Sequence record: SRR31156797_5041
Reading direction: 5' to 3' (one strand)
DNA: 32,850 bases
In this document: positions 1-32,850 of the stretch, in pieces
Numbering within the stretch: the first letter of the stretch is position 1
How the letters are laid out: each line of letters begins with the position of its first letter
Position numbers and translations under genes: made by a program
The notes under the pieces: model-generated
Seen by the model: only the letters and a program-made list of their open reading frames with translations
Told to the model about the DNA's origin: nothing
The model's database searches: none

Positions 1-39
1 CTTGCAAGAGTTTCCCCTTCCCCAGACGCCGGAGGCAAT
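1..39. repeat. Truncated REP-like intergenic element
   Basis: The minus strand reads ATTGCCTCCGGCGTCTGGGGAAGGGGAAACTCTTGCAAG. Its GCCTCCGGYG core recurs at 24767-24776. The element is cut by the window edge. Confidence 0.4.
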
Positions 40-1056
40 TTAAATAAATTCTTTCAAGGCTGCGCAGAAGCTTTCGATATCTTCTTCAGTGGTTGACCAT
101 GAGGTCATCCAGCGCACTTCCCCGGTCTGTTCATCCCAGACATAGAAGGGGAATCTTTCCTGCAGCGGTTCTATCGCATGCTCGGGGATGATGGCGAAAA
201 TACCGTTGGCTTCCACCGGGCGGGTGATTTCTACTCCTTCGATGGCCCCGGCTTTTTCAGCCAGCTTGCGGGCCAGACCGTTGGAATGTTCAGCGTTTCT
301 TTTCCAAAGATCATTAGTAAGCAGGGCTTTGAATTGCGCGCCCACGTAGCGCATCTTGGAGATGAGCTGCATGTTCTGCTTGCGGATATATTCGAAATCC
401 TTGCCAAGTTCCGGGTTGATGAAAACAGCGGCTTCAGCACACATGCATCCATTCTTGCTTCCGCCAAAGGAGAGCACGTCCACTCCGCAGTCGACGGTCA
501 TTTCTTTGAAATTAACTCCCAGAGCCGCCGCAGCATTGGCGATTCTCGCACCGTCCATGTGTACGTGAAGCCCCTTGCTATGGGCAAAGTCGCAGATAGA
601 TTTGATTTCATCCAGACTGTAAAGGGTACCAAGTTCGGTGTTCTGGGTGATGGAAATTACTGCGGGCTGCGCGCGGTGTACATCCGGCTCGGAAGGGACC
701 AGCGGCTTGATGCTCTCTACGCTGATTTTTGCGTCTTTGGTTTCGGCCAGCATCAGCTTGATGCCCATGCTTTCCGGTGAACCGCACTCATCAACATTGA
801 TGTGCGCGTCTTCGGAACAGATGACACTGTTCCAGCTTTTGCAGAGATGACGCAGGATTAGGGTGTTAGTGGCGGTCCCGGTGGTCAGGAAGAAAATTTT
901 GGCCTGCTCGCCGAAGTGGGTTTTGAAAAGTTCTTTAGCTTCCGCAGAAATCGGGTCGGCACCGTAGGAGGACATGTGGTCCTCGTTAGCATCCATAATG
1001 GCTTTCATTATTTCGGGGTGGACCCCGGAGTAGTTGTCGCTGGCAAATGATCGCAT
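40..1056 (-). CDS. ltaE: Low-specificity L-threonine aldolase (PLP-dependent)
   Basis: Motifs include FASDN, YGAD, AHINVDECG, HMDGAR and SFGGSKNG (PLP Lys). The start was moved to ATG 1056 (MRSFASDN) because GAGGA lies just upstream. Confidence 0.9.
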   Translation of the reverse strand: MRSFASDNYSGVHPEIMKAIMDANEDHMSSYGADPISAEAKELFKTHFGEQAKIFFLTTGTATNTLILRHLCKSWNSVICSEDAHINVDECGSPESMGIKLMLAETKDAKISVESIKPLVPSEPDVHRAQPAVISITQNTELGTLYSLDEIKSICDFAHSKGLHVHMDGARIANAAAALGVNFKEMTVDCGVDVLSFGGSKNGCMCAEAAVFINPELGKDFEYIRKQNMQLISKMRYVGAQFKALLTNDLWKRNAEHSNGLARKLAEKAGAIEGVEITRPVEANGIFAIIPEHAIEPLQERFPFYVWDEQTGEVRWMTSWSTTEEDIESFCAALKEFI

Positions 1057-1078
1057 GGGGAATATCCTCATCAAATAA

Positions 1079-1119
1079 GGACAGCACTCCCGTCTGATAA
1101 ATACCGGGGAATGCTGTCC
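1079..1119 (-). terminator. Stem-loop between the SGNH gene and ltaE
   Basis: GGACAGCA(1079-1086)/TGCTGTCC(1112-1119) inverted repeat with inner C/G-run pairing, followed by TTATTT on the minus strand. Confidence 0.5.
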
Positions 1120-1152
1120 GGTTCGTAATTGGATTTTGGGGAAAGACGTGGC

Positions 1153-1737
1153 TTAGCTGAGGTGGGGCAGGATGTAGGGAGAAATGAATTTGCTGATCAT
1201 TCCGGCCATGATGCCGTAACCTTCCGCATTTGGATGGATTCCGTCGTTTTCCTTGAGGGCCTTGATGTAAGCGGGATTTTCCCGCAGGGGAGAATTAATA
1301 TCCAGATAGGGAATGTCAAGGTTTGTGCATATTTTGTTGAATTCTGCGGATAGTTTTTTTGTGTGGTTATCTTTTTCTTCATCAATCATAGGTGGCGGGG
1401 TGATGAACAAAGTCGCATAATTGTTTTTTGCACTGCCGAGGATGTTTTCAGCCCTGGCTTTGCTAAGCTCAAGAGGAATGTTTTTGACAGCATCAGGTGC
1501 GCCCATACAGAATATCAGCAGGACCGGGATTTCCTGATTAATGCGGTCGGCGGCTTCTTTTTCCCATCGGAATTCTATATGTGCTGTAGTGGAAGCCCGT
1601 ACGCCGAGGTTGTATGCGGTCAGCTTGGTGCCTTGGGGATCAAGCTGTTTGCAGATTCTTCCGGCCCAGCCCAGTCGTTCCGAATCACTGACTCCTGAAG
1701 TAAGTGAGTCCCCGATGAATAAGAGTTGCATTTTCAT
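1153..1737 (-). CDS. SGNH/GDSL-family hydrolase
   Basis: Block I FIGDSLT, block II YNLGV and block V DGIHPN. Confidence 0.85.
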   Translation of the reverse strand: MKMQLLFIGDSLTSGVSDSERLGWAGRICKQLDPQGTKLTAYNLGVRASTTAHIEFRWEKEAADRINQEIPVLLIFCMGAPDAVKNIPLELSKARAENILGSAKNNYATLFITPPPMIDEEKDNHTKKLSAEFNKICTNLDIPYLDINSPLRENPAYIKALKENDGIHPNAEGYGIMAGMISKFISPYILPHLS

Positions 1738-1844
1738 ATTCCTTTTAAAGTGTTATGCTTCGTTTAGCTGTTTTTACAGCAGGGATTTCGAACTTTGAAG
1801 GAAACATACAGTACTGCTGTTGTAAGCTTTATATTGCTGATTAT

Positions 1845-1887
1845 ATGAAATACTGTTGCAAAAAGATAGTGCAATTCATTCTCAATT
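1845..1887 (+). promoter_or_regulatory. Putative Zur box plus adjacent Fur-family-like box upstream of znuCB
   Basis: ATGAAAT-ACT-GTTGCAA (1845-1861) resembles the 7-3-7 ATGCAAYnnnRTTGCAT palindrome recalled for deltaproteobacterial Zur. GTGCAATTCATTCTCAATT (1869-1887) is Fur-box-like. Confidence 0.5.
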
Positions 1888-1934
1888 AGGCTATCAGCTT
1901 GTTCGCTGAAAAAAATGGCGAAAGGTAAAATGAT

Positions 1935-2756
1935 ATGGTTAATGAAAGTGTAATAAGTTTTAAAAATGTAAGTTTCGGGTACGGGCAGCATAGGGTGCTG
2001 GATCAGGCCAGCTTTGAGATACTGCCGGGAGATTATCTTGCGGTTATCGGTCCTAACGGGGGCGGCAAGACCACCCTGCTTAAGTTGCTGCTGGGGCTGA
2101 TTGAACCTCAGCAGGGCAGTATTGACATTTTGGGTATGCCACCGGGCAGGCATGGCGGGAGCATCGGATATATGCCGCAGTACACGACGGTTTCCGCCAG
2201 CTTCCCCATAACCGTGCGCGATGCCGTACTCATGGGCAAGGTTTCTCCGGGACTTAAAGGGGTTTTCGGTCTCAGTTTCGGTAACGGTTCCGGTGGAGAG
2301 GTGGAAAAGGCCCTTGAGCGGGTCGGGATGCTTGAGCATATTGATCGCAGGGTTTCGGATCTCTCAGGCGGGCAGAAACAGCGGGTCTTTATTGCCCGGG
2401 CAATTGTAGATGAGCCTAAAATGCTGCTTTTAGACGAGCCTGCCGCCAGTGTTGATCAGGCCGGTAAAAGCGGCCTTTATTGTCTGCTCAAGGAGCTTAA
2501 CGCGGAAATGACTATTGTCATGGTCAGCCATGATATTTCTGTACTCGGACAGGGTGTTAAGTCTGTGGCCTGCGTCAATCGTAAAGTCCATTTACATGAC
2601 CAGCCCAAAATTACCCGCGAATTACTTAGTGAGGCTTACGGCGAAACTATCAAGGGAACCTGTCCCATTGAGCTGATCACCCACGGGGAACTTCCGCACC
2701 GGGTGCTGGAGTTTCATCCTGAATCAGATGATAACGAAGGAGACTGGAATGCTTGA
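1935..2756 (+). CDS. znuC: Zn/Mn ABC transporter ATP-binding protein
   Basis: Walker A GPNGGGKT, IGYMPQ, signature LSGGQKQR, LLLDEP, VSHD, and a His/Cys-rich C-terminus. Confidence 0.85.
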   Translation: MVNESVISFKNVSFGYGQHRVLDQASFEILPGDYLAVIGPNGGGKTTLLKLLLGLIEPQQGSIDILGMPPGRHGGSIGYMPQYTTVSASFPITVRDAVLMGKVSPGLKGVFGLSFGNGSGGEVEKALERVGMLEHIDRRVSDLSGGQKQRVFIARAIVDEPKMLLLDEPAASVDQAGKSGLYCLLKELNAEMTIVMVSHDISVLGQGVKSVACVNRKVHLHDQPKITRELLSEAYGETIKGTCPIELITHGELPHRVLEFHPESDDNEGDWNA

Positions 2757-3558
2757 GGCTTTGAGTTATGAATTCATGCAGAATGCGCTCATTGCCGGTT
2801 TGCTGGCGTCTATCATCTGCGGGATTATCGGCGCGCTGGTAGTGGTTAACAGGGTGGTGCTGCTGGCAGGGGGCGTGGCCCATGCTTCCTACGGCGGGGT
2901 GGGGTTGGCCTTTTTTCTAGGCCTGCCCATGCTTCCGGTTACTGCCGGATTTGCTGTTTGCGCGGCCTTGCTCATGGCTTTGGTGACCATGCGGGTTAAG
3001 GAACGGGCTGATACTTTTATCGGGGTCATGTGGGCTGCGGGGATGGCCTTAGGAATTATTTTGCTGGATATCACCCCCGGTTACAATGTAGACCTGATGA
3101 GTTATCTATTTGGCGGTATCCTTGCCACACCCAAGTCAGATCTTATGCTCATGGGCGGGCTGGCGGCCCTTGTTTTGCTGGTGGTATTCACCTGCTATAA
3201 GGGATTTTGGGCCATGTCGTTTGACGAGGAATTCGCCCGCTCGCGTGGTGTTCCGGTAACCTTGCTATATTTTATCATGCTGGCCCTAATTGCGCTCAGT
3301 GTGGTCATGGTCATCCGAGTGGTCGGCCTTATTCTGGTCATCGCCCTTTTGACCATCCCACCCCAGATTGCTGAGAGCAGGACGTCCTCTCTATTTTCCA
3401 TGATGGTTCTTTCTTCCGTCCTGAGCATGGTGTTTTGTGTAAGCGGATTGTTGCTTTCGTATCAGCTTAATCTTTCTTCTGGAGCTACCATAATTGCTGT
3501 CAGTGTGGCTGGCTTTTTACTTTCGGCAGCCTTGGGCAGGATACGCAGAGTCTATTAG
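2749..3558 (+). CDS. znuB: Zn/Mn ABC transporter permease (ABC-3 family)
   Basis: EFMQNAL, AHASYGG, YLFG and SFDEEFAR motifs with many hydrophobic helices. ATG 2749 follows AAGGAG and overlaps the znuC stop. Confidence 0.85.
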   Translation: MLEALSYEFMQNALIAGLLASIICGIIGALVVVNRVVLLAGGVAHASYGGVGLAFFLGLPMLPVTAGFAVCAALLMALVTMRVKERADTFIGVMWAAGMALGIILLDITPGYNVDLMSYLFGGILATPKSDLMLMGGLAALVLLVVFTCYKGFWAMSFDEEFARSRGVPVTLLYFIMLALIALSVVMVIRVVGLILVIALLTIPPQIAESRTSSLFSMMVLSSVLSMVFCVSGLLLSYQLNLSSGATIIAVSVAGFLLSAALGRIRRVY

Positions 3559-3559
3559 T

Positions 3560-3594
3560 AAAAAATCCCGGTATTGTTTAAAGCCGGGATTTTT
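3560..3594. terminator. Bidirectional intrinsic terminator
   Basis: AAAAATCCCGG/CCGGGATTTTT between the convergent znuB and asnB genes. Confidence 0.8.
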
Positions 3595-3599
3595 ATTTA

Positions 3600-5471
3600 T
3601 CACACTCTGCCACTCTTATGCTCAATGGCCCAGAGCGCTAGATTGAGTATGTTCCAGACGAAATTTTTTTGTTTTTTTCGTCCTGACACATGCTCATCAA
3701 AGCGTTTGTTCAGCGCATCCATATCAAAAAACTGCTGCAGAAACGGTGTTGCCTGACTGATAGCGTCTAGGGTGAAGTCTGCTGACTCACCACTGGTCCA
3801 CTTTGCAACAGGCATGGAGAAGCCCTGCTTGCGGCGGTATAGAATATCCTTGGGCAGATAGCGCTCGGCCAGTTTCTTGAGCAGATATTTGGATTCTCCA
3901 CCCTTGAGTTTCAGTTCCGGGGGCAGGCTGGCCATGTATTCGAAAAGTTCATGATCAAGCAGCGGGGAACGGACTTCCAGACTATGAGCCATGGAAGCAA
4001 TGTCCACCTTGACCAGCAGGGCGTCGGCGAGGAAATGGACTGTGTCCATCCAGAGTAGCCGTTCTGCCGGATCGTGAGCGTGTGTGCAGGCCTGCCGCGA
4101 AAGTTCGTACATCCAGTTCAAAGCAGATTGTCCCAGCTGTTCGCGCATATCAGCGCGGTAGACATCATTTTTATAGCGGGCAATCTTGAATTCATTACGC
4201 AGGATGCGTTTGAATTCCGGGTGAAATTTGCAGATCATCTTGCGGCGCAGCGTTCCCAGTGTGGAATTGCTGCTGAAGGCACTGGCAATATTTTTTTCAG
4301 GCAGTACCTTTTTGCCGATCAAGGGGGCAAGTGCGGAAGCCAGTTTCACGTGGGTGTATGCCGAATAGCCGCAGGCCAGTTCGTCGCCACCATCACCGCT
4401 CAGGGCAACGGTCACGTGCTTGCGTGTGGCCTCGCTGAGTAGCATGGTTGCCAATGCCGCATCATCGGAAAAAGGTTCACCGTATTGGCGGACTACTGCG
4501 GGCAGCATATTTTCAAATTGAGCCGGGTCCAGATATTCCACATGATGGTTTACGCCCAGATGTTTGGCTACCTTGGATGCATGACCTGATTCGTCATATT
4601 TTTTTTCATGGAATCCGATGGTGAAGGTGTCAATGGATTTACTTCCGGCTTCGACCATGAGTGCCACGATGAGGCTGGAATCAACCCCGCCGGAAAGCAG
4701 TGCTCCCAGCGGTACATCACTTTCCAGCCTAATTCTGGTAGCTTCTAAGAGCTGGTTATGTAGAGATTCCAATATTTCTTCTTCCGAACATTCAATCTTT
4801 CGGGTGAAATCAAGGGACCAGTATCGGTGCAGGGATAGTCCTTGAGCATTTACGATGCCATAATGGGCTGCCGGAAGCTTCCTGATGGCGGAGTATATGG
4901 AAAAGGGAGCCGGAACGCATCCGGTGCTCATGAACAGGTCGATGGCTTGCGCGTCTACATCTTTCGAAATATCGGGATGAGCTGCAAGGGCACGGATCTC
5001 CGAAGCAAATATAAATCCGTTCCCGCTTTGGGAATAAAAGAAGGGCTTTTTACCCAGCCGATCACGGGCGATGACAAGTTGCCGTTTGTTTTTGTCCCAG
5101 ATGGAGAAGGCAAACATGCCGCGCAGCATGGAAATGCATTTCTCTCCGTATTCGCCGTAGAGCTTGAGTAGGACTTCTGTGTCCCCGGAGGAATTAAAGG
5201 TGTGTCCTTTGCTGATAAGTTCTTCGCGTAAGGACTTGAAATTGTATATTTCACCGTTGAAAGCAATGATGTTTCCGGTTACCGGGTCCTTCATGGGCTG
5301 GTTGCCACGGTCGGAAAGATCGAGGATGGAAAGCCGGGTGTGCCCCAGTTCAATGTTTTCCTCTGTGTGGATGTGCTGAAAGTCAGGTCCGCGATGTGAG
5401 AGAAGGTCGAGAATCGATTTGATATTCCCGGGATGTCCGCCGGATTTGAAATAGCCTGCAATGCCGCACAT
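3600..5471 (-). CDS. asnB: Asparagine synthase (glutamine-hydrolysing) family amidotransferase
   Basis: N-terminal MCGIAG (Ntn Cys), HRGPD, FNGEIYN, ARDRLGKKP, LSGGVDSS, SGDGGDE and RRKQGF. Confidence 0.9.
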   Translation of the reverse strand: MCGIAGYFKSGGHPGNIKSILDLLSHRGPDFQHIHTEENIELGHTRLSILDLSDRGNQPMKDPVTGNIIAFNGEIYNFKSLREELISKGHTFNSSGDTEVLLKLYGEYGEKCISMLRGMFAFSIWDKNKRQLVIARDRLGKKPFFYSQSGNGFIFASEIRALAAHPDISKDVDAQAIDLFMSTGCVPAPFSIYSAIRKLPAAHYGIVNAQGLSLHRYWSLDFTRKIECSEEEILESLHNQLLEATRIRLESDVPLGALLSGGVDSSLIVALMVEAGSKSIDTFTIGFHEKKYDESGHASKVAKHLGVNHHVEYLDPAQFENMLPAVVRQYGEPFSDDAALATMLLSEATRKHVTVALSGDGGDELACGYSAYTHVKLASALAPLIGKKVLPEKNIASAFSSNSTLGTLRRKMICKFHPEFKRILRNEFKIARYKNDVYRADMREQLGQSALNWMYELSRQACTHAHDPAERLLWMDTVHFLADALLVKVDIASMAHSLEVRSPLLDHELFEYMASLPPELKLKGGESKYLLKKLAERYLPKDILYRRKQGFSMPVAKWTSGESADFTLDAISQATPFLQQFFDMDALNKRFDEHVSGRKKQKNFVWNILNLALWAIEHKSGRV

Positions 5472-5582
5472 GATCGCTTTACCGCCGAGTCAGAAGGTTT
5501 GAAGTTTTCAGTATGAAAGCTGGTTACACAGTGTTCTTTGCCGGGTCAAGATCGAGTAAATTGGATTAAGCCGATAGACATG

Positions 5583-5613
5583 AAAAAAGGCGGTCCCCGC
5601 ATTGGAGACCGCC
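5583..5613 (-). terminator. Intrinsic terminator of the MCP gene
   Basis: GGCGGTC/GACCGCC stem followed by a U6 tract on the minus strand. Confidence 0.75.
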
Positions 5614-5638
5614 CGGATTATCTGTTCTTAATTAGTTG

Positions 5639-8047
5639 CTATGACTGCATGTTCCTGATCAATTCCTTGATCTTGGAGGCCAGTTCCGCAACTTCCGAGA
5701 TAGCCATGGCTGACTGAACTGTGGTTTCGGCAGCTTCAGCTGATATTTCGTTGATCTCTTCGGTGGCGCGGCTGATCTGTTCACTTGATGCGGATTGTTC
5801 TTCTGCTGCCGCGGCAATGCCTTCAATCTGGTCTGCAGAGGCTTCCACCATCTGCACGATTTCATCAAGGGCATCCCCGGATTTTGAGGCTAAATCAGTT
5901 GATTGAACAATGGACTTAACTGCGTTTTCAGTCGCACTGATATTTGTTTTGGTGCTGTCCTGAATGGAGGTTATTGCTTCGCCAACTTCCTTGGTTGCGT
6001 CCATGGTTTTTTCAGCTAGTTTACGTACTTCATCTGCAACAACTGCGAATCCGCGTCCGGCATCCCCGGCACGTGCAGCCTCAATAGCAGCATTGAGGGC
6101 CAGTAGGTTGGTCTGGTCTGCAATGTCGGTAATTACGTTCATGACCTGTCCTATGGAGTCGGTGCGCTGTCCGAGTTCTTCCATGCTCGATTTGAGCTCT
6201 TCGGAATTCTGCTCAAGGGCCTGAATGGAGGTAACGACTTGTCCTACAAGTTCCTGACCTTCTACAGCCTTATCTTTAGTTGTGCGGGCGCTTTCAGAAG
6301 CTTCCCCTGCATTACGGGCAACTTCCATAACTGTGGCGTTCATCTGGTCCATGGCTGTGGCGGTTTCACTGGCCCGTTGCTGCTGGACTTCCGCACCCCG
6401 GCGGGATTCATCAACCTGGGCTGATAGTTCATCCGCAGCAGAAGCAAGCTGGTCGGAGATTTCATCCGCTTCTTTTGCTGTTGCGGCAATGGTGTCACGC
6501 TGGGCGGTAATGGCTTTTTCGTTTGCTTTAATGGTCGTGATGTCGTTCATGACCATGAAGGCGCCGATCAGTTTTTTATCTAGATCATGCAGCGGAGCTA
6601 CGTCGATGATGGCGTAGAATTCTTTGCCGCCTGCAGTCTTGCCATGTATTTCAATTTCAGAGAAGCTGCTTTCTTCTTTTAAGCAGCGGTCAATGGTATC
6701 TTGAATGGTCTGGATAGTGACCAGATCGTTGGAGCGTTTTCCGACATAATTATCAGGGTTACCACTCAAACCAAATTGATCAATGATGTGCTGATTGATG
6801 AAGGATACCTTTTTTTCAAGATCAACAACAACGCAGGGCAGGGTCAGACCGCTGAGCAGCCCGCTGGAAAATCCCAGCTTGTTCTTTAGCTCGAAGACCA
6901 TGTGTTTAACTGAATTAATGGTCCGGCCAACTACGTCATCTGCTTCGTATTCAAGTTCAGAATCGTAATCACCTTCGGATACTTTGGCAGTGAAGTCAGA
7001 AAGTTGTTGCAGCGGTTTGGTGGTTGCCCTGATCATCAGCAGCAGGATGATAGCTGCGATGGAAAGTGCAACTACGGCGATGATGACATTGGTTATGAAA
7101 ATGTCGCGGTCCACTCCATGGGACATCTCATCTCTATTCATCATGAAGGCAAAAGACCATTTCCATGGTTTGAAATAGGTAATGTAAGCTACTTTTGTTT
7201 CATCATTTAAGGTGTATTCAACTTCCCCTTCTTCTGTGTTTGCAAAGAGATTCCAATAAGGGGCATTCTGCAGGTTCTTTCCAGTAAGGGTGGGGTGGAG
7301 CATGACATCACCCTTGCTGTTGAAAATTGTTGCATATCCTTTTCCGCCGACGTTTGAAGCAAGTACGGACTTCTTAAAGGCGTTGGTTATTATCTTACGT
7401 CCCACGTAGATGACGCTGACTATATTACCGCGCAGGTCAGTCAGGGGTTTGTAGGCAGTGATGTACCAGGCATTAACGACATAAGCCATGCCGTAAAAAG
7501 TTTTACCGGACATGACCGCTTTATATACCGGGCTTGAGTCGGGAATATATGTGCCCGTGGCTCGGTTTCCATCCAGCTTGAGAACGTTGGTTGATACACG
7601 CAGCAGCTTGCCGGGAAGGACTTCAAAAATTGTTGCTGTTCCGCCGATTTCTTTCTTGAGGTCGTCAACAATATCAAATTTGCCGTTGACCGGAATTCCG
7701 CCAAACTCGAGGCTGGGGATGCTTACGCTTTCACTTTGTTTGGTAACCTGATTGGTGATGGTGGTATCAATGGGATGGCGTTTGTTGAGTTTTGGAAAGC
7801 CGAGTGAAAATATTTTTTTGTCCAGAATATCGATATCAGCTTTTACCTTGTCCATCAGGATATCATTTTGCATTTCCATGAGTGAATGAACGCTGTCAGC
7901 GATTGATCTCATGGATGTTTGACCTAACGTATGAAGCGAGTCCTGTACTTTATACAGGTTGATTCCGGTCATGAATATGATCGTAGCTAGAACGATTAAG
8001 ACTGCCCCAAGCATAAGTTTTGTTTGAAATGCCAACTTCTTTAACAT
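5639..8047 (-). CDS. Methyl-accepting chemotaxis protein (Cache sensor, HAMP, PAS, MA domains)
   Basis: Two TM helices flank a Cache-type region ([27 protein letters not shown]). Hairpin motif [38 protein letters not shown]. Confidence 0.92.
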
Positions 8048-8185
8048 GCTCTCTCCTGATCCAAAGTTAGATACGTTTGCCAGTCTTGTTTGCGTCTTCC
8101 CTCTTCGCGCGCAGGGTCCGGCTCAAAAATATGATTAAGAACTGTTAGATGCAGTTCTTCAGGACATTGAGTTATTCGGCATGAA

Positions 8186-8614
8186 TCAATGTGTACTGCC
8201 CCTTGAAAAATTGGCTAAAAGCCGGACCACTGCATTTTCCTGTTCATGTTCAATGCGTGACACCTCGGGTGCGGCTTTGGCATAATACACAACTACACTA
8301 TCCCCCTGTGAAATCCTCCTCCAGAATGTGCTTTGTACAGCAGCTGTTCTTTCTCTGGGCAAACCGGAAGGATCAATAAAGCGATACCTGACGGTCTGAC
8401 GTGTTTTTTTCGTTTGATCTAAATTATGTTCGCTTATTCGGCTGTTTTTTTCAATAACTATACCTACAGCCTTATTTTCGCCAAAGGCTCTTATTCTTTC
8501 CAGTCTGATTTCCCTGTAGGGAATAAAGAAATATCCGGCTATAACCAACAAAGCGGCACTCAGTGCAATTTTGTTTTTTATGCCGGAAGTAGGTATAGAT
8601 TTAGAAAATAACAT
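8186..8614 (-). CDS. Membrane-anchored hypothetical protein, DUF3592-like
   Basis: One TM helix followed by G.V...VRYRF...GDSVVVYY....P. The start was placed at ATG 8614 because the upstream ATG overlaps a predicted -10 box. Confidence 0.6.
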   Translation of the reverse strand: MLFSKSIPTSGIKNKIALSAALLVIAGYFFIPYREIRLERIRAFGENKAVGIVIEKNSRISEHNLDQTKKTRQTVRYRFIDPSGLPRERTAAVQSTFWRRISQGDSVVVYYAKAAPEVSRIEHEQENAVVRLLANFSRGSTH

Positions 8615-8619
8615 GTTTA

Positions 8620-8648
8620 AGTCTAGCATCTGTGGGCTTAAGGGGCAA
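8620..8648 (-). promoter_or_regulatory. sigma70 promoter
   Basis: TTGCCC-N17-TAGACT with an extended TGn, on the minus strand. Confidence 0.5.
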
Positions 8649-8686
8649 GTTGTAGCTCCAGCTCAAGAGGATGAAAGGAGTGAAGG

Positions 8687-8965
8687 ATGAGTAGTCTGCA
8701 AAAGACAGGGCAATGGTGGGTGTTGGCGCTTGGTGGTGATTTTGATGAGAGTGCTTTTGATCAAAGGGAGTCTTGCCGTACGGAGTTGCTGCGCAGGGTG
8801 AATGAAGCCGGCATAAAGCTGGACGAGAATGTTTGGGTCTATGATGAAACCAAATGCGCGCAGCTGGTGCTTCAGGTCTGTCCTGACCGGGGAAGTGCTG
8901 AAAAGGCTGCTCGGGAATTGGAAGATTCCGGGCTTAGCTTGCGTGTTGCAAGGGAGTTTGAATAA
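8687..8965 (+). CDS. Hypothetical protein (92 aa)
   Basis: AAGGAG/AAGG upstream. The ORF fills the gap between neighbours and has an alpha/beta-like composition. Confidence 0.65.
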   Translation: MSSLQKTGQWWVLALGGDFDESAFDQRESCRTELLRRVNEAGIKLDENVWVYDETKCAQLVLQVCPDRGSAEKAARELEDSGLSLRVAREFE

Positions 8966-8968
8966 TGG

Positions 8969-9592
8969 CTAGTTTCTGGCAAGGGCCATTTTTAAACCCA
9001 AGCCGATAAAAACAACTCCGGAAAGGGCTTCGAGCCTTTTCTTGAATTTGCCGCCGGAAATTAGGTGGCGCATCTTGCCTAGAGCAAGGGTTATAAAGCT
9101 AAACCAGAGGATACCCATGCTGAAGTGGATGGTCATGAGCAGTAGAGATTGGCGTAGAATGGATTCACCTGGAGAAATGAACTGCGGCAGCAGGGCAAGG
9201 TAAAATACCGCAACTTTGGGATTGAGTACATTGGTCAGGAAGCCTTCGCGGATGGAGGTGGAAATACCTTTGCTGCACGGCTTGGCAGAGAACTCAGCTT
9301 CTTCATGTCTTCTGCTGTTGCGCAGGGACTGAATCCCCAGATAGATAATGTACAGCGCGCCGGCAAGTTTGACCATTTCAAAGGCGGTTGCCGAATTCAT
9401 GAGGATCATGGACAGTCCCAGTGCTGAAGCAAGGGCATGGATGAGCAGCCCGGCATTAATCCCGGCGACTGTACACAGCCCGTCCGCAGTGGAGCGGGTC
9501 AGGGTGTTGTTGACCACAAGCATAGTGTCTGAACCGGGGGTGATGGTCAGAATTGCCGCAACCGGGATAAAAGCCATGGTCAGTGCATCCAT
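8969..9592 (-). CDS. LysE/RhtB family amino-acid exporter
   Basis: ITPGSD, KLAGALYIIYLG and EGFLTNVLNPK motifs. Confidence 0.9.
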   Translation of the reverse strand: MDALTMAFIPVAAILTITPGSDTMLVVNNTLTRSTADGLCTVAGINAGLLIHALASALGLSMILMNSATAFEMVKLAGALYIIYLGIQSLRNSRRHEEAEFSAKPCSKGISTSIREGFLTNVLNPKVAVFYLALLPQFISPGESILRQSLLLMTIHFSMGILWFSFITLALGKMRHLISGGKFKKRLEALSGVVFIGLGLKMALARN

Positions 9593-9604
9593 TGTCCAAT
9601 TCCT

Positions 9605-10018
9605 TTAAAGCAGTCCGAATTTATTGAGCTCAGTCTGAATTTTTTCTTCTGTGATCGGTTTGGTTATGTACGATAAAGCTTCACACTGAAAAAACGCGCG
9701 AGAAGCTTTGGTGCTGTCATCAAGGGCTGTAGTCATGATCGCTTTGACTTTTTTTTCTTCGGGAATTTGTTTGGTCTGCTCGATAGCTCTGATTTTCTCA
9801 AGGGTCTGCAATCCGTCCATACCGGGTAGGATTATGTCCATGAAGATTATGTCGTAGGGATTTCCTTCAAGCCATCTATGCTCAAATTTTTCCAGTGCAT
9901 CCTCGCCACAGATAGCGCAGTCTATGCTTCTATTATCAAGTTTTTCAGTTATTATCCTAAGAATTTCCTTAAGATACATTCTGCTGGTGTTGCTGTCTTC
10001 AACTATGAGAATTTGCAT
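9605..10018 (-). CDS. Single-domain response regulator (CheY-like receiver)
   Basis: ILIVED, DIIFMDIILPGMDG (phospho-Asp), MTTA and YITKP. Confidence 0.88.
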   Translation of the reverse strand: MQILIVEDSNTSRMYLKEILRIITEKLDNRSIDCAICGEDALEKFEHRWLEGNPYDIIFMDIILPGMDGLQTLEKIRAIEQTKQIPEEKKVKAIMTTALDDSTKASRAFFQCEALSYITKPITEEKIQTELNKFGLL

Positions 10019-10045
10019 GCTGTTACTCGCTTGCTGGAATTTTAC

Positions 10046-10663
10046 CTATTCTCCGCTCAGGTAAGGTTCTAGTTCACCGACAGCTTCAAACAGAAAGTGG
10101 TCGATAAGATGGCAGAACAGGTGTCCTACGGCGATATGGACTTCCTGAATGATGGCGGTATCCTTGCTGGGAATACTGATGATGTGGTCGCAGATAGGCA
10201 ACATTTCGCCTGCGCTGATGCCGGTCATTCCTACGGTAACCATGCCTTTGCGTTTTGCTTCCTTAAGGGCGCTGATCACGTTAGGGCTGCTGCCGGAAGT
10301 GCTGATGCCGATGAGGACATCGCCGGGTTGTCCCAGTGCCTGAACCTGTTTTTCGAAAACCATTTCGTATGAATAGTCATTACCGATGGCGGTAAGAATT
10401 GAAGAATCGGTGGTCAGGGCAATACCGGGCAGGGGCGGGCGTTCCAGCTTGAATCTGTTAACCAGTTCCGCCGCCAGATGCTGGCAGTCTGCCGCACTTC
10501 CGCCGTTTCCGCAAAAGAGAATCTTAGAGCCGAGGGCAAGGCGAACGGCCAATGCTTTGGAAACATCAACCACCAGCTGGGAGTATTGCTCAAAAAAAGA
10601 TTCCCGGACTTCAAGTCCGGCACGGGCATGTTCAACTACTTTCTGCAGTGCTGTCTGGGACAT
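10046..10663 (-). CDS. gmhA: D-sedoheptulose 7-phosphate isomerase
   Basis: CGNGGSAADCQH, TAIGNDY, ISTSGSS and IQEVH motifs. Confidence 0.93.
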   Translation of the reverse strand: MSQTALQKVVEHARAGLEVRESFFEQYSQLVVDVSKALAVRLALGSKILFCGNGGSAADCQHLAAELVNRFKLERPPLPGIALTTDSSILTAIGNDYSYEMVFEKQVQALGQPGDVLIGISTSGSSPNVISALKEAKRKGMVTVGMTGISAGEMLPICDHIISIPSKDTAIIQEVHIAVGHLFCHLIDHFLFEAVGELEPYLSGE

Positions 10664-10823
10664 TCATTTTCCTTCTGTTTGCAATTCATTATAAGCAAGT
10701 GGAGAAATCCGTTTATAGGAAATCATTAGCGGTGGCAACATTCTTGCCGTTCTTGATAAATTGCAGAATGCTCACTATAACATGTTTTTTTTATTCTGCA
10801 TTCAAAAATGAAGGAGCTCGCCA

Positions 10824-11945
10824 TTGAGAAAAATAATATTTATTTTCATGTTTCTTTTCATAATTTTTAGCGGATGTTCCTTGAAAAACAGCACTTCCGT
10901 CCCTTCTGAACTGGATATCATGATTGGTCAGATGGTCATGGTTGGATTCCGAGGGCTGGAGTTGAGTGCAGATAATCCGGTAGTGGGTGATATCAGCGAC
11001 GCCCGTATCGGGGGAGTGATTCTTTTCAGCAAGGACTGCGCTCTTAACAGCACTGTTCGTAATATTGCCGATCCTACTCAATTGACAAAGCTTACTTCCG
11101 ATCTGCAGAGTCATGCTGAGATTCCGTTGTTCATCTCCATCGATCAGGAAGGGGGTATAATTAAAAGGCTGACCGGTGAAATGGGTTTTCCTGAAACTCC
11201 ATCCGCAGCAGAACTGGGCAACAGCGGTGATACTCAGGCGGCATTCAGGGCCGGACAAACTATCGGAAAGACCTTAAATACAGCCGGAATCAACATGAAC
11301 TTTGCTCCGGTCGTGGATGTGAACCGTAATGCTGCAAACCCGGTAATTGCGGCCTTGCAACGCAGTTTCTCAGATGATCCCCGCATCGTGGCCCGGTTTG
11401 CAGAATCGTATATCAATGGTCTGCATTCAGAAGGTATTATTTCTTGTTTGAAACATTTTCCGGGGCATGGCAGTTCCCGTGGCGATTCCCATCTTGGCTT
11501 TACCGATGTGACTGATTCTTGGGACTCCAGTGAACTTTATCCATTCCAGAAAATAATCAGTGAGAACAAGGCGGATATGGTCATGACCGCGCATATTTTC
11601 AACTCCCGCTGGGATCGCGAATACCCGGCAACTCTTTCACGTAATGTTATTCACGGCCTGCTCCGCCGTAAACTGGGGTTTGAGGGCGTAATCGTCACCG
11701 ACGATATGCAGATGAAAGCAGTTAGCGGGGAGTACGGCTTCAAGGAAGGTATATACAGGGCGGTTAAAGCCGGGGTCGATATTCTGCTTTTCGGCAATAA
11801 TCTGACTTATGAGTCCGGACTGGGAACAAAGGCAGTTTCAACTCTCAAGCAGCTTGTTCGTGAAGGGAAGATTACTGAACGCAGGATCAGGCAGTCTTAT
11901 GAGAGAGTTATGCATATCAAGCGGGAGATGAGGGTTAAAAATTAA
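10824..11945 (+). CDS. nagZ: GH3 glycoside hydrolase lipoprotein (beta-N-acetylhexosaminidase-like)
   Basis: TTG start after AAGGAG, lipobox FSGC, IDQEGG, NFAPVVD, KHFPGHG....DSH and TDDMQM. Confidence 0.82.
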   Translation: MRKIIFIFMFLFIIFSGCSLKNSTSVPSELDIMIGQMVMVGFRGLELSADNPVVGDISDARIGGVILFSKDCALNSTVRNIADPTQLTKLTSDLQSHAEIPLFISIDQEGGIIKRLTGEMGFPETPSAAELGNSGDTQAAFRAGQTIGKTLNTAGINMNFAPVVDVNRNAANPVIAALQRSFSDDPRIVARFAESYINGLHSEGIISCLKHFPGHGSSRGDSHLGFTDVTDSWDSSELYPFQKIISENKADMVMTAHIFNSRWDREYPATLSRNVIHGLLRRKLGFEGVIVTDDMQMKAVSGEYGFKEGIYRAVKAGVDILLFGNNLTYESGLGTKAVSTLKQLVREGKITERRIRQSYERVMHIKREMRVKN

Positions 11946-11984
11946 AGGTTGATTTAATTTTCGGCAGTGTTGAAGTCTAAAATT

Positions 11985-12025
11985 AAAAAGCCCTGAAAAT
12001 CCAAGACGGATTTTCAGGGCTTTTT
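11985..12025. terminator. Bidirectional intrinsic terminator
   Basis: AAAAAGCCCTGAAAATCC/GGATTTTCAGGGCTTTTT between convergent genes. Confidence 0.85.
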
Positions 12026-14562
12026 CAATTCTGGGCGATTGGAAGTTGTATTGTGAATGTCGTTCCTTTGCCGGGGGAGGAGTCCACCTGAAATATTCCA
12101 TGATGGTTCTGAGTAATGATGAAGTATGAGACAGAAAGCCCCAGCCCGGTGCCTGTTCCCGGTGCTTTGGTCGTATAGAAGGGCTCGAAAACCCTTTTGC
12201 GGGTAGTTTCGTCCATTCCCGGACCGTTGTCCGAGATTATGCATTTGACCATATCCCTTTCATTGTGGATTTTAATCGAAATTGTTGGTGAATCGCTCAT
12301 CTCCGGCCAGCCGTTCATTGCCTGTGCTGAATTGCGCAGCAGGTTCAGGAAGACCTGTTCGATTTCAGTGGTGGTGCAGGGGACCATTTCTAGGGGGTCA
12401 TCATAATCCTTGAACATGGTGATTTTTTTGAAATCGTATTCCTTTACAGGGTCGTAATCCTGCGCGGCAAGAGTGGATGCTTTGTCCATGATTTTGCGCA
12501 GGTCGCCCGGTGCCTTGCGGGAATCGCTTTTACGGCTGAATTCAAGCATACCGGAAACAATGGAGGCCGCGCGTACCCCAGAGTCAGTTATTCCGTTCAG
12601 GGTTTTTATTATTTTGCGGTCTTCCATGTAATTAATGATTGAATCAATTGAACAGCCAGCTTTTTCTGCCGCCTTGAGGTTGGCCGGGAGGTCGGGAGAC
12701 ACCCTGCGGACAATATTTTGAATGCCTTGCAGGATTCCACCAAGCGGGTTGTTGATTTCATGGGCCATTCCGGCGGCAAGCCCGCCGATGGACATCATTT
12801 TTTCAGTCTGGATTATCATTTCGTCTATCTGGACCCGTTCGGTGGCGTCATCAATTCTGATAACCGCTCCTCTCATGCCGTCGTTGAGCGGATAGATGAG
12901 GATGTCCTGATGGCTATTGGGATTTGTCATTCCCTGAGTGCGGATTCCCGTTTCCGGAATCCCTGTTTCTATGGCTTGCGCGATGCTGTACGCGTATTTG
13001 TCCAGAGGAGGAAAAGCCTCTTCCACTTCAACTCCCTCAATTTCTTCTTTGGGAATAACAGCCATCCGCTGGGCCGCAGTGTTGAAATGGGTGATTCTTG
13101 TCTGGTTGTCCACCCCGATGATCACCGAAGGCATGGAATCAATTATGTTACGGATGTAATTTTTTGTGTTTTGGAGCTCTGTTTCTATCTTTTTGCGCTT
13201 AGTGATGTCGGTCCCTACGCAGAGTATTTCAGTCAGTTCTCCCTTGGAATTGAGAATAGGACTGTTGGTCCAGTATACCCAGACCTTGCTGCCGTCTTTG
13301 CGTGTATTCAGATTCGTGTTGACCGGAAATTCTTCGGGATTGTCAGTTAACTCATGGATCATCTGTTCGAGTTCCGACTCACCTTTTTCCGTTTTGGGGA
13401 TCAGTGTTCCAATAACACTCTTGCCGATAATTTCCTTTTCGGAAAAGCCAAAAAAAAGTTGGGCATATTCATTAAAAAAAGTGCACATGCCATTGAGGTC
13501 AATTCTTAAAATGATACTGCGGGCAGTATGTACAAGGTCATGGTATTCTTTGCGTGAGCGGGTCAGCTGCTGGGAATGTGAAGCAACTTCATCAAGTAGT
13601 CTGAGTATCTTGCCGGAGAAAAATGCTGTGGCACCAATGTAGTTTCTATTTTCAACAAAAGACATCTTCTGTGCTTCAGTAGCCCAGTCCACCTCACGGA
13701 TACGTTTTGCCGTAGATTCAATGGTCGCCAGATGTTGAAGTTTCTTTTCGGGTTCGTCTACTACCCTCTTCAGCAGGTTGTTAATCCTGATAAAATCCTG
13801 TTCGTTCTTATCAAGGTCCCAAGTCAGAAAGGCGGACCTTTTGACCAGTATCCCTAAGCATATAGCGGTAAAGGTAATCAGCAGCAAACCTGCGTAAAAT
13901 TCTGTGGAAATATCTTTGGCAACAGTTACTGATAGCCCTCCAAAGTTTGAAACTTCGGCTTTCGCAGTTAAGAAGATGTGATAATTAGAAAAAAACAGGG
14001 TTCCTACTCGGTAGGCATTGGGGAAATAGCAGTTTTCTGAGTGATACAGGTTATTTCCATTTCTATCGTTGATATATAATTCAGTATTGTTAGGCGAAAC
14101 AGGGAGGAGACTTTCAGAGGGGACTTTGGCAATGGCAAAACTGTGGTCCAGCCGTTGGATGAGGTAAATGTCATCGTACTCGGATGTATTGTCTGCACGC
14201 TGCCTCATGAGAAGAGCCTGCCCCGGATGGAAATCTTTTACTTTTTGAAAAATAGGGGATTCCGCGATTGATTTGATTTCAATCGGAAAAGGACGCGTGT
14301 TCACCACTTCGCCTGTGGGAGTTACTCTTAATATGGATAGACCATGATCGAAAGTTGCTCGTGAGGTAACTACAGTTTCCAAGAACGAGATTCTTTCTAC
14401 CAGATAATTAGCCCACGTTGAGGCCTTGCCATCTACATCTTTAGATACGGACCAAGAGAAAAGGATTGTTGAGCAGAGAGAGCTTGCAATGAATATGGTC
14501 AGGAAAAGGCAGAGATAATTTCTTATTCGGCTGTTAAGCCTGTGAATGCTTCGTATTTTCAT
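12025..14562 (-). CDS. Membrane PAS-domain sensor histidine kinase (NtrB-like)
   Basis: Two TM segments and two PAS domains. H-box AGMAHEINNPL, N-box QVFLNLLRNS, DNGPGM, FEPFYTTK and GTGLGL. Confidence 0.92.
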   Translation of the reverse strand: MKIRSIHRLNSRIRNYLCLFLTIFIASSLCSTILFSWSVSKDVDGKASTWANYLVERISFLETVVTSRATFDHGLSILRVTPTGEVVNTRPFPIEIKSIAESPIFQKVKDFHPGQALLMRQRADNTSEYDDIYLIQRLDHSFAIAKVPSESLLPVSPNNTELYINDRNGNNLYHSENCYFPNAYRVGTLFFSNYHIFLTAKAEVSNFGGLSVTVAKDISTEFYAGLLLITFTAICLGILVKRSAFLTWDLDKNEQDFIRINNLLKRVVDEPEKKLQHLATIESTAKRIREVDWATEAQKMSFVENRNYIGATAFFSGKILRLLDEVASHSQQLTRSRKEYHDLVHTARSIILRIDLNGMCTFFNEYAQLFFGFSEKEIIGKSVIGTLIPKTEKGESELEQMIHELTDNPEEFPVNTNLNTRKDGSKVWVYWTNSPILNSKGELTEILCVGTDITKRKKIETELQNTKNYIRNIIDSMPSVIIGVDNQTRITHFNTAAQRMAVIPKEEIEGVEVEEAFPPLDKYAYSIAQAIETGIPETGIRTQGMTNPNSHQDILIYPLNDGMRGAVIRIDDATERVQIDEMIIQTEKMMSIGGLAAGMAHEINNPLGGILQGIQNIVRRVSPDLPANLKAAEKAGCSIDSIINYMEDRKIIKTLNGITDSGVRAASIVSGMLEFSRKSDSRKAPGDLRKIMDKASTLAAQDYDPVKEYDFKKITMFKDYDDPLEMVPCTTTEIEQVFLNLLRNSAQAMNGWPEMSDSPTISIKIHNERDMVKCIISDNGPGMDETTRKRVFEPFYTTKAPGTGTGLGLSVSYFIITQNHHGIFQVDSSPGKGTTFTIQLPIAQN

Positions 14563-14833
14563 GAAAGATATGATTTGTCCCAGACATGTCTTTTTTTGGC
14601 GTTTTTGCTGAACTTCTTTTTTGGGTCATATATTTGAAATATGATCCTGTAAACATTTTCTACCCTACAAAAGTTGGGAAAGATTTTCCCCTTGGCATAA
14701 GGCAGAACTTTCCTCCTTCTCTTTGCCTCTGAGCGTTTCTTATTTTCTATTAAGAAATATTTGTTTTTAAAAAGCCAGTCTAAACAACCTCTTGTGCATT
14801 CTTCTTGTAAATAAATAAACGACAGTAAAAGTC

Positions 14834-14849
14834 AGGCACACCCATTGCA
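14834..14849 (+). promoter_or_regulatory. sigma54 (-24/-12) promoter of the flagellin transcript
   Basis: AGGCAC-ACCCA-TTGCA matches TGGCAC-N5-TTGC with exact GG-N10-GC spacing. Confidence 0.7.
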
Positions 14850-14859
14850 AACTTAACTG

Positions 14860-15323
14860 CAGAGTAATCCTGTACTCAATTAACAAGGGGGTGTGGCCGG
14901 AAAATACAGACCGATAATTCCATGAGCATATGAAGGCATTTGGCCAAGTTGATTCTCGGAGGTTGGTAATGTGCGGATTTCTTTCGCATAGAGAATATTT
15001 CCCATAACGGGACATGTGAGAATCGCCGTCGTATGGCCGTGCCTGTCAGAGTCGCGGACTCAGCTAGGAGTCCCGCGTCTTAACCAAAGATTAAGCGGAT
15101 ACCTGCGTGAGTCCATATGCAGGTAATGCCCGAAGATGCTCAAAATGAAGTGTCGGTGGTTATCCGGGCTACAAGGCCGTAGGTCGTAAGTCGAACTGTT
15201 CCGGAGGGTGTTTTATGCAGTAAAAATCAAGCGGATTTTTGTACTGAATAATTAAACCAGTAAAAGGTCGGAGTGGACGGAACCACTCAGGCGAATTTTT
15301 AGATAATTCAAGGAGGAATTATT
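14860..15323 (+). ncRNA. Putative long structured 5' leader of the flagellin mRNA
   Basis: No plus-strand ORF, and a dense series of hairpins and long-range stems found by eye (see findings). The 5' end is inferred from the sigma54 site. Confidence 0.55.
15271..15322 (+). promoter_or_regulatory. Two CsrA-type binding hairpins, the second containing the SD
   Basis: GAGTGG-ACGGAA-CCACTC (15271-15288) and ATAATTC-AAGGAG-GAATTAT (15303-15322). Both are perfect stems with ANGGAN hexaloops. Confidence 0.75.
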
Positions 15324-16199
15324 ATGTCGCTCGTAATTAATCACAACTTAATGGCAATGAACGCAAGCCGTAACTTGCAGGAATCATATGGTAACCTCGG
15401 TGTATCAACCCGTCGCCTGTCTTCTGGTCTTCGTGTTGGAACAGCAGCTGATGATGCCGCAGGTCTGGCAATTCGTGAACTCATGCGTGCAGATGTTAAA
15501 TCTCTGAACCAGGGTATCCGTAATGCAAACGACGCCATTTCCATGATCCAGACTGCGGATGGAGCACTCGGTGTTATCGATGAAAAGCTTATTCGTATGA
15601 AGGAACTTGCAACTCAGGCCGCAACCGGTACTTATAACTCTGACCAGCGTATGATCATCGACTCTGAATATCAGGCAATGGCTTCAGAAATTACCCGTAT
15701 CGCCAATGCGACCGACTTCAACGGAATCCACCTGCTTAACGGTAATGTGTCTGGTGCGCACAGCGGAGCTGGCAAAACATCTACTGGTAAGGTTAAGGTT
15801 CACTTCGGTACCGGTAACGATTCCGCAGAGGACTATTACTACATCGCAATCGGAACCTCCACAGCTTCCGCTCTTGGTGTCGGTCTTGCCGCCGGTAACT
15901 CCATCTCTACTCAGGCGCTTGCACAGCAGTCTCTTGATAAGTTGCAGAATGCAATCATCTCTAAGGATAAGATTCGCGCAAACCTCGGTGCTCTCCAGAA
16001 CAGACTGGAAAACACCATTACCAACCTCTCAATCCAGGCTGAAAACGTTCAGGCTTCGGAATCACGTATCTCCGACGTTGACGTAGCGACTGAAATGACC
16101 GAGTTCACTAGGAACCAGATCCTCACTCAGTCCGCAGTAGCCATGCTTTCCCAGGCAAACGGTATGCCCAGGATGGCTATGCAGCTCATCGGTGGCTAA
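15324..16199 (+). CDS. fliC: Flagellin (short, 291 aa)
   Basis: N-terminal INHN..A, RLSSGLR...AADDAAGLAI and NANDAISMIQTADGAL. C-terminal LGALQNRL, ASESRISDVD.A.EM and QIL.Q....ML.QAN. Confidence 0.95.
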   Translation: MSLVINHNLMAMNASRNLQESYGNLGVSTRRLSSGLRVGTAADDAAGLAIRELMRADVKSLNQGIRNANDAISMIQTADGALGVIDEKLIRMKELATQAATGTYNSDQRMIIDSEYQAMASEITRIANATDFNGIHLLNGNVSGAHSGAGKTSTGKVKVHFGTGNDSAEDYYYIAIGTSTASALGVGLAAGNSISTQALAQQSLDKLQNAIISKDKIRANLGALQNRLENTITNLSIQAENVQASESRISDVDVATEMTEFTRNQILTQSAVAMLSQANGMPRMAMQLIGG

Positions 16200-16225
16200 T
16201 AGCACAGATGAGTTCCATACACTCA

Positions 16226-16260
16226 GAAAGGGAGGTCCGACCGATCGGGCCTCCCTTTTC
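16226..16260 (+). terminator. Intrinsic terminator of flagellin
   Basis: GAAAGGGAGGTCCGA/TCGGGCCTCCCTTTTC stem followed by a T-rich tail. Confidence 0.85.
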
Positions 16261-16587
16261 GCTTTTACTTAATTGTGAATAATGTGCTGCAGTATCTGCT
16301 TCGTTTTGATTAAAGTTTCTTTTTTTATCTTTTTTGCGAACTATGTCGTTGGAGCGCTTGTTCTTGGGTCCTATCTTTACTTTTTTGCAATAACGTCGTA
16401 TATCTGCGGCCTGAATCCAGAAATGCAGATACATTCCTGCCTTTTGTCCAGCCCGCGGACGGAAGCCATCCGGTTCCTCTTTTCAGTTTACGCAATAACT
16501 CGAAAAAATCCGTCCAGCCCTGCCTAGCACAATCCATTGCACAGCCGTAAGGAGCCGGAGCTGTGCTCATGATTTAAGGAGATCATT

Positions 16588-17733
16588 TTGTCTACAAAAA
16601 CAGTATATTTCATTGAAGGTGATGGTATCGGCCCTGAAGTCTGGGGTGCCGCCCGCCCGGTTATTGATGCCGCCCTTGAAAAAGCCTATGACGGTGAGAA
16701 AAAGATTGAATGGACCGAACTTCTTGCCGGGGAAAAGGCCTACGCTGAAACCGGAGAGTACCTGCCACAGGATACTCTCGATACTCTTGCCAAAGCCGAA
16801 TTGGCTATCAAAGGTCCTTTGCAGACTCCGGTTGGTAAAGGAATCCGCTCGCTTAACGTTACTCTGAGACAGGTGTTTGATCTCTATGCCTGTATTCGTC
16901 CTATCCGTTATTTTGAAGGAATTGAGTCCCCGGTAAAGCGTCCGGATCTGGTAGATATCGTTGTCTTCCGTGAAAATACCGAGGATGTCTATGCCGGAAT
17001 CGAGTGGAGTTCCGCTTCTCCCGAAGCGAAAAGGGTAATTGATTTTCTGGTGGATGAAATGGGTGCAAAGATCGATCCCTCTGCTGGTGTCGGCATCAAG
17101 CCCATTACTCCCGCAGGATCCAAGCGTCTCGTGCGTAGAGCTATTGATTACGCTATTGCCCAGAGTCGTGAATCCGTGACTCTGGTTCATAAGGGAAATA
17201 TCATGAAGTTCACCGAAGGCGGTTTTCGTCAGTGGGGTTATGATCTTGCTGAAGAAGAATATGCCGGAAAAGTGGTTAAAGAAGGTGAAGATGCAGCAGG
17301 CAAGGTCGTCATCAATGACCGCATTGCTGATGCAATGTTTCAGGAACTGCTCATGCGTCCAGAACAATACAGCGTAGTCGCCACTACCAACCTCAACGGT
17401 GACTATCTTTCCGATGCACTTGCCGCACAGGTTGGCGGTCTCGGCCTTGCGCCGGGTGTAAACATGGGTGACAAGCTTGCTATTTATGAAGCTACCCATG
17501 GAACCGCTCCGACCATCGCCGGTAAGGACCTTGCGAACCCGGGAAGTATTTTGCTTTCCGGAGCCATGCTGCTGGAAAACAACGGCATGGGCGAAGCTGC
17601 TGTTCTGATCAAGAACGCAGTTGAAAAGGCTTTGGCTGCCAAGAAAGTCACTGTGGATCTGGCAAGTCAGATTAGCGGTGCCGAACAGGTCGGCTGTAAA
17701 GCTTTCGGTGAGATTATTCTTACCAATCTGTAG
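16588..17733 (+). CDS. icd: NADP-dependent isocitrate dehydrogenase
   Basis: EGDGIGPE, KGPLQTP, IRSLNVTLRQ, RENTED, VHKGNIMKFTEG, NLNGDYLSD and EATHGTAP. TTG start after AAGGAGA. Confidence 0.95.
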   Translation: MSTKTVYFIEGDGIGPEVWGAARPVIDAALEKAYDGEKKIEWTELLAGEKAYAETGEYLPQDTLDTLAKAELAIKGPLQTPVGKGIRSLNVTLRQVFDLYACIRPIRYFEGIESPVKRPDLVDIVVFRENTEDVYAGIEWSSASPEAKRVIDFLVDEMGAKIDPSAGVGIKPITPAGSKRLVRRAIDYAIAQSRESVTLVHKGNIMKFTEGGFRQWGYDLAEEEYAGKVVKEGEDAAGKVVINDRIADAMFQELLMRPEQYSVVATTNLNGDYLSDALAAQVGGLGLAPGVNMGDKLAIYEATHGTAPTIAGKDLANPGSILLSGAMLLENNGMGEAAVLIKNAVEKALAAKKVTVDLASQISGAEQVGCKAFGEIILTNL

Positions 17734-17778
17734 TAAGTAGCTGAAAGGACTTACCGGTTAACTGAGACTGAAAGTATT

Positions 17779-17816
17779 AAGCCCTCCCCATGCGTATGCG
17801 CGGGGAGGGCTTTTTT
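17779..17816 (+). terminator. Intrinsic terminator of icd
   Basis: AAGCCCTCCCC/GGGGAGGGCTTTTTT. Confidence 0.85.
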
Positions 17817-17841
17817 ATTGTAAATTTATGGTTCGATAAAT

Positions 17842-18177
17842 TTATTCCACTTTGAATTTAATGCCCCTTGGTGATTGCTTAAGCTCAATGTGGCTGTCCG
17901 GGTTATTGATTTCAGTAGAAGTTATCTCGAGCATTTTAAGGTCGTAGACATCCGGGATGGTGCGTACGATAAGTTGCATTTTGTTAAAACCTTTGAGCAA
18001 CTGCTTCTTTTGGCCGGGTACAAGCCGGAACTGGGCAACGCTGACATTACTTTCCGCAATTGTAACAGATCCTGCCACAGGATATTTACATTTATTCTGT
18101 ATGGTCAGAGCTTGGGCGTCAGTACAAGCCGCAAGGGCAGTGAGTATAAGTATTAAGGCGGTGAACAGTTTCTTCAT
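17842..18177 (-). CDS. Small exported hypothetical protein
   Basis: MKK plus a hydrophobic signal peptide (AQA cleavage site, or possible lipobox LAAC), followed by a beta-rich mature part. Confidence 0.7.
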   Translation of the reverse strand: MKKLFTALILILTALAACTDAQALTIQNKCKYPVAGSVTIAESNVSVAQFRLVPGQKKQLLKGFNKMQLIVRTIPDVYDLKMLEITSTEINNPDSHIELKQSPRGIKFKVE

Positions 18178-18326
18178 GGTTTCCGGTAAGGTTTTATGAG
18201 TTCTTGAGTTCGTCCCGTCGAGTATGTCGCGCTATTGCCGGGAAGGTATATTATAAATTCATGGGTGTGTAGTTTTTCTGATTATTCATACTTTTGGATG
18301 AGCAGGTGAGTATATACTTCTGTTAT

Positions 18327-18341
18327 TGAGATACGATCTCA
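18327..18341. promoter_or_regulatory. Palindromic operator candidate upstream of the RND operon
   Basis: Perfect TGAGAT-ACG-ATCTCA palindrome immediately before TTGACT. Confidence 0.45.
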
Positions 18342-18414
18342 GTTGACTATACTCGGATCTCACGTAGAGTGTGCCCGTCGGAAATAAAGTTATAATTCAT
18401 ATCGGAGCAAATCT

Positions 18415-19470
18415 ATGCAACGGATAATATTTTTTTTAATTTTCATGCTTTCCTTCAGCCCAGTTTTCGCTGCTGAGAAAAAGACTCCTCAGATGCCGCC
18501 TGCCCATGTGGCGACCTCCAAGTCATTTGCCGGACAGGTTGCACCTGAATCATCATATATCGGTACTGTATATTTTTCCGAAACTTCCGATGTTGCATCT
18601 GAAGTCAGCGGTAAAATTGTCAAGGTAGAAGTGGAAGAGGGGGATATTGTCAGGAAAGGCGAGGTGTTGATCAGGCTGAGTTCCGATCTGCTCAATACTG
18701 AAATTCGTGCGGCTAAAGCAGCCTATGCCGAATCCAAGGCTAACTACGATCTTGCTAAGCGCGATGATCAGCGTATTACCAAGCTCTTCAAGAGCGGCTC
18801 TGTTCACGAGGGTGAATACGATTCTAAGCGGTTTAAAGCTATTGCTATGGAAAGTGAACTTGCTTCCTCGCAGGCAAAGCTTCGCCGCCTTCAGATTCAG
18901 CTTTCCAAAAAAACAATCCGTGCTCCTTTTGACGGTATTGTACTCAAACGCTCCGTTTACCTCGGTGAATGGCTCTCAGTCGGTGCTGATGTGGTCAAAC
19001 TGGGTATGAACACCAGCTACGATGTCGTGGTCAACGTTCCGCAGGATGTTGCGCAGGTGGTCAAGCCCGGTCTTGAAGTTGGCATTACTGCCGGTGGCAC
19101 GGACTATAAAGGTAAGGTTTTCGCAGTGATCCCCCGTGGTGATATTGCCAGCCGTACTTTTCCGGTAAAAATCAGGATCAATAGCAAAAACGGGTTCAAG
19201 CAGGGTATGGAAGCCCGTGTATCACTGCCTAACGGACTTGCCAGTGAGACAGTTGTTGTACCCCGTGATGCGGTCATTACTCTGCGAGGAACCACCATGG
19301 TCATCGCGGCTATCGATGGTAAAGCTCAGCCTTTTCCGGTGCAGGTGATTGGTTTTAAGGGCATGAATGCCGGAGTCCGCGGTAAAGGGCTGAAGGCTGG
19401 AATGGATATAGTTACCAAGGGAAATGAAAGGCTCAGGCCTGGACAGTCTGTTGTCATAGATAATATATAG
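18415..19470 (+). CDS. RND efflux periplasmic adaptor (membrane fusion protein)
   Basis: Signal peptide, VASEVSG.I......EGD.V.KG lipoyl half-motif, coiled coil, IRAPFDG and SRTFPVK. Confidence 0.9.
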   Translation: MQRIIFFLIFMLSFSPVFAAEKKTPQMPPAHVATSKSFAGQVAPESSYIGTVYFSETSDVASEVSGKIVKVEVEEGDIVRKGEVLIRLSSDLLNTEIRAAKAAYAESKANYDLAKRDDQRITKLFKSGSVHEGEYDSKRFKAIAMESELASSQAKLRRLQIQLSKKTIRAPFDGIVLKRSVYLGEWLSVGADVVKLGMNTSYDVVVNVPQDVAQVVKPGLEVGITAGGTDYKGKVFAVIPRGDIASRTFPVKIRINSKNGFKQGMEARVSLPNGLASETVVVPRDAVITLRGTTMVIAAIDGKAQPFPVQVIGFKGMNAGVRGKGLKAGMDIVTKGNERLRPGQSVVIDNI

Positions 19471-19491
19471 CCGGATGAGCCGGAGTAACTT

Positions 19492-22400
19492 ATGGATTTT
19501 GTAAAATTTTCAATTGAAAAGCCCGTATCGGTGCTGGTGGGGGTCATTCTGCTGGTTCTCTTCGGCGGCCTGGCTCTTTCCGGTTTGCCGTATCAGCTTT
19601 CACCCTCTGTAACTGAACCGGAAATTACAGTTGAAACCTCATGGACCGGGGCAACTCCTTATGAGATCGAACGTGATATCATTGAAGAGCAGGAAAAAGT
19701 GCTCAAAGGTGTTACCGGACTTATGGAGATGGAGTCTGAATGCTTTGACAGTTTCGGACGAATTTCACTGCGTTTCAAGATCGGCACCGATATTGATGAC
19801 GCCCTGCTCAGGGTTTCCAACAAACTGAACGAGGTTAAGAAATACCCCTCGGACTCAGACCGCCCGATTATCTCAGCTACCGGTGCTTCTGCATCTCCGG
19901 TTATCTGGATGATATTGCGTACCCTGCCGGACAACAAACAGCATATTAATGAATTTGCCACTTATTTTGAAGATGACGTGCGTCAGTACCTTGAGCGCGT
20001 AGATGGTGTCGCGGACCTGTTCATCGGCGGCGGTACTGAAAATGAAATGCATATCATTATTGCCCCGGAAAAGCTGGCCGCCTACAATTTGACCATTGAT
20101 AAGGTTACCAAAGTATTGCAAAGCGAAAATGCTAACGTTTCTGCCGGTAACCTCGGTGTAGGGCGGCGTGATTATCGCATTCGTACAACTTCGGAATTCA
20201 AGACTCCCGAGGAAATTGAGAGTGTTGTAATCACTTCCTCCGGTCAGCAGCGAGTGACCATTGGCGACGTGGGCAAGGTCGTGCCCGGGTTTGAAAAACA
20301 GACCGTTGCCATGCTCCATAACGGTATTCCCGGTATTGCTGTCGGGGTTAAGCCCGAACCGGGGTCCAACGTTTTGGAAGTGACCAAGAACGTGCGTAAG
20401 GTCGTAGAAGAACTTAACGCAGGTGTCCTTGCTAAAAAGGGCATTTTTCTAGACTGGGTTTATGACCAAGCCCCGTACATTAATGGCGCAATTGATCTTG
20501 TAAAACAGAACATCATCATTGGTGGTGTGCTGGCGGTTATCGTGCTGCTCATCTTTTTGCAGTCGGTTTCCGCTACGATCATTGTTGCTATTGCTATCCC
20601 TATCTCTGTTGTCGGTTCATTTATTGTTTTCGGCGGGTTGGGCCGGACGCTGAACATCGTCAGTATGTCCGGTATTTCATTTGCGGTCGGGATGCTGGTG
20701 GATAACGCCATTGTTGTCCTTGAAAACATTGACCGTCATCGCGGTATGGGCAAGCGTCCTTACCGAGCGGCTTATGACGGAGCCAGTGAAGTCTGGGGTG
20801 CGGTTCTGGCTTCGACCCTGACTACAGTTGCGGTCTTCCTTCCGGTTATCTTTATTGAAGAGGAAGCAGGGCAGTTGTTTAAGGATATCGCCATTGCGGT
20901 TACCTGTGCTATTTCTCTGTCCATGTTTGTGTCCATCTCGGTTATTCCCATGCTGGCCAAGCAGTTTTATTCCCTTTCCAAGCGCAAAAAGAAGGTAAAG
21001 AAGAACATCCTTACTGGAATTGGTGCCAAATTCTCTGATGCAATTATGGGGCTGCTTAGTCTCGCTATCCGTAACTGGGCCACGAGGCTTTCCACTGTGG
21101 CAATTCTGGTGGCGGCTTCGGCCCTACTGGTAATTTCCTTCTTCCCGAAGATGGAATACCTGCCGCAGGGTAACCGGAACCTGATCCTATCCATTCTTAT
21201 TCCGCCGCCGGGACTTTCTTTTGAAGAACGCGATTCCATCGGTGAATATATTGCCGCTCAGACCAAGCCACATATGGAAGCGGAAAAGGACGGCTTTCCA
21301 CAGGTTGAGAGTTTGTTCTATGTATCAGCCCCGGATATCAACCTTTTCGGTGCCATTTCAAAAGACGAGGAACGTCCTGCGGCTATGATTCCGCTTTTTA
21401 ACCGGATCATGAACTCAATTCCCGGTATGTTCGGGGTCAGTATTCAGGCTTCCATCTTTGAGACAGGCCTTGGTAAAGGGCGTATGGTCGCTGTTGATTT
21501 CAGTGGACCTGAATTACCCAAGCTCATGGCTGCTGCCGGAACTATGTTCGGCATGGCACGGGAAGCGATTCCCGGCGGGCAGGTCAGACCTATTCCGTCC
21601 CTTGAAATGCTTTACCCAGAAGTACGCATAGTGCCGGAACGTGATCGTCTGCGTGCGGCCGGTATGTCCAGTCAGGAAATAGGTGAAGCCCTTGACGTGC
21701 TCATGGATGGCCGCAAGATCGGTGATTTCAAGGAAGAAGGTAAAAAGAAAATTGACTTGAAGCTCATGGCTTCCGAAAGTCGGGTCAATACTCCGGAAGA
21801 TCTCTACGAATCTCTTGTGGCGACCCCGCAGGGCTGGGCGGTTCCGGTTTCTTCTCTTTCACATCTGGAGAGGACCTACGGTATTACCCAGATCCGTCAT
21901 CTTGAGCGTCAGAGGACCGTAACTTTGCAGATCACCCCGCCCAAGAGTATGCCTCTTGAGCAGGCTATGGATATCGTGCAGAACCAGCTCATCCCCAAGG
22001 TCAAGGAAATGGGTCTCATGGATGGCGTGAACGTACGTATGTCCGGTGCTGCTGACAAGTTGACCCAGACCCGTGAAGCCATGCAGTGGAATTTTCTGCT
22101 GGCGGTGGTCATCACTTACCTGCTTATGGCGGCCCTGTTCGGGAATTTCATTTACCCGTTCATCATTCTGTTGACCGTGCCGCTGGCAGGTGCAGGCGGA
22201 TTCCTCGGCTTGAAGCTGGAGAACCTGTTCATCGCTCCGCAGCCTCTGGATGTGCTGACCATGCTCGGTTTTGTTATCCTGATCGGGGTTGTTGTTAACA
22301 ACGCGATCCTCATCGTGCACCAGTCCCTGAACAACGTGCGTAACGAAGGAATGGAACACCGCGAGGCTGTGCTGGAAGCAACCCGTTCAAGGCTGCGCCC

Positions 22401-22608
22401 CATCTACATGTCAGCTACAACATCTATCTTCGGTATGCTCCCGCTGGCAATCGCCCCCGGTCCCGGTTCTGAACTTTATCGAGGTCTCGGAGCAGTTGTG
22501 CTTGGCGGTCTGGCCCTGTCTACGGTCTTCACCGTATTCATGATCCCGGCCCTGCTCATGTTCTTCATTAAGATGGAGAAGGTTGGGAGCGGGAAGGCTG
22601 AGGCGTAG
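19492..22608 (+). CDS. RND efflux permease (AcrB/AcrD/AcrF family)
   Basis: 1038 aa with GMLVDNAIVVLENI, GVVVNNAIL and RLRPIYM motifs. Confidence 0.93.
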   Translation: MDFVKFSIEKPVSVLVGVILLVLFGGLALSGLPYQLSPSVTEPEITVETSWTGATPYEIERDIIEEQEKVLKGVTGLMEMESECFDSFGRISLRFKIGTDIDDALLRVSNKLNEVKKYPSDSDRPIISATGASASPVIWMILRTLPDNKQHINEFATYFEDDVRQYLERVDGVADLFIGGGTENEMHIIIAPEKLAAYNLTIDKVTKVLQSENANVSAGNLGVGRRDYRIRTTSEFKTPEEIESVVITSSGQQRVTIGDVGKVVPGFEKQTVAMLHNGIPGIAVGVKPEPGSNVLEVTKNVRKVVEELNAGVLAKKGIFLDWVYDQAPYINGAIDLVKQNIIIGGVLAVIVLLIFLQSVSATIIVAIAIPISVVGSFIVFGGLGRTLNIVSMSGISFAVGMLVDNAIVVLENIDRHRGMGKRPYRAAYDGASEVWGAVLASTLTTVAVFLPVIFIEEEAGQLFKDIAIAVTCAISLSMFVSISVIPMLAKQFYSLSKRKKKVKKNILTGIGAKFSDAIMGLLSLAIRNWATRLSTVAILVAASALLVISFFPKMEYLPQGNRNLILSILIPPPGLSFEERDSIGEYIAAQTKPHMEAEKDGFPQVESLFYVSAPDINLFGAISKDEERPAAMIPLFNRIMNSIPGMFGVSIQASIFETGLGKGRMVAVDFSGPELPKLMAAAGTMFGMAREAIPGGQVRPIPSLEMLYPEVRIVPERDRLRAAGMSSQEIGEALDVLMDGRKIGDFKEEGKKKIDLKLMASESRVNTPEDLYESLVATPQGWAVPVSSLSHLERTYGITQIRHLERQRTVTLQITPPKSMPLEQAMDIVQNQLIPKVKEMGLMDGVNVRMSGAADKLTQTREAMQWNFLLAVVITYLLMAALFGNFIYPFIILLTVPLAGAGGFLGLKLENLFIAPQPLDVLTMLGFVILIGVVVNNAILIVHQSLNNVRNEGMEHREAVLEATRSRLRPIYMSATTSIFGMLPLAIAPGPGSELYRGLGAVVLGGLALSTVFTVFMIPALLMFFIKMEKVGSGKAEA

Positions 22609-22628
22609 GGCATAAGATTAGAATAAAC

Positions 22629-22668
22629 AAAAACAGCCCTGCGAACCACGGTTCGCAGGGCTGTTTTT
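22629..22668. terminator. Bidirectional intrinsic terminator
   Basis: Perfect AAAAACAGCCCTGCGAACC/GGTTCGCAGGGCTGTTTTT inverted repeat. Confidence 0.88.
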
Positions 22669-22686
22669 ATTATTTACCTATTTTAA

Positions 22687-23475
22687 TTACTCAGTCGTTT
22701 CGGGATATTCGATAATGAATGCATAGCAGCGTCCCGGAGTGCGCTGGCGACCGTATGTGCTTACATCATCCATGTAGTCTCCCCAAGTGGGAACCGGCTT
22801 GTTCATTTCGCCAAATCCCATCACACGTTGTCCGAAACCAGAGTGTCCTGAGTCGTTGGGCTGGGAATTGTTGCGCGGGTCTTTGTCCACAACGCCGTCT
22901 CCCAAATCTTTTGCCCAGTTTTCATATTCCCATTTTTCACCGGACAGCCAGCGCCAATTACCGGCAGGTTCGGGAGATCCCTCAGGTTGATAGCCCCCTA
23001 AGAATGGTCCAATTTTGATCTCATGATGATTCATAGGAGATCTGCCGTCGTAGCGTGGAAATTTCCAGAAATATTTTTCATCATTAACCAGACTGAACAC
23101 AAAGTCGTTTTCCTGTTCACTGGTGATGGAAGCCAGATATCCACCAGCATCTTCTGCCAATTTGGCTGCCTGATACCAGTTCAGGTTTGCTTTTTTGACG
23201 AAAATAACTTCATATTTATGGGTTTTTCCATCCACATTGGTGAAGCTTTTCAAGGGCTGTCTGGTTACAGGAACATCTGTTGGAAGGGTGTCCCAAGTAA
23301 AGAATTTATAAGTGCTATCTACCCTGAAATTTATATTGTTGATGGTGACGGTTTTGGTCTCGGATGGGGCAGCCATGGACGGCGGACCATTTCTTCTCAT
23401 GGAATTGCTGTTCGTAGTACAGCCAGTCAGTAGGAAAAAGGTGATTGTCAGTATGGCAAGACGAATTCTTTTCAT
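22687..23475 (-). CDS. Lipoprotein with C-type lectin-like domain
   Basis: Lipobox LTGC and CTLD pattern W.QA...A...GGYLASITSEQEN.FV, FLGG, W.W.SGE.W.Y.NW, QPND, WGD and YAFIIE. Confidence 0.8.
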   Translation of the reverse strand: MKRIRLAILTITFFLLTGCTTNSNSMRRNGPPSMAAPSETKTVTINNINFRVDSTYKFFTWDTLPTDVPVTRQPLKSFTNVDGKTHKYEVIFVKKANLNWYQAAKLAEDAGGYLASITSEQENDFVFSLVNDEKYFWKFPRYDGRSPMNHHEIKIGPFLGGYQPEGSPEPAGNWRWLSGEKWEYENWAKDLGDGVVDKDPRNNSQPNDSGHSGFGQRVMGFGEMNKPVPTWGDYMDDVSTYGRQRTPGRCYAFIIEYPETTE

Positions 23476-23552
23476 AGTGAGCTCCTGTTTTCGGCCTTAA
23501 ATAAATTATCGGTTCAAAACTGATCAAGGTAAGAAGAGTAAATAGTTTTAAA

Positions 23553-24713
23553 CTATCCGTTCTCCCGTACATACTTCTCCAACCGATCCATCCCCTCAGC
23601 CAGATTTTCCATGGAATTGGCATAAGATAGGCGAATGAATCCTTCGGCTCCTTCACCGAAATCAATTCCGGGAGTTACTCCGATTCCAGCCTTTTCGAGG
23701 ATGTCGAAGGCCAATTTCAGGGAGCTTCCATCAAATTTTGCCGCCAGATGTTTCATGTTGACCAGCACGTAGAATGCTCCGGTGGGTTCCACCTTGAGAT
23801 CAAAGCCGATTTCACGCAGCCTTTTGATCAGGAATTTTCGGCGTTCATCGTAAATACCTTTGATGCGGTTGACCTCATCCCATGATTCTGTCAGCGCTGC
23901 CACCCCGGCATATTGGGCCATGGAGTTGGCGGAAATGAAGAAGTTCTGACAGAGCTTCTGCATGGGCCGTATGTATTTTTCCGGGGCGATGATGTAGCCC
24001 AGTCGCCAACCGGTCATGGCGAAGAGCTTGGAAAATCCATTGAGCACAAAAGCGTGGTCCGTGTATTCGAGGATAGTGTGTTCCTTCTCCCCGTAAACAA
24101 GGCCGTGGTAAATCTCATCGGATATAATCCATGGTCCCATTTTGGCGATTTTCTCCATCCGTTCCGGGGAAAGCAGGGTCCCGGTGGGGTTGGAGGGCGA
24201 GTTGATCAGGATCGCTTTGGTGCGTTCGTTGATTGCTTTTTCAATTGCTTCCGGGCGATACTGGAAACCGTCTTCTTCAAAGGTTCGGATACTGTTGGCT
24301 TCAGCCCCGGAAAAGGAAATAAAGTTGCTGTAGCAGGCATAGCAGGGGTCGGAGACAATGATGTTATCACCCTGATCTAAAATAAAGGTGAAGAGCAGCA
24401 GCATTGCCGGAGAGGTTCCTTGGGTGATGATGACCCGGCCCGGATCAACGTCTACGTCGTATGTAGCTTTGTAGTATTTGCTGATTGCCTCGCGTAGTTC
24501 CGGGATACCGAGGCTGTGGGTGTAGTGTGTTTCGCCGGATTCCATGGCCTTGATGCAGGCTTGTTTTACGCATTCAGGGGTGTCGAAGTCCGGTTCGCCG
24601 ATTTCCATGTGGATGATGCTGCGGCCCTGACGTTCCATTTCTTGTGCTTTTTCCAGAACGTCCATGACTAAGAACGGGGTAATCTCACAGGCTCTTTTTG
24701 AAATACAGTCCAT
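23553..24713 (-). CDS. PLP-dependent class I/II (aspartate-type) aminotransferase
   Basis: IGEPDF, YTHSLG.PELR, NSPSNPTG, SDEIY, NGFSKLFAMTGWRLG and IRLSYA. Confidence 0.92.
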   Translation of the reverse strand: MDCISKRACEITPFLVMDVLEKAQEMERQGRSIIHMEIGEPDFDTPECVKQACIKAMESGETHYTHSLGIPELREAISKYYKATYDVDVDPGRVIITQGTSPAMLLLFTFILDQGDNIIVSDPCYACYSNFISFSGAEANSIRTFEEDGFQYRPEAIEKAINERTKAILINSPSNPTGTLLSPERMEKIAKMGPWIISDEIYHGLVYGEKEHTILEYTDHAFVLNGFSKLFAMTGWRLGYIIAPEKYIRPMQKLCQNFFISANSMAQYAGVAALTESWDEVNRIKGIYDERRKFLIKRLREIGFDLKVEPTGAFYVLVNMKHLAAKFDGSSLKLAFDILEKAGIGVTPGIDFGEGAEGFIRLSYANSMENLAEGMDRLEKYVRENG

Positions 24714-24737
24714 TTTTTCTCCAAGAAGGGATATGAT

Positions 24738-24806
24738 GCGCTACGCGCTTTTGTCGGATAGATTTCGCCTCCGGTGGCTTAAGGGACTAAGCCCCTTAAG
24801 AATCCC
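24738..24806. repeat. REP-like intergenic element
   Basis: GCGCTACGCGC mini-hairpin, GCCTCCGGTGG core and CTTAAGGG/CCCTTAAG hairpin (24778-24800). The core is shared with positions 27-36. Confidence 0.45.
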
Positions 24807-24940
24807 TGTTAGGGGGGAGGATTTTGTAAGGCTATATGGTCATATACATTTTGAATCGTTTCAGTGCAACATAGCTGGTCTGAATCTGTTTATCATGCTT
24901 GTGCCCGAGTCTGCGATGAAGTAAATACCCGCCACAGACC

Positions 24941-25492
24941 ATGAACATACTTCTCATCGATAATAACGACAGCTTCACCAACAACCTTGAGCACCTGCTG
25001 GCCCGCGAAATTCTCGGGGCACGGATTGCGGTGCTTCCCTATGCAGACGTTCTGGGGTGCGGAGGCTCTTTTGATTTCAGTGGCTATCAGCTGATCATTC
25101 TTTCCCCCGGTCCGGGGTGCCCTGCTGATTATCCGGGCTATGAGCGAGTGATTGAGTCCGGCCTGCCCGTGTTGGGCGTCTGTCTCGGCATGCAGATCAT
25201 TAATGAATATTTTGGCGGGCGCACCGCAAGGCTGGACGGCTGTTTTCATGGACGTACCGAGCGGATCAATTTTGCCGGACAGAATCTGGCCGTGGCCCGC
25301 TACCATTCCCTTTATTGTACGCAGTTGGGACAGGGGCTTAAGCTACTCAGTGAAAATAGCGCGCATATTCCCATGGCCGTGGCCCATGAAAGTCTTCCTC
25401 TGCTGGGCTATCAATTTCACCCGGAATCATTTTTAACCGAGCAACCCGGAGTTTTCATTGAATTCGCCCTCCATCATTTCGGACTCCTGTAG
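24941..25492 (+). CDS. pabA: Aminodeoxychorismate synthase glutamine amidotransferase subunit
   Basis: LLIDNNDSFT, ILSPGPG.P, GVCLG.Q, RYHS and QFHPES. Confidence 0.85.
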   Translation: MNILLIDNNDSFTNNLEHLLAREILGARIAVLPYADVLGCGGSFDFSGYQLIILSPGPGCPADYPGYERVIESGLPVLGVCLGMQIINEYFGGRTARLDGCFHGRTERINFAGQNLAVARYHSLYCTQLGQGLKLLSENSAHIPMAVAHESLPLLGYQFHPESFLTEQPGVFIEFALHHFGLL

Positions 25493-26747
25493 TTTTGAGC
25501 GCTTCCGGGAAATTGCCTACCATTTTGTGCGTGGGCAGGAAGCGGACGTGCTGCTCGGTGATCCTGAGTTTCCTGATTCGTGTGTGAGTTATTTGGGCAT
25601 TGAGCCACAAGAGGAACTCGTTTTGCAATCCGGTGTATCCGGACCAGACGTCAGCGCAAAAATGAAAGAGTTCTGCTTTACCGGGGATGGACCTGTTCTC
25701 GGCTATCTTTCTTATGAACTCGGGCATGAATTGCGCGGGGTGGAAAGCAATAAAGCTGCGGAGTTTCCGTTGCTGCATCTAAAAAAGTATCGCGCGGTGC
25801 TGGCTCATGACAGTGGGGATTCGTCCCTGAAGTTGATTTGTGTCGACGAAACTTATCGGTCAGCGATAGTTGATTCAATTGCATATCTCGAGAGTGTGCC
25901 GGATGTCGCACTGCCGTCTTTTGGTGAGAGTGAGCTCCGTATGTCTCTGGATAAACAGGGATATGAAGATGGTGTTGCTCGTACGCTTGAGTACATCCGT
26001 GATGGTTTGACTTACCAGCTTAACCTTACCACCCGTTTGACCATGTCGGGTGGGGATCTTGATCCTGTGCTCTGGTTTTTCGCACTCCATAAACGTTATC
26101 CTGCTCCTTATTATGCACTCTTTGGCAGTGGTGGAAAGGTGGTTGTTTCCACCTCTCCGGAACTTTTTTTACGGGTGGAGCAGGGGCGTGTGCTTTCCGA
26201 ACCGATTAAGGGAACACTTCGTTTTGAGGAGTATTCCGAAGAGTTGGTCAGGTCATTGCAGAATTCAATGAAAGAGGATTCTGAGCTTTCTATGATTGTG
26301 GACTTGGTTCGCAACGATATCTCTGCTGACTGCCATTATGAATCGGTGGTGGTAGAGGATCATAAATCAGTATTTGCGGTGGACAATCTTTTGCAAATGT
26401 TCAGCCGGGTGCGCGGGGATCTTGCTGAAGGGCGTGATTGCATTGATTTACTATTGAATTCTTTTCCCGGCGGCTCCATAACCGGATGTCCAAAGAAAAG
26501 TTCCATGGAGCTTATCGATAGGCTTGAACCGCATGTGCGTGGACCGTATTGCGGCAGTATAGTGCTTATCAATGGGCCGCAGGATATGGTTGCTTCCATA
26601 CCCATTAGGACTGCTGTTTATGACCAGAGTACAAAAGAACTGGATTACTGGGCCGGAAGCGGCATTGTTATTGATTCCGACCCTGAAGCGGAGTACAGGG
26701 AAACCATTGCCAAAGCCGGTAAAATCTTAGCTCCGGAGTCCGTATGA
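25458..26747 (+). CDS. pabB: Aminodeoxychorismate synthase component I (chorismate-binding)
   Basis: GYLSYE, YQLNL, SPELFL, PIKGT, MIVDLVRND, FPGGSITGCPK and GSGIV.DSDP..EY.E. Lies between pabA and a class IV aminotransferase. Confidence 0.85.
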   Translation: MNSPSIISDSCSFERFREIAYHFVRGQEADVLLGDPEFPDSCVSYLGIEPQEELVLQSGVSGPDVSAKMKEFCFTGDGPVLGYLSYELGHELRGVESNKAAEFPLLHLKKYRAVLAHDSGDSSLKLICVDETYRSAIVDSIAYLESVPDVALPSFGESELRMSLDKQGYEDGVARTLEYIRDGLTYQLNLTTRLTMSGGDLDPVLWFFALHKRYPAPYYALFGSGGKVVVSTSPELFLRVEQGRVLSEPIKGTLRFEEYSEELVRSLQNSMKEDSELSMIVDLVRNDISADCHYESVVVEDHKSVFAVDNLLQMFSRVRGDLAEGRDCIDLLLNSFPGGSITGCPKKSSMELIDRLEPHVRGPYCGSIVLINGPQDMVASIPIRTAVYDQSTKELDYWAGSGIVIDSDPEAEYRETIAKAGKILAPESV

Positions 26748-27514
26748 TATATTTCAAAAATGGTGAATTGTTCGAAGATGAGGTCCGTCTCGATCTTGCC
26801 CAGCCTGCATTCAGGACCGGGTATGGATTTTTTGAGACACTCTGCTGGAATGGCAAAAATATTTGTCATCTGGATCTGCATTTGGAACGGGCGCGCAAAA
26901 GCCTTGCTGAATTCGGAATTGTTGAAGATCCACTTGATTATGAAGCTGTCATCCGGGGAGTGATCAACGCGAATGGTCTTGAAAATGAATTTGCCCGGGT
27001 AAATATTTTTTTCCCGGTAGAACAGGGTAAGACTCTCCCCCTCATTTGTGCGGCGCCTTTTGAGTATATTCCACGGCGCACTTGGACCCTCAAACCTAAT
27101 CCACATATTTTTCTTACCCCGCTTATGGCCCATAAATCTACAAATCGTATGGATTATCTTAACGCATGGAAAGCTGCACAGGCAGACGGTTTTGATGATG
27201 CGCTTTTACAAGATTTTGAGGGCAATGTGCTCGAGTCTTCCTTTGCTTCTCTTTTATTTAGAGTTGGTGATACTCTTATTGAACCGCAGACTGAATTTAA
27301 ACTTCCCGGTACAGCCCAGAATATCGCGGCTGAGCGTCTTGAAATTGATGCCGCACTGATTCATTTATCCCAGATTGAGCAGTTTGATTATGTTTATGCC
27401 CTAAATTCATTGGGCGGCATGATTCCCGTTAGCGCCATTGGTGATGTGGAATTTGAGCTTGATTTTGCCTTAGCTGATGAAATAAGCGCTGGAATTTTAG
27501 AATTTAAATTATAA
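26744..27514 (+). CDS. pabC: Class IV aminotransferase-fold protein, probable 4-amino-4-deoxychorismate lyase
   Basis: GYGFFET, HLER, HKST (PLP Lys), LPGT and NS motifs. ATGA overlap with pabB. Confidence 0.75.
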   Translation: MIYFKNGELFEDEVRLDLAQPAFRTGYGFFETLCWNGKNICHLDLHLERARKSLAEFGIVEDPLDYEAVIRGVINANGLENEFARVNIFFPVEQGKTLPLICAAPFEYIPRRTWTLKPNPHIFLTPLMAHKSTNRMDYLNAWKAAQADGFDDALLQDFEGNVLESSFASLLFRVGDTLIEPQTEFKLPGTAQNIAAERLEIDAALIHLSQIEQFDYVYALNSLGGMIPVSAIGDVEFELDFALADEISAGILEFKL

Positions 27515-27612
27515 TGTGAAAAGTCTCCACCAGGGTCTATATAGATTGCGAGATGTTCTCTTATAGGGTATATATCAACGTCGCTTTCTGTTTGACAAAT
27601 TACTGTTGACAC

Positions 27613-28317
27613 ATGGTGGGATTCGAAATGGTTGCGAGTAATACTAAATTTACAGTGCTTTCGTGCGGTTCTCTTGATAATCTTGGGCTTCAACAAGGCG
27701 AGAGTGTTAATATTGAATTGTTTCCAACTCAGGAGCGTCTTTGGGGAGAGGTTGTAGGTTTTAAGTCCGGTGTATTCCTTTCTGTATGGCTTCCAGCTTT
27801 AAGAGAAAAAGAATATCAGCGGATTTTGGCCGATGATCCTGATGTTACTGTTCGAGCGAAATGCAAAGGCTGCTTTATATGCGGTTTCCGTTCAACGGTG
27901 ACCAGAATTATGAAATATCCTTACCCTCTTCTATATCTGAGCTATCCTGAGTCTTTTGAGAAGGTCAGCTTACGCAAGAACGAGCGTGTAGAGTGTTTTC
28001 AGCCGGTAGGCATTCTTTTTCGAGGAACAGAGTTGCAAGGGGTCTTTAAAGATATTTCAAAATGTGGAGGGAGAATATCATTCACCCTTCCTGATGGTAA
28101 CATCTTTTTCAATATGGGGCAGGACCTGAAGGCTGATTTTTGTTTCAATATGAATGGGGATGGTCCTGAGATCAGTGGAGTCGGAGTTATTCGTAATATG
28201 GTCAGTGGGTCGACCAATGTTTCCATCGGGCTCAAGTTTATGAAGTTAAATAATGGTGCAGAGGCGTTGTTAGATCAAGTGATCAAATCATTTAGCCTGC
28301 ATGCCGGATCTGTTTAA
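27613..28317 (+). CDS. PilZ-domain (YcgR/flagellar-brake-like) c-di-GMP-binding protein
   Basis: RKNER (RxxxR) and DISKCG (DxSxxG), an N-terminal PilZN-like region, and IGLKF. The start could be 27628. Confidence 0.8.
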   Translation: MVGFEMVASNTKFTVLSCGSLDNLGLQQGESVNIELFPTQERLWGEVVGFKSGVFLSVWLPALREKEYQRILADDPDVTVRAKCKGCFICGFRSTVTRIMKYPYPLLYLSYPESFEKVSLRKNERVECFQPVGILFRGTELQGVFKDISKCGGRISFTLPDGNIFFNMGQDLKADFCFNMNGDGPEISGVGVIRNMVSGSTNVSIGLKFMKLNNGAEALLDQVIKSFSLHAGSV

Positions 28318-28332
28318 ATAGTTTTTAACGAT

Positions 28333-28367
28333 GCAGCCTCAGCAAAGATAGCCAAGGCTGCTTTTTT
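28333..28367 (+). terminator. Intrinsic terminator
   Basis: GCAGCCT/AGGCTGC stem plus TTTTTT between convergent genes. Confidence 0.65.
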
Positions 28368-28384
28368 AAGCGTAATATTAAAGT

Positions 28385-29650
28385 TTATCGAACGGTAGCT
28401 ATACGCGAGCGCACAGGAATATTTTTCGAATTGAGGCCGGGAGTTTGTCCATGCAGGTCGAAGTCGAGGTTCACTTCGGGCCTGAAGATGAGTACGTGCG
28501 TTGAGCCTCCGAAATGAAACATACCTAGCTGATCTCCTTTATTTACATGTTGTCCCTCATAAACTGTGATTTCGTTTGAAGAAACCTCTGCCATGCCGAC
28601 AAACATGACTGCCATTAAGCCGATGTCCGGATTGTCAGCTTCAATAAAGATCAAGGCCCGGGCTGCAACTTGAGTGATGTAGCCCTGAGATCCGTTGGGG
28701 CTGGCCGGATCAAATCCAACTGTTGGGGATTGGGCGTAATAGGACCCGTCGATTAATTTTGTTTTTACAATCCTGCCGCTGACCGGGCTGTGCCAACGAT
28801 GGTAGCTGAGTGCGCTTAAAAAAGCTTGATAGATGGTTCCGCCTTTGAATTTTGCTGCCAGTGGGTCAGCATCAAGCATGTGGTAGAGCGAATACGGTTG
28901 ACCTTTTATCCAGAATTTGTCTCGCATTTTTATGTTCTTGGCCAGATTGAACGGTGCTGATTCACAGGCGTTTGCGATGACGGAATCATTGTTGGGTGCG
29001 GCAACCGGGCGGCGCCCTTTGCGGAACTGGCGGGTGAAAAAGTCGTCCCATGAGGTGAATCCGTGGTATTGCTTGGTCGGATCGCAGATGAAGTCTTTTT
29101 CAAAGTCTGGCATAGCCTTTTGAGCATCGCGACCAAACCACCCCTTTTTCGGGTCTTTGCTAAGTACGTATCTGGAATCCTGTGACCCGAGGAAGACTGC
29201 CCATTGGTTGAGTATCTTTTTCAGTTGTGCGTTGACCCGTCTGTCAAGAAAAGCACTTGTTCCGGCTGATGTTCCCATGGGCCAGTTTAAAATGGAGTTG
29301 ATGGGAAAACCCACCATAGCGGTCTTGTTGAATTCAGGTGCCTGTTGTGAAATTTTACTCAGTTTTCTCAACATCTGTTTATAGTCATGGATTTGTGGAT
29401 TACCAGCCGGATCTTTTTTGAACTTCGGTTTGTCGGGAATCATCTCGAACATTTGCGTGAAAAGCATAAGCAGTTCTGGATCGCTTTCAATAAGTTCTTT
29501 GAATTCCTGCACGACGGGAATCAGCTGCGGGGTATCCTTTAAAACAGCAGTTTGAGACGCTCCGTTTGCTGAGACTGAAATACCAAGGCATAAAAGCAGA
29601 CCGCAAAAAAAAACTATAAGATTTTTAGTCCAATACCGATTACATGTCAT
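28385..29650 (-). CDS. Phosphatidylserine decarboxylase-family pyruvoyl enzyme (PsiD/PSDC type) with N-terminal signal peptide
   Basis: FFTR, YHRWHSPV.G, VGMAEVSS, KGDQLGMFHFGGST (self-cleavage) and VGFPIN..L.WPM.T. ATG 29650 follows GGAGG. Confidence 0.82.
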   Translation of the reverse strand: MTCNRYWTKNLIVFFCGLLLCLGISVSANGASQTAVLKDTPQLIPVVQEFKELIESDPELLMLFTQMFEMIPDKPKFKKDPAGNPQIHDYKQMLRKLSKISQQAPEFNKTAMVGFPINSILNWPMGTSAGTSAFLDRRVNAQLKKILNQWAVFLGSQDSRYVLSKDPKKGWFGRDAQKAMPDFEKDFICDPTKQYHGFTSWDDFFTRQFRKGRRPVAAPNNDSVIANACESAPFNLAKNIKMRDKFWIKGQPYSLYHMLDADPLAAKFKGGTIYQAFLSALSYHRWHSPVSGRIVKTKLIDGSYYAQSPTVGFDPASPNGSQGYITQVAARALIFIEADNPDIGLMAVMFVGMAEVSSNEITVYEGQHVNKGDQLGMFHFGGSTHVLIFRPEVNLDFDLHGQTPGLNSKNIPVRSRIATVR

Positions 29651-29750
29651 TTTCAAACCTCCGGCTTGAGTTATTGAAGGCAAGGTTGGATGATTGAATA
29701 TCATTCCCCTTATAGCCTGCTGGAGATAATGTTGCCAAGCATGATAAGTA

Positions 29751-29790
29751 AAAAGGGCTGCCCTGAGTTGGATAACTCAGAGCAGCCCTT
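29751..29790 (-). terminator. Intrinsic terminator of the sulfur carrier-TtuA-GT2 operon
   Basis: AAGGGCTGC.CTGAGTT/AACTCAG.GCAGCCCTT stem with a U-tract on the minus strand. Confidence 0.8.
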
Positions 29791-29825
29791 GAAAAAGGAT
29801 CTATTTATTGGTGCAGCCTTTTTAT

Positions 29826-30845
29826 TTACGAAACCAGCAGGTAATCCTGCCCCATCACATAGTCGCGCGCATCCAAGAATTCGGCTACCTCATCCCGTGC
29901 CCCCCAGCTGGCCACGTAGGAGAGTAGGAAGGTGTTTCCTGCTGCGGGTATTTCCTCGCGGTGGAGAACCTTTTTGCCGTGGATGAGCATGCCTACCTTG
30001 CGCGGGTCCACGTCGACGTAGAAGGCCGTTTCCACGCCTAGATTTTCCAGCATTTGGTAACGTTTGCGGGAGGTCCTGCCAGAGCCGATAATCCCAACTT
30101 TGGGGTTGGGGCCGAGTCTTTTTTGCAACCAGTTAAACAGATATTCGCTCTTGATGCGGTAGAAGGCTTCAATAGTATATTTGGGGTGGTTGCGGGATAA
30201 GCGGTCAGGTGGATCATTCCAGATGAGCAGTTCTTCATCCACTTTGCGCATTTTTACCCCGGCTTCCAGCCAGCGCAGAACTAGTTCGTAATCTTCGGGA
30301 AAATCACCGTCACGGAACGGGCCGTGTTTTTCAACAAGTTCCCTGCGCATCATGATGGACGGGTTGGCGAAAGGAAATTCCACAAAACGGTTCAGAGAAA
30401 TTTCATCCGCACCAACCAAGGTGTTGATCCAGTCCACGTAATGGGCGTAGCCGCCGTTCTTATCGCGGTCACCGCCGAAACCTACTCGGCAGGCAGTCAG
30501 TCCGGTTTCAGGGTCGCGGTCCAGCAGGTTGGCTTGTTTTGCAATCCGTTCGGGCAGGGCAAGGTCATCAGCGTCCATGCGCGCAATGTAGTTCCCGGAT
30601 GCTGCCTTAATAGCTGCATTGGCCGCACCGACCACTCCCTGATGTGCAAGGAAGATCGGTTTTAAGCGTGAATCACGGGCGGCGTATCTTTTGAGAATTT
30701 CAGCAGTATTGTCATCGGAACCATCATCCACGGCCACCAGTTCGAGCTTTTCGAAGGTTTGGCCGAGGATGCTTTCAATTGCTGCGCCCACAGTGGACCC
30801 ACAATTGTAACAGGGCATGGTTACCGAGACTTTGGGGTTGCTCAT
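29826..30845 (-). CDS. Family 2 glycosyltransferase, B3GNTL1/QTGAL-like
   Basis: GT-A fold motifs VS..MPCYN, VDDGS.D, RMDADD and PEDY, plus an additional C-terminal Rossmann-like domain (IIGSG, YVDVDPRK). Confidence 0.85.
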   Translation of the reverse strand: MSNPKVSVTMPCYNCGSTVGAAIESILGQTFEKLELVAVDDGSDDNTAEILKRYAARDSRLKPIFLAHQGVVGAANAAIKAASGNYIARMDADDLALPERIAKQANLLDRDPETGLTACRVGFGGDRDKNGGYAHYVDWINTLVGADEISLNRFVEFPFANPSIMMRRELVEKHGPFRDGDFPEDYELVLRWLEAGVKMRKVDEELLIWNDPPDRLSRNHPKYTIEAFYRIKSEYLFNWLQKRLGPNPKVGIIGSGRTSRKRYQMLENLGVETAFYVDVDPRKVGMLIHGKKVLHREEIPAAGNTFLLSYVASWGARDEVAEFLDARDYVMGQDYLLVS

Positions 30846-30847
30846 GC

Positions 30848-31780
30848 CTATTCTGCTCCGATGGATTCCTGTTCGATAGATTCCTGCAACTGGCGTTTAA
30901 GCCTGCAAATACTGCATACTCCTGCTGAAGTAGGGTATCCGCATTCTGTACAGGGATTGATTTCGTAATTTTTTGCTTCTTTTTCAATGGCTGAGAAAGC
31001 AGGCTGCCCGCGATCAAGAAATCCTTTGTAGAATGCACGCTTGGTACCGGGGCTGCGCAGTTCCATATCCCGCCAGAGCTTTTTATGCCCGGTGAAGCTG
31101 GCTCCAGAACTGTAGGGGCAGGGCAGGTGATGATAGGGAATGTCTGCCAGAAAGGAGAATATGGCACTTTCATATTCTGTTACCCGAAAAAGGGGCTTTA
31201 CCTTCTTGGCAAAACCATTCTCTGCAGGCAGTACCGGGCCCTGGTCGGAAAGGTAGCCCTGATCCCAGCGCAAAGTGTTGGCGAAGAGGCGGGCTACTTC
31301 ATCATCAAGGTTATGTCCGGTTGCGAGGGCGGTGTAGCCTTCTTCAATGGCAACTTTGTTGAAATAGTGGCGTTTGAATTTTCCACAGATGGCGCAGATA
31401 GGACGGCGGATGTGTTTTTTGATTAGCGGCATGGGCACGCCTTCTTTTTCCAGCTCCACTATCCGAAGTGGGTAGCCCTTGTCTTTGCAGAAATCTTCTA
31501 CCACGGCACGAGCCTTAATGGATGATTCAAAAATACCCAGATCAATGTGCAGTCCGGTTACATCGTAGCCCAGTTCAGCCAGTGCATACATGAGTCCGAG
31601 GGAATCTTTGCCGCCGGAAAGTGCGACCAGTACTTTGTCATCGCGTTCAAGTAGTTTGCGGTTTTTGATACCCTGCGCGACTTGCTTCATGAAAAAAGTA
31701 TTAAAATGTTCCTTACAGAACGCGGCATTATGACTGGGCAGCGCGACAACAGCCTTTGCTTTGCATACCTTACATTTCAT
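30848..31780 (-). CDS. ttuA: TtuA/Ctu1-type tRNA 2-thiolation enzyme (PP-loop, Fe-S)
   Basis: N-terminal CxxC...CxxH Zn finger, SGGKDS, CAIC, TGHNLDD, KPL, CPY and a C-terminal CxxC...CxxC Zn finger. Confidence 0.8.
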   Translation of the reverse strand: MKCKVCKAKAVVALPSHNAAFCKEHFNTFFMKQVAQGIKNRKLLERDDKVLVALSGGKDSLGLMYALAELGYDVTGLHIDLGIFESSIKARAVVEDFCKDKGYPLRIVELEKEGVPMPLIKKHIRRPICAICGKFKRHYFNKVAIEEGYTALATGHNLDDEVARLFANTLRWDQGYLSDQGPVLPAENGFAKKVKPLFRVTEYESAIFSFLADIPYHHLPCPYSSGASFTGHKKLWRDMELRSPGTKRAFYKGFLDRGQPAFSAIEKEAKNYEINPCTECGYPTSAGVCSICRLKRQLQESIEQESIGAE

Positions 31781-31784
31781 ATCA

Positions 31785-31982
31785 TTATCCTACGGAAATT
31801 ACTTTTCTGAGTTCAATTTCATCACCCTGCCTGATCGGTTCATCCTGAGTGAGCAGTTCTCCGTCGCGGATGACCAGAGTATCAGTATGGTGCAGGCCCT
31901 GCTTGTTGAGCAATTGCAGGACGGTATTTAATTTTGTGTATTCTACTGTCTGGCCTTCGGGCTCGATTTTGATAATTACCAT
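31785..31982 (-). CDS. ThiS/MoaD/TtuB-like ubiquitin-fold sulfur carrier (65 aa)
   Basis: ATG 31982 after AAGGAG, TV.QLL...GL.....LVIRDGELL..D..I..GDEIE pattern, and the C-terminus ISVG. Confidence 0.78.
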   Translation of the reverse strand: MVIIKIEPEGQTVEYTKLNTVLQLLNKQGLHHTDTLVIRDGELLTQDEPIRQGDEIELRKVISVG

Positions 31983-32302
31983 GGTCAGACTCCTTTTTTC
32001 TTTTTTATATGATAAGATGTGTCCGAGGCCTAGGGGTTTAGCGTTTAAGAGCGTTTTCAGCAAGCTTTTCCTACTGGAGTGAGGGAGAATTTTTTGGTCG
32101 CAGGTTACGATCAAGGAAAAATAGAAAAAAATGCAGCCAGAACAGGAAAACATTGTTATTCTATGTTAGAATTAAGGTATCAATTGGAAGTGCGCAATCC
32201 ATTCAGGGCATGGAATTAAAAAAAAGCCTATAAATGTTGACCCGAACTTGAATATTGAACTAAACTGGCAATAATAAAAAAACGACTTTCAAGGAGTTGC
32301 AT

Positions 32303-32662
32303 ATGGCTCAGAAGACAATTTTAGTCGTTGACGACGAAAAGCATATACGGATGCTCTACAGGGAAGAGCTTGAGGCCGGAGGTTATAAAGTTGCCACTTC
32401 TGATGGGACCGAAGAGATTCTTTTGGTCATCGGACGTGAGAAACCGGACCTTGTGGTTCTGGATATTAAGCTGGGTATTAATAGGTCCGGGCTGGACTTG
32501 TTACAGGAGATAAGACAGGAGGATCAGAACCTTCCTGTTATCCTCAGTACTGCCTATGACAGCTTCAAACATGATATGAAGTCCATTGCGGCTGATCACT
32601 ATGTGGTGAAATCCGTTGATTTGAGTGAGCTGAAGGAGAAAGTTAAGCTTGCATTGAGCTGA
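32303..32662 (+). CDS. Single-domain response regulator
   Basis: ILVVDDE, PDLVVLDI, SGLDLL, ILSTAY and YVVKS. ATG 32303 follows AAGGAG. Confidence 0.88.
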   Translation: MAQKTILVVDDEKHIRMLYREELEAGGYKVATSDGTEEILLVIGREKPDLVVLDIKLGINRSGLDLLQEIRQEDQNLPVILSTAYDSFKHDMKSIAADHYVVKSVDLSELKEKVKLALS

Positions 32663-32713
32663 TTTTCTGCTCAGCGAACATAGGCTGAGTAGTAAAATAA
32701 TTAAACTTTTTTT

Positions 32714-32742
32714 AGGAATCTATGAAAATAGGTTCCTTTTTT
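32714..32742 (+). terminator. Intrinsic terminator
   Basis: AGGAATCTAT-GAAA-ATAGGTTCCT followed by TTTTT. A second hairpin lies at 32667-32692. Confidence 0.7.
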
Positions 32743-32744
32743 AC

Positions 32745-32773
32745 TTGCCAAACTAAAATGACGGTGCTAGAAC
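32745..32773 (+). promoter_or_regulatory. sigma70 promoter of the tRNA
   Basis: TTGCCA-N17-TAGAAC with an extended TGn and a GC-rich discriminator. Confidence 0.65.
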
Positions 32774-32822
32774 CCGCTTGTCTTTGACGGCAGAGATGCC
32801 TCAAGGCAACCAAAATAAATGC

Positions 32823-32850
32823 AGGCCAGTAGTTCCAACGGCTAGAACGT
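32823..32850 (+). tRNA. 5' part of a tRNA, probably tRNA-Trp (truncated by the window)
   Basis: AGGCCAG-TA-GTTC-CAACGGCTA-GAAC-G gives a 7-nt acceptor strand, U8A9 and a D-arm with GG. The AGG start is typical of tRNA-Trp, but the anticodon is outside the window. Confidence 0.75.

Follow-up and report, generated by a model that had tools for sequence, protein, structure and literature searches.

The stretch of DNA analysed here (the window) comprises 32,850 nucleotides of sequence record SRR31156797_5041. Its source is a marine sulfate-reducing bacterium of the Desulfovibrionaceae that resembles Maridesulfovibrio. Among 79 loci found by protein search in genome contigs, the flagellin loci nearest to that of the window are those of Maridesulfovibrio genomes and MAGs. 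The minus strand encodes a PAS histidine kinase (12025-14562, Pfam). The plus strand encodes a flagellin of 291 amino acids (15324-16199), recognised by the Pfam domains Flagellin_N and Flagellin_C. This flagellin, called type C here, is an orphan gene. Its transcript would end at a terminator-like hairpin with 15 pairs and a T run behind it (16226-16259, plus strand), and a gene of the isocitrate/isopropylmalate dehydrogenase family (Pfam) lies at 16588-17733. The kinase and the flagellin are separated by a spacer of 761 nt, in which the G+C content is 0.535 at 15000-15199 compared with 0.35-0.40 in the flanking spacer.

The spacer contains a sigma54-type promoter, AGGCACACCCATTGCA, at 14834-14849 on the plus strand. 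Its -24 GG (14835-36) and -12 GC (14847-48) are spaced by 12 nt, which is correct for a -24/-12 element. The sequence aGGCACaccCaTTGCa at 14834-49 is of the TGGCAC-N5-TTGCW type of sigma54 (RpoN) sites and is conserved in orthologues. It also fits the Desulfovibrio sigma54 consensus, tGGcacg / tTGCt, given in the available part of PMC4641369. The first-pass annotation of the window had placed the end of a sigma54 site at 14849 and the flagellin ATG at 15324, and both positions are confirmed, with 475 nt between the promoter and the ATG. All seven orthologous sequences have the element, at a position 486-494 nt upstream of the ATG, while its flanks diverge. Judged by the spacing from the -24/-12 element, transcription is predicted to start at about 14859-14861, which would give a leader of about 465 nt. 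The 5' tail of this leader (14859-14896, plus strand) is unpaired in the consensus fold based on alignment A2. The conserved parts of the tail are GCAGA, located where transcription is predicted to begin, UAAC, and a GGGGG/GGAGG patch rich in purines. Part of this conservation could stem from a function of the DNA itself, as an enhancer site placed downstream of the promoter. Such a site is reported for DVU1063 in the available part of PMC4641369.

A promoter or an attenuator terminator within the leader was considered and rejected. No conserved internal promoter was found on the plus strand of the leader in the window and the three orthologues scanned. The sole plus-strand sigma70-like match, present in the window and two of these three orthologues, is weak, and its -10 hexamer falls on the ATG. 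Scanning of four of the seven leaders gave no plus-strand terminator-like site.

These bacteria have three flagellin genes, encoding near-identical proteins behind three different control regions. Paralogue A has a leader of about 95 nt, fliD-fliS downstream, and a promoter that we take to be sigma28-like by comparison with the consensus. Paralogue B is located after fliK-flgD-flgE and has a sigma54 element at -67/-66. Paralogue C, the gene of the window, is the orphan with the long leader and a sigma54 element about 490 nt upstream. The type C and type A proteins of the same genome are 90-97% identical, and the control region is what sets the flagellin copies apart. Four Maridesulfovibrio genomes among the matches yielded only types A and/or B, without a type C locus.

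The 79 flagellin-anchored loci, found with the flagellin protein as the query, were also searched for the leader. Homologues were detected by blastn and by nhmmer at E<=10 in six of them (L001, L003, L004, L002, L006, and L011), all of which are Maridesulfovibrio-like. Each homologue lies directly upstream of the syntenic flagellin, in a search confined to flagellin loci. The glycosyl hydrolase, the PAS kinase, the flagellin, the dehydrogenase, and a small ORF are shared with the window by all six loci, and an HlyD-type gene by five, with no match in L006. Because the whole neighbourhood is shared, the six loci are orthologous to that of the window. The comparison set consists of seven sequences of one genus, four of them close. 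Covariance models of two parts of the leader, R1 (14947-15028) and R2 (15038-15127), were used to search 694,542 bases. R1 matched the seven orthologous sequences only, at 90-103 bits, and the next score was 15.4 bits (E = 1.4). R2 gave seven matches at 82-112 bits, followed by one at 16.2 bits (E = 0.44). Neither nhmmer nor the two models revealed a second copy in the window or the 79 loci, and a plasmid collection contained no match to the leader. A repeat or mobile element was rejected on account of this single copy and the empty plasmid search.

Conservation and fold of the leader

The leader does not appear to hide a protein-coding gene. As the first-pass annotation had stated, no plus-strand ORF fills the gap between the promoter and the flagellin; the ORFs present are of at most 36 amino acids, and their frame is not conserved. 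On the minus strand, all seven sequences have stretches of 65 codons or more without a stop, but the frames of these differ between species, which points to a composition effect. A Pfam search with seven small ORFs gave nothing at E<=0.001, and the best match, HofO at E = 0.052, fell far short of the cut-off. With differing frames and no Pfam match, a coding gene was rejected for either strand. An upstream ORF with the layout GGAGG-N6-AUG at 14958-71 was rejected as well, since inspection of the alignment by eye shows that the AUG is absent in L011 and that frames and lengths vary.

The leader evolves more slowly than the synonymous sites of the neighbouring gene. Identity to the window over the closed domain described below is 94, 87, 84, 66, 64, and 69% in the six orthologues, compared with 72, 61, 60, not computed, 51, and 49% at synonymous third positions in the neighbouring dehydrogenase gene. 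In the spacer upstream, which is not transcribed, the close relatives are 87, 75, and 70% identical; in the three distant loci this spacer is about 50% identical and essentially unalignable. Near-invariant runs of 16-24 bases are seen in alignment A2 at 14953-76, 15009-24, 15047-57, and 15190-207. Runs of this length in the junctions exceed what a passive stabiliser needs and fit a specific ligand or protein partner.

The plus strand of the leader folds with a minimum free energy (MFE) of -146.5 kcal/mol (z = -3.07). None of 100 shuffles was as good, so the energy stands out from shuffled controls, a comparison proposed in the first-pass annotation. The minus strand has a similar value (z = -3.13), and the single-sequence z-score thus does not choose between strands. 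A consensus fold was obtained with RNAalifold from the seven leaders in alignment A2. It has 106 pairs, and 96.4% of the 740 cells are standard pairs. Covariation among the upstream regions of relatives, another check named in the annotation, is present. Pairs changed on both sides number 16, compared with 5.8±1.8 in shuffles that ignore phylogeny, and none of 500 such shuffles reached 16. When the partners were slid by 1-3 columns, 1-9 pairs were changed on both sides, a control that is inflated by scoring the consensus structure on the alignment from which it came. The consensus energy of the closed domain is -83.1, compared with -34.4±3.9 in 100 column shuffles. The annotation had favoured the plus strand, and the consensus energy agrees (-102.4 for the plus strand vs -69.3 for the minus strand), as do the many invariant G-U pairs, which would be A-C on the opposite strand. 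The conserved, branched RNA fold on the plus strand of the leader is real.

The main body of the fold is a closed, multibranched domain of 308 nt (14897-15204, RNAalifold), all of whose elements are on the plus strand. It is closed by P1, CCGGAA/UUCCGG (14897-902/15199-204). Inside P1, the stem continues through P2 (14911-16/15151-56), in which four pairs are changed on both sides, P3 (14924-29/15136-41), and P4 (14935-39/15126-30), with one such pair. P4 opens into two branches, P5 and P7. P5 (14941-46/15034-39), with three pairs changed on both sides, leads to a three-way junction subdomain (14951-15024), which is supported by the alignment, the consensus fold, and model R1. It consists of P6, GATTCTC/GAGAATC (14951-58/15017-24), P6a with a variable loop (14970-76/14984-90), and P6b (15001-03/15009-11), and its junction strands UCUCGGAGGUUGGUAAUG and GGGACAUGUGAGAAUC are invariant. 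The second branch is a long irregular hairpin arm (15040-15125) built from P7 (15040-46/15119-25), P8 (15056-63/15107-14), three 3-bp steps, and a variable apical loop (15077-94). A side hairpin lies at 15167-92.

This architecture retains part of the multibranched structure drawn from the window alone. Over the seven sequences, that drawing is 89.1% paired, compared with 96.4% for the RNAalifold consensus; P6 and two of its arms hold, and five of its stems do not. P6, proposed there as GATTCTC (14951-57) with GAGAATC (15018-24), is 100% paired in 7/7 sequences and shows no covariation. An alternative partner suggested for it, GAGAAT at 14991-96, survives unchanged in the window and L001 alone and, as judged by eye, is lost in L011. 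The TGGCCGGA/TTTGGCCA stem (14894-14901/14939-14946) is 81.5% paired, the closing stem TATGGCC/GGCCGTA (15032-15038/15175-15181) 83.7%, the arm at 15079-95 81.8%, the arm at 15128-69 77.1%, and a hairpin at 15218-46 82.4%. These five values of only 77-84% arise because the stems break in the distant orthologues L002, L006, and L011. The nested domain closed by CCGGAA/UUCCGG takes the place of the four-arm junction. The other two arms of that junction are conserved, with pairing of 98.4% for 15053-77 and 100% for 15100-25, and occur in the MFE fold of the window, but compete with the hairpin 15040-15125.

The two local hairpins and the long arm exclude each other, and both folds are compatible with the alignment. 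The long hairpin has four pairs changed on both sides compared with one for the local arms, and is the more stable in 7/7 sequences; its advantage is 1.4 kcal/mol in the window and reaches 10.7 kcal/mol in L011. In L006 and L011, the local arms are at a deficit of 7-11 kcal/mol. Since the long hairpin wins in all seven sequences, a switch of 15040-15125 is unsupported as a conserved property, although it is possible in the close relatives of the window. The conformational switch offered in the first-pass annotation fares poorly for the same reason: one fold is favoured throughout, and the other deteriorates among the distant orthologues. The accompanying idea of a large regulatory 5' UTR is supported, within the reach of sequence analysis, by the promoter, the constraint, the covariation, the lack of an Rfam match, and the lack of a conserved internal promoter or a terminator in the leaders scanned.

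The 3' strand of P1 overlaps a putative mini-ORF (15203-15225, plus strand). It is made up of an SD-like GGAGGG (15203-08), a 6-nt spacer, an AUG (15215-17), a single codon, CAG or AAG, and a stop, which is UAA, UGA, or UAG. The SD, the spacing, the AUG, and the in-frame stop are kept in 7/7 sequences of alignment A2. These bases also make up a weak AU hairpin (helix 13, 15211-16/15220-25), and the purine-for-purine variation in the mini-ORF is explained equally well by U-A/U-G pairing in this hairpin. A variable linker follows (15226-15266), in which neither sequence nor length is conserved; the MFE fold of each orthologue nevertheless places some local hairpin there. The consensus fold contains no helix between the domain and the SD region. 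An 8-nt complement, 14914-21/15315-22, through which 14914-21 might sequester the SD of the flagellin, was rejected because it is not conserved.

Two GGA-loop hairpins at the ribosome-binding site

The leader ends in two hairpins at the ribosome-binding site (15267-15323), which the first-pass annotation had missed and which are the most interpretable part of the leader. Helix 14 (15267-15292, plus strand) carries the hexaloop ACGGAA (loop 15277-82, GGA 15279-81), a candidate CsrA-type site 1. It is 98.4% paired over the seven sequences and has two pairs changed on both sides. Helix 15 (15302-15323, plus strand) is the hairpin AUAAUUC/GAAUUAU, which is 100% paired and ends 1 nt before the ATG. 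Its loop holds the SD, AAGGAGG, with the GGA at 15312-14 as a candidate CsrA-type site 2. The AAGGAG of this hairpin is at 15310-15, and a GGA loop that overlaps the SD is the layout of CsrA-regulated leaders.

This candidate operator is a general feature of Desulfovibrionales flagellins that the leader of the window has kept, because it is far more frequent among flagellin leaders than in shuffled ones. Across the 79 flagellin loci, a GGA-loop hairpin is found 21-70 nt before the ATG in 53, at the SD in 61, and at both places in 42. Shuffled leaders have the upstream hairpin in 24%, the SD hairpin in 9%, and both in 2%. The distance between the two GGA motifs of the window is 33 nt (15279 to 15312). 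For comparison, the available part of PMC4894983 gives an inter-site distance of 21 nt in C. jejuni flaA and an optimum of 18 nt for one CsrA dimer. In the 45-nt flaA leader, according to the same source, both ANGGA loops are bound by CsrA, which represses translation and is antagonised by FliW. Neither csrA nor fliW is encoded in the window or in the paralogue loci L007 and L017.

A role of the whole leader as a CsrA sponge was also considered. The leader contains 14 GGA motifs compared with 10.1±2.6 in shuffles, and 195 of 2000 shuffles reach 14. Since GGA is not enriched, the 308-nt domain is not an obvious CsrA sponge, and this candidate was rejected.

Function of the leader and comparison with known systems

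We propose that the leader is a cis-acting, two-module control region of a monocistronic, sigma54-transcribed orphan flagellin mRNA, which joins a CsrA-type operator to an autonomous domain that sets the fate of the transcript. We put the probability of this reading at roughly one half. The fold probably tunes the amount of type C flagellin made. Flagellin is among the most abundant proteins of motile cells, which as a rule control its production at multiple levels. In other bacteria, FliW relieves a CsrA-type repressor upon flagellin export, so that flagellin synthesis is limited to times when secretion is possible. In the proposed scheme, sigma54 and an activator would drive transcription of the type C mRNA. 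Module 1 (15267-15323) would then serve, by analogy, as the translational operator for a CsrA-type repressor. Module 2 (14897-15204) would be autonomous, closed by P1 and parted from the ribosome-binding site by the non-conserved linker. The insulation by P1, this linker, and the missing terminator make SD occlusion or intrinsic attenuation unlikely for module 2, which we infer does not act by hiding the SD. Most likely it would set the fate of the leader, through protection from Rho or RNase and/or through docking of a trans-acting factor, with the invariant junction strands as the likely contact surface.

Other explanations assign the domain a different role. Module 2 may be the aptamer of an undescribed riboswitch for a metabolite or a second messenger such as c-di-GMP, with an output through Rho, mRNA decay, or the mini-ORF (15215-23). 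The three-way junction 14951-15024, which combines invariant junction strands with variable hairpin loops in the seven sequences, would suit an aptamer. So would the exclusive pairings of 15056-61 and 15119-24, both of them conserved, and the SD-AUG-codon-stop unit that overlaps the 3' strand of P1 in 7/7 sequences. Clostridioides difficile has c-di-GMP riboswitches in front of flagellar operons. However, no Rfam riboswitch model matches the window or three of the six orthologues even at E<=10. The four leaders scanned contain no intrinsic terminator, the domain and the SD share no helix, and nothing qualifies as an expression platform. Moreover, the long-hairpin fold is favoured in 7/7 sequences, with an alternative that is 7-11 kcal/mol weaker in L006 and L011, and metabolite riboswitches are not usually confined to a single gene of a single genus. 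We regard a riboswitch as unlikely. A more specific version also seems doubtful to us. In it, the 308-nt domain would represent a novel class of sensor RNA that binds a ligand or a protein and serves this one sigma54-driven flagellin paralogue; the folding of P1 would gate the mini-ORF (15203-15223), and ribosome loading there would decide whether transcription and translation go on into the CsrA-gated start of the flagellin. If this sensor reading were true, a single filament gene would be under a three-layer checkpoint consisting of sigma54 and its enhancer-binding protein (EBP), the sensor RNA, and CsrA.

It is also conceivable, though distinctly improbable, that the sigma54 promoter mainly makes a processed, trans-acting sRNA (about 14860-15225), behind which the flagellin was inserted and is expressed by read-through. 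The available part of PMC4641369 lists four sigma54-dependent non-coding RNAs in the Desulfovibrio vulgaris regulome. The domain is self-contained and insulated by P1, the linker behind it is not conserved, and the type C protein is as close to the type A protein of the same genome (90-97% identity) as a recent gene copy would be. What speaks against an sRNA is that no terminator follows the domain in the four of seven leaders scanned, that the domain is never found apart from a flagellin in the flagellin loci searched, and that no conserved single-stranded seed region was identified. Conservation of the DNA itself, as sites for enhancer-binding proteins or IHF, or stems formed by chance, would leave no functional RNA structure at all; we consider this very unlikely. 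For DVU1063, the available part of PMC4641369 describes flagellar EBP sites that lie downstream of sigma54 promoters at distances of 40-70 bp; such sites could account for a portion of 14875-14930. Close relatives also retain a fair degree of identity (87, 75, and 70%) in the untranscribed spacer upstream, and chance stems would agree with a minus strand whose z-score in the single sequence is the same. Nonetheless, double-sided pair changes are well above both the shuffled and the slid controls, the consensus energy favours the plus strand, the many invariant G-U pairs would become A-C on the minus strand, and about 400 nt are conserved, which is far beyond the extent of any enhancer.

A large, selectively maintained RNA fold stands before one of three flagellins and is absent elsewhere in the sequences searched. 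Should the domain respond to a signal or bring in a factor, it would offer a way of putting an alternative filament subunit to use in specific circumstances, and would be a new structured RNA motif for the Desulfovibrionaceae, for which, to our knowledge, few regulatory RNAs have been characterised. If the domain only stabilises the message, the leader would be an ordinary, lineage-specific one.

The leader has no counterpart in the literature searched, and Rfam 15 gave no match in the whole window at gathering thresholds, in keeping with the first-pass annotation, in which it was recognised neither as a riboswitch nor as a housekeeping RNA. At E<=10, Rfam 15 returned only unrelated or chance matches in the window, L002, L006, and L011. 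One sub-threshold match, to the cow-rumen-4 RNA motif (RF02948), falls exactly on the two-hairpin operator, and AAGGA-type sequences occur in the loops of both hairpins. It scores 20.1 bits in the window and 19.8 in L011 compared with a gathering threshold of 48.5; the leader is not a member of this family. L002 and L006 gave no cow-rumen-4 match, and the match in the window leaves the distal domain untouched.

In Clostridioides difficile, a c-di-GMP class I riboswitch lies upstream of the flgB flagellar operon. Flagellar operons controlled in this way share with the window a structured leader ahead of a flagellar gene. Unlike them, the leader of the window matches neither GEMM nor any other riboswitch and has no terminator-type expression platform. 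A similar promoter is seen in Desulfovibrio vulgaris, where, in the available part of PMC4641369, the flagellin DVU1441 belongs to the sigma54-dependent DVU1063 regulon. The sigma54 flagellar genes of that species and the flagellin of the window have a -24/-12 promoter of the same consensus, but the promoter is about 490 nt before the ATG in the window compared with about 50-70 nt for the D. vulgaris genes covered there.

The closest resemblance in layout is to flagellin leaders controlled by CsrA and FliW, of which Bacillus subtilis hag is one example and C. jejuni flaA another. Like flaA, as described in the available part of PMC4894983, the leader of the window has two adjacent GGA-loop hairpins with the second over the ribosome-binding site; the hairpin 15267-92 corresponds in layout to SL1 of flaA, and the hairpin 15302-23 to SL2. 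The two leaders differ in that the one described for flaA has 45 nt, is driven by sigma28, and spaces its GGA motifs by 21 nt, whereas in the window the spacing is 33 nt and the operator ends a 465-nt sigma54 leader behind a 308-nt domain. A flagellin leader with a CsrA-type operator that is extended by a large, genus-restricted structured domain is what is new here.

Flagellin types and their control regions

Flagellin paralogues fall into three types, whose proteins are near-identical and whose control regions differ. The regions compared were L007 3878-4003, the upstream regions of L017 and L008-L023 (L-numbers denote flagellin-anchored loci) and window 15324-16199. Type A has a sigma28-like promoter with fliD-fliS downstream. 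Type B has a sigma54 promoter at -67 and fliK-flgD-flgE upstream. Type C, represented by the window gene (15324-16199, plus strand), is an orphan with a long leader. Type A and type C proteins of one genome are 90-97% identical, and this high identity suggests recent duplication or gene conversion.

Upstream spacer and candidate regulatory genes nearby

A PAS/HisKA/HATPase histidine kinase gene (12025-14562, minus strand) is divergent from the flagellin gene. The kinase adjoins the long-leader flagellin in all six orthologous loci with 56-89% identity, the match in L003 being split into two pieces, and is a candidate input to a putative sigma54 activator. Kinase gene and promoter are separated by a non-transcribed, AT-rich spacer (14563-14833) with palindromic stretches (e.g., 14744-14773). 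The spacer is 87, 75 and 70% identical in three close relatives, above the identity of synonymous sites, and it may hold activator or IHF sites. Within this spacer, TTCCTCCTT at 14710-14718 is a perfect 9-nt complement to the flagellin Shine-Dalgarno (SD) region (15310-15318). This element precedes the sigma54 promoter and is therefore not part of the predicted transcript; its minus-strand reading is the SD-like AAGGAGGAA. At 11 kb downstream of flagellin, a YcgR-like protein with PilZNR and PilZ domains (27613-28317) is a candidate c-di-GMP-responsive flagellar brake.

SD-AUG units within the leader

Alignment of the seven leader sequences (the window and six orthologues) revealed a unit at 15203-15223 on the plus strand in which an SD-like GGAGGG is followed, after 6 nt, by AUG, a single sense codon and a stop. 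It is located immediately 3' of P1, the helix closing the leader domain, and overlaps the P1 3' strand. The SD-like motif, spacing, AUG, codon and stop are kept in 7/7 sequences, with CAG or AAG as the sense codon and UAA, UGA or UAG as the stop. A small AU hairpin (15211-15216/15220-15225) would account equally well for the purine variation of the stop codon. A second unit, GGAGG-N6-AUG, is found at 14958-14971, within the invariant junction strands of the three-way junction. Its AUG is present in six of the seven sequences and is replaced by CUG in L011. The frame and length downstream of this AUG are not conserved, and thus the unit is probably not a uORF.

GGA-loop hairpins and cow-rumen-4

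The two GGA-loop hairpins preceding the flagellin AUG show sub-threshold similarity to cow-rumen-4 (Rfam RF02948), with 20.1 bits in the window (15265-15322) and 19.8 bits in L011 (3940-3999) against a gathering score of 48.5. Cow-rumen-4, an orphan motif, may in its own right represent a leader element of the CsrA type.

Follow-up and report, generated by a model that had tools for sequence, protein, structure and literature searches.

A widespread family of soluble bacterial GT2 glycosyltransferases with a basic Rossmann-like C-terminal domain: a candidate for tRNA glycosylation

Results

A predicted operon encodes a ThiS/TtuB-like carrier, a TtuA-type thiolase and a glycosyltransferase

We analysed a 32,850-nucleotide stretch of DNA (sequence record SRR31156797_5041; hereafter the window) that carries a compact group of genes with the following features, given in window coordinates:

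31785..31982, minus strand: gene for a ThiS/TtuB-like ubiquitin-fold sulfur carrier, first gene of the operon (65 aa; Pfam ThiS)
30848..31780, minus strand: gene for a TtuA-type PP-loop/[4Fe-4S] tRNA 2-thiolase (310 aa; Pfam PP-loop and TtuA_LIM_N)
29826..30845, minus strand: gene for a two-domain soluble GT2 glycosyltransferase (339 aa plus stop; Pfam PF00535)
30141..30845, minus strand: GT-A catalytic domain, GT2 residues 1 to ~235 (Pfam, alignment A1, AF2, Foldseek)
29829..30101, minus strand: basic Rossmann-like C-terminal domain, GT2 residues 249-339 (Pfam, family profile, model, Foldseek)
29753..29790, minus strand: intrinsic-terminator-like hairpin at the operon end (17-pair stem with 9 GC pairs, 4-nt loop, then TTTT)

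The ORF coordinates agree with the original prediction of three co-oriented genes with gaps of 4 and 2 nucleotides: all three ORFs lie on the minus strand, with 4 nt between the carrier and TtuA genes and 2 nt between the TtuA and GT2 genes. Pfam matches of all three products likewise support the identities proposed for them. A Shine-Dalgarno-like AAGGAG precedes the ATG of the carrier gene, the first of the three. The single terminator said to close the operon was also recovered, as the hairpin with the 17-pair stem followed by a T run at 29790-29753; the terminator scan returned 6 such sites, compared with 3.5 +/- 2.2 in shuffled sequences, and the stem of this one was the longest by far. 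We conclude that the three genes form one predicted transcription unit in a Maridesulfovibrio-like sulfate-reducing host. Neighbours in the rest of the window are pabABC-like genes and genes for a PSD-like decarboxylase, a PilZ protein and a response regulator.

The carrier matches Pfam ThiS narrowly above the cut-off (24.0 bits; cut-off 22.5) and SAMP2 below it (21.1 bits), and it ends in S-V-G. Carrier homologues adjoin ttuA in 7 of the 80 GT2 loci surveyed below, and every one of them terminates in S-x-G; thus, all 8 carrier sequences retain only the last glycine of Gly-Gly. The TtuA-type protein has a PP-loop (SGGKDS), two Zn fingers and three cluster cysteines. It matches Pfam PP-loop (48 bits) and TtuA_LIM_N (46 bits), scores 253.4 bits against the NCBIfam TtuA model, under the cut-off of 450, and aligns with Thermus thermophilus TtuA (5b4e) over residues 1-295 with 238 bits, as compared with 99 bits for the U34 thiolase 6scy. 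By homology, the carrier and thiolase would together place sulfur on a tRNA uridine, and the nearest solved relative of the window TtuA points to U54 as the probable position.

The glycosyltransferase combines a GT-A domain with a conserved acceptor side

The GT2 matches Pfam Glycos_transf_2 (PF00535) over residues 7-174 with an E-value of 1.6e-33, and its AF2 model (mean pLDDT 96.2) has a GT-A fold. Foldseek matched this model to SpsA, WrtF and the heparosan and chondroitin synthases with E-values of 1e-14 to 1e-16. Sequence matches in the PDB begin at about residue 3 and end at about residue 120-178. None of the 25 NCBIfam families listed reached its cut-off, the scores for EpsE and TuaG being 100.8 bits (cut-off 450) and 88 bits (cut-off 400), respectively.

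We aligned the window GT2 with 39 other family members (alignment A1), which are 34-76% identical to it; mean column identity is 48%. A D-A-D-D motif of the DxD type lies at residues 91-94, and D93 and D94 are invariant in the alignment. N141, P158, E184, D185, R191 and W209 are also invariant across the family, and the invariant residues fall in that half of the GT-A domain which faces the acceptor. Conservation of this kind is unusual among polysaccharide GT2 enzymes and fits a conserved acceptor. The segments quoted from the GT2 in the original prediction are all present in the 339-aa translation, in the part not matched by generic GT2 enzymes; alignment A1 and the AF2 model show that conserved regions specific to the family extend beyond the generic GT-A core and that there is an extra C-terminal domain.

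The C-terminal domain is basic and resembles dinucleotide-binding folds

The C-terminal domain gave a weak match to Pfam CoA_binding (23.4 bits), and the GT2 family profile matched the Rex NAD(H) domain with an E-value of 2.4e-4. Modelled alone, the domain reached a pLDDT of 93.8, and its best Foldseek matches were the Rex family and 3nkl (E 2e-3 to 1e-2, TM 0.56-0.65). Its loop has the pattern G-x-G-R-x-x-R-x-R. Across 40 members, the last 100 residues have a median pI of 9.5, as against 5.8 for the remainder of the protein, and 13 alignment columns are at least 80% Lys/Arg. The nearest folds are dinucleotide- or CoA-binding, and a small nucleotide-like acceptor or effector could equally be the ligand of this domain.

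The family is large, soluble and bacterial

Searches at E <= 1e-30 yielded 1516 cluster representatives of the GT2 family. Of the best 150, 139 are no longer than 383 aa; we looked up ten of the longer ones, and every one with a named source was bacterial. When the whole GT2 was used as query, the best 120 of 1962 protein matches were all from Desulfovibrionaceae, a family in which the GT2 occurs in Nitratidesulfovibrio and Halodesulfovibrio species, among others. Among proteins of at least 360 aa, the C-terminal 205-aa piece had 7 matches, all bacterial wherever a source was named; the same was true of the best 120 of 258 matches to a 68-sequence profile of this piece. In the protein Atlas, the family comprises bacterial clusters, except for one that is 89% Bacteria and two with no recorded taxa. 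The GT2 has no membrane segment: of 40 members, only 1 attains a mean Kyte-Doolittle value of 1.6 over 19 residues. Overall, the members of this large and uncharacterised family are soluble bacterial proteins, conserved over their full length across many phyla.

Linkage to ttuA is confined to Desulfovibrionaceae

We surveyed 80 GT2 loci, clustering neighbours from all ORFs of at least 80 aa. The original prediction expected conserved linkage of the GT2 gene to ttuA. This holds inside Desulfovibrionaceae, to which all 9 linked loci among the 80 belong, but not elsewhere, where 0 of 61 loci are linked. Among 101 Desulfovibrionaceae genomes, 63 encode the GT2 and 96 encode TtuA, irrespective of the GT2. 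In the 63 GT2-bearing genomes, ttuA lies within 5 kb of the GT2 gene in 39; it is upstream on the same strand within this distance in 36, and within 150 bp in 19. In several Desulfovibrionaceae genomes, unrelated genes intervene between the two; they encode a DUF3568 lipoprotein, a dihaem cytochrome c, a T2SS ATPase and an HTH protein.

Five GT2-bearing genomes (Opitutaceae, Fulvivirga, Cerasicoccus, Pontiellaceae and Bryobacterales) lack a TtuA orthologue: no score in them exceeded 48 bits with a protein query or 48.8 bits with the family model, on which the window TtuA scores 253. The GT2 family thrives where TtuA is missing, indicating that the two proteins are not chemically interdependent; on this phyletic pattern we rejected dependence of the GT2 on TtuA chemistry.

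The recurrent neighbours differ between lineages and are often linked to translation. In Desulfovibrionaceae they are ttuB-ttuA and trpS; of the 8 Bacteroidota loci, 4 have sua5/tsaC near the GT2 gene, and 4 Opitutaceae loci have ettA there. In Verrucomicrobiota, the commonest neighbour is msrA, a non-translation gene (13 of 32 loci), and 7 loci have a weak Hsp33-like gene. Each translation-related neighbour is a case of lineage-specific synteny. A BLAST cluster of ABC ATPases spanning 8 loci in five lineages had the appearance of a cross-phylum link to the translation factor EttA, which we rejected: only 4 of its members are EttA, all from Opitutaceae-type Verrucomicrobiota, and the remainder are another ABC-F protein or plain ABC ATPases. 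In 4 Desulfovibrionaceae loci, a class-I aminoacyl-tRNA synthetase gene lies near the GT2 gene; the enzyme is TrpRS rather than TyrRS, and so gives no pointer to tRNA-Tyr. We found no polysaccharide-cluster genes in the window, nor any among those recurring neighbours of the 80 loci that we scanned.

Queuosine genes accompany the GT2 but do not discriminate

Every GT2-bearing genome tested had tgt: 15 of 15 that were hand-picked, made up of 5 relatives and 10 further genomes, and all 63 Desulfovibrionaceae genomes that encode the GT2. The 5 relatives all had queA as well. However, tgt is present in 99 of the 101 Desulfovibrionaceae genomes, including 36 of the 38 that lack the GT2; being near-universal, it discriminates nothing about the GT2. 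Co-occurrence with tgt and que genes, proposed at the outset as a check, is thus consistent with a queuosine-making host, in that relatives encode both tgt and queA, but tgt is also present in nearly all the Desulfovibrionaceae genomes without the GT2.

Proposed relation to animal QTGAL

Sugar-modified queuosine has been described in animals, and the enzymes that make it were named only in 2023. In the original prediction, the 339-aa GT2 is proposed to be collinear with human B3GNTL1, including the C-terminal part. Neither sequence nor fold (Foldseek) searches of the PDB returned a QTGAL/B3GNTL1 chain. The identification of B3GNTL1 as QTGAL, the enzyme that forms galQ on tRNA-Tyr, which the original prediction took as established, is confirmed by three reports (PMC12313893, PMC11755703, bioRxiv 10.64898/2026.03.22.713446). 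In the literature searched, we found no description of a bacterial B3GNTL1 homologue or of glycosylated Q in bacteria, and 'glycosyl' occurs nowhere in the 300,000 characters of available text of a 2026 compendium of bacterial RNA modifications.

Discussion

Our best single guess is that the GT2 family glycosylates tRNA; we rate this at somewhat below an even chance and offer it as a lead, not as a demonstrated system. With its DxD-type motif and conserved E-D pair, the GT2 would be a cytoplasmic, metal-dependent GT-A glycosyltransferase that moves a hexose from an NDP-sugar to a conserved macromolecule inside the cell, tRNA being the most probable. Its C-terminal domain, basic and Rossmann-like, may hold the RNA, as proposed for animal QTGAL acting on queuosine-34. 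That tRNA, and specifically its Q34, is the acceptor is an inference, as are the donor sugar and any kinship with QTGAL. A more specific version of this proposal, which we advance only tentatively, is that animal QTGAL has its bacterial counterpart, and possibly its evolutionary source, in this family, which would add a hexose to Q or another base of bacterial tRNA across Desulfobacterota, Verrucomicrobiota, Bacteroidota, Acidobacteriota and other phyla, being co-expressed with tRNA thiolation in Desulfovibrionaceae.

The nearness of the C-terminal domain to the NAD(H)-binding domain of Rex and to CoA-binding-like domains can also be read as a sign of a different acceptor. The GT2 may glycosylate either a small, conserved molecule of the cytoplasm (for example a nucleotide-like cofactor or the precursor of a low-molecular-weight thiol or solute) or a protein (for example one that acts in translation or stress), with the C-terminal domain binding the ligand or a dinucleotide effector and the vicinity of ttuA reflecting inherited housekeeping synteny. 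The conservation and solubility of the GT2 suit any conserved intracellular acceptor, the msrA and weak Hsp33-like neighbours in Verrucomicrobiota have a redox-stress flavour, and unrelated genes separate ttuA from the GT2 gene in several genomes. Against this, the loop of the C-terminal domain has no third glycine and carries three conserved Arg/Lys residues, which is atypical of a plain dinucleotide site, and no partner gene for a phosphatase, ligase or deacetylase recurs beside the GT2 gene in the 80 loci. We regard a small-molecule or protein acceptor as possible but doubtful, and it would be weakened further if the proposed kinship with QTGAL is real.

A role for the GT2 as an ordinary peripheral enzyme of cell-envelope glycans, resembling EpsE, WcaA or TuaG and acting on a lipid-linked or polymer acceptor, appears unlikely to us. 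The top NCBIfam and PDB sequence matches (EpsE, TuaG, and the chondroitin and heparosan synthases) would favour such a role, but they are confined to the generic nucleotide-sugar-binding N-terminal part (residues ~3-120) and fall far under curated cut-offs. The name given in source annotations, 'glycosyltransferase involved in cell wall biosynthesis', also points this way but was assigned automatically. Genes for a flippase, a polymerase, another glycosyltransferase or sugar-nucleotide synthesis neither lie nearby in the window nor recur in the 80 loci, and full-length conservation across phyla is unlike that of strain-variable glycan glycosyltransferases. Least probable of all, and largely refuted, is a single pathway shared with TtuA and the carrier, in which the GT2 would attach its sugar to the thiolated nucleoside, perhaps forming an S-glycoside, or make a thio-sugar with sulfur delivered by the carrier. 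The tight operon with its short gaps and the 19 of 63 genomes with ttuA immediately upstream are consistent with shared chemistry, and GT2-fold S-glycosyltransferases exist, SunS being among the weak PDB matches; the five GT2-bearing genomes without a TtuA orthologue, and the presence of TtuA in Desulfovibrionaceae whether or not the GT2 is encoded, argue strongly against it.

Returning to glycosylation of tRNA, if this proposal is correct, the GT2 would supply the first case of a glycosylated nucleoside in bacterial tRNA. Glycosylation of tRNA would then be an ancient and widespread bacterial trait, the animal enzyme would have a likely bacterial origin, and tractable microbes would be available for studying the role of the sugar in decoding. 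Whatever the acceptor, the GT2 belongs to a large, strongly conserved and uncharacterised family of soluble glycosyltransferases, in which the basic, Rossmann-like appendage is unusual.

Comparison with known systems

The generic GT2 enzymes of solved structure, SpsA (1qg8), WrtF (9omh), heparosan synthase (8vh7) and chondroitin polymerase (2z86), have the same GT-A fold as the window GT2 and share with it the DxD-type metal and nucleotide-sugar site. By contrast, they lack the acceptor-side motifs and the Rossmann-like C-terminal domain of the window family; their acceptors are glycans or teichoic acid, and their genes usually lie in glycan clusters. The C-terminal domain resembles the NAD(H)-sensing domain of Rex and CoA-binding-like domains (1xcb, 3nkl) in its small Rossmann-like alpha/beta fold and in its first loop, which is rich in glycine. 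Unlike these, it is strongly basic, and the matches to them are weak; moreover, it is fused behind a GT-A domain, whereas the Rex domain is fused to a DNA-binding domain.

The TtuA-TtuB system of Thermus thermophilus, which makes 2-thiouridine-54, resembles the first two genes of the operon: the window TtuA has the same Zn-finger cysteines, SGGKDS PP-loop and cluster cysteines, and the gene for a ThiS-fold carrier lies immediately upstream. Unlike in Thermus, the window carrier ends in S-x-G rather than Gly-Gly, a glycosyltransferase gene is present in the same predicted operon, and the hosts are mostly mesophiles. The host of QTGAL is an animal, whereas the window GT2 belongs to a bacterium that, judging from tgt and queA in its relatives, probably makes Q de novo. 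QTGAL is itself a cytoplasmic GT2-family enzyme with a nucleic-acid acceptor, working outside glycan pathways, and the window GT2 shares its GT-A domain and DxD-type motif.

Organization of the ttuB-like/ttuA/GT2 operon

We examined the genes and gene products of the proposed operon. The original prediction described three co-oriented genes with gaps of 4 and 2 nt, and we found the ORFs in place on the minus strand, with gaps of 4 nt (carrier/TtuA) and 2 nt (TtuA/GT2), an AAGGAG ribosome-binding site before the first ORF, and a single closing terminator:

31785-31982, minus strand: ThiS/TtuB-like carrier ORF, 65 aa; Pfam ThiS fold, 24.0 bits (cut-off 22.5)
30848-31780, minus strand: TtuA-type thiolase ORF, 310 aa; Pfam PP-loop and TtuA N-terminal zinc-finger domains
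29826-30845, minus strand: GT2 ORF, 339 aa; Pfam family-2 glycosyltransferase, E 1.6e-33, residues 7-174
29790-29753, minus strand: terminator hairpin, 17-pair stem followed by a T run, 35 nt past the last stop codon

The ttuB-like/ttuA/GT2 operon is therefore a well-defined, closely spaced unit, and Pfam matches to all three proteins bear out the gene identities proposed. The window TtuA scored 238 bits against Thermus thermophilus TtuA (aligned residues 1-295), but only 99 bits against the U34 thiolase (NcsA-type) structure; its score with the NCBIfam TtuA model, 253 bits, is under the cut-off of 450. The nearest protein matches are from Maridesulfovibrio (84-88% identity), indicating a Maridesulfovibrio-like sulfate reducer as host. 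Note that the carrier (31785-31982, minus strand) ends in S-V-G, retaining just the last Gly of the usual Gly-Gly tail; its homologues at seven Desulfovibrionaceae loci (L001, L002, L008, L010, L017, L019 and L053) likewise end in S-x-G (SVG, SAG three times, SSG, SLG and SRG).

GT2 belongs to a large, uncharacterised family of soluble enzymes

An exhaustive search of 1.84 billion cluster representatives returned 1516 at E <= 1e-30. Among the best 150, 139 are at most 383 aa, most aligning end to end with 35-56% identity, and the remaining 11 are long multi-GT2 proteins; no fused form was seen among the listed matches of at least 360 aa, which is weak evidence. In the genome collection, at least 587 stretches encode a relative (587 of 599 pattern-matched stretches listed). 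Grouped by record title, the best 80 of these loci fall into Verrucomicrobiota (32), Desulfovibrionaceae (18, plus one Desulfohalobiaceae), Bacteroidota (8), Acidobacteriota (5), Rokubacteria/Methylomirabilota (3), Kiritimatiellota (3), Balneolaceae (2), Proteobacteria (2), Ignavibacteria (1) and Thermodesulfobacteriota (1), with 4 unplaced. No NCBIfam model claims the family, and the 'cell wall biosynthesis' of source annotations is an automatic name. We conclude that the enzyme family represented by GT2 is real, large and uncharacterised.

In the AF2 model of GT2 (mean pLDDT 96.2, pTM 0.92), a GT-A domain reaching approximately residue 235 is followed by a long helix and then by a small alpha/beta domain (residues 249-339). 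PDB sequence matches end at residues 100-180, such that solved structures cover only the generic nucleotide-sugar half. In an alignment of 40 members, mean column identity was 48%, and invariant residues (N141, P158, E184, D185, R191 and W209) cluster in the acceptor-side half. The C-terminal domain, modelled alone with a pLDDT of 93.8, has a weak Pfam CoA_binding match (residues 249-326) and weakly resembles the NAD(H)-binding domain of Rex repressors and the CoA-binding-like domain of 3nkl (Foldseek E 2e-3 to 1e-2, TM 0.56-0.65; family profile versus Rex, E 2.4e-4). Its first loop reads G-x-G-R-x-x-R-x-R, and in 40 members the last 100 residues have a median pI of 9.5, as compared to 5.8 for the remainder; 13 columns of the alignment reach at least 80% Lys/Arg. 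No membrane segment was detected in the family, with 1 of 40 members marginally reaching the hydropathy threshold. GT2 is thus a soluble GT-A enzyme whose site is of the DxD type; its acceptor side is strongly conserved, and it carries a basic, Rossmann-like appendage.

Linkage of GT2 to ttuA is confined to Desulfovibrionaceae

Among the best 80 loci, a TtuA gene lies within 6 kb of GT2 at nine, all of them Desulfovibrionaceae, and a carrier gene at seven. We then scored 101 Desulfovibrionaceae genomes (G001, G003 and G006-G104), taking at least 360 bits as a strong match to the GT2 family model. GT2 was found in 63, with the match extending into the C-terminal domain in 62 and stopping at model position 246 in one.

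Table. Position of ttuA in the 63 GT2-bearing Desulfovibrionaceae genomes
Directly upstream, same strand, <=150 bp: 19
Upstream, same strand, <=5 kb (spaced): 17
<=5 kb, opposite strand: 3
Far off, same contig: 5
Different contig: 18
No TtuA found: 1

Hence, the predicted linkage held within Desulfovibrionaceae (39/63 within 5 kb) and was seen at none of the other-lineage loci among the best 80. We inspected the gap in 11 of the 17 spaced cases. Five contain a same-strand gene for a ~130-aa lipoprotein-like protein with a lipobox-like N-terminus, and both of those scanned (L081 and L085) match DUF3568:

L081: 2301-2690
L083: 2355-2741
L084: 2298-2696
L085: 2489-2887
L086: 2532-2912

Three other regions contain a gene for a type II secretion ATPase, for an HTH protein or for a dihaem cytochrome c. 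Within one bacterial family, the arrangement is an old synteny that has stayed fairly stable. In five GT2-bearing genomes of other phyla we found no TtuA orthologue, the top scores being 48 bits (protein) and 48.8 bits (family model), as compared to 253 bits for the window TtuA with the same model. Since there are GT2-bearing genomes that lack TtuA, GT2 and TtuA are chemically independent of each other. Coupling of GT2 chemistry to TtuA, which the operon itself would suggest, is largely excluded by this phyletic pattern, and we consider it very improbable. Separately, TtuA-type thiolases were present in 96/101 genomes of the largely mesophilic Desulfovibrionaceae; a 2026 review calls the TtuA product, m5s2U54, typical of thermophiles.

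Other neighbours and queuosine genes

In the window, GT2 is surrounded by genes for a PSD-like decarboxylase, a PilZ protein, pabABC-like products and a response regulator:

24941-27514, plus strand: pabA/pabB/pabC-like trio (GATase, chorismate-binding, class IV aminotransferase), ends overlapping
27613-28317, plus strand: YcgR-like PilZ protein, after the pab-like trio
28385-29704, minus strand: 439-aa protein with a hydrophobic N-terminal stretch, just downstream of the operon terminator

The 439-aa protein matches PSDC (169.8 bits) and PS_Dcarbxylase (129.3 bits) but is under every NCBIfam phosphatidylserine decarboxylase cut-off, and a PSD-like gene is linked to GT2 at 0/80 loci elsewhere.

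Recurrent neighbours at the 80 loci differ by lineage. msrA is upstream of GT2 at 13/32 Verrucomicrobiota loci, ettA is nearby at four Opitutaceae-type loci of that phylum (L025, L057, L064 and L075), and trpS is nearby at four Desulfovibrionaceae loci. The threonylcarbamoyl-AMP synthase gene sua5/tsaC, for t6A in tRNA, is divergently upstream at 4/8 Bacteroidota loci:

L028: 4978-5976
L043: 4279-5235
L072: 4901-5863
L073: 4228-5262

A number of these genes act in translation, in keeping with a tRNA-related role for GT2; this is no stronger than a hint, because housekeeping genes often cluster. The order ettA, msrA, GT2 is conserved in L025, L057, L064 and L075, and a weak Hsp33-like ORF lies downstream at seven Verrucomicrobiota loci. 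An apparent link to ABC-F genes across phyla dissolved on inspection.

The genomes of relatives remove one objection to the original prediction, a lack of queuosine machinery: tgt and queA were present in 5/5 relatives' genomes, and tgt in 10/10 further GT2-bearing genomes of other phyla (one split by a frame break) and in 99/101 Desulfovibrionaceae genomes, including all 63 with GT2. Since tgt is almost universal, its presence carries little positive weight.

Candidate acceptors and proposed kinship with QTGAL

GT2 would move a sugar from an NDP-sugar onto a conserved cytoplasmic macromolecule. An ordinary envelope-glycan role might be expected from the Foldseek matches of the model (SpsA, WrtF, and heparosan and chondroitin synthases); we found no polysaccharide-cluster genes near GT2 in the window and none recurrent in the 80 loci, and we consider this role unlikely. 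The family depends neither on TtuA nor on glycan clusters. Somewhat less doubtful is that the acceptor is a conserved small molecule or a protein, in which case the extra domain would bind a nucleotide-like ligand, as its Rex-like fold might allow. We tentatively rank tRNA first, with Q34 the leading candidate base, on account of its proposed kinship with QTGAL, the basicity of the extra domain, the way the family is conserved, and the genes nearby. This tRNA-glycosylation reading is plausible, resting on a proposed resemblance and lineage-restricted synteny.

GT2 and human B3GNTL1 may, as the original prediction proposed, be similar and collinear over their full length. Every GT2 segment quoted for this is present in the window protein, and these segments coincide with the family's most conserved, non-generic positions (40-sequence alignment); hence, provided that the human segments set against them are right, the similarity would be meaningful. 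Homologues among the matches listed in protein and representative searches were all bacterial or unnamed, the protein Atlas has bacterial clusters for GT2, and neither sequence nor fold search found a QTGAL chain in the PDB. Kinship with QTGAL is a lead.

The original prediction equated B3GNTL1 with QTGAL, and published accounts agree, describing an enzyme that makes galactosyl-queuosine on tRNA-Tyr (PMC12313893; PMC11755703; bioRxiv 10.64898/2026.03.22.713446). The literature searched describes no bacterial QTGAL homologue or bacterial glycosylated queuosine, and 'glycosyl' is absent from the portion examined of a 2026 bacterial RNA-modification compendium. Relative to that literature, a bacterial QTGAL-like GT2 family, or glycosylated queuosine in bacteria, would, if true, be new.
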